Sequence record: PP358550 | Reading direction: 5' to 3' (one strand) | Length of the DNA stretch: 64,000 bases | Origin: Escherichia phage FL04 | Part shown: in pieces, positions 1 through 64,000 of the stretch | Layout: each line of letters starts with the position of its first letter | Numbering within the stretch: the first letter of the stretch is position 1 | The notes under the pieces: model-generated | The model's database searches: none | Told to the model about the DNA's origin: nothing | Seen by the model: the letters and a program-made list of their open reading frames with translations, nothing else | Position numbers and translations under genes: made by a program

Positions 1-216
1 GAACGCATTTTATCTAAACTCTATAAACGCTGTGACCGTGGAGTATCAGCAAAGAAATTAGAAACTTTCAAAGAATTGTCTTTCATCGAAGCTAAAAAGG
101 ATGGATTAATTTATCAGTTGACAGATGGTTATTGGTGCTATGATAATACTCGCTATGACGCCGCGACTGATGCATTAAAAACATGTAATGACCATCTTCG
201 CAAAACCAGTATTTGA
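1..216 (+). CDS. hypothetical protein, C-terminal fragment (gene starts upstream of window)
   Basis: Frame 1 open from window edge to TGA at 214-216, immediately followed by RBS and ATG of next gene. Confidence 0.4.
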   Translation, partial: ERILSKLYKRCDRGVSAKKLETFKELSFIEAKKDGLIYQLTDGYWCYDNTRYDAATDALKTCNDHLRKTSI

Positions 217-226
217 GGATTATATT

Positions 227-424
227 ATGAAGGTTAAAACATTGGCTGATATGGATGAGATCGAGACTCAAGTACACGCGGCGTTAGTCGGTTATGAGTT
301 CGGGCGATTCCTTAATAAGTTCCATGATTATAAATGCTTAAATTGTGGTGCTCATAACGTAATTGGTGCTTGCTGTATTAATCCTGTTATAGTACCATAT
401 AAAAGAAATGAAACAGAAGAGTGA
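227..424 (+). CDS. hypothetical small Cys-rich protein
   Basis: Track ORF 188..424 trimmed to ATG 227 preceded by GAGGATTATATT; CxxC-containing product. Confidence 0.55.
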   Translation: MKVKTLADMDEIETQVHAALVGYEFGRFLNKFHDYKCLNCGAHNVIGACCINPVIVPYKRNETEE

Positions 425-434
425 GGAATACAAG

Positions 435-869
435 ATGAAAAAGTTGATGGCTACATTTCATGATATGCGAGATCTACCAGGTTTAAAACATGTCGATTTT
501 CCTGTTACTATGGAAGTGTCGGAATATGACGGTTATCATGATATTCTGTTCATTAAAAATACTGAGTTTATCCGCTTAGGCGCTAAACCTGCTGTGCTAT
601 ACCCAGAAGGAAACCGGACAGCGGTCAGAAAAACAAATTCTGTTAAATTGTCATTTAGTTCAGATGTTGGCTTGGAACCCGCTTTCGGATATACTCCGGT
701 CGAGATCACAAAATCGAATACTTCTTTCGTGAAAGTTGGAGAGAAAACGCATATTTCAACTATGCCGAACGGTGCACAATATCTATGGTCCGATTTCTGC
801 CAGCGTTATGAGCGTTTATCATGGGCTACCCGCTTATGGTGTGTTGAGTATAAGGAGATCACAAAATGA
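435..869 (+). CDS. hypothetical protein
   Basis: Track ORF 408..869 trimmed to ATG 435 after GAGGAA RBS. Confidence 0.55.
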   Translation: MKKLMATFHDMRDLPGLKHVDFPVTMEVSEYDGYHDILFIKNTEFIRLGAKPAVLYPEGNRTAVRKTNSVKLSFSSDVGLEPAFGYTPVEITKSNTSFVKVGEKTHISTMPNGAQYLWSDFCQRYERLSWATRLWCVEYKEITK

Positions 870-1114
870 TCACCGGATATATTCCATATTCAACGACAAA
901 ACACATTATCGGATTTGAAAACATAGAAAAGTCTTGCTTTCCTCTCAAGGTTGAAGTAGACTTTATTACAGCGAACGGGTGGGCTTACGTTACCGTAGAA
1001 GAAATGAAGCGCATTGGTTGGGAAAATTGCATACACCTACCGCATCTTATCCTAGATGTTCGCGCTGGTGAAATTGATATTGATGGAAAGATCTATGGAG
1101 ATAATGTAAAATGA
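866..1114 (+). CDS. hypothetical protein
   Basis: ORF with AAGGAG RBS; stop/start overlap with neighbours typical of phage early operons. Confidence 0.5.
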   Translation: MITGYIPYSTTKHIIGFENIEKSCFPLKVEVDFITANGWAYVTVEEMKRIGWENCIHLPHLILDVRAGEIDIDGKIYGDNVK

Positions 1115-1314
1115 AAATTAAAATTGAAATTTTTGACGATGGTGGATATTCTTTCATGAAAGGTGTTAAACTTCCTATCATCGTGGAAGGCCGACCGTAT
1201 GGGCATGATTATGTTGTTGAAACGCAGGAATTACAAAAAGCTGGAGTACCGATTAAAGGTTATTCTCCTGAGTATAAATGGTGTTTTCTTAGCAAAGAAG
1301 CCTGGGAAGTGTAA
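1111..1314 (+). CDS. hypothetical protein, small tandem paralog family member
   Basis: 67 aa; shares MKIxIEIxD..GY(S/T)FM..VKLPIIVEGRP...WCF pattern with next ORF. Confidence 0.55.
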   Translation: MKIKIEIFDDGGYSFMKGVKLPIIVEGRPYGHDYVVETQELQKAGVPIKGYSPEYKWCFLSKEAWEV

Positions 1315-1332
1315 TCAATTGAGGATTATATT

Positions 1333-1590
1333 ATGAAGATTGAAATTATTGACCGTGCTGGGTATACTTTCATGGAAAAAGTTAAACTTCCTATCATTGT
1401 TGAAGGCCGCCCCTTATGTCAAGGATTTATGATAAAGACCAGAGAACTACGAAATGCGGGTGTTCCTGTTGAATCATGTTTCAGTGATGATTATGAATGG
1501 TGTTTCAGTGGTTTGCGTGCATATAAAGTAAAAGAAGCACGAAAAGCATCATGGTTTACTCGCTTTAATAACTGGTTGAGGAAACTGTGA
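1333..1590 (+). CDS. hypothetical protein, small tandem paralog family member
   Basis: 85 aa; GAGGATTATATT-ATG start; paralog of 1111..1314. Confidence 0.6.
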   Translation: MKIEIIDRAGYTFMEKVKLPIIVEGRPLCQGFMIKTRELRNAGVPVESCFSDDYEWCFSGLRAYKVKEARKASWFTRFNNWLRKL

Positions 1591-1928
1591 TGGATGAAAT
1601 GAAAATGTATATGATCCTAAGTGATTCAGGATACACCTTCTTACAGGGTATTGATAGTGACTCGCGTCCCATTGTATATGGAAAGGAACATCCGAACATT
1701 CCTGGGATCATTCTTGTTACGACAAGATCACTTCGTCGAGTGTCGGAAAGTCCATACCTACAAAACGTAAAGCAGGACCGAGAATGGGCTTTCGAGTTAG
1801 GTAAAGACCTTGTTGAGTGGGTAAACTGTGAAGACAAGAACCAACGAAATCATGAAAGGAAGATTGCACGAATTTCACAGAGAAGAAAACTTGATGAAAT
1901 CAAAAACCGGATTCTACAATCAATGTAA
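1590..1928 (+). CDS. hypothetical protein, divergent paralog
   Basis: ATG 1590 after GAGGA; SGYTFLQG motif resembles neighbours. Confidence 0.5.
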   Translation: MDEMKMYMILSDSGYTFLQGIDSDSRPIVYGKEHPNIPGIILVTTRSLRRVSESPYLQNVKQDREWAFELGKDLVEWVNCEDKNQRNHERKIARISQRRKLDEIKNRILQSM

Positions 1929-1947
1929 TAGGGTATTCATTGTCCTG

Positions 1948-2157
1948 ATGGAGTCAGAAAACTATCCCGAACTCTCTAAAACGCGTTTTCCGTGCGTTGT
2001 TGAAGCATATAAGGTAAATGCACCTGATAAACGGTTTATCGTGTCAGCGAGCGAAATAAAGCGGTTGGGGGCGATTCCGAAACATGATGAATATGTGTTT
2101 CGTAAGGTGTGCTCTGTACATCATTTTGATGTAGTGGTTAATTCACTAAAATCATAA
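1948..2157 (+). CDS. hypothetical protein (start uncertain)
   Basis: Track ORF 1828..2157 overlaps upstream gene; trimmed to ATG 1948; weak RBS. Confidence 0.35.
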   Translation: MESENYPELSKTRFPCVVEAYKVNAPDKRFIVSASEIKRLGAIPKHDEYVFRKVCSVHHFDVVVNSLKS

Positions 2158-2165
2158 AAAAGTTG

Positions 2166-2194
2166 TTGACAGGGGATCGGTGATCCCCTATACT
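2166..2194 (+). promoter_or_regulatory. sigma70-type promoter with GGGGATCGGTGATCCCC palindrome as 17-bp spacer
   Basis: TTGACA 2166-2171, spacer 17, TATACT 2189-2194; two GATC sites in spacer. Confidence 0.6.
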
Positions 2195-2236
2195 ACACAC
2201 ATCAAAACGAAACACACTTTCTTAAGGAGAATCAAA

Positions 2237-2515
2237 ATGAGCAACCTGTCTTTCGCTAAAGTAGAAATTTCTAAAACTCGCGGTGGCTTTAAAATCAAAA
2301 CTTCCAATATCACTTCCTGCCGTGGTTGCGTCCGGTTTGCGTTCGACTTGGCAGCGAAGCTGGGTATTAAAACCTTTACCGTTGAGAGCGGATCTAACTG
2401 GACCACTCTGATTGTTACTGCCGCTTGGATTAATGGCGAGTATGTGGAAAAAGCATACTTTGACATTTTCTATGACTATGAAGAAAAATGCTTTTATGCA
2501 CTGCAAGACATGTAA
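2237..2515 (+). CDS. hypothetical protein
   Basis: ATG 2237 after AAGGAGAATCAAA RBS, downstream of promoter; track ORF 2180 start runs through promoter. Confidence 0.55.
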   Translation: MSNLSFAKVEISKTRGGFKIKTSNITSCRGCVRFAFDLAAKLGIKTFTVESGSNWTTLIVTAAWINGEYVEKAYFDIFYDYEEKCFYALQDM

Positions 2516-2525
2516 GGAGGATAAT

Positions 2526-2834
2526 GTGACAACACAAGATATTGTTAATGTGCTTTATATCTGGACTACTGGTGCAATGATCTCGTATCTAGTATTCTGC
2601 TTGTACGCCAGATTCGACAAGGACACCAAAGAGGTCGATACAGGAGCATTTTGTATTGCTGCAATCGTATGGCCTATAACGTGGACCGTGGTTGATATTG
2701 TTATGTGTTATAAGGGAATGAAATGTTTTGGTTTGATGATTGCTGGTAAACCGGAAGCGAAGCCGCGCACGCATAAAGGATTCAGTCCAAAACCAGTCGA
2801 TGACGGTCGATATAAACCGGAAGAAGATTTTTAA
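2526..2834 (+). CDS. hypothetical small membrane protein
   Basis: GTG start after AAGGAGG RBS; two hydrophobic helices in translation. Confidence 0.45.
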   Translation: MTTQDIVNVLYIWTTGAMISYLVFCLYARFDKDTKEVDTGAFCIAAIVWPITWTVVDIVMCYKGMKCFGLMIAGKPEAKPRTHKGFSPKPVDDGRYKPEEDF

Positions 2835-2840
2835 AAACTG

Positions 2841-2869
2841 TTGACATGAAAATGCGGTTATCATATAAT
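2841..2869 (+). promoter_or_regulatory. sigma70-type promoter
   Basis: TTGACA 2841-2846, 17-bp spacer, TATAAT 2864-2869; GCGGT/ACCGC dyad flanks the -10. Confidence 0.55.
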
Positions 2870-2903
2870 GACCGCATCAAATGAACGATGTGAGGATTAT
2901 ATT

Positions 2904-3212
2904 ATGTTTATCTCTTCTGCTACTCCAGTTAAAGTTTACGGCGAAACTGTGTATCTTCCGGCTGGCTATCGCTATGTTATCGTTGACCGTCACGGTGTAG
3001 TGTATGCTTTTAAAGGCCGTCCGGTTGAGATTGATTCTGAATACGGTACATGGGGATATAAAGCCGCATACATGGATATTCCTGATTTGGGAGTACGCTT
3101 AGGAAGATTTGATAACAATGTTAAACCATGCTTGATTAAGTATGCATCCTATGGTAAAACTGTTAAACCAAATAGCGTCGGCTGGATTGATGACGGCGTT
3201 AATGTGAAATAA
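2904..3212 (+). CDS. hypothetical protein
   Basis: GAGGATTATATT-ATG start at 2904. Confidence 0.55.
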   Translation: MFISSATPVKVYGETVYLPAGYRYVIVDRHGVVYAFKGRPVEIDSEYGTWGYKAAYMDIPDLGVRLGRFDNNVKPCLIKYASYGKTVKPNSVGWIDDGVNVK

Positions 3213-3226
3213 TGTGAGGTGAATTT

Positions 3227-3520
3227 ATGCTGTCTACTCGTAAAATGGTTGTTGGTGTCGCTGAAAATGCTTTAGAAATCTCTGACGAGGCTTTGACCGT
3301 AGCTTATGTTCAACGTGAAGAATTACTATTGAAACACGCGGATCTATTGGTTGAACGGAAAGAGACTATGAAAGCTGGTAAAAGCACGCTCGCGATTGCC
3401 ATTAAACTATCTGATAGTGAAGATGAGATCGTGGAGATCCACACTAAGATCAAGGAAGTAGAAAAATACTCTGAAATGCTGCGACATAATCTTGATGAAT
3501 TAGGGGTAAATCATGGCTAA
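3227..3520 (+). CDS. hypothetical protein
   Basis: ORF with GAGGTGA RBS. Confidence 0.55.
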   Translation: MLSTRKMVVGVAENALEISDEALTVAYVQREELLLKHADLLVERKETMKAGKSTLAIAIKLSDSEDEIVEIHTKIKEVEKYSEMLRHNLDELGVNHG

Positions 3521-3734
3521 GTTACGATCTGGACGAGTTTTAACGCTGGCTGAACTGAAAGAAAAAGGTTTAGACCCTGATTCTGTCGGTATTAGACCTA
3601 TTAATTACATTCTGTTTCTAGAGGGTAAACTCTTTACTAATGCTCATCCAGCATTAAATGCACCACATTTTTATAAGTGTAATGACTTTAACGGTTATAT
3701 CGTTCCAGAATATTTCTTAGAATTTGATGATTAG
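3513..3734 (+). CDS. hypothetical protein
   Basis: ORF with AGGGG RBS, overlapping upstream stop. Confidence 0.5.
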   Translation: MAKLRSGRVLTLAELKEKGLDPDSVGIRPINYILFLEGKLFTNAHPALNAPHFYKCNDFNGYIVPEYFLEFDD

Positions 3735-4020
3735 TATAAAACACTCACCGACCGGAAAGGGGTCGGTGATCTTCAATGACGATAAACCGTTAATCTTAAT
3801 TCGTAATGGTGACTGGACATTGCATGATACCCGTGTTACTATCCATTCACCGCCTAAAGAGATTCAACGGGAATTGGTTAGGATCACCCTAACTGATAGG
3901 CATAAAGAGGCGGTAGGCTATTCTCTTTTGAAATTAGGTGTTGACTTTCCTTTCGAGTATACGCTAACATTCAGAGAGCAGTCAGTGAAGCTAACAGAGA
4001 TTCTATTCTCTGAGATATGA
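3727..4020 (+). CDS. hypothetical protein
   Basis: ATG 3727 (track start 3724 is TTG). Confidence 0.5.
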   Translation: MISIKHSPTGKGSVIFNDDKPLILIRNGDWTLHDTRVTIHSPPKEIQRELVRITLTDRHKEAVGYSLLKLGVDFPFEYTLTFREQSVKLTEILFSEI

Positions 4021-4030
4021 GGATTATATA

Positions 4031-4462
4031 ATGGTTTATCCAACTCCTAGTAAGATTTACATTGACGATACTCATTTTCTTGTTGAAATTATGGGTATAA
4101 AGTTTAGTGGTAATGTTAAAATTGTAGAATGGGAATTGCACGGTCAACCTGTAACCGATTATGACCATTACATTCCTTTTTTGGGTGATGACAATTTTGT
4201 CTCGTTTGACCATGAAGGTTACATGATCTTTGAACAGTCTGACGTACCGACCTATCTAGCAATGATGCAAATTCCTACGAAGGTTTCTGTTGCTGAGGGT
4301 GATTGCGATTGTTGCGGTTGGTATACTGTAACAGATATTAAGCTGCCATCCGGTAAAGAACTCTATAACGAAGACCATTTTGGAAACTGCAATTTTCCGT
4401 GTGATTGGGATGAATTTTTCGAACTGGTAGAGATTGAGCGAACTTATTTGAGGAAGGGATAA
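4031..4462 (+). CDS. hypothetical protein
   Basis: GAGGATTATATA-ATG start; Cys cluster CDCCGW. Confidence 0.55.
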   Translation: MVYPTPSKIYIDDTHFLVEIMGIKFSGNVKIVEWELHGQPVTDYDHYIPFLGDDNFVSFDHEGYMIFEQSDVPTYLAMMQIPTKVSVAEGDCDCCGWYTVTDIKLPSGKELYNEDHFGNCNFPCDWDEFFELVEIERTYLRKG

Positions 4463-5274
4463 TGAAGAAAGCATTAGGTTTAATTCCCTATACTGGCAAT
4501 AAGGAAAAGTTATTGCCAAGTGTTAGTAAGTATTTCCCTAAGCACTATAACCGCTTTGTTGATGCCTTTTGTGGCGGCTTGAGCGTGTCTCTGTACGTCG
4601 AAGGGGATGTGCTGGCTAATGACTATGATCACCGCTTAATTGAAGCGTACAAAGCTATTGACGAGTGTCCTGATCCGGTTTTTATGATCAAGCGGATTAT
4701 TGCCGAAAATGGTTTGTCTCGCGAAGATAAAGACGCTTACATGACATTCCGTAAGAAGTATAACGAGAATCCAGATCCGCTATCTCTGTTTGTTCTGATT
4801 CAGCACAGTTTTAGCAACATTAACCGACATAACCGGAAGGGCGAATTTAATGCTAATTTTGGTCGCCGGACTTTTAACGAAAACGCGGTAGAGCGTGTCC
4901 TGAATTTTAAAGAAGAAAACAAAGACGGTCGAATCAGTTTTACGTCTGGTCGTTATGACGAGATCGAGATCTTGCCAGGTGATTTCGTTTATTTGGACCC
5001 GCCGTACCTTATCACTTCTGCGGAATATAATAAGTTCTGGAGTGACGAGGAAGAGATTAAATTCTATCAGTGGGTAGAATCTATTATGGCGCGTGGTTTT
5101 CAGTTTGGTATAAGTAATGTCACGCATCATAAGGGAAAGGCAAATGATCATCTTCTTGACTTTATCAAGCGGAATGATTTAAACTGCGTCTTGTTGAATA
5201 AGACCTATTGCCTAGATCGTTCAGGTGGCAAGTCTTCTGATACGCAAGAAGTTTATGTAACTAACGTAGATTGA
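4462..5274 (+). CDS. dam: DNA adenine (GATC) methyltransferase Dam
   Basis: Translation closely matches T4 Dam (as recalled) end to end, including DPPY catalytic motif and FCGG SAM-binding motif. Confidence 0.9.
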   Translation: MKKALGLIPYTGNKEKLLPSVSKYFPKHYNRFVDAFCGGLSVSLYVEGDVLANDYDHRLIEAYKAIDECPDPVFMIKRIIAENGLSREDKDAYMTFRKKYNENPDPLSLFVLIQHSFSNINRHNRKGEFNANFGRRTFNENAVERVLNFKEENKDGRISFTSGRYDEIEILPGDFVYLDPPYLITSAEYNKFWSDEEEIKFYQWVESIMARGFQFGISNVTHHKGKANDHLLDFIKRNDLNCVLLNKTYCLDRSGGKSSDTQEVYVTNVD

Positions 5275-5282
5275 GGTATAAC

Positions 5283-5564
5283 ATGGTAGAAATTTTTGGT
5301 TTTGAAGGTTACAACTGTAAGTATTGCCAGAATGCAAAGCGCCTTTGTGAATCGCGTAAGATCCCTTACATCTACATTCCGGTTAATGATGGTGTTGACG
5401 AAAACGGTCGCCCTGTAAAGATTGATTCTGTCATTGCCGATATTCAGGATCGAGCAGGGGTAGAAGTTATTGCCACCATGCCGCAGATTTTCTATAATGG
5501 TGATTATATTGGTGGCTTTGATGAGTTCCGATCCTTTGTAGTCAAAAACAAGATTAATGGTTAA
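5283..5564 (+). CDS. nrdC: NrdC-like glutaredoxin/thioredoxin
   Basis: CKYCQNAKRL redox motif and TMPQIF..GGFD match T4 NrdC; sits upstream of gene 49 as in T4. Confidence 0.8.
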   Translation: MVEIFGFEGYNCKYCQNAKRLCESRKIPYIYIPVNDGVDENGRPVKIDSVIADIQDRAGVEVIATMPQIFYNGDYIGGFDEFRSFVVKNKING

Positions 5565-5588
5565 ATACCTTCTTTGGAGGGTGAATTT

Positions 5589-6062
5589 ATGTTACTGACT
5601 GCTAAGAGTGCTAAAGAGTACAAACAAGAACTATTCGAAAAACAGGGGGGCATTTGCCCCCTTTGTCAATTGCCACTTTTTGAGGATATGAGCAAAAACC
5701 ATCTTGACCATGATCATGATCTAGATGGGAAAGGGCAAGGCCGAGTAAGGGGATTGCTTCATTCGTGTTGCAACCGCCTAGAAGGATCGTTGACCGGAGA
5801 CTTTAAACGGTTTGGTGTTGGTGCTTTAGGTGCTGATTTCGTTGTTTGGGCTACAAACTATGTTAATTACATCAAAGGAGACTACACCAACAATCATTTA
5901 CATCCTCAATATGCTGTTGATAAAGTAAAACGATTTTCACGCTTGACACGCGCGGAGATGGTTGCTATTATGGACGCAGAGGGTTTCGATTACTGCGACG
6001 CTGATACACGAGAAGAAATCACGAAGAAGTATAAGAAACAATTCATACAAAGATTAAGATAG
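5589..6062 (+). CDS. 49: endonuclease VII (Holliday junction resolvase)
   Basis: HLDHDHD..G.VRGLLH.CCN motif and overall similarity to T4 gp49. Confidence 0.9.
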   Translation: MLLTAKSAKEYKQELFEKQGGICPLCQLPLFEDMSKNHLDHDHDLDGKGQGRVRGLLHSCCNRLEGSLTGDFKRFGVGALGADFVVWATNYVNYIKGDYTNNHLHPQYAVDKVKRFSRLTRAEMVAIMDAEGFDYCDADTREEITKKYKKQFIQRLR

Positions 6063-6065
6063 TAG

Positions 6066-6094
6066 TTGACAATAAGAAATGGGAGTAGTAAAAT
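6066..6094 (+). promoter_or_regulatory. sigma70-type promoter with GGGAGTA/TACTCCC dyad around -10
   Basis: TTGACA 6066-6071, spacer 17, TAAAAT 6089-6094; palindrome 6081-6100. Confidence 0.6.
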
Positions 6095-6125
6095 ACTCCC
6101 ATCTAATCAAGAAGGAGAATCAACA

Positions 6126-6398
6126 ATGCGTAAGATGTTTAAATCCGGTGTGGCCTATGTTTTTAAATCTGAGCAAGCACATAAAGACTTCTTAGATGAT
6201 GAATACGAAGGGGTGAAAGATACCTACGAAGTCATCAAGAATGGGTTTACTGTTCTTAAAGTGTCACCTGTTGGTTATGTAAGTGAAATAGCGGTTGATG
6301 GGAAAACATACACCGCTAAAGACTTTGACCCGCGTTGGGAATTTATGCTGCTTCCGTGTGAGCGCATTCTGTTCCGTGCTGTTCAATTAGTGAAATGA
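6126..6398 (+). CDS. hypothetical protein, multi-copy ~90-aa domain family (single domain)
   Basis: ATG 6126 after AAGGAGAATCAACA; shares G.YxF.......F...V..GF.VL.V...G.V..I..DG..YT pattern with at least 8 other genes. Confidence 0.6.
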   Translation: MRKMFKSGVAYVFKSEQAHKDFLDDEYEGVKDTYEVIKNGFTVLKVSPVGYVSEIAVDGKTYTAKDFDPRWEFMLLPCERILFRAVQLVK

Positions 6399-6412
6399 TA
6401 GAGGATTATATT

Positions 6413-6973
6413 ATGGTACAGAAAACGTATAAATTGTATCCGGCTAAGTCTTCAAATGATGCTGTTTTTGAACGAGGTCGTTATTACACTTTCCGTAGTG
6501 CAGAAACAGCCGCAGAATTTATCAAACGATGTCCGCAACATAATAAGTTCTTGTATGACGTGCTTTGTAACGGCTTTAAAGTTCTCACTGTTGATGCGAT
6601 GGGGCGTGTGTATCTGGTAGAAACTCATGGGTATGAAGGTGCATCTGTTCTGATTGCTGCAAACGAGCGCAAATACTTTAAACGCATCACTAAAAAGCAG
6701 TTTGAAGAAATGAAACCAGTTAAGAAAGAAGAATCTCTGGAAGATCTGATTAACTTGTTTGGTAAAGTTCGCTCTATCTCCTTTGCGATTGAAGATGACA
6801 TTACCGACAATAAAATCTTTATCAAGAACGCGGAAGACCTGAAAGAGTTCCTTATTGAAAATAGATCTCGACTGGAAACCTTTCTTGAAAGTGAAATTAT
6901 TCGACATGATACCTACGCTAAATTCAGCGCCGAGAAAGTGGAAGAACTGAAAGAGATTAAAAAGTCACTTTAA
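6413..6973 (+). CDS. hypothetical protein, multi-copy domain family (domain plus helical C-terminal tail)
   Basis: GAGGATTATATT-ATG start; contains NERKYFKRI motif. Confidence 0.6.
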   Translation: MVQKTYKLYPAKSSNDAVFERGRYYTFRSAETAAEFIKRCPQHNKFLYDVLCNGFKVLTVDAMGRVYLVETHGYEGASVLIAANERKYFKRITKKQFEEMKPVKKEESLEDLINLFGKVRSISFAIEDDITDNKIFIKNAEDLKEFLIENRSRLETFLESEIIRHDTYAKFSAEKVEELKEIKKSL

Positions 6974-6976
6974 CGC

Positions 6977-7005
6977 TTGACATGATGAAACGGGAGTAGT
7001 AAGAT
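6977..7005 (+). promoter_or_regulatory. sigma70-type promoter with GGGAGTA/TACTCCC dyad
   Basis: TTGACA 6977-6982, spacer 17, TAAGAT 7000-7005; palindrome 6992-7011. Confidence 0.6.
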
Positions 7006-7036
7006 ACTCCCATCTAAACAACGAGAGGATTATATT

Positions 7037-8215
7037 ATGGCTAAATTCTTTGAAGGTCATTACTATGCATTCCGTGAAGGCGGAAAAGATGAGTTTCTAG
7101 ACTTTTCTCGCTATTCAATTATTCTGACCGATGCTTCGCGCCGTGGTCATATTCGGGTTGCTGAAATCGTAGAAAAGGGCTTTAAAGTATTAGAAAAAGA
7201 TGACCACGGTCATGTTATTACTATTGAAGCTGGAGATGTAGTTTATTCCGCTAATGATATTGTTGATTATTGGGCTACTATGATTATGCACAATGAGCGT
7301 AAATACTTTAAACGCATCTCAAAAGAGGCATACGAAGCGATGAACAAGAAAGAGGATGCAATGCCGACTTACTTTGAAAAAGGTAAATGTTATTCGTTTA
7401 CCCCAGAAGGTTTGCAAGAATTTAAGCGATTCTGGGGAGAGCATGATCCAGATCACAAAGAAGCTATGAAACTTGTTGATTTTGTCGAATATGGCTTTTT
7501 AGTTGAAGAAGAATTGCACGGATCAGCTACCATGATCACCGCGAAAGGTGAAACTGTTAAGGCAGATCGTTTTTGTGATCAATGGAATTGCTTGTTTGAC
7601 GGTAGCGAATTTGAATACTTCGCGGAAATCACGAAACAACAATTTCATTCTATGCAAGCGGATGGTCAGAGATTTAAAGTAGGTGAACGCTACAAGCCAA
7701 ATCAGCATAATTTGCCATATTGGTTTACCGCTGAAACTGTATCAAGTCATGTTGTTGAAATTGTTCAAAAGCTGGGACAAGGATTTAAGGTGACTAAAGT
7801 AGATGATTATGGAAGTGTTGACGCGGTTGAAATTGATGGTGTAGAATATACACCGAAATCATTCGGGCTTTGCTGGTATCACCTGATCAGCAATGATGAA
7901 CGTTATAACTTTGTTGAACTGCCATCTGAACCGGAAGAAGCACTAGAAGATCATGATCATCTGTCTGAACTGGTTAAGCTGTTTGGTGATCTGCCGGATG
8001 GTGTAGGCGTGGCGGTAATGGGTGAAGGTGCTGTTATTCGAAACCTGAAAGACTTTAAAAAGTTCTTGATTGACATGCTGCCTAAACTTGATGATAATCT
8101 CGATACAGATATTCAGAATCGCAAAGAAATTGTTAAAGAGACTGAAAAAGAGATTGAAGAGATTCGAGCAATTCGCCAGAAGGTGAAAGCAGTAAAGAAA
8201 AAAGTTAGTGCTTGA
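7037..8215 (+). CDS. hypothetical protein, multi-copy domain family (three tandem domains plus C-terminal tail)
   Basis: 392 aa; internal repeats with HNERKYFKRI / EYFAEITKQQF / ERYNFVEL motifs. Confidence 0.65.
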   Translation: MAKFFEGHYYAFREGGKDEFLDFSRYSIILTDASRRGHIRVAEIVEKGFKVLEKDDHGHVITIEAGDVVYSANDIVDYWATMIMHNERKYFKRISKEAYEAMNKKEDAMPTYFEKGKCYSFTPEGLQEFKRFWGEHDPDHKEAMKLVDFVEYGFLVEEELHGSATMITAKGETVKADRFCDQWNCLFDGSEFEYFAEITKQQFHSMQADGQRFKVGERYKPNQHNLPYWFTAETVSSHVVEIVQKLGQGFKVTKVDDYGSVDAVEIDGVEYTPKSFGLCWYHLISNDERYNFVELPSEPEEALEDHDHLSELVKLFGDLPDGVGVAVMGEGAVIRNLKDFKKFLIDMLPKLDDNLDTDIQNRKEIVKETEKEIEEIRAIRQKVKAVKKKVSA

Positions 8216-8239
8216 CATGCGAAGGGAGTATGCTATAAT
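8212..8239 (+). promoter_or_regulatory. sigma70-type promoter with GGGAGTA/TACTCCC dyad
   Basis: TTGACA 8212-8217, spacer 16, TATAAT 8234-8239; palindrome 8224-8245. Confidence 0.6.
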
Positions 8240-8269
8240 ACTCCCACTTAACAACGAGAGGATTATATT

Positions 8270-8764
8270 ATGTGGGTACAAGATGTTTGGTATACTGTAA
8301 CTAAAGAAAACCTTGACGCATTCAGCGACCAATCTTGCGCTAATAGCTCAATTGCTGGTATACTTACTGATGTGTTTGGTGGTGTAGATAAAATTCGTTT
8401 TAAAGTTGTTGTTAATTCTATGGGGTGTGTAAAAGACCTATACACCGAAGATAAAGACCTTGATCTTGAACTTCGTCTTCGTATTGATAATGCAAGTCTA
8501 GGTTATTGGTTTGAAGATAACGAATATGAATACTTCACACCAGCAATTAAAGTTTTTGCGACTAAACTGGAAGCTGTACTGAATCTCCGACCAATTAATG
8601 TTGACGGTTACATTATCAAAAATATTCAGGATTGGGAGTTGTATCTAGATCAGGTTATCCGAAATAGTAAGCAGGATGCCGCTAATAAGAAGCGACAAGA
8701 GATTAAACAGCTTAAAGCTGAACTAGAAGCTAAAGAAAAAGAATTAGCAGAACTGGTAAAATAA
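8270..8764 (+). CDS. hypothetical protein with C-terminal coiled coil
   Basis: GAGGATTATATT-ATG start; KQLKAELEAKEKELAEL tail. Confidence 0.55.
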   Translation: MWVQDVWYTVTKENLDAFSDQSCANSSIAGILTDVFGGVDKIRFKVVVNSMGCVKDLYTEDKDLDLELRLRIDNASLGYWFEDNEYEYFTPAIKVFATKLEAVLNLRPINVDGYIIKNIQDWELYLDQVIRNSKQDAANKKRQEIKQLKAELEAKEKELAELVK

Positions 8765-8773
8765 CTATCAACG

Positions 8774-8796
8774 AGCGGGAGAAATCCCGCTTTTTC
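8774..8796 (+). terminator. rho-independent terminator
   Basis: GCGGGA-GAAA-TCCCGC hairpin followed by TTTTT. Confidence 0.6.
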
Positions 8797-8808
8797 ATAG
8801 GTGATACA

Positions 8809-10671
8809 ATGGAAAAACTAATCAAAGACATTACAGAGATCGCAACGGGTAAAGAAAACGAAGTGAGCAAAGAGAACGCGAACAAAGACGCGCGAACATT
8901 CCCGACACGTCGAGATCTGATTGCTGGCGCTGTGTCTAAACAGATTGCTAAAACCGTGTTACCTGAGCACATCTATAAAGCGCATGTAGACGGTGATATT
9001 CATTATCATGATATGGATTATGCACCAGCTATGCCGTTTACTAACTGCTGTCTTGTTAATCTCAAAGACATGTTAGAGAATGGTTTTAAATTGGGTAGCG
9101 CACAAATCGAAAGTCCGAAATCAATCGGCGTTGCTTGTGCTGTAACCGCTCAAATTATCGCACAGGTGGCAAGTCATCAATATGGCGGGACCACAATTGC
9201 AAACATCGATCAGGTTTTAGCGCCATACGTTGAGAAAACATATCATAAACACCTTGCTGATGCCGAAACCTACGGAATCAAAGCTGATACTCTCTATGCA
9301 CAAGAGAAGACAGAAAAAGAAACGCTAGACGGGTATCAAGCGTTGGAATATGAAATCAACACTTTGTTCTCCACCAACGGTCAAACGCCTTTTGTGACTT
9401 TAACCTTTGGTATGGGTACTAGCTGGGAAGAAAAACTGATTCAGAAAGCGATCCTGAAAGTTCGAACTAAAGGTTTAGGTAAAGATGGTATAACTCCGGT
9501 GTTTCCTAAGCTGGTGATGTTCTTAGAAGAAGGATTAAACCTTAAACCGGAAGATCCGAACTACGACATTAAGCAACTTGCATTGGAATGTTCTAGTAAG
9601 CGTCTTTACCCTGATTATATCTCTGCGAAGAATAACCGTAGTATCACTGGATCTAGTGTTCCGGTTAGCCCGATGGGTTGTCGTAGCTTCCTGGGTGTGT
9701 GGCATAATGAGAAAGGCGAAGAAGTATTAGACGGACGTAATAACTTAGGTGTTGTGACTCTGAATCTTCCGCGTATTGCCCTTATTGCCGCGCGTCGTGC
9801 TGGTAAAGCGTCTGTAATGCGCAGAATTGAGCTATTCGAACAAGAGCTAGCTAATCGTATGCCTATTTGCTTTGATGCGCTCATGAGTCGCGTAGACGCT
9901 TTAAAAGGGGCTAAAGCCAATGTTGCTCCGGTGCTGTATACAGAAGGTGCATTTTTCCGTATTCATCAAAACGATGAAATTTTGGAAGTGCTGAAAGATG
10001 GTCGCGCTAGTATCTCTCTTGGATATATTGGTTTACATGAGGTATTGAGCGTCCTGTTTGGTGTTCATCCGTTTGATTCGGAAGATGCGCAGCGATACGG
10101 TAAACATATTCTTAAGATCTTGCGTCATTATACTGAAAAATGGAAGGACGAAACCGGACTTGGGTTTAGTCTTTACGGTACGCCAGCCGAGAGCCTTTGC
10201 TATCGATTTAATCGACTGGACCGAGAGCAATTTGGTATTGTTAAGGGTGCTACCGATAAAGACTGGTACACCAACTCATTCCACCTTGACGTAGACCGGA
10301 AAGTCACTCCATTTGAGAAAATCGACTTTGAGAAAGATTATCACTGGCTGGCGTCCGGTGGCATGATCTCTTATGTTGAGTTCCCAGACATGAAAAACAA
10401 CCTGAAAGGTCTTGAAACTGTAGTGGACTATGCAATGGATAAATTGCACTACTTCGGTGTTAATACTCCTTCTGATGTGTGTCATGTATGCGGGTCTACT
10501 AAGGAAATGAGAGCGACCGAGTTTGGTTTTGTTTGTCCTGATTGCGGAAATGATAATCTGGAAAAGATGAATGTTATCCGTCGCGTTAGTGGATATCTTG
10601 GATCTGTTGATCTGCGTCCATTTAACCACGGGAAACATTCCGAGATGGTAAACCGCGTTAAGCACATGTAA
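8809..10671 (+). CDS. nrdD: anaerobic ribonucleoside-triphosphate reductase
   Basis: 620 aa; C-terminal Zn ribbon (CHVCGS...CPDCG) and glycyl-radical motif RVSGYLG. Confidence 0.95.
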   Translation: MEKLIKDITEIATGKENEVSKENANKDARTFPTRRDLIAGAVSKQIAKTVLPEHIYKAHVDGDIHYHDMDYAPAMPFTNCCLVNLKDMLENGFKLGSAQIESPKSIGVACAVTAQIIAQVASHQYGGTTIANIDQVLAPYVEKTYHKHLADAETYGIKADTLYAQEKTEKETLDGYQALEYEINTLFSTNGQTPFVTLTFGMGTSWEEKLIQKAILKVRTKGLGKDGITPVFPKLVMFLEEGLNLKPEDPNYDIKQLALECSSKRLYPDYISAKNNRSITGSSVPVSPMGCRSFLGVWHNEKGEEVLDGRNNLGVVTLNLPRIALIAARRAGKASVMRRIELFEQELANRMPICFDALMSRVDALKGAKANVAPVLYTEGAFFRIHQNDEILEVLKDGRASISLGYIGLHEVLSVLFGVHPFDSEDAQRYGKHILKILRHYTEKWKDETGLGFSLYGTPAESLCYRFNRLDREQFGIVKGATDKDWYTNSFHLDVDRKVTPFEKIDFEKDYHWLASGGMISYVEFPDMKNNLKGLETVVDYAMDKLHYFGVNTPSDVCHVCGSTKEMRATEFGFVCPDCGNDNLEKMNVIRRVSGYLGSVDLRPFNHGKHSEMVNRVKHM

Positions 10672-10676
10672 TTTTC

Positions 10677-10705
10677 AGCCGATCCGAAAGGGTCGGCTTT
10701 TTCGT
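10677..10705 (+). terminator. rho-independent terminator
   Basis: AGCCGATCC-GAAA-GGGTCGGCT hairpin plus T-run. Confidence 0.6.
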
Positions 10706-10714
10706 TTTGGGGTG

Positions 10715-10742
10715 TTGACAACCTGATTAGCTAATGTATAAT
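10715..10742 (+). promoter_or_regulatory. sigma70-type promoter (extended -10)
   Basis: TTGACA 10715-10720, spacer 16, TGTATAAT ending 10742. Confidence 0.55.
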
Positions 10743-10771
10743 GCTCACATCGAAAACAACGAGAGGACAAC

Positions 10772-11314
10772 ATGATGATGATGTTTTGTGTACTGAGCAA
10801 AGAAGTTAAACTTCGTAAACTGGAAATTGGCGATGGTGTTGTTGTTAAAATGCACGCTAGCACATTGGCTAGTTTTAATTTAAAGGAAAGTTTTTTTATT
10901 AGAGGAACGGTGGTTAATATCTGCTGGAGTCAATGCGAAGGAATCCGTAGCTTTTGCGTAATTGACGATGATAATAACCTGTATGTGATTCGCTATCATA
11001 ATAATTCTGTATTGGTCTATACCGACAATTCACGAGAATTATATACTCTTGAATTTGTTAAGCGTACTGATTGCGACCTATTTGTTCGTGCTTATGAAGA
11101 AGATGGCTGTTTTGCGACTGAAACAGAAACAAATGAATATGTTCCTATGGAAGTAGGGGCAGAAATTAAACACAAGATCACGGATCGTATTTTTAAGGTT
11201 GTGGCGGTTGCTCATACTCAATTTGTAGCGCAAGCGCCGGATGAAGAATTTATTATCTACAATATTGGTAATGCAAGTTCTCATTTTCATAATGTACTAT
11301 ATCGCGACCTTTGA
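10772..11314 (+). CDS. hypothetical protein
   Basis: ORF after AGAGGA RBS, in the nrdD-nrdG gap. Confidence 0.5.
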   Translation: MMMMFCVLSKEVKLRKLEIGDGVVVKMHASTLASFNLKESFFIRGTVVNICWSQCEGIRSFCVIDDDNNLYVIRYHNNSVLVYTDNSRELYTLEFVKRTDCDLFVRAYEEDGCFATETETNEYVPMEVGAEIKHKITDRIFKVVAVAHTQFVAQAPDEEFIIYNIGNASSHFHNVLYRDL

Positions 11315-11331
11315 TAATGTGTGAGGTGAAT

Positions 11332-11859
11332 ATGAAATCATTAAACCGTAAGCGTAAAGCACAACGACACAAAGAACGAGCTAAAAAGATTGCTATTGAA
11401 CTCTGTGAGCGTGAGGATAGCTATTTGTCTACTGGTCGTTTGTATACATTCCATGCATTGATTGATGGTAAGCCAGTGTTGCATAATCATGATTGCTTGG
11501 CACTGTTTCACGAGATCGAACCAATCCATCGTGAATGGGATGACAACAAAGCAAAAGGTCAATATTTCCTTACGTGTTCGTGTGGTCATGCTGGTTGTGC
11601 TGGATATTGGGAACCTGTTACTATCCGTGAGAAAAATGATGCCATTCAATGGGTCTCCCGTACCCGCGATGGTTATGATAAAGGGGTTGATGGTACTGGC
11701 GATAACGTAGTTTACTTTAATCGTGATTGGTATTATATGGCGCGATGTATGATCCTGTTTTATCTTGACTCGATGCCGTATGAATATTTCAGTTTCCAGA
11801 ATGGGACCGAACTGACAGGGAAGGAATGGTCTGAATACATTCGAAAAAATTTAAAATAA
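11332..11859 (+). CDS. hypothetical Cys/His-rich protein
   Basis: ATG 11332 after GAGGTGA; CSCGHAGCAGYW cluster. Confidence 0.5.
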   Translation: MKSLNRKRKAQRHKERAKKIAIELCEREDSYLSTGRLYTFHALIDGKPVLHNHDCLALFHEIEPIHREWDDNKAKGQYFLTCSCGHAGCAGYWEPVTIREKNDAIQWVSRTRDGYDKGVDGTGDNVVYFNRDWYYMARCMILFYLDSMPYEYFSFQNGTELTGKEWSEYIRKNLK

Positions 11860-11863
11860 ATGC

Positions 11864-11892
11864 TTGACGGGGATCGCGAGATCCCCTATACT
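11864..11892 (+). promoter_or_regulatory. sigma70-type promoter with GGGGATCGCGAGATCCCC palindrome in spacer
   Basis: TTGACG 11864-11869, spacer 17, TATACT 11887-11892; two GATC sites. Confidence 0.6.
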
Positions 11893-11934
11893 ATATTCAT
11901 CAAGACGAGATACAACTTTACAGGAGAATCAAAT

Positions 11935-12087
11935 ATGTGGACTTTACTGATTTGGGAAACTGAAAACGCACAAGTAGAAATCCGTGAATACGAATACCTA
12001 AGCCCAGCTTATCTATTGGCATCTCGCGGTGGTTACTATAAAGCGCAGATTGTAAACGAGTTCGGGGTAATTGAATATGAGTTCTGA
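11935..12087 (+). CDS. hypothetical small protein
   Basis: ATG 11935 after CAGGAGAATCAAAT RBS; overlaps nrdG start. Confidence 0.35.
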   Translation: MWTLLIWETENAQVEIREYEYLSPAYLLASRGGYYKAQIVNEFGVIEYEF

Positions 12088-12580
12088 TACATACGGCAAA
12101 CTACGCTATGCCGATATTAAAGATTGTGATATGGTTAACGGTGAGGGAGTGAGAGTCTCCCTTTACGTTACCGGATGTTCACACGCATGTGATGGTTGCT
12201 TTAATGCTAGCCTACTCAATCCTAAGAACGGGGAACCATTCACCGATGATACAATGGGATTGATTCTGGATCTGCTTAGACCTGGTTTTATTCAGGGGCT
12301 AACATTCTTAGGTGGCGATCCATTGTATAAACGCAATTTAAAGGGTGTACAGCGGATCATCGATGAAGTAAAATCATGGATGCCAAATAAAGATATTTGG
12401 CTATGGTCTGGTTATACCCTTGACCAATTGAATGATGAGCAAAGAAAAATTGTAGAATCAGTTGACATGTTCATCGATGGGCGTTATATTAAAGATATGC
12501 CGACGAAGAAGCCGTGGCGGGGGTCTGACAATCAAGTACAATACAAGATTGTTAATAGTATTCCAGTAAAAATTATTTGA
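12071..12580 (+). CDS. nrdG: anaerobic ribonucleotide reductase activating protein (radical SAM)
   Basis: CSHACDGC radical-SAM cysteine motif; size and context match T4 NrdG. Confidence 0.9.
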   Translation: MNMSSDTYGKLRYADIKDCDMVNGEGVRVSLYVTGCSHACDGCFNASLLNPKNGEPFTDDTMGLILDLLRPGFIQGLTFLGGDPLYKRNLKGVQRIIDEVKSWMPNKDIWLWSGYTLDQLNDEQRKIVESVDMFIDGRYIKDMPTKKPWRGSDNQVQYKIVNSIPVKII

Positions 12581-12590
12581 GGTGATTGCT

Positions 12591-13079
12591 ATGAAATGGG
12601 AATTGGGTAAGATGTACACTCTTGATGGTGATGAGAAGAAAGCAGAATTTACCAAATCTGAACTGTCAATCAACCGTCAAGTTGCTGAGTTTCTTGATGG
12701 ACGTCCTTTTACAGTCGAGGTTATGAGTAATGAGGGTCATGTTCTTGAAATCTCGTTAAGTGATGGTAAATGTATTTCTGTTCGAGACACTCCAATTGGT
12801 GCGCACGGTGCATGGTTTTGGGCTGGTGAACGTCGATTCTTTAAAGAAGTTAAAGAACCAGATCTAACTTTAGAACGTCTGGGTCTGCTTATGGAAGCCT
12901 ACGACATTCAGTTAATCGATAAGACGGGGTTACAACATAGTATTGCCAAAATTACTACCCTAGAAGGTATTAAGAGCGTTCTAAATGGTATGCCTAGCCG
13001 GATTGGTGCTATCCGCGAATACAAGCAAACGCGAGACCGTATGATCCAATTAGAATCACGTATCAAAAATGAGAGATAA
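12591..13079 (+). CDS. hypothetical protein, multi-copy domain family (domain plus helical tail)
   Basis: MKWELGKMYT...WFWAGERRFFKEV; first of four tandem family genes. Confidence 0.6.
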   Translation: MKWELGKMYTLDGDEKKAEFTKSELSINRQVAEFLDGRPFTVEVMSNEGHVLEISLSDGKCISVRDTPIGAHGAWFWAGERRFFKEVKEPDLTLERLGLLMEAYDIQLIDKTGLQHSIAKITTLEGIKSVLNGMPSRIGAIREYKQTRDRMIQLESRIKNER

Positions 13080-13083
13080 TATT

Positions 13084-13569
13084 ATGAAATGGGAAGAAGG
13101 TAAGACCTATGCGTTGGTTGGCGAATACGAAAAGCGTATTTTGCGTGATTGTTGGAGTTACGAACAAAGACCTAATATTGATGGTATGTTTACATATCTA
13201 GATAAACCATTTACTGTCGCTACGGTAGACCGTTGGGGTAATGTGCGTTCAATCTATAATCACGAAGGGGATTATATTAGTTCTATCGATATTGGTGATA
13301 ATATATGGTTTTCCGATGGTGACCGAGCGTGCTTCAAAGAAGTTTTATTACCTGGTCATGAATATGATCTAATAGACCTTCTCAAATTGGCGATGGATAA
13401 TTATAAAATTCGCTTTGAATGCAAATCACATGCGGCTATCGGTGCTAACGCCTTGCGTCATATCTCCAGTTTTGAAGAGTTGAAAGATTTTCTTGACAAA
13501 ATGCCGGAAAGAGTGCAAGCTATACAGGAAGCCGAGAAAGCATTAAACGAACTTGATAAAATCGGTTAA
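13084..13569 (+). CDS. hypothetical protein, multi-copy domain family
   Basis: MKWEEGKTY...DRACFKEV; tandem paralog. Confidence 0.6.
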   Translation: MKWEEGKTYALVGEYEKRILRDCWSYEQRPNIDGMFTYLDKPFTVATVDRWGNVRSIYNHEGDYISSIDIGDNIWFSDGDRACFKEVLLPGHEYDLIDLLKLAMDNYKIRFECKSHAAIGANALRHISSFEELKDFLDKMPERVQAIQEAEKALNELDKIG

Positions 13570-13581
13570 GGGGAATATATT

Positions 13582-14415
13582 ATGAAATGGGAAATTGGTA
13601 AAACTTACACCTGGAAAGATGAAAACGCTAAAACTGAGTTTATTACTAACGGAGAAGGTGTTCTTTCTCCACTTAACAGCGATATTAGTGCAGCTATTGG
13701 TGACAAGCCATTTACCATCATCGAGATCGAGGGTAACGGTTGGATTGATGCAATAGAGCTAGACGGTGTTTATCATACGGCGAAAACTGCTACAGGAAAA
13801 GACATTTGGACTGCAACATATTTCTTTAGTCCATTCGATAGAAAATTCTTTCGTGAAGTTGAAGAAGTTCCTCCTAAATGGGAAGTTGGTAAAACTTATA
13901 CTTGGAAAGATGAAGACGCAAAAGTGATGTTTTCTAGTATTGGTCATATTACCAATCGTAAAATTGCTGAGTGGATAGGAGATGATACTTTTACGGTATC
14001 TTCCGTTGATTCTGTTGGCATCGTTACTATGATCGACGTCAATAATGAGAGTGCTTGCGGAACATTTAATCCTCATTCAGCGGGTGTTGATGATGTTGAT
14101 GCTGTGTGGTTTGTTGAGCGTGAACGAAAATTCTTTCGTGAAGTTGAAGCAGTGAAAGAACCAGAAGAAAAGGTGAACGATGATTCTAAGATCGTTGGAC
14201 AGTTGAAACGTCTGTTTAGTAGTCGTTACGGCCTGACAATGGTTAAATTTGGCGAAGCAAATGAAGGTAAAACCTTTGAACGTTTCGATGATTTCATCGC
14301 AGCACTTGACAAGATGGACGAAATAATGCAAGATCGCCAGAAGATTAAAGACCTTCAAGAAGACATTAAACGTCGTGAAGTTGAATTTTTGATTGGTAAA
14401 GAGCGAGGATGGTAA
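13582..14415 (+). CDS. hypothetical protein, multi-copy domain family (two tandem domains plus tail)
   Basis: Two internal copies: KWE(I/V)GKTYTWKDE...RKFFREVE. Confidence 0.65.
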   Translation: MKWEIGKTYTWKDENAKTEFITNGEGVLSPLNSDISAAIGDKPFTIIEIEGNGWIDAIELDGVYHTAKTATGKDIWTATYFFSPFDRKFFREVEEVPPKWEVGKTYTWKDEDAKVMFSSIGHITNRKIAEWIGDDTFTVSSVDSVGIVTMIDVNNESACGTFNPHSAGVDDVDAVWFVERERKFFREVEAVKEPEEKVNDDSKIVGQLKRLFSSRYGLTMVKFGEANEGKTFERFDDFIAALDKMDEIMQDRQKIKDLQEDIKRREVEFLIGKERGW

Positions 14416-14416
14416 T

Positions 14417-14896
14417 ATGTTTGTTGTTGGTATGACCTATCAGTGGAAAAACGAGCGAGCGCGGAAAGTCTTTGCAACCAGTGTTGCAAATGATGCAATA
14501 GCAGACTTTATCGGTGACCGTACATTTAAAGTTATCGCTTTTGAAAAAATTGCGTCAGATATCGAATATGTTTCTGCGATTGAAATTGATGGAAAAACAT
14601 ACACCTGTCGAGATGTTGATGATGTACGGGAATACGCGCACAACTGGTTTTTGCAATCAGAAGAACGTTATTTTAAAGTGGTGTCGTCAGAACTGACTAC
14701 TGATGCAATGTTGGAACAATTCTTCAATAACTACGAAGTTTCTGTACGTCGCTATGGCGAAGAAGAAGTGTTTAAAATCGATGATTACAATCAGTTTAAA
14801 CGAGTATTCGCCACTAAGTTGCAGCGTGACTTTGAACGTGACCAACGGATCAAGGAACTGGAAGAAGAACTAGAAAGATTAAAGGCTGAGAAATGA
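14417..14896 (+). CDS. hypothetical protein, multi-copy domain family
   Basis: ATG 14417 after GAGGATGG; EERYFKVV motif; coiled-coil tail. Confidence 0.55.
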   Translation: MFVVGMTYQWKNERARKVFATSVANDAIADFIGDRTFKVIAFEKIASDIEYVSAIEIDGKTYTCRDVDDVREYAHNWFLQSEERYFKVVSSELTTDAMLEQFFNNYEVSVRRYGEEEVFKIDDYNQFKRVFATKLQRDFERDQRIKELEEELERLKAEK

Positions 14897-15162
14897 TCGA
14901 GATATACGGCATACCGAAAGAGGCTTATCATTGTTATGGTTGTATTAGTGCAATGAAGCTACTGGATGACCTGGGTATTCCGTATACACTTAAACCAGTA
15001 TTCAAGCAGGTCGGGGTTGACATTATTCCCGACCGTGATATGATTGAAGAACTGGCGTGGAGGCTGAACTCAAAGAGCCTCCGATTTGTATACCCCCAGA
15101 TATTCATTGACAACGAGCACATTGGAGGCTATAAAGAACTGAGGGCGATTTATGATTATTGA
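14893..15162 (+). CDS. nrdH: glutaredoxin-like protein
   Basis: CYGC redox motif, PQIF..GGY glutaredoxin signature; position after nrdG. Confidence 0.75.
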   Translation: MIEIYGIPKEAYHCYGCISAMKLLDDLGIPYTLKPVFKQVGVDIIPDRDMIEELAWRLNSKSLRFVYPQIFIDNEHIGGYKELRAIYDY

Positions 15163-15310
15163 GAATTTAGTTTCGGTATTCATTATTGCTTTATTTGCTA
15201 TAATGGCTTTACCGTTTAAGAAGTGTAAACACTGTAACGGAACAGGATTGCGTGGTGATGGGTGTTGCGCTCATTGTCACGGATCTGGTAAAGTAAGTAT
15301 CATTAAGTAA
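15152..15310 (+). CDS. small membrane-anchored protein with two CxxCxGxG zinc-finger motifs
   Basis: Not in ORF track (52 aa); GAGGG RBS 6 nt upstream; N-terminal hydrophobic helix then CKHCNGTG...CAHCHGSG. Confidence 0.4.
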   Translation: MIIENLVSVFIIALFAIMALPFKKCKHCNGTGLRGDGCCAHCHGSGKVSIIK

Positions 15311-15331
15311 TTCTTGAGTGAGGAATATATT

Positions 15332-15619
15332 ATGTTAGTACACAATGCAATCGCACACATGGTTTACTCTCGATTTGGGTGCATGGAAGAAATCAATATT
15401 ACCGACGCGGATTTAGATCTGATGCAAGTCGAAGGTCAGACATATCTGAAAAATAACGGCGTGAATATCGGTAAAGCGCGTGTGCGTGAATTGTTGGTTG
15501 AATATATTCTCTCTGAATTTGGCATTAGTGCTTTCGGTGTGAAAGAAATTGCACCTAAGCGCGAAATTTCTGATAAAATGATCAAGAAATGCCAGAAAGC
15601 ACGACGTAAGGGTTTCTAA
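15332..15619 (+). CDS. hypothetical protein
   Basis: ATG 15332 after GAGGAATATATT. Confidence 0.5.
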   Translation: MLVHNAIAHMVYSRFGCMEEINITDADLDLMQVEGQTYLKNNGVNIGKARVRELLVEYILSEFGISAFGVKEIAPKREISDKMIKKCQKARRKGF

Positions 15620-17088
15620 TGAAGATTGAAACATTAATCGCATTGCCAGCGGCGGGGAAAACTGATGCTATACTTTCCCACGTCCTAGAGACAAAAGAAA
15701 AAGCGGTTATTGCTTCGCCATCTCGTGTTTTAAGTGAACAATCTTACAATAAGTTTAAAAGAATGGGCGGTCGTGCTGTCTTGATTGATAGCACAAGACT
15801 AAGAAGCCTTAAGACAGTGCAAGCGTCGATAATGCAATCAGTTAAAGATGGTGCTGATGTGATATTCATTACACACACCGCGTTATCTAATATGGAACGT
15901 TCAAAAATGTTTGGTGAATATGCCCTTTACATTGATGAAGTTCCTCAACTGGTTGAATTTAATGAGTATCCGTTTAAGTCTAATCTTGAACTTATCACGA
16001 AGCATTGCGAACCAATCGCCGACGAATCGGAATGCCTACAGAACTTAGTTCTAAAAGACTCTGAGAAGTCCGCTATCAAAGAAAAGATAGAAAGTGCAAA
16101 GGATGGTACTGATATGATCGATTCTTCTCTTAGAGGGCTTTATGAGGCGTTATTAGAGAAGAAAATCAACGTTATGGTAAAACATAACGAAGGACACCGG
16201 AAGAATGGGTCGAAAATTGTTTTCTTGAACGATAACAAACACGGTACGTGGGGAGACTTTAAAAAGGTTACGATAGCATGTGCAAATCTCTTTGATACAT
16301 ATAGCGGGAAGTATCTACGATACTATGCAAATTGCGATTTTGTTCCGAGTGCGCTAGAATCCAGACTATATTTCAAAGAGTATAAAAATACAGATAGAGT
16401 TAATATCATCCTTATGACGGACTCCGAACGATGGTCGCGTCACCAGTCAGAAACAAACAATACCTTTGAACGTCTTGTTGATATGGTTAAAAATGAATGT
16501 GGTGATGACTTCATTTATACCGTGAATCGGGACCGTGAAGCGTGCACAAATGGTATTGGTGAGCGGATACCTTACGGGTCTTATGGTCTTAACTCTTACA
16601 TTCATCATAAAAATGTTGCTGTGATGTTCAGCTTTAACCCTCAACGATGGGAGATTGATATTTTAAAAGGTCTTGCTAATAGTTGTGATCTCCCAACAAA
16701 TGAGTTTTTGAAAGCGCGTCATGTGTCTGATTATCTGGAACCAGCATTTCAATTATGTTTGCGTTGTAACTTGAGAGACAACGAGAGCAAGGAGAATGTT
16801 AATCTATATGTTCCTGATTGGGCGTTGGTAGATTATCTAAAAACGTTTCTGCCTAATGCCAATGTAATAACAGATCGGATGATTTCGCTAGAATGTGGTG
16901 AGCGTAAAGGGCGAAAATCATTTAAAAAGATGTTCGATTTTAACGAGCAAGAGAATGCAAGATTTAACGGATTTAAGTACCGCATGAAGAAAAAAGGAAA
17001 AACTCTTGATCCGTCTGACGGTGAATCTGTAGAGATGGTTAGAGTGTGGATAACTAAGCAAAGAAAGTATAATGGTAATGGGGAATAG
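15619..17088 (+). CDS. P-loop NTPase of unknown function (possibly helicase-like)
   Basis: 489 aa; N-terminal Walker A-like ALPAAGKT and Walker B-like ALYIDEV; no confident T4 counterpart recalled. Confidence 0.65.
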   Translation: MKIETLIALPAAGKTDAILSHVLETKEKAVIASPSRVLSEQSYNKFKRMGGRAVLIDSTRLRSLKTVQASIMQSVKDGADVIFITHTALSNMERSKMFGEYALYIDEVPQLVEFNEYPFKSNLELITKHCEPIADESECLQNLVLKDSEKSAIKEKIESAKDGTDMIDSSLRGLYEALLEKKINVMVKHNEGHRKNGSKIVFLNDNKHGTWGDFKKVTIACANLFDTYSGKYLRYYANCDFVPSALESRLYFKEYKNTDRVNIILMTDSERWSRHQSETNNTFERLVDMVKNECGDDFIYTVNRDREACTNGIGERIPYGSYGLNSYIHHKNVAVMFSFNPQRWEIDILKGLANSCDLPTNEFLKARHVSDYLEPAFQLCLRCNLRDNESKENVNLYVPDWALVDYLKTFLPNANVITDRMISLECGERKGRKSFKKMFDFNEQENARFNGFKYRMKKKGKTLDPSDGESVEMVRVWITKQRKYNGNGE

Positions 17089-17128
17089 CCCGAAAGGGTT
17101 ATTTCCTAAATAATAGCGAGGGTGCGAA

Positions 17129-17662
17129 GTGTCTGATTATGTAAACAATAAAGAGCTTTACGAAGAAATTTGCCGTTGGAAACAACGAATTGCGGCAGAA
17201 GGTCGACAAGTGCCAATGAGCGATCAAATCGGCCTGGCAATTATGCAAATCTCTAAAAATCTATCACGGCGTTTTAACTTTTCTGGTTATAGTCAAACAT
17301 GGCGCGAAGAAATGATCGACGATGGAATCGAAGCGGCGGTCAAGGGTTTGATTAATTTTGACGAGACAAAGTATAAAAATCCTCATGCTTACATCACGCA
17401 AGCGTGCTTTAATGCTTTTGTACAGCGCATTAAAAAAGAGAGAACAGCGACAGCCGCAAAATACAAATATTTTGTGCATCATGTATATGACGAACGCGAC
17501 GCTGATATGTGCCAGATTGCTGATGAGGCATTCATACAGGACATTTACGATAAAATCAACAACTACGAGGAATCGGTCAATAAACCGAAAGCGCCAAAGG
17601 TTGAAGATGTATTGACCGAGGAATTGCCTAGCTTGGACCAATTTTATGAGATTGAAAATTAA
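17129..17662 (+). CDS. 55: late-transcription sigma factor gp55
   Basis: GTG start; translation closely matches T4 gp55 (YVNNKEL..., [50 protein letters not shown]). Confidence 0.9.
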
Positions 17663-17879
17663 CATTTCCCGTTTGCTGGAAGAAGCAGAGTTTGAAACTG
17701 ACCTTGTGCCGTATTTCGCCAAATTATTTTTGAGAGATTGCGGCGTTCCGGTGATTATCGATCCGTGCAATATCAAATCACCGGATCTTGAGGTCTTGAC
17801 GGGTACAATCTCACATAGCTATAATGTATCAGAAGATGAATTTTCTTTAATCATCGACTATATCCCAGAAGGAAAATAA
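17646..17879 (+). CDS. hypothetical protein
   Basis: ORF overlapping end of gene 55. Confidence 0.45.
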
Positions 17880-17880
17880 C

Positions 17881-18168
17881 ATGACTTACGATGAACAGCA
17901 TGACCAGATTGCAGTGAATGAAGTAGACAAAGTACAAGCAGAACTAGAGGCTAAAGCCGCTAAGAAAGCGGAAAAGATCTTGCGTAAGAACTCGCGAGAG
18001 ATTGCACGCCTTAAGCGGTGGGCTGAACAAGCTATCATCGATGATAATCGTGATGCGTATATCTACGCTATCGGAAAGTTACGTGATATCTACAAACAGC
18101 CACACACGCCAGAACTGCTTTCTGCTATGTGGATTAGTACACGGCAAACGGTATTAAGTATGCTGTAA
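17881..18168 (+). CDS. hypothetical protein
   Basis: ORF, start abuts upstream stop. Confidence 0.5.
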   Translation: MTYDEQHDQIAVNEVDKVQAELEAKAAKKAEKILRKNSREIARLKRWAEQAIIDDNRDAYIYAIGKLRDIYKQPHTPELLSAMWISTRQTVLSML

Positions 18169-18258
18169 TGGCTTTATAAGGGAGACTCTGAAAGGGGTTT
18201 CCTTTTTTATTTTTCTGTGATATAGTGAGAGCATCGAAAACGAAGAGAGGAAGAGACT

Positions 18259-19284
18259 ATGAAAATTTTGCTTTTAGGTGATCTGCATACTGGTATCGGT
18301 GGCGATGATCCGTGGGTGCATGAGTATATTCTTGATACCATCAAGAAAGCGGTTGAATACTCCAAAGAGCATAATATTAAGACATGGATTCAAACAGGGG
18401 ATTGGTTTGATTGCCGAAAAGCAATTACCCATGAAACCATGAAATTTAACCGCACTAAGGTCATCCCGTTACTGGAAGAGGCTGGTATTACTTGTTATAT
18501 AACGGTCGGGAATCATGATATGTTTAAACGAAACAAGATCCAGCCTAACGCACCGCGTGAAGTGTTAAGCCAGTATGATTGCATTAAGGTTATCGATAAA
18601 CCGGAAACAGTCACCTTTGATGGTGTATCATTTGATCTGTTCCCGTGGTTTTGTGATGACAATAAATCAGAGATTTTAGAGTTTATTCAAAACTCATTCA
18701 GCGAATATTGTGTAGGCCATTGGGAATTGTCCGGTTACTATTTCTATAAAGGGCTAAAATCCGAAGGTTATAGCGCGGACTTCCTAAAGAAATACCGTGA
18801 AGTGTTTTCTGGTCACTTTCATACTATCAGCGATGGCGGTAATGTAACATATATTGGTACACCATACACACTAACGGCGGGTGACGAAAACGATCCGCGT
18901 GGGTTTTGGGTATTCGATACCGATACACACAAAAAAGAGTTTATCCAGAATGACAAAACTTATCATGTGCGTATCACTTACCCGTCAGATGATAAAATCG
19001 ATGTAGAACGCTTTAAGGGGCTTAGTGTGCGTCTTATTGCAACGGTTGCTGATAATGGGTTAACTAAGTTAGAAAGCGCGTTAGAGGCCGTTGTACACAA
19101 GCTAAAAGTGGTCCATAAACTGGAGAGTAGCGCATCACAGGAAACAGGTGTTATTGAAGTTAAAAGCACTATTCAGATGGTATATGAATATCTGGAAGAA
19201 CAAAACCTAGAACCGGAAGAACTTGCGGCGGTCAAGCGTATTTCTGATGAACTTTTAGCCGAAGTAAATAGCGCAAAAAGTTAG
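18259..19284 (+). CDS. 47: recombination endonuclease subunit gp47 (Mre11-like)
   Basis: Phosphoesterase motifs (GDLH, GNHD, GHFH) and strong similarity to T4 gp47. Confidence 0.95.
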   Translation: MKILLLGDLHTGIGGDDPWVHEYILDTIKKAVEYSKEHNIKTWIQTGDWFDCRKAITHETMKFNRTKVIPLLEEAGITCYITVGNHDMFKRNKIQPNAPREVLSQYDCIKVIDKPETVTFDGVSFDLFPWFCDDNKSEILEFIQNSFSEYCVGHWELSGYYFYKGLKSEGYSADFLKKYREVFSGHFHTISDGGNVTYIGTPYTLTAGDENDPRGFWVFDTDTHKKEFIQNDKTYHVRITYPSDDKIDVERFKGLSVRLIATVADNGLTKLESALEAVVHKLKVVHKLESSASQETGVIEVKSTIQMVYEYLEEQNLEPEELAAVKRISDELLAEVNSAKS

Positions 19285-19313
19285 TTGACGCGGGGAGAAA
19301 TCCCCGTTATACT
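19285..19313 (+). promoter_or_regulatory. sigma70-type promoter with CGGGGA-GAAA-TCCCCG palindrome in spacer
   Basis: TTGACG 19285-19290, spacer 17, TATACT 19308-19313. Confidence 0.55.
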
Positions 19314-19338
19314 CTCTAAAAATTGATTGGAGGTTGTT

Positions 19339-19590
19339 ATGATTACTAATGCACTGAAAGAAATCAACGAAGGTTTATCGAAATTCACTACGATCCATGT
19401 ATTTGAGGTTGTGCGAGATGGTCAGTATATGCTATCATTTCGATCTAACTATGGTTTGTGGACTCATGACGAAATCCCATTTGATCGTGAAAATATCACC
19501 AAAGAGGGGCTAACAAACATCGTATCCCGTAAGGTTGCTGATATTACCCAGAATGTTATTGCGCGTGGATCTATGGGGTCTGTACGATGA
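19339..19590 (+). CDS. hypothetical protein
   Basis: ATG 19339 after GGAGG. Confidence 0.5.
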   Translation: MITNALKEINEGLSKFTTIHVFEVVRDGQYMLSFRSNYGLWTHDEIPFDRENITKEGLTNIVSRKVADITQNVIARGSMGSVR

Positions 19591-19904
19591 AAACACTTGC
19601 ACAAAAGGTAATGGAATTTAATGAGGCATTGCCTATGTTTGCTCGACGTAAGGGGATCTCCGTTGATGTATGGTATTCCAAAGAGCATGAAGAAGTTCGG
19701 ATGATGGTCGAAAAGCGACTCACTGATACTACTGTTAAGTGTAAGTTTCGTTCTATTCCTCGCGCGGAAATAGAATTTGATGAAAGCTATTACTTTACGC
19801 TGCGTCATGTGCTGAAACAAGCAGTGGATGAACTTTTAGAAGACCTGAAACAATATGAGATTGAACGAGGAACATATTATGAATACGACTATGGTCGCGG
19901 CTGA
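19587..19904 (+). CDS. hypothetical protein
   Basis: ORF with stop/start overlap. Confidence 0.5.
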   Translation: MKTLAQKVMEFNEALPMFARRKGISVDVWYSKEHEEVRMMVEKRLTDTTVKCKFRSIPRAEIEFDESYYFTLRHVLKQAVDELLEDLKQYEIERGTYYEYDYGRG

Positions 19905-20439
19905 TTCTGATTTGTTGGTAATGGAACATTTTATTAAATTGGTGCACACATACACACTAAAACAATCATATTACAAGAATCCGATCTATGGCTATCTGAA
20001 AGCGAATATTGATCGGACAGTTGTTAAGATGTGGTATGATGACGGCTACCGTCGTTACCTTAAAATCATTAATCCAAAAGAGTTGATGATAACTATGGAT
20101 ATTGGCGACTTTGTAAAAGACAAAGTAGAATCCATTATTAAGAGTGTGGTTGGTGAATATAATCCGATTGTATATGGTGCTTTCGTCCAGTGGAAACAAT
20201 CCAGCAAATATTATTTTCCTAATACTCCATTGACGCTAACAGGTTGGGTCTCTGTCATGCATAGCGGGGTATTCCTGGAAGCGTCAGAGACGATGTATAA
20301 AGGGTATATTCTCCCACATCGACTGGTGAAGTGTGATTACCGCTTGACTGTAGGTGAATTTCGCGATATTCTGGAACAACAAGCGGAAGACCTGCAAGGT
20401 GAAATTGAAGAATTTTTAGAGGAACATAAACTAAAATGA
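19879..20439 (+). CDS. hypothetical protein
   Basis: ATG 19879 after GAGGAACATATT. Confidence 0.5.
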   Translation: MNTTMVAADSDLLVMEHFIKLVHTYTLKQSYYKNPIYGYLKANIDRTVVKMWYDDGYRRYLKIINPKELMITMDIGDFVKDKVESIIKSVVGEYNPIVYGAFVQWKQSSKYYFPNTPLTLTGWVSVMHSGVFLEASETMYKGYILPHRLVKCDYRLTVGEFRDILEQQAEDLQGEIEEFLEEHKLK

Positions 20440-20699
20440 TTCTATCGATGACCTACCTTAGACACAGGGTTATAGAAGGTCTTCGCGAATATCTGGCATT
20501 GAATAAAGGGATTTACATTGATCCCTTTATGACATATGATCCGGCGACACTGGATTATGTGATCATGTTGCCAGATCGCAGAGACACATTAGTTAAAGTG
20601 AAGGCGGCAAGTGTTTACAACATTGATGAAGATGTGTTAGCATTTAATATTATGGAATGTGTGATTGCGGAGTGGATTAATGGCAAAGTTAAATTTTAA
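20436..20699 (+). CDS. hypothetical protein
   Basis: ORF; overlaps gene 46 start. Confidence 0.45.
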   Translation: MILSMTYLRHRVIEGLREYLALNKGIYIDPFMTYDPATLDYVIMLPDRRDTLVKVKAASVYNIDEDVLAFNIMECVIAEWINGKVKF

Positions 20700-22362
20700 A
20701 ACCTTGCGCTATCAAAATATAATGAGCGTGGGTGCTGAACCTGTTGAGATTCAGCTAGACGGATTCAAAAAGACGCTAATCACTGGTGTTAACGGTGCTG
20801 GTAAATCAACAATGATCGAGGCGCTTTGCTTTGTGTTGTTCGGTAAACCGTTTCGTAGTATCAAGAAAGGCCAATTGATTAACAGCGTCAACAAAAAGAA
20901 ACTGTTAGTCGAAGTCTGGTTTGAACTGGACGGGAAAGAGTTTTATATCAAACGTGGTCAAAAGCCGGAAGTATTCGAAGTGCATCGCGACGGTCAAAAG
21001 ATCGACGAGAGCGCAAGCACCAAAGACTTTCAGGAATATTTTGAAGGTATCATAGGCATGAATCTAGCCAGCTTCAAACAGATCGTTGTTTTAGGCACTG
21101 CTGGTTATGTTCCGTTTATGAGTCTTCCGGCAGCGGGTCGCCGTAAACTGGTCGAGGATTTGCTTGATATTGCTACGCTAGGCGAAATGGATAAACTGAA
21201 TAAAGCGTATGTGCGAGAGATTACCCAGAATATCCAAATGCAGGAAATGAAAGCTAATCACGTTCAGCAACAAATCAACACTCATAAAAAGTACATAGAA
21301 GACGCTAGCAAGGCGAGTGCCGAGAATCTCCAGCGTTTACAGAATATGTATGATAAAGAGGTGGAATCGGCTAAAGCATTTAAAGCCGAAGAAACTCGCT
21401 TGACCGATGAGCTATTGGCTGTTGTTATGCCGGAAGATCCTAGCGCAGCATTGGCTAAAATTAATACTGCTATCGCACAGATTGGTGCGCAGATCCAGAA
21501 CTTTGACCGTGTTATCCATATGCACGAGAAAGGCGGGATCTGTCCTACGTGCACACAACCGATCATTCAGGGTAATGATCAGACTGTACGCGAACAAAAA
21601 GCACAAGCGGAACATAAACTGTCTCTGATTGACGAGAAACGCGTAGAATACGCCGAGAAAGCAAATTCTTTCCAGGCAGCACAAACTAAGGTCTTGGAAA
21701 TTAAACGCGCTATAGAGTCACAGAGAGCGAATTTAACGGCATCTGTAGGTCGGGCTAAACAGATCCAGAAAGCAATTCAGGAATTACAAAAAGAAAGGGT
21801 TGACAATTCCGAAGAACTTGCTAAACTGGAACACGAACTGGTAGAGATTACTAATGAAAAATCAAAGCTAGTTCTTGAAAAATATCACCGTGGATTTGTA
21901 ACAGAAATGTTGAAGGATTCCGGTGTTAAGGCGTCTATCGTCAAGAAATATATTCCATATTTCAATGATCGGATTGCGTATTATCTTGATATTATGGAAG
22001 CGGATTATATCTTTACGCTAGATGAAGAGTTTAACGAAACAATCAAATCACGGGGGCGTGAATCGTTTTCGTATACATCATTCAGTCAAGGCGAAAAGGC
22101 ACGTATTGACCTTGCGATGCTCTTTACATGGCGTGATGTTGCTGGTAAAGTATCTGGTACTAATATTTCTTTGTTGGTACTCGACGAAATTTATGATGGG
22201 GCTACGGACGTTCAGGGCGTAAAAGCACTTGATTCCATCATTGACAAGTTAGATGATAACGTGTATATTATCAGCCATCGTGACCATAACCCTGATGATT
22301 TTAGCCGTCATCTCAAGATGGTTAAACGTGGGCGATTCACTGAAATGAATGTTAACATTTGA
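20680..22362 (+). CDS. 46: recombination endonuclease subunit gp46 (Rad50/SbcC-like ATPase)
   Basis: Walker A GVNGAGKST, central coiled coil, C-terminal signature/Walker B; strong match to T4 gp46. Confidence 0.95.
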   Translation: MAKLNFKTLRYQNIMSVGAEPVEIQLDGFKKTLITGVNGAGKSTMIEALCFVLFGKPFRSIKKGQLINSVNKKKLLVEVWFELDGKEFYIKRGQKPEVFEVHRDGQKIDESASTKDFQEYFEGIIGMNLASFKQIVVLGTAGYVPFMSLPAAGRRKLVEDLLDIATLGEMDKLNKAYVREITQNIQMQEMKANHVQQQINTHKKYIEDASKASAENLQRLQNMYDKEVESAKAFKAEETRLTDELLAVVMPEDPSAALAKINTAIAQIGAQIQNFDRVIHMHEKGGICPTCTQPIIQGNDQTVREQKAQAEHKLSLIDEKRVEYAEKANSFQAAQTKVLEIKRAIESQRANLTASVGRAKQIQKAIQELQKERVDNSEELAKLEHELVEITNEKSKLVLEKYHRGFVTEMLKDSGVKASIVKKYIPYFNDRIAYYLDIMEADYIFTLDEEFNETIKSRGRESFSYTSFSQGEKARIDLAMLFTWRDVAGKVSGTNISLLVLDEIYDGATDVQGVKALDSIIDKLDDNVYIISHRDHNPDDFSRHLKMVKRGRFTEMNVNI

Positions 22363-22579
22363 CAGAGTAACGCAGCCGGAGTTAGAATTGTATACCTTAA
22401 TCAATCTATATTCCGGTGAAGAATATGTAGTTAGTATGGGGGACATGAAAAACAGCATATACAGCGATGCAGACATAACAAAAATGTTGTCTTGTCGTCA
22501 TCATGAGTTTATGCTGGTCCCCAAATTTGATAAACTTGATTACCCTGATGCTGGGGTTGCAACAAACTTTAGAACGTGA
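22349..22579 (+). CDS. hypothetical protein
   Basis: ORF overlapping gene 46 stop. Confidence 0.4.
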   Translation: MLTFDRVTQPELELYTLINLYSGEEYVVSMGDMKNSIYSDADITKMLSCRHHEFMLVPKFDKLDYPDAGVATNFRT

Positions 22580-22585
22580 TATACT
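22556..22585 (+). promoter_or_regulatory. candidate sigma70-type promoter
   Basis: TTGCAA 22556-22561, spacer 18, TGATATACT ending 22585. Confidence 0.35.
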
Positions 22586-22609
22586 GATTTTATTTTGGAG
22601 ATTAATATT

Positions 22610-22987
22610 ATGACTACTTCCGCAAACCTGGCTAAAATTACTGTAGCAGACATTCAGAACAAGAAAACCAGTCTCGAATTTGACCGAGCAATGAACAAGA
22701 TCCGTAAAGCGTGGGTACTACAAATGCCGGAAAGCGAGAAAGCTAAAATGAAGGTTATCCCGCAGCAAGCACGCTTTGAACTGTACGCGCATATTGATGA
22801 TATGGTGCAAAAAGAATGGATCGCGGCAATGCGCAAGTATTACGATGATTCAATTGCTAAAGGCGCTAAAACTATTCGAGGTAAAGATATTCTCGAAAAG
22901 GGTTATCAGATTGACACTGATGAACTGCTGATTGAAGCCGCTAGCGTAGTAGTAACTCGTCTGATCGCAATTGCTGATGGGAAGTGA
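22610..22987 (+). CDS. hypothetical protein (positional equivalent of T4 rpbA region)
   Basis: ATG 22610 after GGAG; lies between genes 46 and 45. Confidence 0.5.
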   Translation: MTTSANLAKITVADIQNKKTSLEFDRAMNKIRKAWVLQMPESEKAKMKVIPQQARFELYAHIDDMVQKEWIAAMRKYYDDSIAKGAKTIRGKDILEKGYQIDTDELLIEAASVVVTRLIAIADGK

Positions 22988-22991
22988 TAGA

Positions 22992-23369
22992 ATGAAACGT
23001 ATGAGCTTAAAAGAACAAATGCTATTCATCCTACAAAATCGTAAATTATGTCATATTCCGTTTGACTATATCAAAGATAATGATGTAATGAACTACCGTC
23101 ACGGGATAGAATGTATTGAGTGGTATTTTGTCCTAGATAAATTTGTTGATGATGTAATTCGTCGTAAACTTGCGTTTGATGTTCGTGGTGATCTGGTATA
23201 TCTCGACGGCAAAAAGACCGCAAAGAATCCTGTTACTGTCTATGCTCTGCAACAATACTTGACAGCTTACATTGGATTGAAGTATACTCACTCTTCCGAC
23301 AAGGAAGCCGAGAAAAAATTTATCGAAAGAATGCTAAAGATTCAAAACGAGCACGAAGTAAACCCATAA
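22992..23369 (+). CDS. hypothetical protein
   Basis: ATG 22992; between genes 46 and 45. Confidence 0.5.
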   Translation: MKRMSLKEQMLFILQNRKLCHIPFDYIKDNDVMNYRHGIECIEWYFVLDKFVDDVIRRKLAFDVRGDLVYLDGKKTAKNPVTVYALQQYLTAYIGLKYTHSSDKEAEKKFIERMLKIQNEHEVNP

Positions 23370-23399
23370 TTAATTGATTAACATGATAAAGGTGATTTG

Positions 23400-24086
23400 A
23401 TGAAACTGACTAAAGAAACCATTGCTACCCTGAAAAACTTTTCCGCTATTAACCCAGGTATCATCCTGAAAAAAGGAAACGTCCTGATCACCAAAAACAT
23501 GACAAACGTTGTATATGGTGAAGCGACTCTGAATCAAGAACTGGAACACGAAATTGGGATCTATGATCTTAACTCTTTCTTGGGTATTCTGAATCTGGTA
23601 GGCGATGAAGCAGATATTACGGTTGATAACCGCACCGGAAACATTCGTGTGTCTAATGATCGTCTGAAAATTAATTATCCTGGTGCTAGTGCTGCCGCTA
23701 TCGTATCACCGAAAGGCCGAGTTACTCCACCTGCAAGCGATGTAGATTACGAACTGAGCAACGACGATCTGAAACAGCTTATGAAAATGAGCAATCAGCT
23801 TAAAGTGGATCGCCTTGAATTTCTTCCGATTGATGGTCGTCTGATGATCAAAGGCTGGGAAGAGATTGACAAAAATAATCCGAATGAGATGTTTTGTCTT
23901 GATATGGGCGAATATACCGGAACCGCAGACTTCCATTTCTTTATTCGTAAAGATAACATGAAACTGGTTGCTACTGACTTCGGAGATTACAAACTGAGCT
24001 TCACTCGCCGTAAGGCTGTATGGCTGGCAAGTGAAACCGTATCTTATATGATCGCGTGTGACCTTGACTCCAGCTACACCGACTAA
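23400..24086 (+). CDS. 45: sliding clamp gp45
   Basis: Translation matches T4 gp45 (MKL.K.T.A.LKNF..IN.GI.LK...). Confidence 0.9.
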   Translation: MKLTKETIATLKNFSAINPGIILKKGNVLITKNMTNVVYGEATLNQELEHEIGIYDLNSFLGILNLVGDEADITVDNRTGNIRVSNDRLKINYPGASAAAIVSPKGRVTPPASDVDYELSNDDLKQLMKMSNQLKVDRLEFLPIDGRLMIKGWEEIDKNNPNEMFCLDMGEYTGTADFHFFIRKDNMKLVATDFGDYKLSFTRRKAVWLASETVSYMIACDLDSSYTD

Positions 24087-24092
24087 TATAAT
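24064..24092 (+). promoter_or_regulatory. sigma70-type promoter for gene 44, within the 3' end of gene 45
   Basis: TTGACT 24064-24069, spacer 17, TATAAT 24087-24092; followed by leader palindrome GGGGAGT-N6-ACTCCCC 24099-24118. Confidence 0.45.
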
Positions 24093-24151
24093 GTTTGTGG
24101 GGAGTGTAAATACTCCCCGTTTTAATGATGTAATTTGTGAGAGGTGATTAT

Positions 24152-25126
24152 ATGCTGAGTGTTAATGAAAATGAGTTTCAGTGGGAACAGAAATACCGTC
24201 CGAAATCAATTTCTGAATGTATTCTGCCGGAAGCAGATAAAAAGATCTTCGCGCAGATTGTTAAGCAAGGCCGAATCCCTTCTATGATCCTGCATAGCCC
24301 ATCGCCGGGTACTGGTAAAACAACCGTTGCTAAGGCGCTTTGCGAAGATGTGGGTGTTGATTATCTGTTTGTTAACGGCGCAGATTGTAAGATTGATTTT
24401 ATCCGCGATGAGATTACACGCTTTGCGCAGAGTGTATCACTCGATGAAGAAAAACGAGAAAAAGGCAAAGTTGTTATTATCGATGAGTATGACCGAGCGG
24501 GGCTAGCTGATGCTCAAAGACACTTGCGTAGTTTCTCTGAGGCATACTCAAACAACGTGACATTCATTATCACAGCAAACGATCTAGAAGGTATTATCCC
24601 AGCGTTACGATCTCGATTTGATCCCATCACGTTTGGATCTCCGACTAAAGATGATCAGCTTCGCATGATGAAAGAAATGATCGTCCGGTGTAAAGCAATT
24701 CTTGATAAAGAAGGTGTACCAGTAGAAGAAATGCGCGTATTAGCGGAACTGGTTAAACAGAACTTCCCAGACTTCCGACGCGTAATGAAACTTTTGGACC
24801 GCTACGCTAAACATGGTAAAATTGATGCTGGCGTATTGAGCATGGTTATCGAAAGTAGCAATACCGAAGTAACCGATGTGGTGGAAGCACTTAAAACTAA
24901 ACAGTTTGCTAATGTGCGTAAACTTGCACCGCGATATACCAATACATACGCTCAATTTGTCAAGAAACTTTATAATGAGTTGTATACTCAAGTTAAGCCA
25001 GCTTCTATTATTCGTCTGACCGAGATTATCGGTGAAAATAATCAGATGTTTGCGCACGCGGCTGATAAAGAGATTCACATTGTCTTTTTGTTAATGCAAT
25101 TAATGGTTGAATTGGAGTTCGTATAA
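24152..25126 (+). CDS. 44: clamp loader large subunit gp44 (AAA+ ATPase)
   Basis: Walker A SPSPGTGKTT, DEYD box; strong match to T4 gp44. Confidence 0.95.
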   Translation: MLSVNENEFQWEQKYRPKSISECILPEADKKIFAQIVKQGRIPSMILHSPSPGTGKTTVAKALCEDVGVDYLFVNGADCKIDFIRDEITRFAQSVSLDEEKREKGKVVIIDEYDRAGLADAQRHLRSFSEAYSNNVTFIITANDLEGIIPALRSRFDPITFGSPTKDDQLRMMKEMIVRCKAILDKEGVPVEEMRVLAELVKQNFPDFRRVMKLLDRYAKHGKIDAGVLSMVIESSNTEVTDVVEALKTKQFANVRKLAPRYTNTYAQFVKKLYNELYTQVKPASIIRLTEIIGENNQMFAHAADKEIHIVFLLMQLMVELEFV

Positions 25127-25704
25127 TGTTAGGTCAATTTTTCGGTGAAGATGATACACAATTAAACGAGCATGAAATTGCATGGCGCTCTCGTGATTGG
25201 GAAAAGGTGTCTGAATTAGCTGACACATTCACCGAGAAAACCGACAATGCATTATTTGCTCTGATGGATCATATCACCTTAGATAAACAGCGCGTTAATG
25301 TTGGGAACAATTCTGCATATAACCAGAGATGGATTAATACCGCTCTTTCCCAGCACGCAGATTGCCTATATAGCGCGTATGTGATGAATTTAATCGGTCA
25401 TGGCCTCCCAGATCAAATGCATTTTGATTATCTCTTACAGAGTATTTCTAAGGGGAAACGATACGGTAAATGGGCTAAACTAACAGAAGAATTGGACCAA
25501 AAATTGGTTTTAATGGCAGTGGCGAAAGCATATTGTGTAAATATGGATGACGCCCGGTTTTATCTCGATTTGGCTAATGAAAAGGGATATATGGACAAGT
25601 TATTGAAGCACATTAAACCGTATGCGACCGATGAACTTTTGGCGGGTGTTACTAAGAATCAGACAGAAAGGAAACGACTTAAAAAGATTATAGAAAGGTG
25701 GTAA
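25126..25704 (+). CDS. 62: clamp loader small subunit gp62
   Basis: Similarity to T4 gp62; ATG overlaps gp44 stop (TAATG). Confidence 0.9.
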   Translation: MLGQFFGEDDTQLNEHEIAWRSRDWEKVSELADTFTEKTDNALFALMDHITLDKQRVNVGNNSAYNQRWINTALSQHADCLYSAYVMNLIGHGLPDQMHFDYLLQSISKGKRYGKWAKLTEELDQKLVLMAVAKAYCVNMDDARFYLDLANEKGYMDKLLKHIKPYATDELLAGVTKNQTERKRLKKIIERW

Positions 25705-25705
25705 A

Positions 25706-26068
25706 ATGATTGAAATTAATTTGATTAGTCCTGAAAACTTCCTTAAAATTAAGGAGACTTTAACCCGCTGCGGCATTGCCAACAATCGAGACAAGACGCT
25801 GTATCAGTCTTGTCATATTCTCCAGAAGAAAGGGCGCTATTACATCGTTCATTTCAAGGAGTTGTTGAAATTAGATGGTCGTAGTGTTAAAATGACGTGG
25901 GAAGATGAATTACGCCGTAATAACATTGCAAAACTTCTGGCGCAGTGGAATCTGTGTACCCTGATTGATAGTGATTTTGAAACTACCGAAGTTAATAATT
26001 TCCGTGTATTGTCTTTCAAACAGAAAGAAGAGTGGACGCTGATCGAGAAATATCAGATCGGACGATAA
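25706..26068 (+). CDS. regA: translational repressor RegA
   Basis: Near-identical stretches to T4 RegA (LYQSCHILQKKG.YYIVHFKE). Confidence 0.9.
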   Translation: MIEINLISPENFLKIKETLTRCGIANNRDKTLYQSCHILQKKGRYYIVHFKELLKLDGRSVKMTWEDELRRNNIAKLLAQWNLCTLIDSDFETTEVNNFRVLSFKQKEEWTLIEKYQIGR

Positions 26069-26089
26069 GATACTGATGGGATAGGGGTA

Positions 26090-26118
26090 TTGACAAACTA
26101 AGTCGATTCCCCTATAAT
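26090..26118 (+). promoter_or_regulatory. sigma70-type promoter upstream of gene 43
   Basis: TTGACA 26090-26095, spacer 17, TATAAT 26113-26118. Confidence 0.6.
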
Positions 26119-26150
26119 GAGTGTCTTTCGTAAGTGAAGGAGTTTATATT

Positions 26151-28829
26151 ATGTATTTTCTGTCATGTGAGCGAGTGGGTGATAAGATCTACGAGCGTTA
26201 TATTGATGATGCTGGACAAGAACAAGAGCGTTACGTTGAATATACGCCAACTTTATTTCATCATGCCGCGCCCGGTATGGTTACGAATTATAAAGATATC
26301 TATGGCAAGCCTTGCATTGCTAAAAAATTCCCATCTATGAACGAGGCCAACAAATGGCGTAAAAAGATGGGAGAAATGGGGCAGGAGGCACTAGGGATGG
26401 ATGATTTTATCATCTCCTATCTGTCCGATACATATAAAGGCGAGATTCGATATGACCGAAATAAAATCCGTGTAGCCTGGGTTGATATTGAGGTCACTGC
26501 ACCGGAATTTCCTAAACCAGAAGAAGCGAAATATCCTATCGATGCTATTACGCATTATGATTCCGTACATGATCGTTTCTTTGTATTTGATTTGAAAGGA
26601 AAAAACGGTGAAATCTGGGAAGCAAGCAAGTCTATTCTTCGACCTGATATTGTAGAGCGCGTTGTTTATAACGTCTATGACACAGAAGATGAATTGCTGT
26701 TAGAATACATCCGATTCTTTGAGGAAAACCGACCCGTTGGTTTCACTGGCTGGAACACAGAAACATTCGATATTCCATATATCATTAAACGTATCAGTAA
26801 TAAGTTCGGAAGTAGAACCGCTAACCGTCTAAGCCCATGCGGTAAGATTAAATCCCGAATCTCGCAGGATGATTTTGGCAACGAGCGTGAAGCATTTACG
26901 ATCATGGGGATCGAAAGCCTTGATTATATTGACCTGTACAAGAAATTTAGCTTTACGACTCAACCAACATATGCATTAGATTATGTTGCTGAATACGAGA
27001 CAGGAATCGGTAAGGTTGATTATGATGGTCCGTTAAAGAAATTGCGTGATGACAACCATCAACTTTACATCGATTATAACATCGGCGACGTTGATCGTGT
27101 GCTGGCGATTGATAAAAAGCGTGGATTTATCGATCTTGTGTATAGTCTATGTTTCTATGCAAAGATTAAATTTAACCATGTTTATAACCCGATGAAAGTA
27201 TGGGATGCTATTATCTTCGGATCTCTGAAAGCAGAGGGTAAAGTAGTACCGGAAAATAAGATACAGCCTAAGCAGACTTATCCTGGCGCATTCGTAAAAG
27301 AACCTGTACCGAATGCTTACCGTTGGATGATGAGCTTTGACTTAACAAGTCTGTACCCATCTATTATTCGACAGGTTAATATTTCTCCTGAAACAATCGC
27401 TGGATCTTTTGATGCTGCACCGATGCACGAGTATATCAATAAAACTGCACCACGTCCGAGTGATGAGTATTCTTGCTCGCCTAACGGATGGATGTATAGA
27501 AAAGATATTCACGGTATCGTACCGATTGAGATTAAAAAGGTATTCGATCAGCGTAAGCAGTACAAAAACATGATGTTGGCATGTGATCGCAATGCTGAAC
27601 TCTGTAAAGCGATTCTACACGATGAAAATCATGTTTATGGGGGAACCATTAGCTATAGCGTTGAAGTGCGTCACGACTTCGATGAAGCGTTTAAATCGAT
27701 GCTTTCTGAATTGAGCAAAGATGCCTTAGAGAAATTGCTGGAAGAATGTAAAGACGAGTCGATCTTGTGCAATACAAACCAGCTTTCTCGAAAAGTTTTG
27801 ATCAACTCCCTTTATGGTGCGTTGGGGAATCCTAAATTCCGTTTTTATGATCTCCGTAACGCTAGTGCGATCACACTGTTCGGTCAGCTTGCAATTCAGT
27901 GGATTGAGCGTAAGATTAACGAATACTTAAACGAGCTTTGCGGAACGACTGATTTTGCATATGTTCGTTATTGTGATACTGACTCCGTTTATGTGCTGGT
28001 TAACAATGTTATTGATAAGGTTGGCGGGGAAGACCGTTTCGACGATACCGAAAAACTTGTTGACTTCCTTGATAATTTCGGTAAACATCGAATGGAACCT
28101 ATTATCGACAAGGGATATCGCGAGTTATGCGAGTATATGAACAACTATGAGCACTTGATGTTTATGGACCGTGAGGCAATTGCTGGTCCTCCGTTGAAAT
28201 CTGCGGGTATCGGTGGATTCTGGACTGGTAAAAAGCGTTATGCTCTTAATGTTTGGGATATGGAAGGAACGCGCTTTGCTGAACCTAAGCTAAAAATCAT
28301 GGGCTTGGAAACGCAACGTAGCTCCACCCCTAAAGCATGTCAGAAATCACTGAAAGAATGTATTCGCCGTATGTTGCAGGAAGGTGAAGAGTCATTGCAG
28401 GAATACTACGGTATTTTTGAGCAAGAATTTAGAAAACTTGACTATCTTGATGTTGCTGCGGTATCATCTGCAAACAACCTACAGAAATACAGCGATTCAA
28501 ACGGGTATCCGATTAAGGGTTGTCCGTATGCGGTTAAGAGTGTATTGTGTTATAATCGTAATGCTCGAAAATTCGGACTAGACCCGATTCGTGAGGGTGA
28601 GAAGGTTATGATTGTACCGCTTAAAGACCGAAATCCGTTTGGAGAAATCTGTTTTGGTTGGTTGTCTGGTACTCGTATTCCACCAGAAATTGAATCAGAG
28701 GTGTTGAAGTGGTTGGACTGGCCTTTGTTGTTTAATAAGACTTTCGTCAAACCACTGGAGAACATTACCACGGCTGCAAAGCTGCAATATGAAAAAGTTG
28801 CTTCACTGACTGACCTGTTTGACATTTAA
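26151..28829 (+). CDS. 43: DNA polymerase (family B) gp43
   Basis: ATG 26151; exonuclease and polymerase motifs (FDIE, SLYPSIIRQVNISPET, YCDTDS) and end-to-end similarity to T4 gp43. Confidence 0.97.
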   Translation: MYFLSCERVGDKIYERYIDDAGQEQERYVEYTPTLFHHAAPGMVTNYKDIYGKPCIAKKFPSMNEANKWRKKMGEMGQEALGMDDFIISYLSDTYKGEIRYDRNKIRVAWVDIEVTAPEFPKPEEAKYPIDAITHYDSVHDRFFVFDLKGKNGEIWEASKSILRPDIVERVVYNVYDTEDELLLEYIRFFEENRPVGFTGWNTETFDIPYIIKRISNKFGSRTANRLSPCGKIKSRISQDDFGNEREAFTIMGIESLDYIDLYKKFSFTTQPTYALDYVAEYETGIGKVDYDGPLKKLRDDNHQLYIDYNIGDVDRVLAIDKKRGFIDLVYSLCFYAKIKFNHVYNPMKVWDAIIFGSLKAEGKVVPENKIQPKQTYPGAFVKEPVPNAYRWMMSFDLTSLYPSIIRQVNISPETIAGSFDAAPMHEYINKTAPRPSDEYSCSPNGWMYRKDIHGIVPIEIKKVFDQRKQYKNMMLACDRNAELCKAILHDENHVYGGTISYSVEVRHDFDEAFKSMLSELSKDALEKLLEECKDESILCNTNQLSRKVLINSLYGALGNPKFRFYDLRNASAITLFGQLAIQWIERKINEYLNELCGTTDFAYVRYCDTDSVYVLVNNVIDKVGGEDRFDDTEKLVDFLDNFGKHRMEPIIDKGYRELCEYMNNYEHLMFMDREAIAGPPLKSAGIGGFWTGKKRYALNVWDMEGTRFAEPKLKIMGLETQRSSTPKACQKSLKECIRRMLQEGEESLQEYYGIFEQEFRKLDYLDVAAVSSANNLQKYSDSNGYPIKGCPYAVKSVLCYNRNARKFGLDPIREGEKVMIVPLKDRNPFGEICFGWLSGTRIPPEIESEVLKWLDWPLLFNKTFVKPLENITTAAKLQYEKVASLTDLFDI

Positions 28830-28846
28830 GATAAAGTGTGTATAAT
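28819..28846 (+). promoter_or_regulatory. sigma70-type promoter (extended -10), inside 3' end of gene 43
   Basis: TTGACA 28819-28824, spacer 16, TGTGTATAAT ending 28846; GC-rich leader hairpin 28847-28873. Confidence 0.5.
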
Positions 28847-28890
28847 GGCGGGTGTTGGGTGACGATACCCGCCAATGTGAGAAATATATT

Positions 28891-29079
28891 ATGAGAGACA
28901 TTGAAAAGATTAAACGTGAACGTGAGGAAGGCATAGAGCACTTCAAGAAAGTTCATGGAAATCACAGCAACGAAGTATTTGTGACGATCGATGTTGATGC
29001 GATGAAAAAGTTAATTCAAGAGCACTACAAAGATCGAATAACAATGAAGCAATTAAAGTATTACGGATTAACTGAATAG
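28891..29079 (+). CDS. hypothetical protein
   Basis: ATG 28891 after GAGAAATATATT; occupies the slot where T4 has imm/42/beta-gt. Confidence 0.5.
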   Translation: MRDIEKIKREREEGIEHFKKVHGNHSNEVFVTIDVDAMKKLIQEHYKDRITMKQLKYYGLTE

Positions 29080-29090
29080 AGGTATTAATA

Positions 29091-30161
29091 ATGTCTGTAC
29101 TGGAAAAACTGAAAAAGAACTCTACCCTGAAAACTACTGCGGTACTGTCTAAATCCAGCTTCTTTAACGAAAAAACAAATACTCGCACTAAGATCCCGAT
29201 GCTGAATATTGCGTTTTCAGGTGATCTTAAAAAGGGCTTTCAATCTGGTCTGATTTTCTTTGCTGGTCCGTCTAAGCACTTTAAATCAAACATGGGATTA
29301 ACTTGTGTTAGTGCATACATGAAACAGAATCCTGATGCGGCGTGTTTGTTCTTTGATTCTGAGTTCGGTATTACACCCGCTTATCTTGAATCTATGGGTG
29401 TAGATCCTGATCGCGTGGTGCATGTTCCAATCAAGAACATCGAAGAACTTAAATTTGAAATCATGAACCAGCTTGAGCAAATTACCCGTGAAGATAAAGT
29501 GATCATCTTTATTGACTCAATCGGTAACTTAGCAAGTAAAAAAGAAGTTGAAGACGCGATTAATGAGAAATCCGCACAGGATATGACGCGAGCTAAAGCA
29601 CTTAAAGGCTTGTTCCGTATGGTGACGCCATATCTGACTATGAATGATATCCCGTGCATCGCTATTAACCACACTTACGAAACGCAAGAAATGTTTAGTA
29701 AGACCGTTATGTCCGGCGGTACGGGCGCGATGTATTCAGCCAATGAAGTTTTCATTATTGGTCGTCGTCAGCAGAAAGAAGGAACCGAAATTACTGGTTA
29801 TGATTTTATCCTGAATGCGGAAAAATCACGAACCGTTAAAGAAAAATCGAAGTTCCCGATTAGCGTAACATTTAGCGGTGGCATCGATCCTTATTCCGGC
29901 TTGCTGGAATTGGCTGTAGAGTTAGGCTGGGTAGTGAAACCGTCAAACGGCTGGTATTCCCGTTCAATCCTAAATACCGAGACCGGAGAGATGGAAACCG
30001 AAGAACGCAAGTTCCGTGCTAAAGAAACCAATAGCATTGAGTTCTGGAAACCACTTCTGACAAACGATAAGTTTAACGAAGCAATCAACGATCATTATAA
30101 GCTGGGGCAAGTGATCAGCGACGAAGCAGTTGACAAAGAAATCGAAGATATGTTAGCATAA
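29091..30161 (+). CDS. uvsX: recombinase UvsX (RecA-like)
   Basis: Strong similarity to T4 UvsX throughout (KIPMLNIAFSG, GPSKHFKSN, INHTYETQEMFSKTVM). Confidence 0.95.
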   Translation: MSVLEKLKKNSTLKTTAVLSKSSFFNEKTNTRTKIPMLNIAFSGDLKKGFQSGLIFFAGPSKHFKSNMGLTCVSAYMKQNPDAACLFFDSEFGITPAYLESMGVDPDRVVHVPIKNIEELKFEIMNQLEQITREDKVIIFIDSIGNLASKKEVEDAINEKSAQDMTRAKALKGLFRMVTPYLTMNDIPCIAINHTYETQEMFSKTVMSGGTGAMYSANEVFIIGRRQQKEGTEITGYDFILNAEKSRTVKEKSKFPISVTFSGGIDPYSGLLELAVELGWVVKPSNGWYSRSILNTETGEMETEERKFRAKETNSIEFWKPLLTNDKFNEAINDHYKLGQVISDEAVDKEIEDMLA

Positions 30162-30173
30162 CAATGGTAGTAA

Positions 30174-30195
30174 AGGGGCTACGTGCCCCTTTTTC
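30174..30195 (+). terminator. rho-independent terminator
   Basis: AGGGGC-TACGT-GCCCCT hairpin plus TTTTT. Confidence 0.6.
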
Positions 30196-30216
30196 ATATC
30201 TAGAGAGGATTATATT

Positions 30217-30534
30217 ATGGATAAGAAACCAACAAGTTTAGAAGAAGCACACAGCTTGATTCAAGAAGCAATGAAGACAGTTATCCAGGAACTGATAATT
30301 GTTGATGAAGAGGGAGAACATCATATTGTCTATATTCATAATGTTGAATACGATCCAGACACTAAAGGTATTGTGGTCGACTACTCCACGCCGTCAGATC
30401 GTGATGTGGTATATCCACACGTCATTAAGGCGTTAACCGCGCAGATCAAAGAAGCAGAAGAAAAGTTGAAAAAAGAAACTTTCTGGTATAAACTCAAGAC
30501 CTTTGTTATGCGTGTAGTTGGGGGCTATGTATGA
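30217..30534 (+). CDS. hypothetical protein (positional equivalent of T4 gene 40)
   Basis: GAGGATTATATT-ATG; hydrophobic C-terminus; lies between uvsX and 41. Confidence 0.5.
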   Translation: MDKKPTSLEEAHSLIQEAMKTVIQELIIVDEEGEHHIVYIHNVEYDPDTKGIVVDYSTPSDRDVVYPHVIKALTAQIKEAEEKLKKETFWYKLKTFVMRVVGGYV

Positions 30535-31943
30535 TTAAAACTATCTTTTCACAGTTGATTTACAATGGCGCATTCTTTACGAATGTATGGCCTCACCTTA
30601 AAGCGGACTACTTCACCGAAGACGAAGAAAAACTGATTTATAAGCTGATTAAAAAGCACGTAGACGAATATTCCAATATTCCTACGCCAACAGCATTACA
30701 GATTGCTTTAGACAAGGAGAGAGGCAATCAGACAACATATGAAGGGGCGAAAACTCTTCTTGATTCGCTTGAGAATACACCGGAAGACCTTGATTGGTTA
30801 ATGAAGGAAACCGAAAAATTTATTCGTGACCGTGCTATGTACAATGCAATGTCACGGGCGCTAGAGATTCAGGCGAACGCACAACTACCAAAAGAGAAAC
30901 AGAATAAGAAATTGCCGAGTGAGGGTGCTATTCCTGAGATCATGCAGGAAGCACTATCCATTACGTTTGATTCTGATGTAGGTCATGACTGGTTTAATGA
31001 CTTTGAAAAACGATTCTTGCTATATCAGACTAAGGCGAATAAGATCCCGTTTAAGCTGCCGATGTTGAATAAAATCACGAAAGGAGGGGCGGAAAGAAAA
31101 ACGCTAAATGTGTTGCTTGCTGGTGTAAACGTTGGTAAATCGCTTGGCTTGTGTTCTCTTGCTGCGGATTATATGGAATGTGGTTATGATGTATTGTATA
31201 TCTCAATGGAGATGGCAGAGCATGTAGTAGCAAAACGTATCGACGCAAACTTGCTTGACATTACATTAGATGAATTGGATAATGGTAATGTTTCTTTTGC
31301 GGAATATTCCGCACGTATGAAGCGTGTTAAGAATAAGAAGATCGGAGATCGTCCGGTTGGAAAATTGATGATCAAGCAGTATCCGACTGGTGGCGCGAAC
31401 TCCAATCACTTTGAGGCGTTAATGAATGAATTGCGACTCAAGAAACAGTTTAAACCTGATGTTGTGATTGTTGACTATCTGGGGATTTGCGCATCGTCTC
31501 GCTTGCGTGTATACTCTGAAAATAGTTACACACTAGTTAAGGCGATTGCGGAAGAACTGCGAGGTTTTTTTGTTAAGTGGGATGTTGTTGGTTGGACTGC
31601 GGCACAGACTACCCGTGCTGGTTGGGATGCTTCCGACCTTAACATGAGTGATACCGCTGAATCAGCAGGTCTTCCGGCTACAGCAGATTTTATGTTGGGT
31701 GTTATTGAAACCGAAGACCTGGCTAAAATGGGCGTCCAACTCATGAAGCAGATCAAGTCTCGTTACGGTGATAAGAACTATTATTCACGGTTTAACGTTG
31801 GTGTGAAAAAAGGCAATCAGCGTTGGTATGAAGTACCAAACCAGATCGCAGATCAGGAGAATGCACAAGTTAAACCACAAAGCGCACAGCAAGCCGAGAA
31901 ACGAGAAAAACTCGACGAGCTAGCAAATAACATGACTTTCTAA
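30531..31943 (+). CDS. 41: replicative DNA helicase gp41 (DnaB-like)
   Basis: Walker A GVNVGKSLGLCSLAADY and extensive similarity to T4 gp41. Confidence 0.95.
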   Translation: MIKTIFSQLIYNGAFFTNVWPHLKADYFTEDEEKLIYKLIKKHVDEYSNIPTPTALQIALDKERGNQTTYEGAKTLLDSLENTPEDLDWLMKETEKFIRDRAMYNAMSRALEIQANAQLPKEKQNKKLPSEGAIPEIMQEALSITFDSDVGHDWFNDFEKRFLLYQTKANKIPFKLPMLNKITKGGAERKTLNVLLAGVNVGKSLGLCSLAADYMECGYDVLYISMEMAEHVVAKRIDANLLDITLDELDNGNVSFAEYSARMKRVKNKKIGDRPVGKLMIKQYPTGGANSNHFEALMNELRLKKQFKPDVVIVDYLGICASSRLRVYSENSYTLVKAIAEELRGFFVKWDVVGWTAAQTTRAGWDASDLNMSDTAESAGLPATADFMLGVIETEDLAKMGVQLMKQIKSRYGDKNYYSRFNVGVKKGNQRWYEVPNQIADQENAQVKPQSAQQAEKREKLDELANNMTF

Positions 31944-31949
31944 TAAAAT

Positions 31950-31965
31950 GCGCCCTGCGGGGCGC
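31950..31965 (+). other. GC-rich tetraloop hairpin (weak terminator or RNA stability element)
   Basis: GCGCCC-TGCG-GGGCGC directly after gene 41 stop; no U-tract. Confidence 0.35.
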
Positions 31966-31993
31966 TGGTGAATGATTTGATAGGAGATATAAC

Positions 31994-32629
31994 ATGATCG
32001 CTAATGCTTTACCGCCAAAATGGATCGTAAGTCGCTTTTATACTCTCAAGGAAGGTAACGCACCTGATGGTCGTCCGATCCGAGATCTGTTTCTGGAGAT
32101 GACTACAGCCGAAGCACAGTTTTATAATGATCTGACAGACGATAAGCCATTTCTCGTAAATTCGGTGGACCTTGATGGCAATGTCACATCAATCATCACA
32201 CATGGTGGGGGAGTGAAAAATATTACTTCTCTGCGTGATCACGGTTGGGAAATTGCTTGTGTATTTCCTGCGGATGTACGCGGATTCTTTGATGAGGTAT
32301 CTGATATTAAAGTAAATGCACTGGAACCATATGACGAGATCCCACCACTGAAAGAAGAAAAAGAGTTGACACCAGAAGATGTAGATAGTACACTACACCC
32401 AGACCTATTTAAGAAGATTAGCGGTTTATGGACTGTTACCCTGTATCCAACCGCATTAGGTCTAGAATTGGGTATGCCAACTTATTCTGATATTGATAAC
32501 TGGAATAAGAGCATTGATAAAGAGGTTACAAGAGAGCGAAATAATGCTAAAATGCAACTTAAAGAGAAACGCAAAAATCTTGAACGACAACTGAAAGAAA
32601 CAAAACATTTGCTTTCTACATTCGATTGA
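31994..32629 (+). CDS. hypothetical protein, multi-copy domain family plus coiled-coil tail
   Basis: PKWIVSRFYTLKEG...VRGFFDEV shares family motifs. Confidence 0.55.
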   Translation: MIANALPPKWIVSRFYTLKEGNAPDGRPIRDLFLEMTTAEAQFYNDLTDDKPFLVNSVDLDGNVTSIITHGGGVKNITSLRDHGWEIACVFPADVRGFFDEVSDIKVNALEPYDEIPPLKEEKELTPEDVDSTLHPDLFKKISGLWTVTLYPTALGLELGMPTYSDIDNWNKSIDKEVTRERNNAKMQLKEKRKNLERQLKETKHLLSTFD

Positions 32630-32659
32630 TCTATAATGAAACTCTAAGGAGACTATATT

Positions 32660-33037
32660 ATGAAAAATATGATTACGCCGGAAGATGTAGCATTCAAAAC
32701 CGCATTCAACGGAGATATTCTTATTTTTATCGACGGTAAACACGCCGGAATGATTGAACCGGAAGGTCGCTGGGGTGTTGCTGAACTATATAACGTGGCG
32801 GGTGTAGAAGGTCATAAAACAGCACTTGTTTTCTTGTCAGATAAAGATCAAATGCGTCGAAAAATTGCTGCGCTCTATAATGAAGCAGTATATTTCTACG
32901 AACCGTTTCATCGTATTAAAACGATCTCCCGCGTGACTCGAAAAGATGTTAATGCTTGTGTTATCAAGATTGTAGAGAATCAGGATAAACTGACGAAAGA
33001 CCAGATTGTTGACTTACTGAAAGAGATTATTCTATGA
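32660..33037 (+). CDS. hypothetical protein
   Basis: AAGGAGACTATATT-ATG. Confidence 0.55.
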   Translation: MKNMITPEDVAFKTAFNGDILIFIDGKHAGMIEPEGRWGVAELYNVAGVEGHKTALVFLSDKDQMRRKIAALYNEAVYFYEPFHRIKTISRVTRKDVNACVIKIVENQDKLTKDQIVDLLKEIIL

Positions 33038-33210
33038 TTGGATTTAAACAGTTTGTTGAAGAAAATAAACTCAAAGAAGATATGACCGCTGGCGATGCTG
33101 GCGGCAATCCTGAGAAGATCGCAGCAGGGGAAACGAGCGGATCTATTACCAATCGTGGACCTAGTGTAGCGGGTAAAGAAAAACGCAAAAAGGAGAAAGA
33201 CGGTGCTTAG
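33034..33210 (+). CDS. hypothetical small protein
   Basis: 58-aa ORF (below track cutoff), ATGA overlap with upstream stop. Confidence 0.3.
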   Translation: MIGFKQFVEENKLKEDMTAGDAGGNPEKIAAGETSGSITNRGPSVAGKEKRKKEKDGA

Positions 33211-33361
33211 TATCATCATGTTTATCGTTGGCTTGCTGTCCGCTATTGTCGGTGTTGTTGTTTTCGGATTATCTGGACACAAAACAAAAACAGAAAAGTT
33301 ATCCGAGATCACAATGTATGTTGGTGTAGTTCTCATTCTGTTGTCGGTGGCGCTTAAATGA
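33203..33361 (+). CDS. hypothetical small hydrophobic (two-helix) peptide
   Basis: GTG start after AGGAG; 52 aa with two hydrophobic stretches. Confidence 0.35.
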   Translation: MLSIIMFIVGLLSAIVGVVVFGLSGHKTKTEKLSEITMYVGVVLILLSVALK

Positions 33362-33561
33362 TTACGATGAAATGTCTTAAAAGCACATATGCACTTTTTG
33401 AAGCCGGAAAAGAATATGAATTTACAGAACTTGATTCGGTAGGCCGTTTTCGTGTATTCTCTTACACATCGCCAGATGGTAGTGTCTACAAATTTGGCTT
33501 AGATGAGAACGGAGAGAATGAAAATGAAAGTGTGGGAACTTTCATGAAATTTGAGCTATAA
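33358..33561 (+). CDS. hypothetical protein
   Basis: 67-aa ORF between 41 and 61. Confidence 0.45.
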   Translation: MITMKCLKSTYALFEAGKEYEFTELDSVGRFRVFSYTSPDGSVYKFGLDENGENENESVGTFMKFEL

Positions 33562-33570
33562 GAGGTTAAT

Positions 33571-34599
33571 ATGATTTACTACGCAGATTATGAAATAGCG
33601 GAAAAAGCCATATACGGCGAACGAAATTTTAAACGGTTGCATACTAGCTCATTTACGCTGGTCTGTAGTTGTCCGATCTGCGGTGACTCAAAGAAAAATC
33701 ATACTCAAGCGCGATTCCGTATCTATACCTATAAGGATAGTTTGCGTTGCGGCTGTTTCAACTGTAACTACAATCAGCCGTTAGGTGAATTTCTCAAACA
33801 GTATAAGCCGGACCTATTCAGGGAATGGCTTATGGAACGACGGAAGGAACAAGGCGACCACAAGAACACCACGTTCAAGCCACTGAAAAAGGTAGAAAAG
33901 CCGGAGATTAAGAAAGTGCAAACATTGCCTTTCTGCGAGAGATTAGATACTCTTCCGGCTAATCATCCTATAATAAAGTATGTCAGTGATCGCTGTATTC
34001 CTCACGATAAATGGGATCTTCTGTATTTCACTAGAGAATGGCAAAAGGTAGCAAATCACATTAAGGCTGATACTTTCAAGAATCCACAACCTGAACCGCG
34101 TTTAGTGATTCCTATCTTTAACCGCGAGAACAAGATAGAATCCATTCAGGGGCGAGCATTGAGAAAGGATTACGGAAAGACCAAATATATGACGATTAAA
34201 ACTCATGAGTTAGCGAGTAAGGTCTATGGTCTTGAACGCGCCGATCCGAGTAAACCAGTGTATTTCTTAGAAGGTCCGATCGATTCATTGTTTATTGATA
34301 ACGGGTGTGCAATTACTGGCGGTACTTTGGGATTAGATGAAATCCCTTTCCCAGACCAGCGAGTGTTTGTACTTGATGCGGAACCACGGTCTGCCGATAC
34401 AATGCACCGACTGGAAAAGTTTATCAATGCAGGTGAAAAGATTGTATTGTGGGACCGTTGCCCGTGGCATTCTAAAGACGTTAACGCCATGATTCAGGAC
34501 GAGGGCGCTACACGCGACCAGATCATGGAATATATCAAAGAGAACACCGTACAAGGTCTGATGGCTAAAATGCGGTTTATGAAATATTGTAAATTTTAA
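33571..34599 (+). CDS. 61: DNA primase gp61
   Basis: N-terminal zinc ribbon CPICGDSKKN...C..C; Toprim-like region; 342 aa as in T4. Confidence 0.9.
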   Translation: MIYYADYEIAEKAIYGERNFKRLHTSSFTLVCSCPICGDSKKNHTQARFRIYTYKDSLRCGCFNCNYNQPLGEFLKQYKPDLFREWLMERRKEQGDHKNTTFKPLKKVEKPEIKKVQTLPFCERLDTLPANHPIIKYVSDRCIPHDKWDLLYFTREWQKVANHIKADTFKNPQPEPRLVIPIFNRENKIESIQGRALRKDYGKTKYMTIKTHELASKVYGLERADPSKPVYFLEGPIDSLFIDNGCAITGGTLGLDEIPFPDQRVFVLDAEPRSADTMHRLEKFINAGEKIVLWDRCPWHSKDVNAMIQDEGATRDQIMEYIKENTVQGLMAKMRFMKYCKF

Positions 34600-34613
34600 T
34601 TAATGAGGTGAAT

Positions 34614-35132
34614 ATGTCAGAATTTAATTCTTGTGCTGGTCTGGTTAACGAAAAAGATATTAACGCGGCTATCGCCGCATATCATCACGCTATTGCAGAA
34701 GGTAAAGATCCGTTTCAGGTGATGCTAGAAATGCAAACTGGTTTGCAGGTTGCATTATCAGAAAAATTTGATTGGGTCCCAAATCCAACTAAGCTAGAGA
34801 CTTGCGGTGAAATGCTGGATTGGATGCAGCGGATGGATGACGCTATCGCAGACGAAACACGAGAGCTTTACACATCGCTGGGTGGAATGTCCAATGGTAA
34901 AGATGCAAGTGCAATCTGGAAAATGTGGAAAAAGAACCACGGGGAAGCGCGAGCGCGTAAATTCTCTGAACTGTCACCGGAAGATCAGCTTGAAGTGAAA
35001 TTTGAATTTGTGGATGCGATCCACTTCATTCTGTCAAAGATGATCCCGCTGGGTATTGACGCTCAAGAACTCTTTATTCTGTACTATCTGAAAAATGCTG
35101 AAAACTTCGCCCGTCAAGAACGCGGCTACTAA
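34614..35132 (+). CDS. 56: dCTP pyrophosphatase (MazG-like) gp56
   Basis: ATG 34614; all-alpha NTP-PPase pattern (E..E..D, LYYLKNAENFARQ); position after 61 as in T4. Confidence 0.7.
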   Translation: MSEFNSCAGLVNEKDINAAIAAYHHAIAEGKDPFQVMLEMQTGLQVALSEKFDWVPNPTKLETCGEMLDWMQRMDDAIADETRELYTSLGGMSNGKDASAIWKMWKKNHGEARARKFSELSPEDQLEVKFEFVDAIHFILSKMIPLGIDAQELFILYYLKNAENFARQERGY

Positions 35133-35139
35133 AAATTAG

Positions 35140-35168
35140 TTGACACTACTCTATAATGGTTTTATTAT
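35140..35168 (+). promoter_or_regulatory. sigma70-type promoter
   Basis: TTGACA 35140-35145, spacer 17, TATTAT 35163-35168. Confidence 0.45.
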
Positions 35169-35201
35169 GCCTCCCGTCGAAAGATTGGAGGCTTTTTTAT
35201 T
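35169..35201 (+). terminator. hairpin plus T-tract that also contains the RBS of the downstream gene
   Basis: GCCTCC-N12-GGAGGC followed by TTTTTTATT; GGAGG lies in the 3' arm. Confidence 0.5.
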
Positions 35202-35705
35202 ATGCAATTTACACCAGAAGAACTTAACATCATTGATGAATTGATGAACTCTAAAGAAAATATCGATATGTCGATCCTTAATGGATTGATCGAAAAGACT
35301 GAACGGTTAGTGCATCATGAAGCCTTGTATCGCGGTGTGAGCAAAAGAGAAGGCCGTAAGCTGGATACCTTAATTGTAGGTGATTCTTTCGTTGTAGATC
35401 GTCCTATGAGCTTTACGCCACTGCAATCAACAGCAGAGGACTTTGCAACCGATGTTTATGCAACAGGAAAGATTATTGCAATAAAACCTACCAAGCCTTG
35501 CATGAATTATTACGAACATGCTATTGACCGAGTGGTGTCTAAAGAGTATGACAATCCGACTACTCGACTGTCTTTGTATGCTATGTTGGCAGATGAGCGC
35601 GAGTGCATATACAAGACAGGGACGACCATGATCCTTGATGAGATCGAGGAAGTTTACGCGTGTAATGGCGATCTGATAGAGATTTACAAATTTTCTTTAA
35701 TTTAA
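35202..35705 (+). CDS. hypothetical protein, candidate ADP-ribosyltransferase (ModA/ModB-like)
   Basis: 167 aa; R (LYRGVS), S-T (QSTAED) and E-x-E (DEIEEV) motifs in ART-like order; lies in the 56-dda interval where T4 encodes modA/modB. Confidence 0.5.
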   Translation: MQFTPEELNIIDELMNSKENIDMSILNGLIEKTERLVHHEALYRGVSKREGRKLDTLIVGDSFVVDRPMSFTPLQSTAEDFATDVYATGKIIAIKPTKPCMNYYEHAIDRVVSKEYDNPTTRLSLYAMLADERECIYKTGTTMILDEIEEVYACNGDLIEIYKFSLI

Positions 35706-35708
35706 GTG

Positions 35709-35737
35709 TTGACAGCACAAACCAGATAGACAATAAT
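35709..35737 (+). promoter_or_regulatory. candidate sigma70-type promoter
   Basis: TTGACA 35709-35714, spacer 17, weak -10 AATAAT. Confidence 0.35.
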
Positions 35738-35766
35738 ACACACATACCAACTAAGGAGAATCAATT

Positions 35767-36522
35767 ATGAAACTGTTTGCTTTTAAATCTAACGAAGAAT
35801 TGGCGCTGGTTGTTTTCCGGCTGAACTCTATCATGGCTGGCGCTTCACGTCGCAACAAAGACTTCTCTATGAGCTTAGTCACTGTTCGTAACATTTACCG
35901 TCAGACTCATTGTGTCTATTCAGGTGAGGCTTTCGGTGAAGGTGATGACGGACTCTCCTTAGAGCGCATTGATTGCAATCTGGGATATGTTGATGGCAAT
36001 GTAATTCCGGTTAAACTGAAATACAATTCTTTCCGTGGCAATCACACTATCGAATCTCTTAAAGAGATCCAAGAACTAGGAACTAACGGTAAACTTTCTG
36101 ATGATGAAATTGCCCTACGTGCGAAGTACATCGAGTGGATCGAACTTAACGAGAATCGCATCAAAAATCAGGAAATGGCAATCGAAGAAAAGAAATTAGC
36201 AATCGAGCGCCACAAAAAGCACAACGAACCGGAGAAAGCAGAGGCAGCCGAGCGAGCGATTAAAAATACTCTCTTCCGTATGGAAGAACGTTATCAGAAA
36301 ATTGCAGATCTCAAGCAAGCCCTTAGCGAAATCAACAAGAAAGAAGAAAAACTTAAGGCTATTGCAAACAATACCGAAATCGTGCTAAAATATACCAGCG
36401 TTTTGATTGAATCTCTTTCTAAGTATGAGAACTTAACGCCAGCACAAAAAGAACGCGTGAAATACGGGCTTCCGATTGATGCGTCGTGGATTGAATTGAT
36501 GAAAGCGAAGGTAGGTTTATAA
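35767..36522 (+). CDS. hypothetical protein (position and size comparable to T4 srd)
   Basis: 251 aa; C-terminal half predicted coiled coil. Confidence 0.5.
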   Translation: MKLFAFKSNEELALVVFRLNSIMAGASRRNKDFSMSLVTVRNIYRQTHCVYSGEAFGEGDDGLSLERIDCNLGYVDGNVIPVKLKYNSFRGNHTIESLKEIQELGTNGKLSDDEIALRAKYIEWIELNENRIKNQEMAIEEKKLAIERHKKHNEPEKAEAAERAIKNTLFRMEERYQKIADLKQALSEINKKEEKLKAIANNTEIVLKYTSVLIESLSKYENLTPAQKERVKYGLPIDASWIELMKAKVGL

Positions 36523-36836
36523 TGCATGTATTTGCTGTATGTTATCGTGATAAAGACGGATTCTTTCAATACTCAGTGGACGCGAAAGGTCGCGTCCTAA
36601 CTTGCGAAACACATGATGCTGCGTTAGCGTCAATGTGTGATCAGATAGATTATTGTGAGAGTCTATTGGCGGGTGAACCGAAATACAAGGTTGTACCTAA
36701 ACGAAAATTTGGCATAATCCGGTCTTCTGAAATTGTTCGGGATGGTATAGAATATAAAATTCCTGAATATGAAAAAGAACGGGTACGGCGAGAACTCAAT
36801 ACTATCTGTGTTCGCAAGGTGAGGATTTTAGGATAA
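36522..36836 (+). CDS. hypothetical protein
   Basis: ORF immediately upstream of dda. Confidence 0.5.
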   Translation: MHVFAVCYRDKDGFFQYSVDAKGRVLTCETHDAALASMCDQIDYCESLLAGEPKYKVVPKRKFGIIRSSEIVRDGIEYKIPEYEKERVRRELNTICVRKVRILG

Positions 36837-38227
36837 TGAGCAGAGTATTAACTTTCGATATGTTAACAGACGGGCAAAAACATGCTTTTGATGTTCTAAT
36901 GAAACGCATTGAACAAAAGAAGCATACAACTGTCCGGGGTGCGGCGGGTACTGGTAAAACCGCAATGATGAAATTCATTGTTCAGGAAATGGTCCGCCGT
37001 GGTGTAACTGGTGTGGTTTTGGCAACGCCTACCCACCAGGCTAAAAAAGTTTTGAGTAAAGCGGTAGGTCGTCAAGCATTTACTTTACATGCACTACTGC
37101 GACTAAACCCGACCAACTATGAAGATACTCAAGTATTTGAGCAAAAAGATACTCCTAAGCTAGATGATGTTCAGATCATCATTGTTGATGAAGCGAGTAT
37201 GGTCGATAAGAAACTATTTGATATTCTCATGAAGAGTATCAACGGTCGAATTGTTATTATTGCCGTGGGTGATCTGTACCAGTTACGACCAGTTGATCCG
37301 AGCGGTGCAACGTCGATCTCTCCTTTCTTCACCGATGAAAGGTTTCAGAATGTAGAACTTACAGAGATTAAACGATCTAATGCGCCAATAATTGATGTGG
37401 CGACCGCTGTCCGTAATGGTAAATGGGTATTCGAAAAGCAGTGCGGTAACGAGGGTGTATTCCATAGCTCAACTCTGCCGGAGTTTATGAAGCATTATTT
37501 CGAAACCGTTAAAACGCCGGAAGACCTTCTAGAAAACCGTATTCTGGCCTACACTAACAAGAGCGTCGAAAAACTCAATGAAATTGTGCGTAAGCGCGTT
37601 TATAACACCGATGAACCAGTGATTGTAGATGAAATTCTGGTTACTCAGGAACCATTGATCGAATATCTGCGAGATGAACGCGGGAAGAAGATTCCCAATG
37701 TTATTTTTAACAATGGTGAGATGATCCGAGTTAAAGAGGTCATCCCGCGTGAATTTACATTACGTTGCACGGGTGTAGATCCGCAACCAGTTTTAGGATA
37801 TACTCTGAAAGTGGAAAGCGTCGATGATGACGAAGACAAAGAAATCCTAAATCAGAAAGTCGGTTTAGATGCAGTCGGAATAACTACAGATAAACCAGAT
37901 TTAGTAGAAATCAACATTCTGACAGAACAACGTCAGAAGAACATTTTCTCTATCTATCTGAATACGGTCGCCGGACAATATCGCGAAATGAAGAAAGAGA
38001 ATCCGAATTTTAAACCGGATTGGGATTCTTTCTGGACGATGAAGCGTATGTTCTTGAATGTAAAAGCATTACCAGCTTGCACTATTCATAAGTCACAAGG
38101 AATCAGCGTAGACCGCGTGTTCCTGTATACCCCTTGCATGTGTACAGATAATGTTGACTTTGAATTGGCAATGCAGTTATTATATGTGGGTGTTACCCGT
38201 GCACGGTATCGTGTAGACTATATTTGA
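36836..38227 (+). CDS. dda: SF1 DNA helicase Dda
   Basis: Walker A GAAGTGKT, strong similarity to T4 Dda across the length. Confidence 0.95.
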   Translation: MSRVLTFDMLTDGQKHAFDVLMKRIEQKKHTTVRGAAGTGKTAMMKFIVQEMVRRGVTGVVLATPTHQAKKVLSKAVGRQAFTLHALLRLNPTNYEDTQVFEQKDTPKLDDVQIIIVDEASMVDKKLFDILMKSINGRIVIIAVGDLYQLRPVDPSGATSISPFFTDERFQNVELTEIKRSNAPIIDVATAVRNGKWVFEKQCGNEGVFHSSTLPEFMKHYFETVKTPEDLLENRILAYTNKSVEKLNEIVRKRVYNTDEPVIVDEILVTQEPLIEYLRDERGKKIPNVIFNNGEMIRVKEVIPREFTLRCTGVDPQPVLGYTLKVESVDDDEDKEILNQKVGLDAVGITTDKPDLVEINILTEQRQKNIFSIYLNTVAGQYREMKKENPNFKPDWDSFWTMKRMFLNVKALPACTIHKSQGISVDRVFLYTPCMCTDNVDFELAMQLLYVGVTRARYRVDYI

Positions 38228-38238
38228 GGAATATTATT

Positions 38239-38406
38239 ATGATTATGCGAAGTATCCCAGAATTTGACGAAGTGAAAGTATCGTATCATGGCGAATGTGT
38301 ATACATGCATTTCAGGTGGGGTAACTACGGATGGGGTATATCTGGAATCAGCGAGGCCGATTGTATTAATTCCATGATAGATCACTTCACTAAGCGGGGT
38401 TACTGA
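38239..38406 (+). CDS. hypothetical small protein
   Basis: ATG 38239 after GAGGAATATTATT. Confidence 0.4.
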   Translation: MIMRSIPEFDEVKVSYHGECVYMHFRWGNYGWGISGISEADCINSMIDHFTKRGY

Positions 38407-38407
38407 T

Positions 38408-38647
38408 ATGATGATTATTGATGAACTTGATAAACTGTTATGTTTAGATGCCATCGTAACATTCCATCGTGATAAAATTCACGCTGATTATGCACAACAT
38501 GTAATGTCTTTTCGACATAAAGTACAGTCGGTACAGGCGATGGAAAGTTTACTGATTAATGTTTGCAATTATCGGTCAACCAAATGCAATCTAGTGTTAG
38601 ATAAAAACGATCTGGAGTTATTCCGGCACATCGCGGAGGATATTTAA
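38408..38647 (+). CDS. hypothetical protein
   Basis: ORF. Confidence 0.5.
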   Translation: MMIIDELDKLLCLDAIVTFHRDKIHADYAQHVMSFRHKVQSVQAMESLLINVCNYRSTKCNLVLDKNDLELFRHIAEDI

Positions 38648-38648
38648 A

Positions 38649-39317
38649 ATGCTTCCAGTGGATTTAATGATTGACTTTGAAAGTTTAGGTTATCCGCCTG
38701 ATGGGGCGGTTATCAATATGGCGGCAATCGGATTTAAAGAAGATCCGCACAATCCACCTACATTTAAAGAACTGGTCGACAATTCCTTTCTGGTAAAATT
38801 TGATATTCCTTCCCAGAAAGGTGTAAGGGTGTTTGATCATGGTGTGGTTGAATGGTGGAAGAATACCGCCTCAGAAGGCATGAGAAAGCAATTAATCACA
38901 AATGGTACGGAAGTATCAACTAAAGAAGGTTTAGCGCGTTTTAACGCATTCTGTGAAGCCGTAGGAGTAGATCCGGTTAAATCCGTAATGTGGTCACGCG
39001 GTAATGCGTTTGATATTCCGTTACTAGTTGATATGATCCGCCGTGCACACAATACACGAGAGACGTTCAGCCTTGAACCTGTGCGATTCTGGAATATCCG
39101 AGATGTTCGCACCGCCATTGAGCGTACATTGATGCATCGCGGGATGTGTGAGTGTCCGTTACCAATGGGTACGCTAGATGGTTTTATCGCACATGATGCA
39201 ATTCATGATTGCGCTCGCGATATTCTTATGCTAATCTATGCACAACGTTATGCTATGGGTCTGGAAGACCTACCAGAAAATCCAGATCCAAATTCAGTTA
39301 AGAAACAAAGGGGATAA
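38649..39317 (+). CDS. dexA: exonuclease A (DnaQ-like 3'-5' exonuclease)
   Basis: Strong similarity to T4 DexA (IDFE..G, KFD..SQKG, EWWKN, TLDGF.AHD.IHDCA.DILM..YA.RYAMGLED). Confidence 0.9.
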   Translation: MLPVDLMIDFESLGYPPDGAVINMAAIGFKEDPHNPPTFKELVDNSFLVKFDIPSQKGVRVFDHGVVEWWKNTASEGMRKQLITNGTEVSTKEGLARFNAFCEAVGVDPVKSVMWSRGNAFDIPLLVDMIRRAHNTRETFSLEPVRFWNIRDVRTAIERTLMHRGMCECPLPMGTLDGFIAHDAIHDCARDILMLIYAQRYAMGLEDLPENPDPNSVKKQRG

Positions 39318-39318
39318 T

Positions 39319-39492
39319 ATGCCATTATACGATTATTCTTGTGAAGAACACGGTCAATTTCAGAAAATCCGCAAAATTTCCGAACGTGAAAAGGCAGAAT
39401 GCCCTGAATGTGGTAAAGAATGCAAACAGGGATTAACTGCCCCGCGCGGTATTAATGGCGGGTACTATGATAAAAATGTGCGCGTGTCATGA
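39319..39492 (+). CDS. small zinc-ribbon protein
   Basis: ATG 39319 after GGGGATAAT; C..H ... CPEC arrangement. Confidence 0.5.
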   Translation: MPLYDYSCEEHGQFQKIRKISEREKAECPECGKECKQGLTAPRGINGGYYDKNVRVS

Positions 39493-39595
39493 GTCATATA
39501 CTTGACAATCACTCAATTTTTAATATGATTGTTGCAGCCGTCTTTGTGGCGGTTGCAGTAAGTTATGGTTATGTTATGTATTGGAGAGAGAAAAA

Positions 39596-40324
39596 GTGAA
39601 CATCAAAAAGTTTATTGTTGATGTTCTGGAGGCGAAAAGCGGAAATAGACTAAACTCAAATCTTTTTAAAGAAAATAAAATTCCAGAAATGGAAAAATTG
39701 TATCCTGCGGAATTTCAGATTATAAGGAATGAGTTTAAGTTCTGTAATGGAGGTCTCAGAAATCAACAACCATATAACGAGGCTGTTTATAGATTGCGCC
39801 ACGGAATAACAGGAAGAGTTAAATGTGCAAGATGCCCAAATCCTGTAAATTATCATACATACTCTAGAGGCTATCATAAATTTTGCTGTTCTCGTTGCGC
39901 ATCGTTGGACCAGGCACAAAACATAAAGATTGAACGAGAATGCGCTAAATGTGGTAAACCATTTGTTGCAATAAACGTATCTCAAAAGTATTGTTCTGAT
40001 GAGTGTCGATTGTTCGAGAAGCGAGAGCGAGAACTAGATAGGCCATATCATCATGCCGAAAATGGTATAAAAATATCAAAAAGAGAAGCGTTAGAAATTT
40101 TAGGCAGAGTTGACAATTGCGAGATATGCGGTGTAAAATTCATAAATGAACGATGCGGCGTGAGAAAACGCCAAAAGTGGAAACATCTTGACCATAATCA
40201 TAAGACTGGTAAGATAAGAGGTGTTCTTTGTGGAAAATGTAATGCCGGATTAGGGATGTTCAAAGACGATCCTCAAAGATTATATGCGGCATTGGAATAC
40301 CTGAAACGAACTGACGGAGAATGA
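39596..40324 (+). CDS. HNH-type endonuclease with Endonuclease VII-like catalytic domain and N-terminal multi-CxxC region
   Basis: GTG start after GGAGAGAG; C-terminal HLDHNHKTGKIRGVLCGKCN matches EndoVII motif; several CxxC pairs; visibly AT-richer than flanks. Confidence 0.7.
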   Translation: MNIKKFIVDVLEAKSGNRLNSNLFKENKIPEMEKLYPAEFQIIRNEFKFCNGGLRNQQPYNEAVYRLRHGITGRVKCARCPNPVNYHTYSRGYHKFCCSRCASLDQAQNIKIERECAKCGKPFVAINVSQKYCSDECRLFEKRERELDRPYHHAENGIKISKREALEILGRVDNCEICGVKFINERCGVRKRQKWKHLDHNHKTGKIRGVLCGKCNAGLGMFKDDPQRLYAALEYLKRTDGE

Positions 40325-40330
40325 TATAAT

Positions 40331-42154
40331 ATGTCTGAATTTTTGCTGTTAGATGATCGCGCTCACTGTCTTAAGAGACCTTCAATGTACATCGGGTCAA
40401 CGACTTATGAATCACACAATCGTTTCCTATTTGGAAAATGGACCAAAGTTTCATACGTTCCTGGTCTAGTTAAAATTATTGATGAAATTATCGACAATTC
40501 TGTAGACGAGGCGATCCGCACTAATTTTGAGTACGCTAATGTTATTAGTGTGGATATAAAAGATAACATTGTGTCAGTAACAGATAATGGTCGCGGTATT
40601 CCGCAACATATTGTTACGACGCCAGAAGGGAAACAGATTCCACAACCAGTTGCTGCATGGACACGAGCTAAAGCAGGGTCTAACTTTGATGATACAAATC
40701 GTGTTACTATGGGTATGAATGGGATCGGAAGCGCGCTCACATCATTTTTCTCGTCCTGGTTTACTGGTGTGACGTGTGACGGAGAGAATGAACTGACCGT
40801 TCAATGTACCAATGGTGCAGAAAATATTAGCTGGTCATCTAAGCCGTCAAAACTGAAAGGAACTAAGGTTACGTTCTGCCCCGATTTCGATCATTTTGAA
40901 GGTATGATCATGTCACAAGAAATTTCAGATGTAATTTGTGACCGTATGTATTCCTTAAGTGTAATCTTTCCTAAGATCACGTTTAAGTTTAATGGCAAAA
41001 AGATAACCAGCAAATTCAAGGATTATGCTAAACTATACAATGATGATCCGTTTGTCATTGAAGATAAAAACTTTTCACTTGCCCTAGTTCCTGCGGTTGA
41101 AGGTGAAGGTTTTAAATCAGTATCATTTGCTAATGGTCTGTTTACCAAAAACGGGGGAACACACGTTGATTATGTGACAGATGATCTTTGTGAAGAGATT
41201 GTAAAACGAATCAAGAAAGAATATAAGGTTGATGTTACTAAAGCTGCGGTTAAGTCTGGATTGACCTGTATTCTTATTGTTCGTGAATTGCCAAACCTCC
41301 GTTTTGATTCACAGACAAAAGAACGATTGACTAATCCAACTGGTGATATCAAGCGTCATATTGATCTTGATTTTAAAAAACTGGCTAAAGTCATTGCGAA
41401 GAAAGAAAACATTATCATGCCTATTATTGCTGTAGTCCTGGCACGCAAAGAGGCAGCAGATAAAGCGGCAGCGACTAAGGCAGCAAAGGCAGCGAAACGG
41501 GCTAAGGTGGCAAAACACGTTAAAGCTAACCTTATTGGAACTGACGCAGAAACTACCCTGTTTTTGACGGAAGGTGATTCCGCGATCAACTATCTGATCT
41601 CTGTACGTGATCAAGATTTACATGGCGGTTTCCCGTTGCGAGGCAAAACTCTTACAACGTGGGAACAACCGGAGGCAAAGATCGTTAAGAACGCCGAAAT
41701 TTTTAACATCATGGCGATCACTGGCTTGCAATTTGGTGTTGATGCATTGGAAGTTATGCAATACAAAAATATTGCGATTATGACAGACGCTGATACTGAC
41801 GGGATTGGGTCTATTAAGCCTAGTCTGATCTCTTTCTTTGCACGTTGGCCTGAATTGTTCGAAGATGGACGAATCCGGTTTATCAAAACACCTATTATCA
41901 TTGCGGAACCAAAGAAAGGTGATGATGTTCGATGGTATTATGACCTAGAAGATTTTGAGAACGACCGAGATAATATCAAAGGTTATAGCATTCGATATAT
42001 CAAAGGGTTAGCATCGCTTACAGAATCAGATTATCATCGCGTGATCAACGATCCTGTAATGGAAATCATCACGTTACCGGAAAACTATAAAGAGCTATTC
42101 GATTTGCTCTATAGTGAAGATGCAGATCAGCGCAAAATTTGGATGCAATCATAA
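40331..42154 (+). CDS. 39: DNA topoisomerase II large subunit (GyrB-like), fused 39+60 type
   Basis: 607 aa; ATPase motifs (IDNSVDE, GRGIP, GLHG); continuous ORF without the T4 gene 60 split. Confidence 0.95.
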   Translation: MSEFLLLDDRAHCLKRPSMYIGSTTYESHNRFLFGKWTKVSYVPGLVKIIDEIIDNSVDEAIRTNFEYANVISVDIKDNIVSVTDNGRGIPQHIVTTPEGKQIPQPVAAWTRAKAGSNFDDTNRVTMGMNGIGSALTSFFSSWFTGVTCDGENELTVQCTNGAENISWSSKPSKLKGTKVTFCPDFDHFEGMIMSQEISDVICDRMYSLSVIFPKITFKFNGKKITSKFKDYAKLYNDDPFVIEDKNFSLALVPAVEGEGFKSVSFANGLFTKNGGTHVDYVTDDLCEEIVKRIKKEYKVDVTKAAVKSGLTCILIVRELPNLRFDSQTKERLTNPTGDIKRHIDLDFKKLAKVIAKKENIIMPIIAVVLARKEAADKAAATKAAKAAKRAKVAKHVKANLIGTDAETTLFLTEGDSAINYLISVRDQDLHGGFPLRGKTLTTWEQPEAKIVKNAEIFNIMAITGLQFGVDALEVMQYKNIAIMTDADTDGIGSIKPSLISFFARWPELFEDGRIRFIKTPIIIAEPKKGDDVRWYYDLEDFENDRDNIKGYSIRYIKGLASLTESDYHRVINDPVMEIITLPENYKELFDLLYSEDADQRKIWMQS

Positions 42155-42157
42155 CAC

Positions 42158-42185
42158 TTGACATACAAGGGAGATTCTCTATAAT
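42158..42185 (+). promoter_or_regulatory. sigma70-type promoter with dyad GGGAGAtTCtC/GaGTCTCCC around -10
   Basis: TTGACA 42158-42163, spacer 16, TATAAT 42180-42185; palindrome 42169-42196. Confidence 0.55.
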
Positions 42186-42219
42186 GGGAGTCTCCCTTTT
42201 CTTTTATGAGGATTTAATA

Positions 42220-42519
42220 ATGAGCAAAAAGAATAACATGATGATGAGTATGGCAAAGTTCATGGAAGCAGACCTGATCAAAAATACAGTACAGCATGAA
42301 CGCCAGAGAGAAGCCGCAGTGATTGCAGAACAAGGTTTTCAGGTTATCCACAATCCACCTAAAGACACGGTTAAATCGAAATACAGAGACGATCTGAAAG
42401 ACCATGAAGTACGGGAACTGGTTAATGATCTGCGTGACATTGCCATCAAATATCATGGTTATCAGTGCTTACGAGAACTGATCGCAGAGCGAGTAATGGA
42501 TGCATTGAAAAAAGATTAA
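42220..42519 (+). CDS. hypothetical protein
   Basis: ATG 42220 after GAGGATTTAATA. Confidence 0.55.
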   Translation: MSKKNNMMMSMAKFMEADLIKNTVQHERQREAAVIAEQGFQVIHNPPKDTVKSKYRDDLKDHEVRELVNDLRDIAIKYHGYQCLRELIAERVMDALKKD

Positions 42520-42526
42520 AAATCTG

Positions 42527-42555
42527 TTGACACTGGATCGGGGATATATCATAAT
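42527..42555 (+). promoter_or_regulatory. sigma70-type promoter with GGGGA/TCCCC dyad
   Basis: TTGACA 42527-42532, spacer 17, CATAAT 42550-42555; GATC at 42536-42539. Confidence 0.5.
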
Positions 42556-42585
42556 GTCCCCATCGAAAACAAAAGGTTGACTTAT

Positions 42586-42780
42586 ATGAAACCGTTTAAG
42601 AATGAAGAAACTCAAAAATTTTGTGAAAAAATTGCAGAAATCTACTTGACAGGGAATAAGGAAAAAGCTAATATTATGTTCAAAGAGTCGGTTTCCATGA
42701 TGAAAGTAGCACGCTGGGAACTGATCGCAATGCAAGACCAAATTCGTTATCTAGTAACAAAGGAGAATCAAAATGCGTAA
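42586..42780 (+). CDS. hypothetical protein
   Basis: ATG 42586. Confidence 0.45.
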   Translation: MKPFKNEETQKFCEKIAEIYLTGNKEKANIMFKESVSMMKVARWELIAMQDQIRYLVTKENQNA

Positions 42781-42967
42781 CCATTACATCGAACTGGCAA
42801 GCCGTAAAGTTTCAGACCTGAAAGGCGTAATTGCTTACTATGAAGAAGTCCTGAAAAACAAAATTGCTGATTGGGAACGTAAAGAATACAGCAAGTGCTT
42901 AGAGAAAAGCCGCGCTGAACTGGTTGACGCAGAAGCCCATCTGCAATGGGTAATTGAAAATGTATAA
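42773..42967 (+). CDS. hypothetical protein
   Basis: AAGGAGAATCAAA-ATG. Confidence 0.5.
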   Translation: MRNHYIELASRKVSDLKGVIAYYEEVLKNKIADWERKEYSKCLEKSRAELVDAEAHLQWVIENV

Positions 42968-42978
42968 GGAGTAGAAAA

Positions 42979-43236
42979 ATGAGTCGAAGTTTTGATTTTA
43001 TGATCGCCAAGTGTCATCGAGAAAAGAAATCGATGGACCTGTTTATGAAATGTCTGAGGTATGAATATGCACACCTTCGTAAACACAAAATTGATCCGCA
43101 AGTTTCCTACGAAAACATCAAGAAATATGCGAAAGAAGTGATTGACAACGATTGCACCGTGACATATAATGCGTTTATTGATTTATGGGCGTGGGATGTA
43201 ATCTACGCAGAGATGGACAAAGAAGATTTTAATTAA
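42979..43236 (+). CDS. hypothetical protein
   Basis: AAGGAG RBS. Confidence 0.5.
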   Translation: MSRSFDFMIAKCHREKKSMDLFMKCLRYEYAHLRKHKIDPQVSYENIKKYAKEVIDNDCTVTYNAFIDLWAWDVIYAEMDKEDFN

Positions 43237-43250
43237 GTGAGGATTATATT

Positions 43251-45359
43251 ATGAAAATGCATATTGATAATGAAGAAGTATTTGGCAGTGACTTGAGCGG
43301 TGCGGTTGATTTTTCTCTGAAAGCAAGTAGCAAGGCTTTTATGGTGCTTTCTAAAAACACTTATCAATATTGTGAACGTGCTTGTGTCCGTGAGTATTCA
43401 TGTAATGCCACCGACACCCACAAAGAAGCCGGAACCTTAGATCGTCCGTTTGACATTCATTTACCGACTGCAATCGAACCGTATTTTTCTGTGCGCGATT
43501 ATGGTACTGGTATTCCGTCTAAGAAAGAATTAGAACAACTGTTTACGGTTTACTTTGAATCAACAAAAGACCAGACTAATGATTATATCGGATCTTTTGG
43601 TTTAGGTGCGAAGTCTGCTTATAGCTATACCGACACCTTTACAATCGTAAACTATTACAATGGTCGCGCTTATGGCTTTACGGCATTTGTGCAAAACTCT
43701 ATGCCGAAAATGGTGCAGATTTTCGACGAACCGACCTGTGAAGACAATGGTCTGAAAATCACTATTCCGGTGAAAGAAAAAGACATTCAGACATGGCATC
43801 GAGAAGCGCAATTTGTACTGCGTCATTTTGGGGAACACAAACCGAATATCAATGCAATCGAAATTAATTATTTCCCTAGCTTTGATAATTATTATGTTTG
43901 TAATGGGCGTGATAACGATTCCTATGTAGTATATGCAATCATGGGTAAGATCCAGTATCCGATCCCGTATGAATATGTTCGCGGAACATGGTTAGAAGCT
44001 GTAAACCGCCAGCACCAGACCATTTACATTAATTTTGAGTTGGGTGATCTAGACCTTATGCCATCGCGTGAAGAAGTTCACTTGTCAATTGAGACTAAAG
44101 CGAACATCGAAAAACGCATTGCAGAAATCAATGAAATGATGTTGGAAAAGGTTAAAGAAAAGATCGCCAACATTAAAACAGAGCGTAAACTTGCGCAATT
44201 TATGAGCGAGTATTCATCGACTCAACGCAATATTATTAGCAAGATGGGTAAGATCGGACAATGGGATGATCCGGTAGCAATCTATAATAAGTTTGTGAAT
44301 GCGGGTAAAGATTCGCCTAATGACGTAGAAGGTCAGGTGTATACTCTGTATCGTACTCGTCACACAATCAGTAAATTGCGCCCTGCTTTCGTTAGCAGTC
44401 AATACAACATTACGCATTTTGTATGGATGCATAAAGAAGATATTCTGTGTGTAATTGATGATACCGATAAACCGAAACTGCGTGCACTGACTCTTAACGG
44501 CATGGTCCAGGAATACGGAATCAATAAAAAGGTACTGGTGTTCCGTCAGCGCAACGAAAAACATATGGAGACTTTCGAGTACATCAAACAGTATTATGAT
44601 GATTCTGAAATGACCGTGATTAAGGTATCAGAGGCCGATGATCTGCGTGCTAAAGCAGTTAAACCGGAGAAGACCGAGCGTACACAACGTGAAGCTACTC
44701 CCAAGCTGCCTAACGTGTATATTATGGAAAAGATTGGTGACAGTTGGCATAAAACCAGCCATCACATGAAAGCGGCAGAGATTCGCGAGTTATCAGGCTT
44801 GCACATGTTCCGCGTAGGTGATGCATTCGAAAGCCGTAGTCGTAAATCGATCTATAGTGAAAATACATTACATACGGCGCTTGACTACTTCGGGGTAACA
44901 AAGTATATTATTACTCGAAACGAGACACAAAAATATCTCGTTGACGAACAATTGGAATGTGCGCTAGAATTTGTTCGCGGTAAGCTGGCTGGTCTGGCTA
45001 AGAAGGTTAAGACCAATCATCTGGGGTATGGCGAATATCTGGGTGTGATCACTATGTTGTTTCATGACGATGAACTAGAACGCTGTGTTCCAGAATTTAT
45101 TGACAGACTGTACGGTCGTCATTATAATAAAGAGGTTTCCAAGTTACTCCTTCGTACTCGTTGGATTATGGACGAAGAAACTAAAAAGATCTGTGATGAA
45201 AAATTCACGGCAGCAAACGAACGAATTAAAGCAGTTTGTGCGAAGTTTAAAGAGAATAGCCCGTTACTGTATGATATTGTAGATAACTGGTATCGTATTC
45301 TGCACAACGACAAACGCGCACAAGACTTTATGAAACTGGTTAAGAATGTTAAATTTTAA
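43251..45359 (+). CDS. rIIA: rIIA protein (membrane-associated, GHKL ATPase-like N-domain)
   Basis: 702 aa; GSFGLGAKSAYSYTDTF and IMGKIQYPI regions match T4 rIIA; lies after gene 39 as in T4. Confidence 0.85.
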   Translation: MKMHIDNEEVFGSDLSGAVDFSLKASSKAFMVLSKNTYQYCERACVREYSCNATDTHKEAGTLDRPFDIHLPTAIEPYFSVRDYGTGIPSKKELEQLFTVYFESTKDQTNDYIGSFGLGAKSAYSYTDTFTIVNYYNGRAYGFTAFVQNSMPKMVQIFDEPTCEDNGLKITIPVKEKDIQTWHREAQFVLRHFGEHKPNINAIEINYFPSFDNYYVCNGRDNDSYVVYAIMGKIQYPIPYEYVRGTWLEAVNRQHQTIYINFELGDLDLMPSREEVHLSIETKANIEKRIAEINEMMLEKVKEKIANIKTERKLAQFMSEYSSTQRNIISKMGKIGQWDDPVAIYNKFVNAGKDSPNDVEGQVYTLYRTRHTISKLRPAFVSSQYNITHFVWMHKEDILCVIDDTDKPKLRALTLNGMVQEYGINKKVLVFRQRNEKHMETFEYIKQYYDDSEMTVIKVSEADDLRAKAVKPEKTERTQREATPKLPNVYIMEKIGDSWHKTSHHMKAAEIRELSGLHMFRVGDAFESRSRKSIYSENTLHTALDYFGVTKYIITRNETQKYLVDEQLECALEFVRGKLAGLAKKVKTNHLGYGEYLGVITMLFHDDELERCVPEFIDRLYGRHYNKEVSKLLLRTRWIMDEETKKICDEKFTAANERIKAVCAKFKENSPLLYDIVDNWYRILHNDKRAQDFMKLVKNVKF

Positions 45360-45370
45360 GAGGTGATATT

Positions 45371-45502
45371 ATGACTAAACTGACCGCTATCCAGAAAGAA
45401 ACCATCCGTAAACAATACGCTCGCGGCTTGACTAAAGGCGAACTGGCACGAATCTATAATGTATCAGACCGCACAATCCGCAAGGTTGTAGAAGCAAAAT
45501 AA
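45371..45502 (+). CDS. small helix-turn-helix DNA-binding protein
   Basis: 43-aa ORF below track cutoff; AAGAGGTGATATT-ATG; GLTKGELARIYNVSDRTIRKV is a classic HTH. Confidence 0.5.
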   Translation: MTKLTAIQKETIRKQYARGLTKGELARIYNVSDRTIRKVVEAK

Positions 45503-45514
45503 TTCTGGTATAAT
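45486..45514 (+). promoter_or_regulatory. candidate promoter (extended -10) for rIIB
   Basis: TTGTAG, spacer 17, TGGTATAAT ending 45514; GC-rich dyad 45524-45542 in leader. Confidence 0.4.
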
Positions 45515-45564
45515 GATGTGAATCGGGCGGCGATAGTCGCCCAACTAATAGAGGAATGAATACT

Positions 45565-46557
45565 ATGACTAAAGCAAAAATCACCGTCTCTGACCGTAAC
45601 GTTCAATGCCTGGATTCTGCGAAACAAATCAAACTGGCTAAACAGTGGGGCGAAGGTAAGTTTACTACCCGCGAAGCACTTGCGGCAGCATTTGGTGTAT
45701 CTCGTCGCACTGCCTCCCGTGTATTACTGATTCAGAAAGACGCAGTAGCGGAAGGTCGCCAGGCACTAGAAAAACGTAAAGCACGCCGTAAAACCAGTAA
45801 AGGAAAAGGCGGTGAACGCGCAAAAAAGCCCGTGACTACTTCCTCAAAAATCGTAGCAATAGCCTCAACTAAGTTTATTACTATTACATGCGGTGACATT
45901 GTTTATACTGCTGATCCGTCGCATGTTAACTTTAATGAAGCACTGGAAGCGATTAAACATAATGATTTCATCAAAGCTATTACGCTGATTGACATTAAGA
46001 AAGCGGTTGAAGTATATTATCACGGCGCTTTCCGTATCGAAAATGGTATTGTGTATTATCATAATATTGTTCTTGATAATAATCTGACTCGTCGAGTTGT
46101 GGAGTCGATTAAAGAGAATAAGCCATATACGCACTATCTGAACTTCTTTGAGAAGTGCAAGAAAAACCCTAGCCGTAAGGCCGTAGATCGTCTATTTGAC
46201 TTCTTAGAGCACAACGACATTGAGATCGTGGAAGATGGTTGTTTCTATGCATGGAAACGTGTTGATGTTGATTATAAAGATTTCTTTACGCATACGTTTG
46301 ATAATAGCCCAGGTCGCACGGTTAAAATGAAGCGTAAAGACGTGGACCCAGATGATGATCGCACTTGCTCTAATGGACTCCACGTTGCAGCGAAACACTA
46401 TATTCCGCACTATGGCGGTGGACGAGGCCGAATCATTAAATGTAAAGTTGATCCGCGTCACGTTGTAAGTATCCCGAAAGATTATGCGAATGCCAAAATG
46501 CGCTGTCATCGTTACTATGTGGTTGAAGATGTGACCGAAGGGTTTAGCCATTACTAA
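45565..46557 (+). CDS. rIIB: rIIB protein
   Basis: Extended identity to T4 rIIB in C-terminal two-thirds (KAVDRLFDFL, TFDNSPGRTVKM, CSNGLHVA, DPRHVVSIPKDYANAKMR, VVEDVTEGF). Confidence 0.9.
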   Translation: MTKAKITVSDRNVQCLDSAKQIKLAKQWGEGKFTTREALAAAFGVSRRTASRVLLIQKDAVAEGRQALEKRKARRKTSKGKGGERAKKPVTTSSKIVAIASTKFITITCGDIVYTADPSHVNFNEALEAIKHNDFIKAITLIDIKKAVEVYYHGAFRIENGIVYYHNIVLDNNLTRRVVESIKENKPYTHYLNFFEKCKKNPSRKAVDRLFDFLEHNDIEIVEDGCFYAWKRVDVDYKDFFTHTFDNSPGRTVKMKRKDVDPDDDRTCSNGLHVAAKHYIPHYGGGRGRIIKCKVDPRHVVSIPKDYANAKMRCHRYYVVEDVTEGFSHY

Positions 46558-46571
46558 CAGAGGAATTAATT

Positions 46572-46898
46572 ATGATTGATATGAAAGTTACTTGCGAAAG
46601 TGCACATGTTGAAGTTGAAAGTAGCCAATATTCATTGCGTCCGTCCGGTCGCGTTACTGTGACTATGGATGATGTTGATTTGGTTAATAATGTTAGTGTT
46701 GAAGATATCGTTAATGAGTATGATCATAGCGAACTGCTAGACGCAATTCCTGAACATGTTGTGATCCAGCACGTAGTAAGCAATAATGATCCATCGACTT
46801 TCATTAAAGAATATGGCGCTGATGAAATGCTCGATGAAATTGGTGAAAAGATTGTTATTGCATGGCTTGAAAACAACGGTTATACTGTAGAACAATAA
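46572..46898 (+). CDS. hypothetical acidic protein
   Basis: AGAGGAATTAATT-ATG. Confidence 0.5.
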   Translation: MIDMKVTCESAHVEVESSQYSLRPSGRVTVTMDDVDLVNNVSVEDIVNEYDHSELLDAIPEHVVIQHVVSNNDPSTFIKEYGADEMLDEIGEKIVIAWLENNGYTVEQ

Positions 46899-46905
46899 TC
46901 AACAT

Positions 46906-46929
46906 AGGCCGCTTTGCGCGGCCTTTCTT
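46906..46929 (+). terminator. rho-independent terminator
   Basis: GGCCGC-loop-GCGGCC hairpin followed by TTTCTT. Confidence 0.5.
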
Positions 46930-46943
46930 AGAGGGAATACATT

Positions 46944-47237
46944 ATGACGGTCACGGTTATTACCAAATACGACGACGAAAATGTGATTTACGGTGATGTG
47001 GTTGTTGTTCACGGTCGTAGCATGAAAGTTACTGGTAATTGTAAAGATGGTGCTATTATTTGCGGTGAATTGGTGAGAACAGTCAATCCTATCACCGACG
47101 AACAAAAGCGAGTCATTATCAGAAAACTTAAAGACAGTGGATATTGTAACGTCGTGGTGATTCAAGAAAAAATTGAAGTAGGCCAGTTATACACAAATCA
47201 GAAAACAATTCCAGTATCAATGATGAAAGGCGGTTAA
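46944..47237 (+). CDS. hypothetical protein
   Basis: AGAGGGAATACATT-ATG. Confidence 0.5.
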   Translation: MTVTVITKYDDENVIYGDVVVVHGRSMKVTGNCKDGAIICGELVRTVNPITDEQKRVIIRKLKDSGYCNVVVIQEKIEVGQLYTNQKTIPVSMMKGG

Positions 47238-47239
47238 TA

Positions 47240-47602
47240 ATGCTAGGTCATTCTAAAATAGAAGATTGCTCATTCAGAGCAATGAAAGATGATTTTTCGG
47301 TCCTGTACGCGTCTATCCGAGAGTTGTTTGTAGATTTTAAGCAATTCAGGGAATACAAAGGCGTTAAGATGCGGGAGTGGGTATTCTGGCCTTTCTATAT
47401 CATTACTCTGTTTTCTATGGTATTTTGTTTTGTCGGGATCACTATCGCTAGTTTTGTCACTTGCGTTTTCCTGATTATCAGGTGTATCATGTTTGCTTTG
47501 ATTGCTGCCCCGTTTATTGTGTCAATCCTTCCGTTAAAATGGCTATTGGATTGGGCTGATAAATCTGATAAAGTAAAGAATGTGATTTGTAAGCGTGTAT
47601 GA
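47240..47602 (+). CDS. hypothetical membrane protein
   Basis: Two to three hydrophobic helices in translation. Confidence 0.5.
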   Translation: MLGHSKIEDCSFRAMKDDFSVLYASIRELFVDFKQFREYKGVKMREWVFWPFYIITLFSMVFCFVGITIASFVTCVFLIIRCIMFALIAAPFIVSILPLKWLLDWADKSDKVKNVICKRV

Positions 47603-47609
47603 GGTGAAG

Positions 47610-48956
47610 ATGAATAAATCAGTTACTTACCGCAGCCTTGAAAGCATTGTACATAATGAAGCTAAGGAATATGCGATCTATTCTGCCGAGGAACGCGGGA
47701 TTCCTCAATTAGTAGATGGGCTTAAACCAGTGCAACGCTTTGTTATGGAATGTGCTTTGCAAAAGAGTAAAGGCGACCGTAAGAAATTCCGTAAGATGGC
47801 AGATATTGGATCTGGTGTTGCTGAATTGGGGTATCACCACGGCGAAACTAATGCCGTAGAAGCCGGATCACTCATGGCGAATACATGGAGCAATAATACT
47901 CCACTGCTTGACGGTCAAGGTAACTTCGGATCTCGTTTAGTCCAGAAAGCAGGTGCAGCACGTTATATCTTTGCTCGTGTGCATGAAAACTTCTTTAAAA
48001 TCTATAAAGATATGAATTGCGCACCTAAGCACGAAGATCTGGAACACATCCCGCCAGCGTTCTACTTGCCAGTTGTGCCAATGGTATTGGCTAATGGTAT
48101 TAGTGGTATTGCTACAGGGTATAAAACTGACATTTTACCGCATTCACTGGAAAGCCTCATTGAATGCACAGAGCTAGCACTTGCCGGAAAACTGGATAAA
48201 GAACCTAGTGTTCAATTCCCGAAATTCACGGGTAAAGTTATCCCGCGAGATGATCGCGATGGTGTGATTCTTGAGGGTACATATGAACTAAACGGAAAGA
48301 CTAAGCTGACAATATCAGAAGTTCCTTATAAGTTCGACCGTGAGGAATATGTAGCGGTACTGGATGCACTGGAAGAAAAAGATCTGATTGTCTCATATAA
48401 TGACCGTTGCTCTAAGGACGGATTCAGATTTGAAGTAACACTGAAACGCGATTATTTCAAAAGCGAAGATGAATCCGCTCGACATGAGCAAATCATGAAG
48501 GATTTTAAACTAACGCAGTTAGTAGCCCAGAATATCGTAGTGGTTAATGAACGTGGTTTAGTAGAAGTATTCGAGAAAGCGAGCGATCTGATCCGTCGAT
48601 TCGTCGAAATCCGATTAGGGTATGTCGATAAACGCATTGAATTGATGCAAGCGGAAACGCTGGAAGCATACAATTATGCAATGGCTAAAGCCGAATTTAT
48701 CGATCGCGTAATTAAGGGCGAAATCGAGCTACAGGGCAAGAAAAAGGCCGAGGTAATGCAATCCATCAATGGACATGAAAAACTGCGTCCATACGCCGAT
48801 AAGCTAGTTTCTATGCCATTGTATAGCGTTACTCAAGAAGAGTATGATCGACTGGTCAAAGATGCCGATAAACATCATAGTGAATATGAGTATTGGACAA
48901 AGACGACCGCAATGAAGGAATATAAGAAAGATCTTAAAGAACTTAAGAAGGGTTGA
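47610..48956 (+). CDS. 52: DNA topoisomerase II medium subunit (GyrA-like) gp52
   Basis: ATG 47610 after GAGGTGA; strong similarity to T4 gp52 (GLKPVQRFV, LLDGQGNFGSR, ARYIFARV, HIPPAFYLP). Confidence 0.95.
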   Translation: MNKSVTYRSLESIVHNEAKEYAIYSAEERGIPQLVDGLKPVQRFVMECALQKSKGDRKKFRKMADIGSGVAELGYHHGETNAVEAGSLMANTWSNNTPLLDGQGNFGSRLVQKAGAARYIFARVHENFFKIYKDMNCAPKHEDLEHIPPAFYLPVVPMVLANGISGIATGYKTDILPHSLESLIECTELALAGKLDKEPSVQFPKFTGKVIPRDDRDGVILEGTYELNGKTKLTISEVPYKFDREEYVAVLDALEEKDLIVSYNDRCSKDGFRFEVTLKRDYFKSEDESARHEQIMKDFKLTQLVAQNIVVVNERGLVEVFEKASDLIRRFVEIRLGYVDKRIELMQAETLEAYNYAMAKAEFIDRVIKGEIELQGKKKAEVMQSINGHEKLRPYADKLVSMPLYSVTQEEYDRLVKDADKHHSEYEYWTKTTAMKEYKKDLKELKKG

Positions 48957-49156
48957 TTATGAAAGAATATCCAGAAGGCGGTTATATTGCATTTCTGTAC
49001 AACAATAAAAAGATTGTGCCAATTGTCGTTGAAACACTGGAAGAATCCAACCGGATCACCAGTGAATCTCTGAGCAAATTAGCAGAAATGACAAACACGC
49101 CAGAACACAGAGCAAAGATCGACAGCTTGATGAAAGAATTATCAGAGAGGAAATAA
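48953..49156 (+). CDS. hypothetical protein
   Basis: ORF with ATGA overlap. Confidence 0.5.
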   Translation: MIMKEYPEGGYIAFLYNNKKIVPIVVETLEESNRITSESLSKLAEMTNTPEHRAKIDSLMKELSERK

Positions 49157-49159
49157 ATT

Positions 49160-49555
49160 ATGACTGAACGACGCATCACTTCAAATGGTTTGGGTACTCA
49201 TCATGCATGGATGGTTGACCCAGACAAAAATCCTTATAAACTTTACGATACAACAATTAAACCGTGGAATAATGGTGTGTGGAAAACACCACCCACAACA
49301 GCACCTATTATGACTGATCCGAAACCGATTAGCCCGATGGCGGAACCAGTACAGATCAAGCCGTTACCTTACCAGATAACGACGAATAGCATCACCAACA
49401 AACAAGAAAATGATATTGATATGATCTACGAGATGATTAAACTTTGGCGTGATGTTTATCTGGGTGTTCTATGCAACACAGATAAAAGTGCACATGCGGC
49501 AGCGGTGCTGGCATCTCATGCAGTAGACGAAGCCAAAAAGAAATTTAGTAAGTAA
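49160..49555 (+). CDS. hypothetical protein
   Basis: ORF. Confidence 0.5.
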   Translation: MTERRITSNGLGTHHAWMVDPDKNPYKLYDTTIKPWNNGVWKTPPTTAPIMTDPKPISPMAEPVQIKPLPYQITTNSITNKQENDIDMIYEMIKLWRDVYLGVLCNTDKSAHAAAVLASHAVDEAKKKFSK

Positions 49556-49564
49556 CTGACTATT

Positions 49565-49596
49565 AAGCCGATCCTTGTGGTCGGCTTTTTTATTTG
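49565..49596 (+). terminator. rho-independent terminator
   Basis: AAGCCGATCC-TTG-TGGTCGGCTT hairpin plus TTTTTTATTT. Confidence 0.7.
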
Positions 49597-49605
49597 AAAA
49601 GTTGT

Positions 49606-49634
49606 TTGACTTCCATAATCCAGCATTGCATAAT
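49606..49634 (+). promoter_or_regulatory. sigma70-type promoter
   Basis: TTGACT 49606-49611, spacer 17, CATAAT 49629-49634. Confidence 0.5.
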
Positions 49635-49665
49635 ACACACAGTGAAACAAAAAGGAGATTCAAAA

Positions 49666-49872
49666 ATGAAAGTACGTTGCATTGAAACCGATCACATCAA
49701 TTATAGCTTTGGTGTCGGGTGTGATTATGATGTTGATGTATTCACGGACAATAGCGGAAACACATTTGATGTAGTTCATGGTGACTATATTTGGTTTTAC
49801 TTTGACAAACAACAACTTACTGCAACCAAACGAAACGGTGATCCGGTAGCAAAATTTGAAATAATCGAATAA
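49666..49872 (+). CDS. hypothetical protein
   Basis: ATG 49666 after AAAGGAGATTCAAAA. Confidence 0.5.
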   Translation: MKVRCIETDHINYSFGVGCDYDVDVFTDNSGNTFDVVHGDYIWFYFDKQQLTATKRNGDPVAKFEIIE

Positions 49873-49878
49873 AATCTA

Positions 49879-49907
49879 TTGACACTGAATAATGGGAGTA
49901 GTAATAT
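49879..49907 (+). promoter_or_regulatory. sigma70-type promoter with GGGAGTA/TACTCCC dyad
   Basis: TTGACA 49879-49884, spacer 17, TAATAT 49902-49907; palindrome 49894-49913. Confidence 0.6.
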
Positions 49908-49938
49908 ACTCCCATTCCAAACAAAAGGAGAATCAAAG

Positions 49939-50211
49939 ATGAGCAACGAAAACAGCAAAGTGTTAGCAATTGCAAATAAAGTAGGTTACTGGAAATGCTG
50001 GGATGATATGGAGAAATTAGGCGGTCGCTATCTCGATAACTTAGAGTTGCATTATTGCCAAGCGCGTAATGCAGAAGTTGCTGGAGTAGCAATTGAAGAT
50101 ATCCCGTCTAAGGTCTTCGGATTCTCTAAAGATGATACTCTAGAATATGTTTTCAAGGCTGTTATGGATCAAGCATGGGAAGACGCAGAGACACGCGCTC
50201 TTGATTGGTGA
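49939..50211 (+). CDS. hypothetical protein
   Basis: ATG 49939 after AAAGGAGAATCAAAG. Confidence 0.5.
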   Translation: MSNENSKVLAIANKVGYWKCWDDMEKLGGRYLDNLELHYCQARNAEVAGVAIEDIPSKVFGFSKDDTLEYVFKAVMDQAWEDAETRALDW

Positions 50212-50215
50212 TAAT

Positions 50216-50386
50216 ATGAACTGGTATAAAATTTGGAAAAATCAGGTGGAGGCTTATCTAGGGTATAAGCCCACCGACAAAGAATTACTTGATGCAATGT
50301 ATGAAGACGGACTAAATCCGAAAGTAGCCGCGCAAGAATACGCGGAATGGGTGAAGGTCGAAGATAACCTAAAGAGGAAACTATGA
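50216..50386 (+). CDS. hypothetical small protein
   Basis: ATG 50216; track ORF 50147 overlaps upstream gene. Confidence 0.4.
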   Translation: MNWYKIWKNQVEAYLGYKPTDKELLDAMYEDGLNPKVAAQEYAEWVKVEDNLKRKL

Positions 50387-50607
50387 AGAAAATGATTGCG
50401 ATTGCTTTGTTGGCGAGCGCATGTACTGTAAATGCTAACACCGCAGCGATGGTCGCGGCTGTAACTGCCGCAAATGCTTCCGTTATGGCATCGCAAGAGG
50501 CAGCACGCCAGCAAGCACAACAAGAAGCCAAGCGAAAAGCACATGAGGCGACGAAAAATTTTCACGAAAATAACAAAAAACTAGTTGACGCCAAAGGTCA
50601 TCGGTAG
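50383..50607 (+). CDS. small secreted protein, probable lipoprotein
   Basis: N-terminal signal peptide MKKMIAIALLASAC with lipobox-like ASAC, then Ala/Gln-rich mature part. Confidence 0.5.
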   Translation: MKKMIAIALLASACTVNANTAAMVAAVTAANASVMASQEAARQQAQQEAKRKAHEATKNFHENNKKLVDAKGHR

Positions 50608-50613
50608 TATTAT
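50585..50613 (+). promoter_or_regulatory. sigma70-type promoter with degenerate dyad
   Basis: TTGACG 50585-50590, spacer 17, TATTAT 50608-50613; right arm TACTCCC 50613-50619. Confidence 0.5.
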
Positions 50614-50647
50614 ACTCCCATACCGAAACGAACTGGAGGAAATAAAA

Positions 50648-50890
50648 ATGGTTAAAGTGAATGTTATCGAAGTTGCACTGTACGACGCTGGGATCTTCCT
50701 GAATGAAAAAGAAGCTGCCGTGCTCGATGAACTGAAAACTGTTTTTGTTCCTGTAGTCGAAGACGATGAAGCAATCAAAATCGCTTCTCGTAAACTGTCC
50801 CGCGAAGCATTCGACATGATTGATCCGGTTTTCAAAGTTATGCACGAATGCGCGGTTATGATGACCGAAGAAGAAGCGAAAAATTTCTAA
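50648..50890 (+). CDS. hypothetical acidic protein
   Basis: ATG 50648 after GGAGGAAATAAAA. Confidence 0.5.
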   Translation: MVKVNVIEVALYDAGIFLNEKEAAVLDELKTVFVPVVEDDEAIKIASRKLSREAFDMIDPVFKVMHECAVMMTEEEAKNF

Positions 50891-50897
50891 AAACTAG

Positions 50898-50926
50898 TTG
50901 ACGTAAAGATAAGGGAGTAGTAATAT
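50898..50926 (+). promoter_or_regulatory. sigma70-type promoter with GGGAGTA/TACTCCC dyad
   Basis: TTGACG 50898-50903, spacer 17, TAATAT 50921-50926; palindrome 50913-50932. Confidence 0.6.
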
Positions 50927-50955
50927 ACTCCCATACCAAACGAAAGGAGAATCAC

Positions 50956-51168
50956 ATGAAATCTATTGAGCAAGTAGTGACTGAATTTATGAGCTACGAA
51001 GGAAACCGCATCTTTGGACGTTCTCAAGTTCGCGAGATCGTAGAAGAAGTTGCGGGAGAGTTTGCGGAATCTGGTCACGTTATCACGCAAGAACGTAAAG
51101 AAGAAGCAGTAAGCCAGATCATGGCTATGCAGAAAATGCGTATTAATGCACGAGCGGGTAAAAATTAA
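50956..51168 (+). CDS. hypothetical protein
   Basis: AAAGGAGAATCAC-ATG. Confidence 0.5.
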   Translation: MKSIEQVVTEFMSYEGNRIFGRSQVREIVEEVAGEFAESGHVITQERKEEAVSQIMAMQKMRINARAGKN

Positions 51169-51178
51169 AAAATAGTTG

Positions 51179-51207
51179 TTGACAGGGGATCGCCGATCCC
51201 CTATAAT
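51179..51207 (+). promoter_or_regulatory. sigma70-type promoter with GGGGATCGCCGATCCCC palindrome as spacer
   Basis: TTGACA 51179-51184, spacer 17, TATAAT 51202-51207; two GATC sites. Confidence 0.6.
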
Positions 51208-51238
51208 GAACTCATCAAGACAACGAAGGAGAATCAAA

Positions 51239-51394
51239 ATGAAACATACTCACAAATTAATGGTTAAATTTGAAGGCGCTAAGGGATATGAACGTTACGG
51301 TGTATTCTTCTCTGAGGATGATGCATGGGATGCTGGTTTGGCGACGTTCGCCGAGCACAACAACATTGAAGACTTTACTGTAGAAGAAATTTAA
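51239..51394 (+). CDS. hypothetical small protein
   Basis: ATG 51239 after AAGGAGAATCAAA; track ORF start 51176 runs through promoter. Confidence 0.45.
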   Translation: MKHTHKLMVKFEGAKGYERYGVFFSEDDAWDAGLATFAEHNNIEDFTVEEI

Positions 51395-51401
51395 AAAGTA
51401 T

Positions 51402-51430
51402 TTGACATCGGATTAAGGGAGTAGTAAGAT
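51402..51430 (+). promoter_or_regulatory. sigma70-type promoter with GGGAGTA/TACTCCC dyad
   Basis: TTGACA 51402-51407, spacer 17, TAAGAT 51425-51430; palindrome 51417-51436. Confidence 0.6.
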
Positions 51431-51464
51431 ACTCCCATCAAGACAAAACACTGAGGAATATATT

Positions 51465-52211
51465 ATGAAAAACATTATCGCTGCTATCGTTCTTTCTGCT
51501 ACTGCTTTCGGTGCTAACGCTGCGTCCTTTGATTGCGCTAAAGCTACTACCAAATCAGAGAAGTTTATTTGTGCTAATGAGTCTATCTCCGCACTGGACT
51601 CTAAACTTCATGAGGTGTATGTTAAGGCTGTTAAGATTGATCCGTCTCTGAAACAAGAGCAACGAAACTGGAATAAAACTGTTCGTGATACAATGATCAA
51701 TATCGGGCAGATTCAGCCACTGGAGGCTGTATATAACGCTCAAATCCAAAACTTGATGAATGTATTACCTAAAGAAGAAAGCGATTCAGAGACTTCTGCG
51801 AAGGTTGAAGAAGAACAACCGAAACAGGAAGCAAAAGTGGTAGAAGAACCGAAGGTCGAAACTTTTACCTATCAATGCACCGTTCGTTATGAGTGGAGTA
51901 TGAAAGATGGAATTTCCACAAAAATTAAAGAGGCTCCACTGTATGCAAAATATGGAAACCAGCCAGGGGATCTTAAAGTAACCATTAAAAATGGGAAGAT
52001 GGTTGATTTTGTATACATTGATGAATACAACGTACACAAAGCAAACGTACAAGAAACCGTTATGACTAAAGGCGGGTTTTATAAGAATGTTGGCAAGAAA
52101 GATCTATATGAATACTCCGTTTTCGAACCAAACGACGGAACTATTCGATTTGAAAAACGTCATCCTACATTCGGTGGCGCAATTGATGTAGATCAATACG
52201 TTTGCAAGTAA
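51465..52211 (+). CDS. secreted (periplasmic) protein with possible LprI/DUF1311-like N-terminal domain
   Basis: Signal peptide MKNIIAAIVLSATAFGANA; then C..A.T..E.FIC...S...LD..L..VY pattern; GAGGAATATATT-ATG. Confidence 0.6.
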   Translation: MKNIIAAIVLSATAFGANAASFDCAKATTKSEKFICANESISALDSKLHEVYVKAVKIDPSLKQEQRNWNKTVRDTMINIGQIQPLEAVYNAQIQNLMNVLPKEESDSETSAKVEEEQPKQEAKVVEEPKVETFTYQCTVRYEWSMKDGISTKIKEAPLYAKYGNQPGDLKVTIKNGKMVDFVYIDEYNVHKANVQETVMTKGGFYKNVGKKDLYEYSVFEPNDGTIRFEKRHPTFGGAIDVDQYVCK

Positions 52212-52222
52212 GAGGTTAAATT

Positions 52223-52495
52223 ATGCAATTCAATAACATGAAGATTACAAAAGATTGGTGGAAGGCGATGCAAGATACTCCAGAAACCAAATTAAGCGAG
52301 ACAACAACCACAATACAAGTTGATTACGAAGATCCGAAAGACATATACAGAGAGCTTATAAAAGCTGGAAACTATCAAACACCAGATGGCCTTATTGACA
52401 TGATGGTTAAAGGTCTGTATAGTGGTAAAAATCCAGATATTTTACCGTGGTACGAGGGATATTTTAAAACATATCGTGACCACAACCGAAAATAA
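52223..52495 (+). CDS. hypothetical protein
   Basis: ORF after GAGG RBS. Confidence 0.45.
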   Translation: MQFNNMKITKDWWKAMQDTPETKLSETTTTIQVDYEDPKDIYRELIKAGNYQTPDGLIDMMVKGLYSGKNPDILPWYEGYFKTYRDHNRK

Positions 52496-52518
52496 TTTGT
52501 TGACGTGAGGATTATATT

Positions 52519-52710
52519 ATGGTAATTTTTAATCGTGATGGTATTATAGTTCGACAGCATCCATTCCTTGAATACTATCAGGTTGAACAATGGGGATATG
52601 GAGATTGCAACCGCTCATACGGTCAAAGCTGGGGATACCGTACAGTTTTTGAATCAACTAATATTGACAAAGTACGACAGAAAGTTTTAGAACTTCTTAA
52701 CGATAAGTGA
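52519..52710 (+). CDS. hypothetical protein
   Basis: GAGGATTATATT-ATG. Confidence 0.45.
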   Translation: MVIFNRDGIIVRQHPFLEYYQVEQWGYGDCNRSYGQSWGYRTVFESTNIDKVRQKVLELLNDK

Positions 52711-52720
52711 GGATTACATC

Positions 52721-53089
52721 ATGGAAATTCAAAACAATTACGAAAAATGTGTTATTATCAATGATCTGCAACGTCAATTGCATCATTACGAAACCGATTA
52801 TAAAACAGCAACCAAAACCGGAAAGCTGAAAGTGTGGGAAGTCTGGTATAACCGGAACTATCTGGGAAGCATCCACAAACTTGATCGCAGTGATGTTTAT
52901 ACAATGCATGTGGGCGCGTGTGGCGAATCGGATGTAGCATCTAATTTCATGGAAGCACTTGCATTCTATGTAGAATATCTGGTAGACTATATCGAGTTGG
53001 AAGAGGAAGTGGTAGAATTGCTTCCTCCACCGGAAGAAGCGCCGGAAGCAACGATCCTGAAAGCATTAAAGAAAATCTTTGTTAAGTGA
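52721..53089 (+). CDS. hypothetical protein
   Basis: GAGGATTACATC-ATG. Confidence 0.5.
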   Translation: MEIQNNYEKCVIINDLQRQLHHYETDYKTATKTGKLKVWEVWYNRNYLGSIHKLDRSDVYTMHVGACGESDVASNFMEALAFYVEYLVDYIELEEEVVELLPPPEEAPEATILKALKKIFVK

Positions 53090-53097
53090 GGTGAACT

Positions 53098-53430
53098 ATG
53101 AAAAATGTACTGATTGTGTGGGAACTGATTCCAGAAACTACTGAATTATATATGGTACAGGTTGATAATAAAGAATTTGAAATTCTGAAACGCGTCAACT
53201 GCAAATATATTAACATTGATGACATGACCCCAGAAATGGACTATGTAAACTATGCTCTCATGCAGCCTAGTTGGATTATGGATGAAACCAAAGCAGACGC
53301 CGAATCGCTGGGTGTGCCGGAAGAAGTATTAGCGAAATGGCATCAATTCAAAGTTGAAATAAAAGAGGGTGAACCGTTTATTCCTAGCGGTATGATCGAT
53401 GCGGTGATTGTAACAGGTTTTCATCTGTAA
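53098..53430 (+). CDS. hypothetical protein
   Basis: GAGGTGAACT-ATG. Confidence 0.5.
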   Translation: MKNVLIVWELIPETTELYMVQVDNKEFEILKRVNCKYINIDDMTPEMDYVNYALMQPSWIMDETKADAESLGVPEEVLAKWHQFKVEIKEGEPFIPSGMIDAVIVTGFHL

Positions 53431-53442
53431 GGACATTATACA

Positions 53443-53775
53443 ATGTTTAACTATGACAAATATGAATCATGGAAAGCGACCGAATTGAAAGAGGCAGCGC
53501 GGTTAATCACACCGCGTCTTTATCCGGTGTTGTTTAGCGCCGATAAAGTAACAAGGGAAGTAAACGAGGCTCTATCGGTTTTAGGCTATCTGATCGATAA
53601 AGTAGAGAAAACATCGGTATTCACAAATAGTGTAGAATATACCCGGTATCGAGTGTTTTTAGATTCCTTGCTCGTTGTCATTAAGGCACTAAATGATCAT
53701 AACTACACCATGAACATGACGAAAATAATCGACGAAGCAAGAATTATGACAGAGAATATTTTCGGTAAATTTTGA
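53443..53775 (+). CDS. hypothetical protein (paralog of 53890..54213)
   Basis: C-terminal DEARIMTENIFGKF matches NDARKLAENVYGKF of neighbour. Confidence 0.5.
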   Translation: MFNYDKYESWKATELKEAARLITPRLYPVLFSADKVTREVNEALSVLGYLIDKVEKTSVFTNSVEYTRYRVFLDSLLVVIKALNDHNYTMNMTKIIDEARIMTENIFGKF

Positions 53776-53889
53776 TTATGAAAGATGATGAATCATTGAA
53801 AATTGCACTGGTTATGCTATTACAAGGTATAGAATTAGCAAACCACGAAAAAATGTTGACACAACAGCGTGAAATTATGAGAGGTGATT

Positions 53890-54213
53890 ATGATCGAGTT
53901 TGAAATTGACAACTTTCACGAAAAAGCAGAAGACCTAACCAAAATTTTGATTAGTCGAGGTGCATATAATACGAAAGATATTATAAAAGAAGTTAATGTA
54001 GCGATGGACGCGATCCGAAAGGAATTTAAACATATTTCAGCGATTGGAGAAAATGGTCATCTTGAAGATGTTGAGCTGGTAGCACTGCGACGCTATTACT
54101 TCTTTGTTGATTGCATCATTGATCTAGCTAAAAATTATAGTCATTACATGAAAGATATTGTAAACGATGCACGTAAGTTGGCAGAGAATGTTTACGGGAA
54201 GTTTCCAGAATGA
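53890..54213 (+). CDS. hypothetical protein (paralog of 53443..53775)
   Basis: ATG 53890 after AGAGG; shared C-terminal motif. Confidence 0.5.
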   Translation: MIEFEIDNFHEKAEDLTKILISRGAYNTKDIIKEVNVAMDAIRKEFKHISAIGENGHLEDVELVALRRYYFFVDCIIDLAKNYSHYMKDIVNDARKLAENVYGKFPE

Positions 54214-54458
54214 AATTAGAACAAGCGATTGTATACTTTGAGATGGGCTATGATATTGCTCGTGTAGAGTGGGAAGATGGTGATTTTGTCCGATTGATTG
54301 ATCTTCCAGAAACAGCTATTGCACTGGTCAAAGTAGAAAACGGCATACAACGAAATTACGCGTTTTCTGACGAAGACAAACAAGCCGATGACTGGTACGC
54401 TACCTGTTTTCATCATACAGCGTCAAAATGTGATTCAGGGGCTTCTATGCGCCAATAA
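54210..54458 (+). CDS. hypothetical protein
   Basis: ORF, last plus-strand gene before convergent terminator. Confidence 0.45.
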   Translation: MKLEQAIVYFEMGYDIARVEWEDGDFVRLIDLPETAIALVKVENGIQRNYAFSDEDKQADDWYATCFHHTASKCDSGASMRQ

Positions 54459-54462
54459 AAAG

Positions 54463-54490
54463 AAGGGGAGGCCGAAAGGCTTCCCCTTTA
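54463..54490. terminator. bidirectional rho-independent terminator between convergent early and late units
   Basis: AAGGGGAGGCC-GAAA-GGCTTCCCCTT hairpin flanked by A-run (5') and T-run (3'). Confidence 0.7.
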
Positions 54491-54492
54491 AG

Positions 54493-55149
54493 TTATCTAA
54501 TCCTTCCGAGGATTCTGGCAGATTGATTGCAAAGAGTATCTAAATTCTCAATGTCAATATCCGGTTTATTCTTCCATGAAATGGCGATACTACCAGAATA
54601 GACATTATCGAGATTGAATATAGGACAAGAATACATGAAACCTATATCGATATTCTCTAATTTCTTTTCTCTTGATGGAATATACTGGAAATCTTTATCG
54701 GTAAAATAGGATTTACCTAAAAGATGCCTACGATATTCTTCACTCGTTTTATTGATAGGGAATCCGCCTAAATTTTTTTCATCGATTGTATGCGGTAGCT
54801 TTCCTTCATATGCCACCAAATCAACAAAATAGTTTAGGTTTTTCGGACGAAAACTAAAAACAGCAGAAAAATCGGCATCAGCCGACACATGAACTATCTG
54901 TAACTGCTCCTGTGCTGCATTATCAAAATTGCGGTCTTTCTCTACCTGGAGAACGTGAGCATAAGTCTCATAACGAGTCTCTTTATACAAGGCAAATAAC
55001 TCGTTTTTACTATAGACGACAAATGCTAATATGGACAACACGACGGCAGCAAAAACACGAAGTACGAGCAACTCCGTGCTTTTAGTTGTGAAAATAGCGC
55101 GCAGGACATTTGAGATAGCAAAGTCTTTCCCTTTTTCAGAAACTTGCAT
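54493..55149 (-). CDS. t: holin T
   Basis: 218 aa, same length as T4 T; strong similarity (LEQLQIVH.S..ADFSAV.SFRPKNLNYFVD..AYEGKLP, MYSCP.FNLDN.Y.G, ARILGR). Confidence 0.95.
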   Translation of the reverse strand: MQVSEKGKDFAISNVLRAIFTTKSTELLVLRVFAAVVLSILAFVVYSKNELFALYKETRYETYAHVLQVEKDRNFDNAAQEQLQIVHVSADADFSAVFSFRPKNLNYFVDLVAYEGKLPHTIDEKNLGGFPINKTSEEYRRHLLGKSYFTDKDFQYIPSREKKLENIDIGFMYSCPIFNLDNVYSGSIAISWKNKPDIDIENLDTLCNQSARILGRIR

Positions 55150-55182
55150 ATAATGCCCTAAGATAACTATGACAGTGTACTC

Positions 55183-55422
55183 TTATTTAGGTACTTGACT
55201 ATCACTATTTTTATTTTGCTCGTTGCTATCTTCTGACTGATCTTTATTAAACTCCTTATAAAGTTCTTCCACAAAACGATCATCAATTGGCGTATTGGTA
55301 TAAGCCGCAAGACGACGAGCGCAATAGAAGAAAATTTTAGTGAGCATCTTTTCACTAATTAACTTTGACAATAATTTCATTCCGAAATTAGACAAAGCAC
55401 CAATGACGATATTATAGACCAT
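55183..55422 (-). CDS. hypothetical late protein adjacent to holin
   Basis: 79 aa; AAGGAG RBS 8 nt upstream of ATG; amphipathic N-terminus, acidic C-terminus. Confidence 0.5.
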   Translation of the reverse strand: MVYNIVIGALSNFGMKLLSKLISEKMLTKIFFYCARRLAAYTNTPIDDRFVEELYKEFNKDQSEDSNEQNKNSDSQVPK

Positions 55423-55472
55423 AGCCGTTTCTCCTTAGTAGTTTCCCCTTCCGTGGGAGTTTTCCTTAATTC

Positions 55473-55480
55473 TTTTTATA
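55473..55480 (-). promoter_or_regulatory. candidate T4-type late promoter (TATAAAAA)
   Basis: One mismatch to TATAAATA, about 50 bp upstream of the 79-aa ORF. Confidence 0.3.
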
Positions 55481-55487
55481 ATTGCGT

Positions 55488-56270
55488 CTAAACAGCCGGT
55501 CCGTAAATAGCTCCGCGATTTTGCCACGTTGGAGAAGACCCTATAACAGCATATCCAGAATCGCCGCCATTATATTCAGATCCTTGACCACGAATATTAC
55601 ATCTACCTCCTGCGGCGCCTACCTCACCACCGCTTCCACCATTATAGATACCGTTCACGGACCCCGAACCGGGCGCATAAAGAGTACCAGCAGTTGCGCC
55701 TGATTGCATATCAATAGATCCGCCCGGCGCACCAAACGGACGCCCACCGCCACCGCCAAAGGTTAATCTCATTTGTGAAAAAGGAGAATAATACCCACCA
55801 CCGCCACCGCCACCGCCACCTGCAATAGCTCCACCATTATTAATTCTTAGTCTCCCACCAATATCATTTTGAATACAATGCCCACCGGCTGATCCAGGAC
55901 CATTGCTACCGCCATTCCCGCCACGACCATACATCGTTACGCCATGTATATTCAACTGAACATATTCATTCGGTGTATCTCCGTACATAAAGAATAAAGG
56001 AACATCTTTAGAATATGATACTAAATCTCCAGTGATATTAAACACTATAGGTGTACTACCTGCTTCAAAGCATCTATCACGGAACCACTGACCGTTGAAG
56101 TTATGGTCTGCACCAAGTGTATGAATAATTTCTCGCGAGCGACCTGCAAATTGACTCATCCAGCAAGGAACACCCAATCTTAATTGACCAGCCGCTTGAC
56201 TCATCCATCTTTGTCCTGTTTCATTTGCGGCTGAACTTCCAATCCAACCAGGAACACCAACTACTGCCAT
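55488..56270 (-). CDS. 38: long tail fiber tip adhesin gp38 (T2-type, glycine-rich motifs)
   Basis: 260 aa with multiple poly-Gly blocks ([26 protein letters not shown]) between conserved segments; position after gene 37. Confidence 0.8.
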
Positions 56271-56285
56271 AATTTATACTCCAAA

Positions 56286-56300
56286 GGGGGCGTTGCCCCC
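56286..56300 (-). other. GC-rich RNA hairpin between genes 37 and 38
   Basis: GGGGGC-AAC-GCCCCC on the mRNA strand, directly upstream of gp38 RBS. Confidence 0.4.
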
Positions 56301-56306
56301 TTGTTG

Positions 56307-59105
56307 TTAGAATTTAAAATATTTACTAATTTTGCGAGCAATTTTAGTAAAGAGAGGCGTTTTCAATTCTTTAATTTCTTCACTCATTTCCTGAATAGCC
56401 TTAATTAAAAGAGCATTCACAGCGGAGTTAGAAATTGTCAGAACATCAGATCCATCAACTTCAACTTTAGACACAGCTTCCGGTAATTCTTTTTCAAGAT
56501 CCTGAGCAATAATACCAACTTCGCGTTTAATCACGCTACGATCTTTAATAGACTTAACTTTATCGTAAGTATAAACTTTCAGTCGGCAAACTTTTTCGAC
56601 CGCTCCATATTCTAATTCTTCTTTATTAATCTTGAGACGGGAGTCAGAACGAATATACACATCGCTAAAGCTACCATTTCCTGGTGTATAAAAGAATCCA
56701 TCATGATGGAATTCAAATATAGCTTGTGGGTGTCCAGCATCAGGAGAAGCCTCCGTGGATCCGACGCGAATGATTGCTTGCCCCCACTGTGATGGAATAC
56801 GACGCATACCAAAGTCAACAGCGGTGCTATATCCTTGATTGGTTATAACGCTTCTTGCTTTAAGAATAGGATAATAACTATCTTGACCAACATAACCATG
56901 ATCAACGAATAATGGAGCTTCTACTCGCCATTGGTTGCCCCAATCACCCGGTTGTCTAGCAATCCATCCAGAACCGTTAATGTGTACACGGTCGCGGTTA
57001 ACGTTAACCATTAAGGTATTTTGCGGGTTTAACGCAATCTCACCATTGTTTGTTATATGTACTGCCGCCTGAGTAGCATAGCTATAAAATGCTAGCGAAT
57101 TATCAGCACCACCTTTACCAATATACCAGTTACCATTCCCGTCTACGTCACCGCGAATATGCAAAGCGTTGCTGGCTGTAGTCGATAATACAATAGCATC
57201 ACCCGGACGTTTAATAGTCAATCGACCAGTTGATTCAACTTCACCAAAGAATTTAGTTTTAATTGCACCAGTCGCTAAAGTACGTTCAGTGGAAAAATGA
57301 GCGCCTTTACTATCTTCTAACTGAATAATGTTATCACGAGCGTTATTGCTATCACCCCAATGATTAAACCGGAAATAATCGCGTGATTGCTTACCACCCG
57401 CTTCAAACGTCAGCGTACCTTTACTTAAATTAACATCACCGCTAAAGGTAGCAGCAAGAGAACCGCCTTTTAATACTAAAGCGTTAGCACCGCTAGTGCC
57501 ACCCAAAGTAACATCGCCAGTTTTTAATTGATAGCGGAAAGGTCTATTTGTATTAAAGTTTCCATCTTGATCATTTTCGTCGGTGGAAAGAATATAAAGA
57601 CTTTCACCATCATTACGGAAAATTGTGCCAAATTTACCGCCATACATACGGAATGCATTAGATGAGCGGAATTTAACTTCTGTTTTAAATGTGGTAGTGT
57701 TATTAAGGTTAACAGTAGAGTTAAAATTGGTAGGAGCACCGAAGTTAACAGCACCATTAAAATCTTGTTGAGCTGTCCATGTGTGGCGACCATCTTCAAG
57801 AACAACACGGCGGACTGTGTAAGTTCTATTTCCAGAATTACCGAACACACGAACGACAAAATAACGGTAGTTTGTCTGGGATACAGTACCGCGCCAAACC
57901 TGAACAGTACGCCCTGTGCTAGTGTGTTCACTAGGACCAACGGAAAACATAACCAGGTTTCCGTCAATCGTCCCCCAATCCATATTTGCTGGCATGTTCT
58001 TTATTTTGTTCAAAGGAACGCTAAACATACTACCAGGAACAAAATCAAAGGTTTGCCAATCTAACTCCGCTAATTGAGCTTTAATACCACCCATACCCAA
58101 AGTAATTGGAAGAGAATAAGATGTATATACTTCGTTCCATACACCCCACGCACCACCAGTATATGCACGCTCAAAAATACGATCGCGAGTAGTTGCACCC
58201 GTTCCGGCAGTAGTAAATTTTTGGAAAATAGCACCACCAGAAGCACGCTGTTTAACTTCCAGCAAACCAACAATAACGGCTGGTAAACCTTCACCAGTAG
58301 GACAGTTAATAACGGCATCAGTGCCTAAAATGTTATATAACCCAGGAGTTTTAAAATCATTCAGATCTCCATCATAGAAAGTCGCTGGTGTGCCATGACC
58401 AACCTGCTTCCATTCCTCCCACTTAGGTGCACTAGCATCCCATGCAGCAGCGAGACAACGAGTATAAACCATACCCATGCGGGTAGTATAACGCTGCGTT
58501 CTTGTGTAGAAACCACCTTCAAATATTTCTAAAAATCCTTGTGCGGCTGATCCTTCTTCTGGATAATGGCGATCAAATGATGCGATTGCGCTTGAACTGT
58601 TTCTCCATAAGCCACAATGTTCTAATTCTCCCAAGCTATCAAGGTCAATCGTTTGTGAAAGTGGACGAGTTGACGCTTGAACATTACGCCACACACCCCA
58701 TGGACCATCTACACCATTCCATTTCGCAGACAAAGAACGGATATAAACGTTACCAGACCGAACAGTATAACGCTGAGTGCCAGCAAATTGACCAGCCACA
58801 AATACTTCTAATACACCTACAGCATTCTCTTCTGGGAATTTATTTGCTGGCTGCGCATTTGTTGAAGTTGATTTAGACCAAACGCCAGTAAATTTACCAG
58901 TAGGTCCATAATTATCTAAATTTGCATCAGATGGCAACTCACCGCGAAAGTGTCCCAAAGTAATTACATTATTGCTGTCATCTTTTGTATATAGTTCTCG
59001 ATCCGCTAGGTTAATAGCAAGTTCACCCGGAGTTAGAATATTCGCATCCGGCTTGCGACCTGCCGTACTTGTTCTTTTAAATTGGATTCTCTGTAAATCT
59101 GCCAT
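56307..59105 (-). CDS. 37: long tail fiber distal subunit gp37 with C-terminal intramolecular chaperone domain
   Basis: 932 aa, beta-rich Gly/Asn/Thr-rich repeats; C-terminus has YIRSDSRLKINKEEL autoprocessing-type motif and helical tail. Confidence 0.85.
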   Translation of the reverse strand: MADLQRIQFKRTSTAGRKPDANILTPGELAINLADRELYTKDDSNNVITLGHFRGELPSDANLDNYGPTGKFTGVWSKSTSTNAQPANKFPEENAVGVLEVFVAGQFAGTQRYTVRSGNVYIRSLSAKWNGVDGPWGVWRNVQASTRPLSQTIDLDSLGELEHCGLWRNSSSAIASFDRHYPEEGSAAQGFLEIFEGGFYTRTQRYTTRMGMVYTRCLAAAWDASAPKWEEWKQVGHGTPATFYDGDLNDFKTPGLYNILGTDAVINCPTGEGLPAVIVGLLEVKQRASGGAIFQKFTTAGTGATTRDRIFERAYTGGAWGVWNEVYTSYSLPITLGMGGIKAQLAELDWQTFDFVPGSMFSVPLNKIKNMPANMDWGTIDGNLVMFSVGPSEHTSTGRTVQVWRGTVSQTNYRYFVVRVFGNSGNRTYTVRRVVLEDGRHTWTAQQDFNGAVNFGAPTNFNSTVNLNNTTTFKTEVKFRSSNAFRMYGGKFGTIFRNDGESLYILSTDENDQDGNFNTNRPFRYQLKTGDVTLGGTSGANALVLKGGSLAATFSGDVNLSKGTLTFEAGGKQSRDYFRFNHWGDSNNARDNIIQLEDSKGAHFSTERTLATGAIKTKFFGEVESTGRLTIKRPGDAIVLSTTASNALHIRGDVDGNGNWYIGKGGADNSLAFYSYATQAAVHITNNGEIALNPQNTLMVNVNRDRVHINGSGWIARQPGDWGNQWRVEAPLFVDHGYVGQDSYYPILKARSVITNQGYSTAVDFGMRRIPSQWGQAIIRVGSTEASPDAGHPQAIFEFHHDGFFYTPGNGSFSDVYIRSDSRLKINKEELEYGAVEKVCRLKVYTYDKVKSIKDRSVIKREVGIIAQDLEKELPEAVSKVEVDGSDVLTISNSAVNALLIKAIQEMSEEIKELKTPLFTKIARKISKYFKF

Positions 59106-59138
59106 TTTATAAAATCCTTAACGGTTGTTAGAATAATA

Positions 59139-59167
59139 TTATTTAGAAAAGCGGGGATAATCCCCGC
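59139..59167 (-). terminator. hairpin plus U-tract between genes 36 and 37
   Basis: GCGGGGA-TTA-TCCCCGC then TTTTCT on the mRNA strand. Confidence 0.5.
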
Positions 59168-59172
59168 TAGAA

Positions 59173-60663
59173 TTAGAAAGTACCAAAATCAATTACCGCA
59201 TTAAGCGGAACAGCGCCAACATCATCAGGAGTTGGTTTGTGTCCTTCGTGGTATAATTCAAATGTATCGGTGTCCTGAGTATTGTTGCGTGATTTAACGA
59301 AAATAATTTTAGAATCATGTGTGATGCCTAGTTTCTCGTGCGCTTTAATATCACTAACACGATGAATCATTGCTGTGCCATCTAAGCTATTAAGTCCAGC
59401 GTAGCAATTATCACCATTATAGTTAGCTTTTGCGGTACGAACGCCGTTTGCCGCCGGAACAGTTAACGGTCCTGTCATGGTATCGCCAGTTACGTTAACA
59501 TAGCGAATATCAGCCAATTTACGGTGATCTACATAGTTCCATGCAGTCCATGATTCATTAGAACACGAACGCCAGCACATCGGATGGTCAATAGATTCAG
59601 GATAATACACCTGAACAATTCGACGAGTACCGACCGCATCTTCTGGGCGATATACCATCAAAACGCCGTTATAATAGCTATCAGACGGTTTATTAGTACC
59701 TGATCCAGCATTTTCCACACGATAGATACCGCGATTAATAAGAGTGTTCCAATCAACGTTTCCAATGATTGTTGGATTTGCTACCATTGATTTTTTCTCA
59801 AAGTAGCTCAAACGAACCAATTCATTCGGACCAGCAGGATCGTTTGTCGCCAACATTCTAGGCGCTTGCAAGTTACCTTCCATAATATCACCAGCACGTT
59901 TAACCTGTGCATCATTGGTGACATTACCTAGTCCAACATCGGCTTTAGTTGGTTTATTGTTGGTGTGATAAAAACGACCTTCTTTGCCATTAACAAAAAT
60001 GGTAGGCTCATCTTTGCTACGGAATACCAACGTATCAAGAACGTTACCATAATAGATCTTAGTCGCATCAAAATTAATTAAATCACGTTCCCTTGCAATT
60101 AATTTCGAATCAACCGATAGTTTAACAGTGACAGTGTTTAAATTATATGTTCCTGTGAGAGTATCACCGCGACGAGACACCAAATCTAAATCATTATTCG
60201 TTGGTTTATTAACAGGGCTATAGACGCGTTGACCTGTGTCTTTAATGGTTGTCCCTTCGATAGTCCCTTTAGACTTAAATTCGCCCGTTGTGGTGTCAAT
60301 ATACGCCATAATAACGCCATCACGGGCATTAACAAAGCCTATTGACTTCCATGAATGCAAACCCCAGCTTACGCCGTCAAAATTAGCAGCGTCGCTCTGA
60401 CCTTTAAAGATACCATTCTTTTTGGTTTCCCCAGCCGATGCGCTACCTACGCTTAAACCTTCCTCGAAATGAACTTGCTTTTGAAATGTGCCACCTTCGG
60501 ATGCACTAACAGCATCAAAATCGGTAGCCGAAGGTCTATCAAAAGCGGTATAGATTTTATGACCTTTGTAGAAAAGCTGATCCCCCGCTGGCTGGATCGT
60601 CAAGTTTCCTTGCGTCCAAATGGGAGATCCACCTACAGTAGATCCATATTTCAAATCTGCCAT
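59173..60663 (-). CDS. 36: long tail fiber protein (gp36-position)
   Basis: 496-aa ORF in the slot between gp35 and gp37 homologs; GAGG RBS; larger than T4 gp36. Confidence 0.55.
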   Translation of the reverse strand: MADLKYGSTVGGSPIWTQGNLTIQPAGDQLFYKGHKIYTAFDRPSATDFDAVSASEGGTFQKQVHFEEGLSVGSASAGETKKNGIFKGQSDAANFDGVSWGLHSWKSIGFVNARDGVIMAYIDTTTGEFKSKGTIEGTTIKDTGQRVYSPVNKPTNNDLDLVSRRGDTLTGTYNLNTVTVKLSVDSKLIARERDLINFDATKIYYGNVLDTLVFRSKDEPTIFVNGKEGRFYHTNNKPTKADVGLGNVTNDAQVKRAGDIMEGNLQAPRMLATNDPAGPNELVRLSYFEKKSMVANPTIIGNVDWNTLINRGIYRVENAGSGTNKPSDSYYNGVLMVYRPEDAVGTRRIVQVYYPESIDHPMCWRSCSNESWTAWNYVDHRKLADIRYVNVTGDTMTGPLTVPAANGVRTAKANYNGDNCYAGLNSLDGTAMIHRVSDIKAHEKLGITHDSKIIFVKSRNNTQDTDTFELYHEGHKPTPDDVGAVPLNAVIDFGTF

Positions 60664-60696
60664 AAAGTAACCTCAAAAATTAGTTATAGTTCCGAG

Positions 60697-60704
60697 TATT
60701 TATA
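60697..60704 (-). promoter_or_regulatory. T4-type late promoter TATAAATA
   Basis: Exact TATAAATA on minus strand about 34 bp upstream of gp36 ATG. Confidence 0.6.
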
Positions 60705-60821
60705 GAATGTTAACAAAATATCGCTTCGCGACGTGCCGTAGGCACTGACTAATTTTTAACCGAAACAAATTTCTATTATTCTAAAGATCTTTCTTCGTTT
60801 TGGTTACATTTTAACCAACTG

Positions 60822-60854
60822 TATAAAAATAAAGCCGACCACATGGATCGGCTT
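60822..60854 (-). terminator. rho-independent terminator after gene 35
   Basis: AAGCCGATCC-ATG-TGGTCGGCTT hairpin then TATTTTTATA on the mRNA strand. Confidence 0.7.
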
Positions 60855-60864
60855 GTTAAAAATG

Positions 60865-62004
60865 TTAATCAACATCGAACTCTTTAAAGTTGTTGGATGT
60901 GATGTGTTTATTATCTCTAGGCAGTTTAAGAAGACTCATTACAGGGTTAGTAAAATCACCGTTATCCTGAATATGAGTTGTTCTAACACCATTAACACCA
61001 AATGAAGTAGGACCAGTAGTTTTGACGACTCCACTGATCGGCGTTATTAGTATGTTTCTAATTTTAACAATACCTTCATTGGAGTTGGTTGGATATCTGA
61101 TACAACCAGTTACTACACTATCAACTCCTTCCGGTACGGTATAGACGGCTTCAAACTTTTCCCATTGGTCTTTTTTGCTGGCATTGTATCGAACACCAGT
61201 TTGATATTGTCCATCGGTGAAGTAGTTGTGATAGAAACGCGCTGTTACGTTGGCTGCGGCTGCGGCACTATCACGGAACAATTCAAAGGATATTGATAGT
61301 TTGTCACCTGCCTTTATGTTAAAATCCTCAAGTGGGGCGCTGGTCTCATCATGAGGCCATTGTATTAGCTCGAAATGTTCGGCATCTTCGCTAACATACT
61401 CAACCGGATAATCTAAAAATCGTTGTGGTGTTCCTGTTATAGCAAGATCATCTATAGTATCATAGACTTTCTCAATTTGTATAGATGAATCTTGTCCTTC
61501 CCCGTTGGTCGCTTGCATCCCTTCACACACAATTTTACCCATTTTAGTAGAATAAATTGCTGCATAGGATACACGAGGCATTTGCTGTAGCAAAATGTGA
61601 TTCGGGAATGATACAGATCCCATCTTAGAAAATACAACATCACTTATCGGATCTGCAAACAATTCTCCATGCGTTGCCATCGCAATGATATAGTCACCTT
61701 TCAGCAAAGAAAGATAATCACGCATTGCCAAAACAGCACCGCGACCATAGAATACCTTTTCTTCGTGTAGTTGTCCAGTTGGAGTAAGAACTTTAAAATT
61801 TAGGCCATTTTCATAGCCAGTGCCAACGATCTCCACTCCATTAAATCTAATCCTTGCTGGTTTGGTAGAATCCGCATTAGATCCGCGTACTTCCAGCTTA
61901 TACATCACAGAGTTATTTTCTGAAATGCTGGTAAATGTCGCAGAGTCTTCGTCGAAATGCGCAAACCTAATTCCAGTGTTGCGTAATTCTATATCTTGTG
62001 TCAT
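60865..62004 (-). CDS. 35: long tail fiber hinge protein (gp35-position)
   Basis: 379 aa (T4 gp35 is 372 aa), located between gp34 and gp36 positions. Confidence 0.55.
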   Translation of the reverse strand: MTQDIELRNTGIRFAHFDEDSATFTSISENNSVMYKLEVRGSNADSTKPARIRFNGVEIVGTGYENGLNFKVLTPTGQLHEEKVFYGRGAVLAMRDYLSLLKGDYIIAMATHGELFADPISDVVFSKMGSVSFPNHILLQQMPRVSYAAIYSTKMGKIVCEGMQATNGEGQDSSIQIEKVYDTIDDLAITGTPQRFLDYPVEYVSEDAEHFELIQWPHDETSAPLEDFNIKAGDKLSISFELFRDSAAAAANVTARFYHNYFTDGQYQTGVRYNASKKDQWEKFEAVYTVPEGVDSVVTGCIRYPTNSNEGIVKIRNILITPISGVVKTTGPTSFGVNGVRTTHIQDNGDFTNPVMSLLKLPRDNKHITSNNFKEFDVD

Positions 62005-62016
62005 AATAACCCCATA

Positions 62017-62032
62017 GGGGGCTTTCGCCCCC
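62017..62032 (-). other. GC-rich GNRA-tetraloop hairpin between genes 34 and 35
   Basis: GGGGGC-GAAA-GCCCCC on the mRNA strand, between gp34 stop and gp35 start. Confidence 0.4.
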
Positions 62033-62038
62033 CTTTAA

Positions 62039-64000
62039 TTAGTCTTCCCAGATAAAGTCTACGGTACGAGTCAGATTATTGGCGATGATTTTAACATTAC
62101 CAACTTTGATCCAATCACGAACCGTCATAGAGTTCATTAAACCACCTTCTGCAACTACTGCCCCGATTTCCTGAGCGGTAGGCTTATTCTGTTTGGTGTA
62201 AATTTCACCCCATGCGGTCCATTGACCACCAGTACCGGAACGGATATAATGTTTATGAGTACCATCAGGGGACCAAAGCTGGGTAAGCCCGTCCTCGTCA
62301 GTACCCCATTGCATCAGAGTACCGTTTTTCTTCTCTGGATAAGTTTCTTTGATGTTCTGGGTAGTAACTCGCATATTCCAGAAACCGATGTTACCGATTG
62401 CCGGAGCGGTTGCCGCGCTAGCTTCATGCTTAACAGAAACAATAGGCGCATTATCCATAGTCAGCTTACCGACCATTGTATCGCCAGCATTCTTAACAAA
62501 CTGACGGTTAAGAACTTCGTCAGCGTTTCCTGCGTGTACGATCTGATATTTCTGTCCGGAGATCTCTGTAGTTAACGTTTGAGAACCTGCCTTGATGTTA
62601 ACACTTCCACCGTGACCGATATTCAGCATACCATCTGGGGAACGAGTCATTGCCGGATTAGACTGGTCAACAATGTATAAACCGCCTTGTTTCGCATACA
62701 GGTTACGACCTGCAATAAAGTCTCTATATGCTGTCGCGTCGCCATTGTGTTCCATAGCAAAGGCGTAATGCTCGACGACTCCACCATCATTGATTTTACC
62801 GAAAGCAATAGCATCACTATCAACAACTTGCGCTGTTCCAGTACCACCAACGATAATAGACCAAGAGTTTTTCATGCCTTCCGATGCGGTTGTGCCATGC
62901 AGAGTAATTCCGGTGTGACCGTCAACTCCACGCTCCCCCAACACCAGATGACCATTACTCGGAACATCGGTCGAGTTCTTAGTCACAGACAGAGTTTCAA
63001 AGGAACCTGATTTTAAGCACTCTAAATCGCCCTTCACGTTAACGTTTTTATTAAACGTGTAATTGCTCTCTATGATCTGGTCAATGTCTCTACGCGCCCA
63101 TTTAGCGGCCTCTACGTTACCCAATTTCAAACTATTCTGAGCGGTTGCCATCTTAGGTAAGAAATTAGCAAGTGCGTAGTTTAATCCTTTCGGAGTTACC
63201 GCAATCCCGTCATGCTGGTAGTTTCCTAGCTCTTGAGTAGAACCTTGCAGATTATCACCAACAAAACAGTTTTCCTGAGTAGCAACTTTCAAGAAACCAC
63301 GACGCGCTTCGGTTGCTTTCCATGTATCCTCTGTCTGAACAACATATTTGAAGTTCTTCGGAGAAATTGCTACATTAGCCAGTGCACCAGCCACGGTTTC
63401 GGCTTGAGTACCAACTCGGATAATACCTTCTTTACCTTCGGTGGCCTTTTTGCCTTGCAGCTTTTTAGGAGTGATGATTGTAGTATCATCTTGACCAGCA
63501 TCCGTAAGCTGAGTAGTAGCAACTTTAGCGACACCTTTTGTGTCTTCGGTTGCATCCAGACCGCTGATCATGATACCTTGCCACAAATCACCAGTAAGGT
63601 TAAGCCCCTGAGTCGGATCTACTTTCAAACGCTGTGCATTCTCAAAGAAGGTTTTAATCTTCAATGGGGTAGAAATGCGAGCATCGTCACGACCTGCGTC
63701 AAATTCCGACTGAGTTGCAATTTCTGCTAAACCGTGTAAAGTTTCCGTAGCACGGCGAGTATGCAGTTTTTTAGGTGTGATAATATGGTTATCACTTTGG
63801 CCTAAGTTAGTTTCTTCCTGCGTAGCAATTTCAGCGATACCAGTACGGGATTCGGTAGCAGTACGCTTGGTTAACGTGCGAGTAGTGATCAGCAATGCAT
63901 CTTGCGGGGTTGATTCAGTAGCCCCTTGCACTTCCGCGTCAGTTGCCAGATACCCAACACCACGAGAAGTTTCAGTAGCTTTAACTTCGTTGATGTTTTG
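62039..64000 (-). CDS. 34: long tail fiber proximal subunit gp34, C-terminal part (5' end beyond window)
   Basis: Frame stays open to window edge; repeated T(E/R)..G.AEIATQ-type motifs; first gene of the 34-38 operon. Confidence 0.8.
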   Translation of the reverse strand, partial: QNINEVKATETSRGVGYLATDAEVQGATESTPQDALLITTRTLTKRTATESRTGIAEIATQEETNLGQSDNHIITPKKLHTRRATETLHGLAEIATQSEFDAGRDDARISTPLKIKTFFENAQRLKVDPTQGLNLTGDLWQGIMISGLDATEDTKGVAKVATTQLTDAGQDDTTIITPKKLQGKKATEGKEGIIRVGTQAETVAGALANVAISPKNFKYVVQTEDTWKATEARRGFLKVATQENCFVGDNLQGSTQELGNYQHDGIAVTPKGLNYALANFLPKMATAQNSLKLGNVEAAKWARRDIDQIIESNYTFNKNVNVKGDLECLKSGSFETLSVTKNSTDVPSNGHLVLGERGVDGHTGITLHGTTASEGMKNSWSIIVGGTGTAQVVDSDAIAFGKINDGGVVEHYAFAMEHNGDATAYRDFIAGRNLYAKQGGLYIVDQSNPAMTRSPDGMLNIGHGGSVNIKAGSQTLTTEISGQKYQIVHAGNADEVLNRQFVKNAGDTMVGKLTMDNAPIVSVKHEASAATAPAIGNIGFWNMRVTTQNIKETYPEKKNGTLMQWGTDEDGLTQLWSPDGTHKHYIRSGTGGQWTAWGEIYTKQNKPTAQEIGAVVAEGGLMNSMTVRDWIKVGNVKIIANNLTRTVDFIWED

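What the first reader, a model, noticed from the sequence alone, without database searches (positions are those of the whole stretch)
15619..17088. 489-aa P-loop NTPase of unknown function between nrdH and gene 55
The protein has an N-terminal Walker A-like motif (ALPAAGKT) and a Walker B-like hhhDE (ALYIDEV) but I cannot match it to any T4 replication or repair ATPase; Dda, gp41, gp44 and gp46 are all accounted for elsewhere in the window. It sits next to a tiny membrane-anchored double-CxxCxGxG zinc-finger ORF (15152-15310). A large orphan ATPase in an accessory slot is a candidate for anti-defence or a novel replication accessory function.
Basis: inference. Interest (0 to 1): 0.5.

Follow-up and report, generated by a model that had tools for sequence, protein, structure and literature searches.

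The report
Uncharacterised XPD/DinG-like phage helicase
The 489-residue protein is a real, conserved and apparently active superfamily-2 helicase whose predicted fold is closest to the XPD/DinG DNA helicases but without their iron-sulfur domain; RB49-type and many other non-T-even T4-like phages carry it as an extra, unstudied helicase that T4 itself lacks.

Summary
ORF 15619-17088 (+) encodes 489 aa with the quoted Walker A and Walker B strings. The window is an RB49-like Krischvirus and the gene is RB49p044, annotated "hypothetical".

It is not an orphan. It matches phrog_2467 (unknown function) over its full length and has full-length homologs in 243 phage records. It belongs to a family of about 1,370 clusters. 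T4-type phages lack it.

The gene keeps its place upstream of gene 55 and usually overlaps the stop codon of gene 55.2. T4 gp55.2 inhibits host topoisomerase I.

Most likely it is an early-expressed DNA helicase or translocase that assists phage replication, recombination or R-loop handling. Polarity, substrate and role are inferred. Nothing supports an anti-defence role. Interest is moderate-low.

The parts
15619..17088 (+). Complete gene for the 489-aa superfamily-2 helicase (ortholog of RB49p044 / NP_891615.1; phrog_2467)
   Evidence: ORF; 99.6% identical to the RB49 protein; phrog_2467 E 1.1e-174; AlphaFold model pLDDT 88.4, pTM 0.77
15640..15666 (+). Motif I / Walker A, ALPAAGKTD (residues 8-16). 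Only 9 residues precede the P-loop, so there is no room for a Q motif
   Evidence: P10, G13, K14 and T15 invariant in 36 T4-like-clade sequences; K14 invariant in 99 family members; coordinates
15706..15744 (+). Motif Ia-like, VIASPSRVLSEQS (residues 30-42)
   Evidence: S33, L38 and S42 invariant; aligns to DEAD-box motif Ia (APTReLa.Q) in the PDB profile hits
15856..15885 (+). Motif Ib-like, DVIFITHTAL (residues 80-89)
   Evidence: V81, F83, T85 and L89 invariant; strand 81-85 plus helix 86-90 in the model
15922..15945 (+). Motif II / Walker B, ALYIDEVP (residues 102-109), a DExx box of the form DEVP
   Evidence: D106 and E107 invariant in 99 family members
15946..16263 (+). Insertion of about 106 aa in RecA domain 1, between motifs II and III (residues 110-215). 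It has outgoing and returning beta strands and a helical tip, and it sits at the topological position of the XPD/DinG Arch domain
   Evidence: Secondary structure; insertion length 88-128 aa (median 107) in all 99 family members; XPD/DinG hits align 311-348 residues against about 250 for generic SF2 cores. Equivalence to the Arch domain is inferred, because residue-level superposition could not be inspected
16264..16287 (+). Motif III-like, KVTIACAN (residues 216-223), where the chain returns to RecA domain 1
   Evidence: T218 invariant and N223 nearly invariant; strand 216-221
16390..16878 (+). RecA domain 2 (about residues 258-420). It carries motif IV-like FIYTVNRDR (298-306), motif V-like YGSYGLNSY (319-327), NP..W (332-344), motif VI-like FQLCLRCNLR (377-386) and LYVPD (396-400)
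   Evidence: Y300, N303, R306, G323, N325, N340, W344, F377, Q378, R382, R386, V398 and D400 invariant in the clade; G323, N325, Q378, R382 and R386 invariant in 99 family members; domain limits approximate,
16879..17085 (+). Basic, mostly helical C-terminal tail (residues 421-489; pI 9.8; invariant W477). It is specific to the T4-like clade and its nearer relatives
   Evidence: pI and charge; helices 443-458 and 468-485 with a low-confidence linker at 426-431; most distant relatives match only profile positions 1 to about 430
15314..15619 (+). Upstream gene 55.2 homolog (DUF7570). Its TAA stop overlaps the helicase ATG (TAATG), so the two are probably co-transcribed and translationally coupled
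   Evidence: Pfam DUF7570 E 4.8e-28; RB49 annotation gp55.2; sequence; a 55.2-like ORF lies directly upstream in at least 18 of 29 related loci. T4 gp55.2 inhibits E. coli topoisomerase I (PMC4396842)
17079..17108 (+). 13-bp RNA hairpin with a GAAA loop spanning the helicase stop codon (TAG 17086-17088), with no U tract after it. Possibly a transcript-stabilising or processing element, or a weak terminator, ahead of gene 55
   Evidence: strand folding: -20.1 kcal/mol, z -4.16, 0 of 200 shuffles as stable. Function not tested
15017..15044 (+). Best sigma-70-like promoter match upstream of the ZnF-55.2-helicase block (TTGACA, 16 nt, TATGAT, with TG extension). A candidate early promoter
   Evidence: 11 of 12 match. 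The scan as a whole is not enriched over shuffles (23 sites against 18.2 +/- 4.9), so this is weak evidence

Best explanation
The gene encodes an active, probably monomeric superfamily-2 nucleic-acid motor built on the XPD/Rad3/DinG plan. It has two RecA-like domains, and a domain of about 106 residues is inserted into the first one between motifs II and III, where XPD has its Arch domain. It lacks the iron-sulfur domain and the Q motif.

Proposed mechanism:
- ATP, or another NTP given that no Q motif reads the base, binds between the Walker A and B motifs (K14, D106, E107) and the motif VI residues of domain 2 (Q378, R382, R386).
- Cycles of hydrolysis open and close the two domains and move the protein along a single strand held by motifs Ia, Ib, IV and V.
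- The inserted domain helps to hold or split the duplex.

By analogy with its closest structural relatives, the most likely substrate is DNA and the most likely direction is 5' to 3'.

The gene lies in the early-region block nrdH-55.2-helicase-55-47-46 and is usually translationally coupled to gene 55.2, whose T4 homolog inhibits host topoisomerase I. I therefore propose that it is an auxiliary helicase of phage DNA metabolism. It would unwind or clear forks, D-loops or R-loops, or bound proteins, during replication, recombination and replication-transcription encounters. It acts in addition to gp41, Dda and UvsW in the T4-like lineages that kept it.

Shown here: gene, conservation, motif set, fold class, synteny. 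Inferred: DNA substrate, polarity, early expression, physiological role.
For: - Real and conserved: phrog_2467 E 1.1e-174; 54 full-length homologs; 243 phage records; about 1,372 clusters at E <= 1e-3.
- Catalytic residues intact: K14, D106, E107, G323, N325, Q378, R382 and R386 invariant in 99 sequences that are 17-43% identical to the query. The fuller motif set is invariant within the T4-like clade.
- The insertion between motifs II and III is present at 88-128 aa in every family member.
- Context: fixed position in 29 loci from several T4-like genera. The start overlaps the upstream gene in 27 of 29 loci, and that gene is 55.2-like in at least 18. [quoted passage not shown] The recombination nuclease genes 47 and 46 lie just downstream.
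- From established knowledge: CasDinG, a relative without a functional FeS cluster, is a 5'-3' DNA and RNA/DNA helicase (PMC10450177, abstract). E. coli DinG helps replication across transcription units (PMC2770101, abstract).
Against: - No sequence-level link to XPD/DinG. No Pfam DEAD_2, Helicase_C_2 or HBB match. hhalign against E. coli DinG gives probability 0.4%. A 99-sequence profile reaches only the generic SF2 N-terminal motifs of DEAD-box, PriA, XPB, reverse gyrase, Mfd and UvrB proteins.
- Global TM-scores to XPD/DinG are only 0.40-0.49.
- In XPD the FeS domain contributes to strand separation. Its absence means the unwinding mechanism cannot simply be copied from XPD.
- I could not inspect the superposition, so equating the insertion with the Arch domain rests on topology and aligned length.
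- Gene order is broadly conserved in T4-like genomes, and overlapping start and stop codons are common there, so neighbourhood is weak evidence of function.
- T4 keeps 55.2 without this helicase, so the two are not obligate partners.
- There are no expression data. The promoter scan is not enriched over shuffles.
Confidence: 0.5

Rival explanations
1. Counter-defence protein. The motor displaces or evades a host immune complex on phage DNA, such as a restriction, CRISPR or helicase-nuclease sensor, or it acts as a decoy for such sensors.
For: - The gene is accessory: T4-type phages lack it.
- It lies in an early region rich in small genes of unknown function.
- Bacterial relatives (27-28% identical) sit in mobile islands beside a resolvase and a bSEFIR-type or DUF4062 protein, so the family occurs in conflict-associated neighbourhoods.
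Against: - No meaningful PADLOC match for the phage protein or its relatives.
- It is stably conserved at one position across phages of Aeromonas, Erwinia, Proteus and Enterobacteriaceae at 35-42% identity, with a complete invariant motif set. Counter-defence genes are usually patchy and fast-evolving.
- bSEFIR has its own model in PADLOC, and the island pattern was seen only twice, so the adjacency may be coincidental.
- Carriage does not track DNA modification. Erwinia phage Cronus has both this gene and an alpha-glucosyltransferase.
Confidence: 0.12
2. Duplex-DNA translocase or remodeller rather than a strand-separating helicase. Like Snf2, HsdR or Mfd motors, it tracks along double-stranded DNA to strip RNA polymerase, nucleoid proteins or other roadblocks, or to alter topology together with gp55.2 and host topoisomerase I.
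For: - Several long-form relatives pass the Pfam ResIII threshold.
- Profile hits include Mfd, RecG and the reverse-gyrase helicase domain.
- There is no FeS wedge domain.
- The gene is coupled to a DNA-binding topoisomerase I inhibitor gene.
Against: - These hits cover only the generic RecA cores (about 240-255 residues).
- XPD/DinG-type helicases rank clearly higher with two independent methods.
- No Snf2-specific or HsdR-specific insertions or sequence signatures were found.
Confidence: 0.18
3. RNA helicase or chaperone of the DEAD-box kind, acting on phage or host transcripts. It lies downstream of an array of goF-like genes that are annotated as mRNA metabolism modulators.
For: - Pfam DEAD matches at 27.4 bits, just above the 26-bit cut-off.
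- The best PDB profile hits by sequence are the DEAD-box proteins Mss116 and DDX52.
- goF-like paralogs lie at 12582-14896.
Against: - The DEAD match covers only residues 11-130.
- There is no Q motif, no D-E-A-D, no S-A-T, no HRxGRxGR and no Helicase_C match.
- DEAD-box structures align with only one domain (135-165 residues), whereas XPD/DinG align over 310-350.
- DEAD-box proteins have no large insertion between motifs II and III.
Confidence: 0.1

Closest known systems
XPD/Rad3 helicases (archaeal XPD 3crv, 2vsf and 2vl7; yeast Rad3)
   Different: No 4Fe-4S domain: the Ia-to-II segment is only about 63 aa and no Cys column is conserved. No Q motif. About 100 residues shorter. No Pfam DEAD_2, HBB or Helicase_C_2 signature. 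About 10-16% identity in structural alignments.
Bacterial DinG (F. magna 9kqh, E. coli 6fwr, S. aureus 8zef)
   Different: hhalign of the family profile against E. coli DinG gives probability 0.4%. No FeS domain and no N-terminal exonuclease-like domain. The phage protein is 489 aa, compared with about 700-900 aa.
CasDinG of type IV CRISPR systems (8e2w, 7xf0, 8s35_M)
   Different: CasDinG keeps a vestigial FeS domain and an N-terminal accessory domain and works with a CRISPR effector. The phage protein has neither domain and no CRISPR context.
T4 UvsW (2oca), the SF2 helicase of T4-like phages
   Same: Phage-encoded SF2 motor involved in recombination and R-loop unwinding (established knowledge). 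UvsW is conserved in T4 and the five other T4-like genomes compared by Nolan et al., RB49 included.
DEAD-box RNA helicases (Pfam PF00270)
   Same: The only curated sequence family the protein touches (27.4 bits against a cut-off of 26, residues 11-130). Motifs I, Ia and II are alignable.
   Different: Lacks the Q, DEAD, SAT and HRxGRxGR motifs and Helicase_C. Has a 106-aa insertion that DEAD-box proteins lack.

Membership tests
Superfamily 2 helicases/translocases | Walker A GK[TS] and Walker B DExx in an N-terminal RecA-like domain | tested here: met
   PAAGKT (10-15) and IDEVP (105-109). K14, D106 and E107 are invariant in 99 relatives
Superfamily 2 helicases/translocases | Second RecA-like domain with motif V and motif VI (Q/R residues reaching the ATP site) | tested here: met
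Superfamily 2 helicases/translocases | Nucleic-acid-dependent NTP hydrolysis coupled to translocation or unwinding | not testable with these tools
   Needs purified protein
XPD/Rad3/DinG family | Overall architecture closest to family members | tested here: met
XPD/Rad3/DinG family | Arch domain inserted in RecA domain 1 between motifs II and III | tested here: inconclusive
   An insertion of 88-128 aa is present at that position in all 99 relatives. It is a mix of strands and helices. XPD/DinG align 60-100 more residues than generic SF2 cores do. The residue-level superposition could not be inspected, and Pfam HBB (PF06777) does not match
XPD/Rad3/DinG family | 4Fe-4S cluster domain with four conserved Cys between motifs Ia and II | tested here: not met
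   The Ia-to-II segment has a median of 63 aa (52-77). Between Ia and II no column reaches 30% Cys; across the whole 99-sequence alignment the only such column is position 10, inside the P-loop. Only C130 and C380 are invariant in the T4-like clade
XPD/Rad3/DinG family | Sequence-profile membership (Pfam DEAD_2 PF06733, Helicase_C_2 PF13307) | tested here: not met
   No such Pfam hits at E <= 1 for the query or at E <= 0.01 for 15 relatives. hhalign against E. coli DinG gives probability 0.4%. No XPD or DinG chain appears among the 60 listed of 211 PDB profile hits
XPD/Rad3/DinG family | Q motif upstream of motif I | tested here: not met
   Only 9 residues precede the P-loop (sequence)
XPD/Rad3/DinG family | 5'-3' polarity on single-stranded DNA | not testable with these tools
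   Needs unwinding assays with 5'- and 3'-tailed substrates
DEAD-box RNA helicases | Pfam DEAD plus Helicase_C, with Q, D-E-A-D, S-A-T and HRxGRxGR motifs | tested here: not met
   DEAD scores 27.4 bits against a cut-off of 26, over residues 11-130 only. There is no Helicase_C match. Motif II is DEVP, there is no SAT, and motif VI is QLCLRCNLR
T4 replication/repair ATPases (gp41, Dda, UvsW, gp44, gp46) | Orthology to a T4 gene | tested here: not met
   tblastn against 50,697 phage records returns 243 hits, and no T4-type phage appears in the sampled listing or in the organism and identity breakdown. Hundreds of T4-type records are in the collection. gp46, gp41 and Dda are encoded elsewhere in the window. 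UvsW matches one domain only
Known anti-phage defence proteins (PADLOC-DB models only; no anti-defence library was available) | Match to a curated model | tested here: not met
   PADLOC gives only a 13.6-bit, E 0.0088 partial hit to an unrelated DRT model. There are no hits for relatives

The most novel reading that the evidence does not exclude
[quoted passage not shown] The pair would then either set up or dismantle R-loop-primed replication origins, or work with the topoisomerase in the way helicase plus type IA topoisomerase pairs do (reverse gyrase, RecQ-Topo III). If so, the wider family of about 1,370 clusters would be a new, FeS-independent branch of 5'-3' SF2 helicases specialised for mobile elements.
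Probability: 0.08. Interest if true: 0.7.

Novelty: new variant of a known kind. Interest (0 to 1): 0.33.

Why it matters
T4-like phages are the reference system for replication and recombination enzymology. Their helicase set is usually taken to be gp41, Dda and UvsW.

This gene shows that a large part of the T4-like radiation carries a fourth helicase that nobody has studied. The carriers include RB49, RB43, the Aeromonas phages and the Erwinia, Proteus and Klebsiella relatives. The protein has an XPD/DinG-type layout but no iron-sulfur domain.

Its small size and lack of a metal cluster would make it a tractable model for how this helicase class separates strands without the FeS wedge. Its family is large and almost entirely unannotated in phage and metagenome data, so a single biochemical characterisation would annotate more than a thousand protein clusters. 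Coupling to the topoisomerase I inhibitor gene gives a concrete, testable lead.

At present it is an improved annotation, not a new mechanism.

Tried and rejected
**No result or not informative**
- Sequence search of the PDB with the single protein and with the 36-sequence profile: no hits.
- NCBIfam: no hits.
- PADLOC on the query and on relatives: nothing meaningful.
- hhalign of the family profile against E. coli DinG: probability 0.4%.
- afdb50 fold library: not available.
- Literature: the only mention of this gene is the 2006 listing of a weak DEAD hit. Searches for phage-encoded DinG/XPD helicases and for Krischvirus helicases or anti-defence gave nothing on this family.

**Ideas rejected**
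- Domain fusions in the ~800-aa long-form relatives: Pfam finds nothing beyond DEAD and ResIII in the N-terminal half, so they give no functional clue.
- The 'DprA-like' label on the upstream gene in Aeromonas phages such as 44RR: neither Pfam nor NCBIfam supports it, so I did not use it as evidence for a recombination role.
- A link to unmodified cytosine DNA: Erwinia phage Cronus carries both the helicase and an alpha-glucosyltransferase.

**Bacterial and distant context**
- Two genome-contig scans returned nothing, one with a two-sequence alignment and one with a degenerate motif VI pattern. I could not establish how common the bacterial resolvase-helicase-TIR arrangement is.
- Neighbourhoods of distant relatives are heterogeneous: phage-like contigs, a CapR-repeat protein plus a methyltransferase, and mobile islands. 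They show no conserved partner.
Full report
**1. The observation**

The ORF listing finds an ATG-initiated ORF at 15619-17088 on the + strand, encoding 489 aa. Base composition is uniform with the surroundings.

The window is an RB49-like Krischvirus. Bases 14800-17700 are 98-99% identical to 58 phage records, RB49 among them. The protein is 99.6% identical to RB49p044 (NP_891615.1), annotated "hypothetical protein".

The 52-aa ORF at 15152-15310 has a hydrophobic N-terminus and two CxxCxGxG repeats.

It lies between that small ORF and the ATPase gene, and its TAA stop overlaps the ATPase ATG (TAATG).

**2. It is a conserved gene family, not an orphan**

- The protein matches phrog_2467 ("unknown function") from end to end (E 1.1e-174).
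- The word-indexed protein search returned 54 full-length homologs at 32-99% identity.
- tblastn against 50,697 phage records found it in 243. Fifty-eight are Krischvirus-like at >=95% identity and 185 are below 60%.
- The carriers include RB43-like phages and Aeromonas phages 44RR, 25, 31, Aeh1 and 65. They also include Erwinia phage Cronus, Proteus, Morganella, Serratia, Citrobacter, Cronobacter, Enterobacter and Klebsiella phages, and more distantly Agrobacterium jumbo phage Atu_ph07.
- In the records examined it is called hypothetical.
- T4-type phages are absent from the hits, although hundreds of them are in the collection.
- An exhaustive profile search of 1.84 billion cluster representatives found 1,372 clusters at E <= 1e-3 and 800 at E <= 1e-10. 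They fall into two size classes, about 480-550 aa and about 750-890 aa.
- The only paper that mentions the gene is Nolan et al. 2006 (PMC1524935). It lists RB49ORF044c among "novel ORFs" with a DEAD/DEAH Pfam match at E 0.069.

**3. What kind of protein it is**

Pfam gives only a marginal DEAD match (27.4 bits against a cut-off of 26, residues 11-130). The alignments are more informative.

In 36 sequences of the T4-like clade these positions are invariant or nearly so:

| Motif | Sequence | Residues |
|---|---|---|
| I | PAAGKT | 10-15 |
| Ia | ASxSRxLSxQS | 32-42 |
| Ib-like | FITHxAL | 83-89 |
| II | IDEVP | 105-109 |
| III-like | VTIACAN | 217-223 |
| IV-like | FIYTxNxxR | 298-306 |
| V-like | HGLNxY | 322-327 |
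| VI-like | FQLCxRxNxR | 377-386 |
| post-VI | VPD | 398-400 |

In 99 sequences spanning the wide family, 17-43% identical to the query, the invariant columns are K14, D106, E107, G323, N325, Q378, R382 and R386. These are the residues an SF2 motor needs to bind and hydrolyse ATP and to couple the two domains. The protein is therefore very probably an active enzyme.

An AlphaFold2 model built on the alignment is confident: mean pLDDT 88.4, pTM 0.77, and five concordant models.

- Foldseek agrees independently. Its 18 best PDB hits are all XPD, DinG or CasDinG (E 6e-11 to 1.6e-7), although global TM-scores are only 0.40-0.49.

The extra 60-100 aligned residues correspond in size to a 106-residue insertion between motif II and the motif III-like strand (residues 110-215). 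This insertion has an outgoing strand at 112-119, helices at 147-179 and a returning strand at 198-205. That is the position at which XPD-family helicases carry the Arch domain (established knowledge of the family). The insertion is present at 88-128 aa (median 107) in all 99 relatives, so it is a defining feature of this family. I could not view the superposition, so calling it Arch-like is an inference.

Several defining features of XPD/DinG are absent:

- **No FeS domain.** The Ia-to-II segment is only 52-77 aa (median 63). Across the wide family the only column with >=30% Cys is position 10, inside the P-loop. In the T4-like clade only C130 and C380 are invariant.
- **No Q motif.** The P-loop starts at residue 10.
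- **No sequence signature.** Neither the query nor 15 relatives match Pfam DEAD_2, HBB or Helicase_C_2. hhalign of the family profile against E. coli DinG gives probability 0.4%.
- **Only generic profile hits.** The 99-sequence profile reaches only the N-terminal SF2 motifs of DEAD-box proteins, PriA, XPB, reverse gyrase, Mfd, UvrB and RecG.

I therefore do not file the protein as a member of the XPD/DinG family. I describe it as a separate SF2 family with an XPD/DinG-like layout and no FeS domain. CasDinG is the nearest precedent. It lacks a functional cluster yet is a 5'-3' DNA and RNA/DNA helicase (PMC10450177).

The last 69 residues form a basic (pI 9.8), mostly helical tail with an invariant Trp477. 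Most distant relatives match only profile positions 1 to about 430. The tail is therefore specific to the T4-like clade and its nearer relatives, and it is a candidate for DNA or partner binding (inference).

**4. Genomic context**

In 29 loci retrieved from IMG/VR, the order nrdH ... (55.2) - helicase - 55 - a-gt.5 - a-gt.4 - 47 is kept. RB43-like genomes are the exception, because a known rearrangement puts gene 34 downstream. The annotated records for 44RR, Aeh1 and Cronus show the same placement directly upstream of gene 55.

The helicase start overlaps the end of the upstream ORF in 27 of 29 loci. That ORF is 55.2-like in at least 18 loci by iterative HMM search. tblastn places 55.2 directly upstream in three more.

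In 44RR-type Aeromonas phages the overlapping upstream gene is a 190-aa protein labelled "DprA-like". Pfam and NCBIfam do not support that label. The Zn-finger ORF is confined to Krischvirus among these loci.

T4 gp55.2 binds DNA, blocks relaxation by E. coli topoisomerase I and improves phage fitness (PMC4396842). T4 has 55.2 without the helicase, so the two are not obligate partners. Synteny and overlapping genes are the rule in T4-like genomes, so this context is suggestive only.

Upstream there is one good sigma-70-like site (15017-15044, 11 of 12 with a TG extension), but the scan is not enriched over shuffles. A 13-bp GAAA-loop hairpin spans the stop codon (-20.1 kcal/mol, z -4.2).

Distant relatives give no consistent partner:

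- A long form lies in a phage-like contig.
- A 498-aa form follows a protein with five CapR-homology repeats and an N6/N4 methyltransferase in a 146-kb contig.
- Two bacterial or metagenomic forms, 39% identical to each other, lie between a divergent resolvase and a bSEFIR-type or DUF4062 protein. One of them is next to an integrase.
- Two scans of species-representative bacterial genomes found nothing.

On the few contexts sampled, the family appears to belong to phages and other mobile elements.

**5. Most likely mechanism, and rivals**

The best-supported reading is an ATP-driven SF2 motor that moves along one nucleic-acid strand, with the inserted domain helping to hold or split the duplex. 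By analogy with its structural neighbours it would be a 5'-3' DNA helicase, possibly also active on RNA/DNA hybrids.

It sits in the early-region DNA-metabolism block, next to a topology modulator and upstream of the 47/46 recombination nuclease genes. It is therefore most plausibly an auxiliary helicase for replication, recombination or R-loop and roadblock clearance. T4-type phages lack it: no homolog was detected in them.

| Claim | My confidence |
|---|---|
| Active SF2 motor | ~0.9 |
| XPD/DinG-like layout | ~0.7 |
| 5'-3' DNA helicase | ~0.5 |
| The proposed physiological role | ~0.35 |

Rivals:

- **Duplex-DNA translocase or remodeller (0.18).** The second-tier hits, the ResIII matches in relatives and the missing wedge domain allow it.
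- **Counter-defence factor (0.12).** The gene is accessory and sits in an early variable region. But it is stably conserved, shows no link to DNA modification (Cronus has an alpha-glucosyltransferase as well) and has no defence-database signal.
- **DEAD-box-like RNA helicase (0.10).** This rests only on a marginal Pfam hit, and motifs and fold contradict it.

**6. Novelty and verdict**

The gene is real, and the helicase nature hinted at in 2006 is now firm. The specific finding is a large, unannotated, mobile-element-borne SF2 family with an XPD/DinG-like layout and no FeS domain. That makes it a new variant of a known kind.

It gives non-T-even T4-like phages a fourth helicase that has never been studied. 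No feature found here is mechanistically surprising, and the role is inferred. Interest is moderate-low (0.33).

The most novel reading still open is a functional helicase-gp55.2-topoisomerase I module. I rate it at about 8% probability.

Noticed in passing
window 12582-14896 (+): Four consecutive genes (12582-13079, 13069-13569, 13582-14415, 14393-14896) carry five copies of one N-terminal module; the 277-aa protein has it twice. The module starts with the motif KWE.GK.Y. The two proteins scanned hit phrog_5347, phrog_622 and phrog_3710, and one also hits the 'goF mRNA metabolism modulator' PHROGs. This is a tandem paralog array of unknown function just upstream of nrdH.
   Followed up: partly
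window 15152-15310 (+): A 52-aa ORF with a hydrophobic N-terminal segment and two CxxCxGxG zinc-knuckle repeats (phrog_3931; weak DnaJ_CXXCXGXG and GRXCR1/2 Pfam hits). Among 29 related loci it is detected only in Krischvirus, so it is not a conserved partner of the helicase.
   Followed up: partly
window 17079-17108 (+): A very stable 13-bp hairpin with a GAAA tetraloop encloses the helicase stop codon (-20.1 kcal/mol, z -4.16). No U tract follows it. It may be an RNA stability or processing element between the helicase gene and gene 55.
   Followed up: partly
window 18169-18258, compared with L001 (RB49) 6641-7195: RB49 has an HNH endonuclease gene (RB49p040, with an AP2 DNA-binding domain) between a-gt.4 and gene 47. 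In the window the two genes are only about 90 nt apart, with a terminator-like hairpin at 18178-18205. This looks like a presence/absence polymorphism of a homing endonuclease among near-identical Krischvirus genomes.
   Followed up: no
L046 1529-5202 and L041 5213-10234: Bacterial or metagenomic relatives of the helicase (P0064 and P0065, 39% identical to each other, about 27% to the phage protein) share one arrangement. A divergent resolvase lies upstream, and about 550-650 nt downstream there is a bSEFIR-type TIR protein (PADLOC bSEFIR, E 1e-60) or a DUF4062 protein. One locus lies next to a phage-type integrase. This may be a mobile island or a helicase-plus-effector pair, but it was seen only twice.
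   Followed up: partly
L039 4610-8497: In a 146-kb phage-like contig, a 498-aa family member directly follows a 495-aa protein made of five CapR-homology repeats (Pfam PF21817, E 1.5e-61) and an N6/N4 DNA methyltransferase. The arrangement is repeated in a second contig (L040).
   Followed up: no
L002 3441-4004 (Aeromonas phage 44RR ORF049c) and L018-L020, L036: The gene overlapping the helicase start in 44RR-type phages is annotated 'DprA-like DNA recombination-mediator protein' in the 44RR RefSeq record and in several related RefSeq records. It matches no Pfam or NCBIfam model. It does contain GxGSRETP and GGAxGAD strings that, by my reading only, resemble DprA/SLOG-type Rossmann motifs. The label should be treated as unverified.
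   Followed up: partly
Literature on Krischvirus (PMC13390438): [quoted passage not shown] TB34 has canonical cytosine and SAP has glucosylated methyl-deoxycytidines. No hmC synthase or glucosyltransferase gene has been detected in the genus, and the pathway is unknown. Nothing links this to the helicase, but the nrdD-to-rIIA region that the paper aligned includes this window's block of genes.
   Followed up: no

Follow-up and report, generated by a model that had tools for sequence, protein, structure and literature searches.

A PeSL-type cassette with overlapping promoter, terminator-like hairpin and Shine-Dalgarno sequence upstream of a modB-like gene in Krischvirus phages

In the genomes of phages RB49 and phi1, 51 and 52 PeSLs (promoter-early stem-loops), respectively, have been described as cassettes of a strong sigma70-like promoter, an A/T-rich upstream tract and a stem-loop proposed to end transcription arriving from upstream (Arbiol et al. 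2010, PMC2839356). The stem-loops fall into five positional subclasses, one of which lies downstream of the −10 hexamer, and a polyG...polyC stem is described as "frequently" or "generally" seen (PMC2839356); a Gn/Cn stem is therefore typical of a PeSL, not obligatory. The stem-loop of PeSL211/210 was comparable to rrnB T1 in its reduction of lacZ expression, PeSL206/205 gave high lacZ expression (about 13,000 Miller units), and crossovers at PeSLs were mapped between the −10 hexamer and the Shine-Dalgarno sequence (SD) or ATG (Arbiol et al. 2010, PMC2839356). Translation, ribosomes and SD occlusion are never raised in the PeSL papers (PMC2839356; Comeau et al. 2014, PMC4122927), and modB is not mentioned in the main text of Arbiol et al. 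(2010).

Occlusion of the SD is known from phage T4. Long transcripts of the genes e, soc, 49 and I-TevI hide the SD in a helix, whereas RNA started at a promoter that lies within the 5′ strand of this helix leaves it free (Uzan & Miller 2010, PMC3014915). A different arrangement is found at modB of phage RB69, where a terminator (13477–13490) is followed by the early promoter Pe:13466 (Nolan et al. 2006, PMC1524935). For RB49, the same study listed a TransTerm terminator named "modB<--56" (9430–9453, confidence 100, 10 bp) and an early promoter, Pe:9496 (9446–9496), with an HMM score of 11.3, most other early promoters scoring 20–46; C is preferred at −3 to −1 of the RB49 early promoters (PMC1524935).

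We analyzed a 64,000-nucleotide stretch of Escherichia phage FL04 (sequence record PP358550), referred to below as the window. The region considered here is 98–99% identical to many genomes of the genus Krischvirus (the RB49/phi1/GEC-3S/JSE group of T4-type "pseudo-T-even" coliphages). The gene order is 61-56-modB-srd-dda, and all neighboring genes lie on the plus strand. In the RB49, phi1 and GEC-3S records, gene 56 is labeled gp56 dCTPase and the orthologue of the gene at 35202–35705 is labeled modB. By tblastn, the product of the latter gene was approximately 29% identical to T4-type ModA/ModB, and the phage collection held no match to it in the range of 60% to 95% identity. Its residues R44 (in YRG), S70-F-T72 and E132-R-E134 form a pattern that resembles the R-S-ExE signature of ADP-ribosyltransferases. 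T4 ModA and ModB are early, toxic enzymes of about 200 aa, and the 167-aa protein encoded here is shorter. In T4, the slot downstream of gene 56 is occupied by soc. Within the 69 bases ahead of the modB-like gene, an early promoter, a terminator hairpin and a ribosome-binding site (RBS) overlap one another. The features of the locus are as follows.

33571–34599, plus strand: primase gp61
34608–35132, plus strand: gene 56, dCTPase/dUTPase (Pfam dUTPase_2, PHROG 173), the end of the upstream unit that feeds the hairpin
35130–35139, plus strand: A/T-rich, UP-element-like tract TAAAAATTAG (TAA-AAATTAG), read directly, which holds the gene 56 stop codon
35140–35145, plus strand: −35 hexamer TTGACA, invariant in the 13 Krischvirus records, the IMG/VR contig L016 and three metagenome contigs
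35160–35170, plus strand: first copy of the 11-nt direct repeat TTTTATTATGC, over the −10 hexamer
35163–35168, plus strand: −10 hexamer TATTAT after a 17-nt spacer; the hexamer is invariant, and spacer bases differ in JSE, phi1 and L016
35169–35174, plus strand: 5′ arm of the hairpin, GCCTCC, anti-SD-like
35175 (C)–35176 (G), plus strand: predicted transcription start from sigma70 geometry, 7–8 nt past the −10 hexamer, at the junction of the 5′ arm and the inner stem
35176–35185, plus strand: inner stem GUC/GAU with a GAAA (GNRA) tetraloop; G35176-U-C pairs with G35183-A-U
35187–35192, plus strand: 3′ arm of the hairpin, GGAGGC, of which 35187–35191 (GGAGG) is the SD
35193–35201, plus strand: T6ATT, terminator U-tract and SD-to-AUG spacer; the T-run is at 35193–35198 and measures 5–7 nt among relatives
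35195–35205, plus strand: second copy of TTTTATTATGC, over the end of the T-run and the ATG
35202–35705, plus strand: ModB-like ADP-ribosyltransferase gene, 167 aa (PHROG 832, RNA polymerase ADP-ribosylase, E = 1.4e-20)
35767–36522, plus strand: Srd
Listed between Srd and Dda, plus strand: Y01A-family protein
36836–38227, plus strand: Dda helicase

A first-pass annotation, made from the letters of this DNA, had described a sigma70-type promoter, TTGACA-17-TATTAT, at 35140–35145 and 35163–35168. This promoter is present there; it matches the consensus at 11/12 positions, is intergenic and points at the modB-like gene. It has the features of its family, namely the A-tract, a G/T before TTGACA and a C-rich −3 to −1 region, and the 5′ arm of the hairpin doubles as the C-rich promoter discriminator. 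The tract TAAAAATTAG fits the A-rich consensus located 5′ of the other early promoters of the window; JSE and G37-3 lack the A-rich upstream tract. In a leave-one-out weight matrix of the window's early promoters, the promoter scored 22 bits and ranked 14th of 26. Strong sigma70-like sites as a whole are enriched about ten-fold on the coding strand, with 58 sites on the plus strand of the window versus 5 on the minus strand. Three points count against the promoter: the low HMM score obtained for its RB49 counterpart, the C/G at +1 in place of the A that is usual among the window's early promoters, and the GC-rich discriminator.

Other routes of expression were also considered. The sequence TATAAT at 35152–35157 could serve as an alternative −10 hexamer, but it has no −35 hexamer at 16–18 nt and no TG extension, and is absent in JSE, and we regard it as incidental. 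A second promoter using the downstream TATTAT (35198–35203) was rejected, as its −35 match is just 1/6. A late-promoter reading of the cassette is ruled out, since no late promoter lies near it and the sole TATAAATA motif in the 64 kb is at 60697 on the minus strand. Across the whole window, this single occurrence compares with 5.4 expected. As there is no late motif nearby, and as RB49-type phages have neither MotA nor a middle mode (PMC1524935), the sigma70 promoter is the sole visible expression route for the gene.

Sigma70 geometry places the predicted start at 35175/35176, the first bases past the 5′ arm of the hairpin, in agreement with the earlier suggestion that transcription would begin inside or after that arm. 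The RB49 promoter model Pe:9496, which is 51 nt long, corresponds to positions 35126–35176 of the window, and its 3′ end thus falls on 35176.

An inverted repeat, GCCTCC-N12-GGAGGC, had also been noted straight after the promoter, and its arms are found at 35169–35174 and 35187–35192. The intervening stretch is 12 nt long, as described, and is itself structured: the inner GUC/GAU stem and the GAAA tetraloop, which had gone unmentioned, lie within it, and C35175 and U35186 form a 1 × 1 internal loop between the outer and inner stems. The complete hairpin, GCCUCC-C-GUC-GAAA-GAU-U-GGAGGC (35169–35192), starts at the first base past TATTAT and thus abuts the −10 hexamer. The isolated 24-nt hairpin folded with −13.8 kcal/mol in RNAfold, and the centroid of the in-context ensemble was the same hairpin at −15 kcal/mol. 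With a GC-rich stem of 6 + 3 bp, a GAAA loop and U6 directly after the stem, it has the anatomy of an intrinsic terminator. Compact hairpins, defined as those of −12 kcal/mol or lower within 26 nt, number 40 on the plus strand; a T-run follows 6 of them, and the uninterrupted run of the modB-cassette hairpin is the longest. No other plus-strand terminator consisting of a hairpin and a T-run was found between 30.2 and 42.1 kb. The hairpin was missed by a simple terminator scan because the scan was limited to loops of 3–8 nt; a separate, crude terminator scan produced many false positives on the minus strand and served for ranking alone. The folding z-score of the 98-nt region was weak (−1.4), a value that is uninformative about the 24-nt hairpin because the flanks are unstructured. 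A search for an Rfam family covering the cassette returned only a chance match to isrN on the other strand (E = 0.47). Counting does not exclude a chance overlap of the signals, because the 69-nt spacer forces them together; conservation and family context, not counting, carry the argument against chance.

The GGAGG at 35187–35191, which was already recognized as the 3′ arm of the hairpin and as the SD of the gene starting at 35202, is the only SD-like sequence before that ATG. It lies 10 nt before the ATG, within the 8–10 nt typical of the window. To describe its accessibility, we surveyed 30 promoter-gene units of the window and calculated the unpaired probability of the SD in the read-through context and in RNA begun 7 nt after the −10 hexamer. 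For the modB cassette, read-through RNA gave 0.00 and the own transcript 0.59; when the 3′ context was lengthened, the former stayed at 0.00 and the latter was about 0.40. The predicted cost of opening the stretch from the SD through AUG+3 was 13.2 kcal/mol in read-through RNA versus about 5 kcal/mol in the own transcript. In upstream-initiated RNA, the AUG was approximately 0.8 unpaired, although the SD was fully paired. An SD accessibility of 0.00 in the read-through context was obtained for only one of the 30 units, the modB cassette. When the 5′ end of the folded RNA was varied, RNAs starting at position 35171 or later had an accessible SD, and the SD was locked only in those starting at 35170 or earlier. 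The latter would have to begin within 2 nt of the −10 hexamer, where sigma70 holoenzyme cannot initiate. Folding thus bears out both halves of the earlier proposal, that the own transcript would be free of the hairpin and that read-through RNA would fold it and mask the RBS. The predicted SD of the own RNA is only about 40–60% unpaired, which counts against the mechanism.

These data led us to propose that the locus is a PeSL-type cassette with its hairpin right after the −10 hexamer, and that practically all expression of the modB-like gene probably comes from its own early promoter. RNA initiated at upstream promoters (e.g., 31255 or 33009) would run through genes 61 and 56 and contain both arms. 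The GNRA-capped hairpin of −14 to −15 kcal/mol, followed by U6, would then end most of this RNA just before the start codon, and in RNA escaping termination the only SD would be locked in a stem of approximately −14 kcal/mol, resulting in poor translation. The own sigma70 promoter would start RNA at about 35175/35176, past the 5′ arm; because the start lies after this arm, the own RNA would lack the hairpin and would therefore be neither terminated nor masked. The gene would be expressed essentially from its own promoter alone because read-through RNA either terminates or is masked. The first-pass annotation had called expression "strictly dependent" on this promoter; we infer such dependence from the arrangement of the signals, and the interpretation given at that time is supported as the best explanation of the locus. 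If termination is efficient, the masking of the SD adds little and may be incidental. Confinement to the own early promoter would plausibly limit modB synthesis to the first minutes of infection.

Both signals had been predicted at this locus by independent annotators, namely the authors of the GEC-3S, Makalu and TB34 records and Nolan et al. (2006), which supports the promoter and terminator calls. The GEC-3S GenBank record has a promoter at the cassette, the Makalu_001, Makalu_002, Makalu_003 and TB34 records have a terminator, and in the Makalu_002 and Makalu_003 records an RBS is annotated inside the terminator. The RB49 terminator at 9430–9453 corresponds to positions 35169–35192 of the window, and Pe:9496 overlaps it by 8 nt. 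The cassette is, accordingly, a compact member of a published class. It shares with PeSLs the phage group, a sigma70-consensus early promoter, an A/T-rich tract, an adjoining stable stem-loop, and a 3′ end bearing the SD and ATG, as well as a link to module exchange, which is visible in an HNH gene junction at the −35 hexamer in JSE and G37-3 and in a conservation island in L016 (both described below). It differs from a typical PeSL in its stem, which is GCCTCC/GGAGGC and not Gn...Cn, and from the usual PeSL in that the hairpin straddles the predicted start and does not stop short of it, has a canonical U6 tract and provides the SD with its 3′ arm. We conclude that the modB cassette is a PeSL of the rarest positional type, with every attribute of the class except the Gn/Cn stem. 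The masking of the SD and the start-site-straddling geometry appear to be undescribed so far.

The position of the hairpin was compared with those of the other RB49 terminators by re-analysis of the tables of Nolan et al. (2006). An early promoter adjoins 13 of the 41 terminators. Eleven of these 13 lie wholly upstream, at −88 to −52 from the 3′ end of the promoter model, and one overlies the −10 hexamer (−21 to −2). Only modB<--56, at −7 to +16, straddles the start site (1/41). As at RB69 modB and these 11 RB49 sites, the upstream unit would be terminated and the next gene restarted from its own early promoter; at those sites, however, the terminator precedes the promoter, whereas in the modB cassette the order is inverted and overlapping, with the promoter first.

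The comparison with T4 is similarly divided. As in e, soc, 49 and I-TevI, the SD helix is predicted only in RNA started upstream, and RNA from the own promoter is predicted to be devoid of the 5′ strand. In the T4 genes, the internal promoter is late (TATAAATA/gp55) and expression is delayed, whereas the promoter of the modB cassette is an early sigma70 promoter, and the device would restrict expression to early RNA from that promoter. A further difference from the T4 genes is that the modB-cassette helix is also predicted to be an intrinsic terminator. The cassette would thus work like the T4 SD-occlusion family, but would not be a member of it in the temporal sense.

The stems were identical in 18/18 homologous sequences, with no covariation. 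The sequences with identical stems came from 13 Krischvirus records, three IMG/VR contigs and a flank-anchored metagenome scan, in which 14 stretches yielded 3 true homologues, all with the identical hairpin. The 13 Krischvirus records agree in the −35 and −10 hexamers, the stems, the loop and the SD; their differences are confined to spacer bases (JSE and phi1) and to the length of the T-run (5–6). In L016, where the ModB protein is 74% identical, the cassette has three spacer changes and a T7 run, and its hairpin differs at a single base, U35186 to C, in an unpaired position of the internal loop. This conservation could stem from recent ancestry or from a role as a recombination linker, and not from selection on RNA structure.

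One alternative is that the conservation is mainly at the DNA level, with the PeSL acting as a "linker" at which modules are shuffled by recombination, either homologous or through microhomology. Such a role would be compatible with a role in RNA, and we consider it possible, if rather doubtful, as the main cause of the conservation. The mapped PeSL crossovers mentioned above would be in keeping with it, as would the mosaic pattern of L016. The nucleotide identity of L016 to the window is 77% in gene 56 and 71% in modB, but 93% in the intervening 70-nt spacer; L016 686–835, corresponding to positions 35088–35236, forms an island of 93–97% identity centered on the cassette amid diverged genes. 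This pattern is suggestive of recombination at cassettes. Downstream, in srd, the identity of L016 returns to 92%. A second indication comes from JSE and G37-3, in which gene 56 and the cassette are separated by an HNH homing-endonuclease gene in reversed orientation.

JSE record (L003) 524–1444, minus strand: reversed HNH gene, annotated
G37-3 record (L004) 515–1444, minus strand: reversed HNH gene, annotated

In both phages the HNH gene is joined to the cassette exactly at the 5′ edge of TTGACA, which fits PeSL-mediated shuffling. The cassette has been kept in these phages in spite of having no adjoining co-oriented gene, which fits what is expected of a working promoter. By the annotation, approximately 77 nt at the 3′ end of gene 56 are shared with the HNH gene of JSE and G37-3. 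A different HNH gene is located directly 5′ of gene 56 in the records of G2494, TB34 and phiS (L008, L012 and L013, positions 1–144), in the place held by primase gp61 in the other genomes.

A third indication is the direct repeat TTTTATTATGC, whose two perfect copies, 35 nt apart, bracket the hairpin core. The 64 kb contain no further copy (two observed, 0.14 expected), and all relatives have both. The repeat may be the footprint of a recombination event behind the inverted promoter-then-terminator order; alternatively, it may reflect the convergence of two AT-rich signals. Against recombination as the main explanation, the hairpin is single-copy in the window, no other copy being detected at up to 3 mismatches, and therefore offers no homology to other cassettes. 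In addition, the GNRA loops on the sense strand and the one-sided T-run point to a function in RNA.

A fuller version of the proposed mechanism can be put forward tentatively, and we give it somewhat less than an even chance. The cassette would be a purpose-built terminator that internal initiation bypasses: one 24-nt hairpin would stop the replication-gene transcript, keep read-through RNA from being translated, and provide the promoter discriminator as well as the SD. Synthesis of a potentially toxic ADP-ribosyltransferase would thereby be confined, and TTTTATTATGC could be the footprint of the recombination event that gave rise to the inverted order. The ancestor would have had the classical terminator-then-promoter order, such as the RB69 arrangement, and the enzyme would be made only while unmodified host sigma70 polymerase fires early promoters.

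A simpler possibility is that the hairpin is only an insulating terminator, as in the general PeSL role, and that its GGAGG arm results from fitting a GC-rich stem into a 69-nt spacer, the masking being without regulatory consequence. PeSL stem-loops have been put forward as terminators, a role demonstrated for one of them (PMC2839356); most PeSLs of the window leave the SD untouched, short intergenic regions make signals overlap, and a strong terminator would leave few read-through RNAs to be masked. We nevertheless consider this explanation unlikely, given that the fully sequestered SD and the start-straddling terminator are each peculiar to modB among the window cassettes and the RB49 terminators, respectively. 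Moreover, the classical order was available, as it is used by RB69 modB and by the other 11 RB49 terminators that lie wholly upstream of an adjacent promoter.

It is very unlikely that the promoter is unused and the gene is expressed by read-through, with the hairpin serving as a regulated attenuator or as a translational switch that a factor, or ribosomes finishing gene 56, would open. The low HMM score of Nolan et al. (2006) and the location of the gene 56 stop codon, 36 nt from the hairpin, would be in line with such a switch. However, the promoter has an 11/12 match and the optimal 17-nt spacing, with invariant hexamers around a spacer of variable sequence, and in JSE and G37-3 no co-oriented gene lies directly upstream of the cassette. 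The gene 56 stop codon is also too distant for ribosomes terminating there to open the stem, and folding predicted no alternative pairing partner for the 5′ arm. We consider it most improbable that the GGAG of the SD is a target of the RegB endoribonuclease which the hairpin protects in some transcripts: RegB cleaves the GGAG of early SDs, such sites are protected when they lie in secondary structure, and RB49 has regB, but strong RegB sites have the sequence GGAGRAYARAA with an A-rich 3′ side (PMC3014915), whereas here GGAG is followed by GCUUUUUU, which is U-rich.

The cassette leaves the current understanding of phage gene regulation unchanged. If the proposed mechanism of expression from the own promoter is confirmed, the cassette would represent a natural part of approximately 60 bp that combines transcriptional insulation with translation dependent on the promoter of origin, and the principle known from the late promoters of T4 e, soc, 49 and I-TevI would then apply to early promoters as well. 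PeSLs, which have hitherto been discussed only as promoter/terminator and recombination modules, would gain a translational layer, and the result would suggest that the expression of the ModB-like ADP-ribosyltransferase requires tight temporal confinement.

The window contains, on its plus strand, dozens of early promoters with a GC-rich inverted repeat in the spacer or around the −10 hexamer, i.e., PeSL cassettes. Spacer hairpins (GGGGATC..GATCCCC) are found, for example, at 2171–2189, 11869–11886, 19290–19307 and 51184–51202, and hairpins with the −10 hexamer in the loop (GGGAGTA..TACTCCC) at 6079–6102, 6992–7011, 8224–8245 and 42540–42561, as well as at 49891–49916, 50913–50932 and 51417–51436. 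In both of these types, the predicted start sites lie just past the hairpin. Sense-oriented GAAA (GNRA) tetraloops are present in many of the strongest plus-strand hairpins (3745, 10674, 17081, 18179, 35168, 36573 and 54463), an orientation which argues that the hairpins act in RNA and not as DNA cruciforms. Two further hairpins, at 28848–28873 and 39531–39559 (−17 kcal/mol), come directly after the −10 hexamers of promoters with 11–12/12 matches (28819 and 39502); these also straddle the predicted start sites, with no T-run and with the SD outside the hairpin.

Follow-up and report, generated by a model that had tools for sequence, protein, structure and literature searches.

The locus between gene 56 and srd of Escherichia phage FL04 (sequence record PP358550) raises the question whether its single small ORF encodes an active ADP-ribosyltransferase, and which of the two T4 enzymes of this kind, ModA or ModB, it resembles most. 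The window, i.e. the whole stretch of 64,000 nucleotides that was analysed, carries this ORF (here called mod) on the + strand at positions 35202..35705 including the stop codon, with an ATG at 35202 and the stop at 35703-35705. The ORF list and the sequence both confirmed this placement and the length of 167 amino acids, as given in an earlier sequence-only reading that had put the protein forward as a candidate ADP-ribosyltransferase. Based on the ORF list, a match to PHROG 832, an AlphaFold2 model and the identity to annotated genes, the ORF is described here as the coding sequence of a Mod-family mono-ADP-ribosyltransferase.

A region of 2.3 kb around the mod ORF was 98.7-99.2% identical to Krischvirus genomes (RB49, FL38, W115, kvi), and because of this identity the window is assigned to an RB49-like T4-type phage of E. 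coli, a Krischvirus. The mod gene itself was 98-99% identical to ModB/ADP-ribosylase genes in RB49 and in dozens of Krischvirus genomes. In RB49 (AY343333) the counterpart is labelled "modB, ModB ADP-ribosylase", and other records use "ADP-ribosylase", "NAD--protein ADP-ribosyltransferase" or "ModA or ModB ADP-ribosyltransferase". With tblastn, homologues of the 167-aa protein were found in 588 phage records, nearly all of which were labelled modA/modB. The ADP-ribosyltransferase identity of the gene is thus already known from public phage annotation, and because public genomes carry that annotation, the assignment to Mod is correct but ordinary. A search of the literature yielded no paper on the RB49-type Mod protein and no biochemistry for its short sub-clade.

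At the sequence level, the protein matched PHROG 832, "RNA polymerase ADP-ribosylase", over residues 2-153 (E=1.4e-20), and the Pfam family PF26816 (Mod_ADP_RT) was precomputed on the 98% identical homologue P0001 as well as on every other homologue retrieved. A Mod-protein profile, which has the window protein among its own sequences, matched the mod ORF alone among 426 six-frame segments of the window (E=2e-59); a ModB-like profile made without the short clade still gave the window protein 87 bits. A word-indexed homologue search with the single protein retrieved 3 relatives only, and a family alignment and an exhaustive search were needed to find more. As the exhaustive profile search over 1.84 billion representatives returned only 22 clusters at E<=0.001, Mod is, judged from this search, a small and phage-restricted family. 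Mod has been recognised as a family of the R-S-E clade (PMC9503650). General searches were less informative. A Pfam-A scan with a copy that did not hold the PF26816 model gave noise only (DUF5507, E=0.13), NCBIfam had no match for the window protein, nor for T4 ModA or ModB, and a single-sequence search of PDB sequences gave noise only (lysyl-tRNA synthetase, E~0.8). The Mod profile gave sub-significant matches only among PDB sequences (Vis E=0.12, XopAI E=0.17), which were used for residue-level alignment only. The family assignment rests on the PHROGs, the precomputed Pfam label, the alignments and the predicted fold.

The AlphaFold2 model, made with a 23-sequence alignment, had a mean pLDDT of 92.1 and a pTM of 0.85. 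When it was compared with the PDB by Foldseek, the top 50 matches were all R-S-E mono-ADP-ribosyltransferases, each with a probability of 1.00, and included Certhrax, CDTa, BECa, iota Ia, VIP2, C3, ExoT, Plx2a, HopU1, C2-I, XopAI and VahC. Among predicted viral structures, proteins of ModB/ModA type were the best non-identical matches (query TM-scores 0.85-0.93), and the distant matches included an Alt protein model. In the model, R44 lies on strand 42-45, S70 on strand 69-72, which is followed by helix 75-85, and E132/E134 where helix 119-132 meets strand 135-137. This places the R, S-x-S and ExE elements on the strands expected of the R-S-E ART fold.

The order of the catalytic elements is shared with the R-S-E toxins (VIP2, iota Ia/CPILE-a/CDTa, C3, Certhrax, Vis, HopU1, SpvB), and the YRG, S-x-S/T and ExE segments of Vis and XopAI align with those of the window protein. 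In contrast, sequence identity to these toxins was only 8-21%, with no significant match found by sequence alone, and at 167 aa the protein is smaller than the solved toxin domains. Unlike the secreted toxins it is free of domains for secretion, translocation or binding, and it would be a cytoplasmic phage early protein. T4 Alt also belongs to the R-S-E clade and shares the logic of host takeover with the window protein, and one PHROG 832 annotation covers both; Alt differs in its size of ~600-700 aa, in being packaged in the head and in belonging to the Alt/VIP2 family instead of Mod (PMC9503650).

To locate the catalytic residues, the window protein was aligned with T4 ModB and ModA, with nine diverse Mod proteins, and in two sets of 23 proteins, one from the word-indexed search and the other including representatives from the exhaustive search. 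Invariant in the family alignments were K18, R44, G45, S70, F81, E132 and E134, whereas A78 and Y86 were nearly invariant across the Mod alignments. For R44, G45, S70, E132 and E134 this invariance held in alignments down to 20-30% identity; E132 and E134 were missing from one truncated sequence only, in the word-indexed set of 23 proteins. The R of the R-S-ExE signature is encoded at 35331..35336 (+) by the R44-G45 codons (LYRG), which align with R73-G74 of ModB and R72-G73 of ModA. The S-x-S/T element, S70-F71-T72 (MSFT, codons at 35409..35417, +), is placed at the end of predicted strand 69-72, and its S70 aligns with S99 of ModB (SFT) and S96 of ModA (SAS). The ExE element, E132-R133-E134 (DERECI, codons at 35595..35603, +), directly precedes predicted strand 135-137 and aligns with E171-Q-E173 of ModB and E163-Q-E165 of ModA. 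The sub-significant profile alignment gave the same picture, with the family YRG on the YRG of Vis, tSFs on TSTS of Vis, and dEkEwm on the ExE of Vis (KEAEVLF) and XopAI (NEQEVLFP). The R73A/G74A variant of ModB is catalytically dead (PMC10468400), and ADP-ribosylation is abolished by E165A in ModA (PMC11404850). By alignment, R44/G45 and E134 are the counterparts of these experimentally essential T4 residues.

The genomic context was in agreement with this assignment. In the window, the genes follow one another as DNA primase 61, gene 56 (NTP pyrophosphohydrolase), mod, srd (PHROG 1400, E=1e-72), dda.1 (Pfam Phage_Y01A) and the dda helicase. In T4 the order is 56-segF-soc-mrh.2-mrh.1-mrh-srh-modA.4-modA.3-modA.2-modB-modA-srd-dda.1-dda, which confirms the earlier statement that modA and modB of T4 are found in the same genomic neighbourhood. 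Given this order between gene 56 and srd-dda.1-dda, the mod ORF stands in the place of modB/modA, in an interval that is much reduced. The matching position is also seen in T4, JS10, STP4-a, X20 and RB49, with a single mod gene at the locus in STP4-a and X20 and two in JS10. The Mod profile detected no second Mod or Alt paralogue among the 426 six-frame segments of the 64-kb window, and tblastn gave one match place per Krischvirus genome.

Several features of the neighbouring genes were also noted. The interval from gene 56 to dda.1 (35133-36836) holds 2 genes, mod and srd, versus 13 in T4 (locus 256-6315), so that the RB49-type phage lacks soc, srh, mrh and a second mod here. The Srd-like protein (35767-36522, +) also matches HNH-endonuclease/endonuclease PHROGs with its N-terminal ~100-170 residues (phrog_3118 E=1.2e-11, phrog_3322 E=2.6e-10, phrog_1035 E=1e-3), which hints that this N terminus may derive from an HNH-type domain. 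The gene 56 homologue (34608-35132, +) matches Pfam dUTPase_2 (E=3e-5) and PHROG 173, NTP pyrophosphohydrolase (E=5e-37), and is named dCTPase or dUTPase in public records. Its start in the ORF list is a GTG at 34608, giving 525 nt, while the RB49 annotation is slightly shorter (519 nt).

From the homology, the synteny, the predicted fold and the residue conservation we infer that the product of the ORF is very probably an active mono-ADP-ribosyltransferase and a member of the phage Mod family, to which T4 ModA and ModB belong, within the R-S-E clade. The PHROG 832 and PF26816 assignments, the T4 synteny and the ART fold all uphold the original suggestion of an ADP-ribosyltransferase. In R-S-E clade enzymes the first Glu of the ExE motif confers arginine specificity, and the window enzyme is probably arginine-specific. 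In the mechanism that we propose, an early promoter of its own, of sigma-70 type, would drive transcription of mod shortly after infection, and the enzyme would bind NAD+ in the ART cleft of the split beta-sheet that R44, S70 and E132-x-E134 make up, with R44 and S70 holding the NAD+. E134 would act as the catalytic glutamate and promote cleavage of the nicotinamide-ribose bond, and E132 would direct ADP-ribose onto the side chains of arginines in host proteins. By analogy with T4 (PMC2988021, PMC10468400), the likely targets would be parts of the host machinery for transcription and/or translation, e.g. RNA polymerase alpha, ribosomal protein S1, EF-Tu or trigger factor, whose modification may bias gene expression toward the phage.

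The second part of the question is how the protein relates to the two T4 paralogues. It is homologous to both and was 27% identical to T4 ModB (~164 aligned positions) and 25% identical to T4 ModA. Compared with ModB, the window protein is short of the N-terminal ~30 residues, and an insertion of ~12 residues ahead of the helix leading into ExE is missing. In a neighbour-joining tree of 46 Mod proteins, which is a rough distance tree without support values, the window protein grouped with P0001-3 and P0024-26, all of 161-176 aa, in a short clade apart from both the T4-ModA clade and a large ModB-like group. With the profile of the ModB-like group the window protein scored 87 bits and T4 ModA 113 bits; with that of the near relatives of T4 ModB the scores were 66 and 82 bits, respectively, and with that of the ModA clade 22.6 and 429 bits, T4 ModA being a member of the last profile. 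Judged by identity, tree and profile scores, the window protein is placed as a generic Mod member of a compact sub-lineage and as a clear orthologue of neither T4 paralogue. Strict orthology to ModB would call for grouping with ModB and for an architecture of ~200-230 aa; the protein groups elsewhere and the N-terminal ~30 aa are absent. As to strict ModA orthology, it falls into a separate clade in the rough tree, and its score with the ModA-clade profile is 22.6 bits compared with 87 bits for the ModB-like one. The name "ModB" in GenBank reflects a best hit. Since identity is only 25-27%, the N-terminal ~30 residues are missing and so is the ~12-residue insertion, target recognition could differ from that of T4 ModA and ModB.

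A more specific version of the active Mod explanation is that the protein is a true functional orthologue of ModB, which would ADP-ribosylate S1, EF-Tu and trigger factor and could RNAylate S1 and L2 with NAD-capped RNA, as T4 ModB ADP-ribosylates and RNAylates rS1 and rL2. The catalytic residues of ModB (R73, S99, E171/E173) correspond to R44, S70 and E132/E134, both proteins occupy the slot between gene 56 and srd-dda.1-dda, and the GenBank annotation of the RB49 gene reads ModB. Identity is slightly higher to ModB than to ModA, SFT and VGD/E motifs are common to the window protein and ModB while ModA has SAS, and the broad ModB-like profile gave 87 bits in comparison to 23 bits with the T4-ModA-clade profile. 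However, in the rough tree the protein sits in its own clade of 161-176 aa proteins outside the ModB-like group, its 66 bits on the near-ModB profile are below the 82 bits of T4 ModA itself, and it lacks the N-terminal ~30 residues of ModB. Moreover, why RNAylation is carried out by ModB but not by ModA is not understood (PMC10468400), so this activity is not predictable from sequence. We regard functional orthology to ModB as possible but doubtful.

The short proteins of 161-176 aa from Krischvirus and related uncultured phages may tentatively be seen as a third functional lineage next to ModA and ModB, with a minimal ART core that lacks the N-terminal extension. As the sole Mod enzyme of its phage, such a protein would either unite the RNA-polymerase and translation-factor specificities of the two T4 enzymes or have its own set of targets or its own use of NAD-RNA.

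The enzyme could also act like ModA, with Arg265 of both RNA polymerase alpha subunits as its chief target, and complete the modification started by the injected Alt; such a choice of targets and a ModB-like one are not mutually exclusive. The ModA target is Arg265 of RNAP alpha (PMC2988021), RB49 has a diverged alt gene (PMC1524935), and mod is the sole Mod gene in the window, with one tblastn place per Krischvirus genome. In addition, mod is directly upstream of srd, the position of modA in T4, which likewise adjoins srd, and R72 and E165 of ModA correspond to R44 and E134. The adjacency to srd is, however, also expected of a single-copy mod gene, as in STP4-a and X20. The protein reached only 22.6 bits on the T4-ModA-clade profile and has no ModA-specific sequence features, such as SAS in the place of SFT or the absence of the VGD segment. 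On this evidence a ModA-like target choice appears unlikely.

That the 167-aa protein is a degenerate and inactive Mod remnant, decaying or kept for a non-enzymatic role, is very improbable. In favour of it, the protein is short by 33-40 residues compared with T4 ModA and ModB, and T4 modA is dispensable in the laboratory (PMC2988021). Against this, all catalytic residues were kept throughout the sub-clade, although its sequences have diverged to 38-73% identity while their length stayed at 161-176 aa, which indicates purifying selection on the active site. The ART core is complete in the predicted model, which is compact and confident, and the parts that are missing, an N-terminal extension and an insertion at the surface, lie outside the core.

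The active-site reading itself needed correction. The sequence-only reading had described an R-S-ExE signature made up of ALYRGVS, QSTAED and DEIEEV, and these strings are present at residues 41-47, 75-80 and 146-151, respectively. The arginine stood, as R44 (LYRG) is invariant in the family, whereas the Ser-Thr and the Glu-x-Glu were placed wrongly. QSTAED (35424..35441, +) is not a catalytic element: it starts predicted helix 75-85, in which only A78 and F81 are conserved, and S76/T77 vary both in close relatives and across the family, the true serine being S70. DEIEEV (35637..35654, +) is not a catalytic motif either, as it falls within predicted beta-strand 142-152 and is unconserved in the T4 enzymes; the true ExE is E132-x-E134. 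That S76/T77 and E147-x-E149 are nevertheless the catalytic elements is scarcely credible. The two strings do exist in the required order, and part of the Mod family conserves IEE (148-150) fairly well, but S76/T77 read TT in P0002 (73% identical) and AI in P0003 (62% identical), D146 and E147 vary in close relatives, the columns of DEIEEV in its predicted strand read SKE in the active T4 ModB and RYE in ModA, the experimentally essential E165 of ModA aligns with E134, and the ExE of solved arginine-specific ARTs aligns with E132/E134. The absence of an ART fold together with unconserved motif residues had been named as what would speak against the ADP-ribosyltransferase proposal; an ART fold was predicted and the R-S-ExE triad was conserved, with S70 and E132/E134 as its second and third parts.

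The motif order by itself carried little information. A loose ordered pattern R...ST...ExE was present in 17% of 20,000 shuffles of the window protein and in 7 of the 82 long ORF segments of the window. As it is found in 17% of shuffles, this pattern is not above chance and is weak evidence alone. The sequence also has an S-x-T (S70-F-T72) and a second ExE (E132-R-E134), which went unmentioned in the earlier reading. A family-based pattern, [YFW]RG...SxS/T...ExE with family-like spacing, occurred in 0.09% of shuffles. A 936-aa segment at 56310-59117 (-) also matched the stricter ART pattern; this match was rejected as chance, the segment being of tail-fibre type with Gp34_trimer and Peptidase_S74 (intramolecular chaperone) domains.

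Additionally, we looked at the expression signals of mod. A sigma-70-type, T4-early-like promoter match (TTGACA-17 nt-TATTAT, 11/12 consensus) was found directly upstream of the gene at 35140..35168 (+), and its -35 hexamer was invariant in contigs carrying 62-73% identical orthologues. In the region, 4 promoter-like sites were counted versus 3.8 in shuffles, i.e. no excess. Conservation was higher in the intergenic stretch upstream of mod than in the coding region, with a mean column identity of 94% in contigs whose Mod proteins share 62-73%. A second strong early-type promoter match (TTGACA-17-AATAAT, 11/12) was observed at 35709-35737, directly after the mod stop and upstream of srd, and because of it each small early gene here seems to have a promoter of its own.

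The promoter match adjoins a hairpin, GCCTCC...GGAGGC (35169-35192), that is predicted by RNA folding and resembles a terminator of gene 56; it is followed by a T6 run (feature 35169..35198, +) and then by the mod ATG at 35202. Its dG was -15 kcal/mol (z = -3.8), and none of 200 shuffles was equally stable. In the P0003 contig the hairpin carried a compensatory change to GCCCCC/GGGGGC. The Shine-Dalgarno sequence of mod, GGAGG at 35187-35191, is part of the 3' arm. In RNA reading through from gene 56 the hairpin would form, leading to termination, to occlusion of the mod ribosome-binding site, or to both. An RNA begun ~7 nt past the -10 hexamer would not include the 5' arm and hence would be translatable; in a fold of 35176-35215 a hairpin-like structure was absent. 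This arrangement suggests that translation of mod may be controlled by where the transcript starts, as in several T4 genes.

Phage ADP-ribosyltransferases reprogram host transcription and translation, and for the enzyme encoded in this window R44, S70 and E132/E134 are now fixed as the catalytic residues for mutagenesis. The compact single-copy lineage to which it belongs could serve as a minimal model for target choice and RNAylation by Mod proteins.
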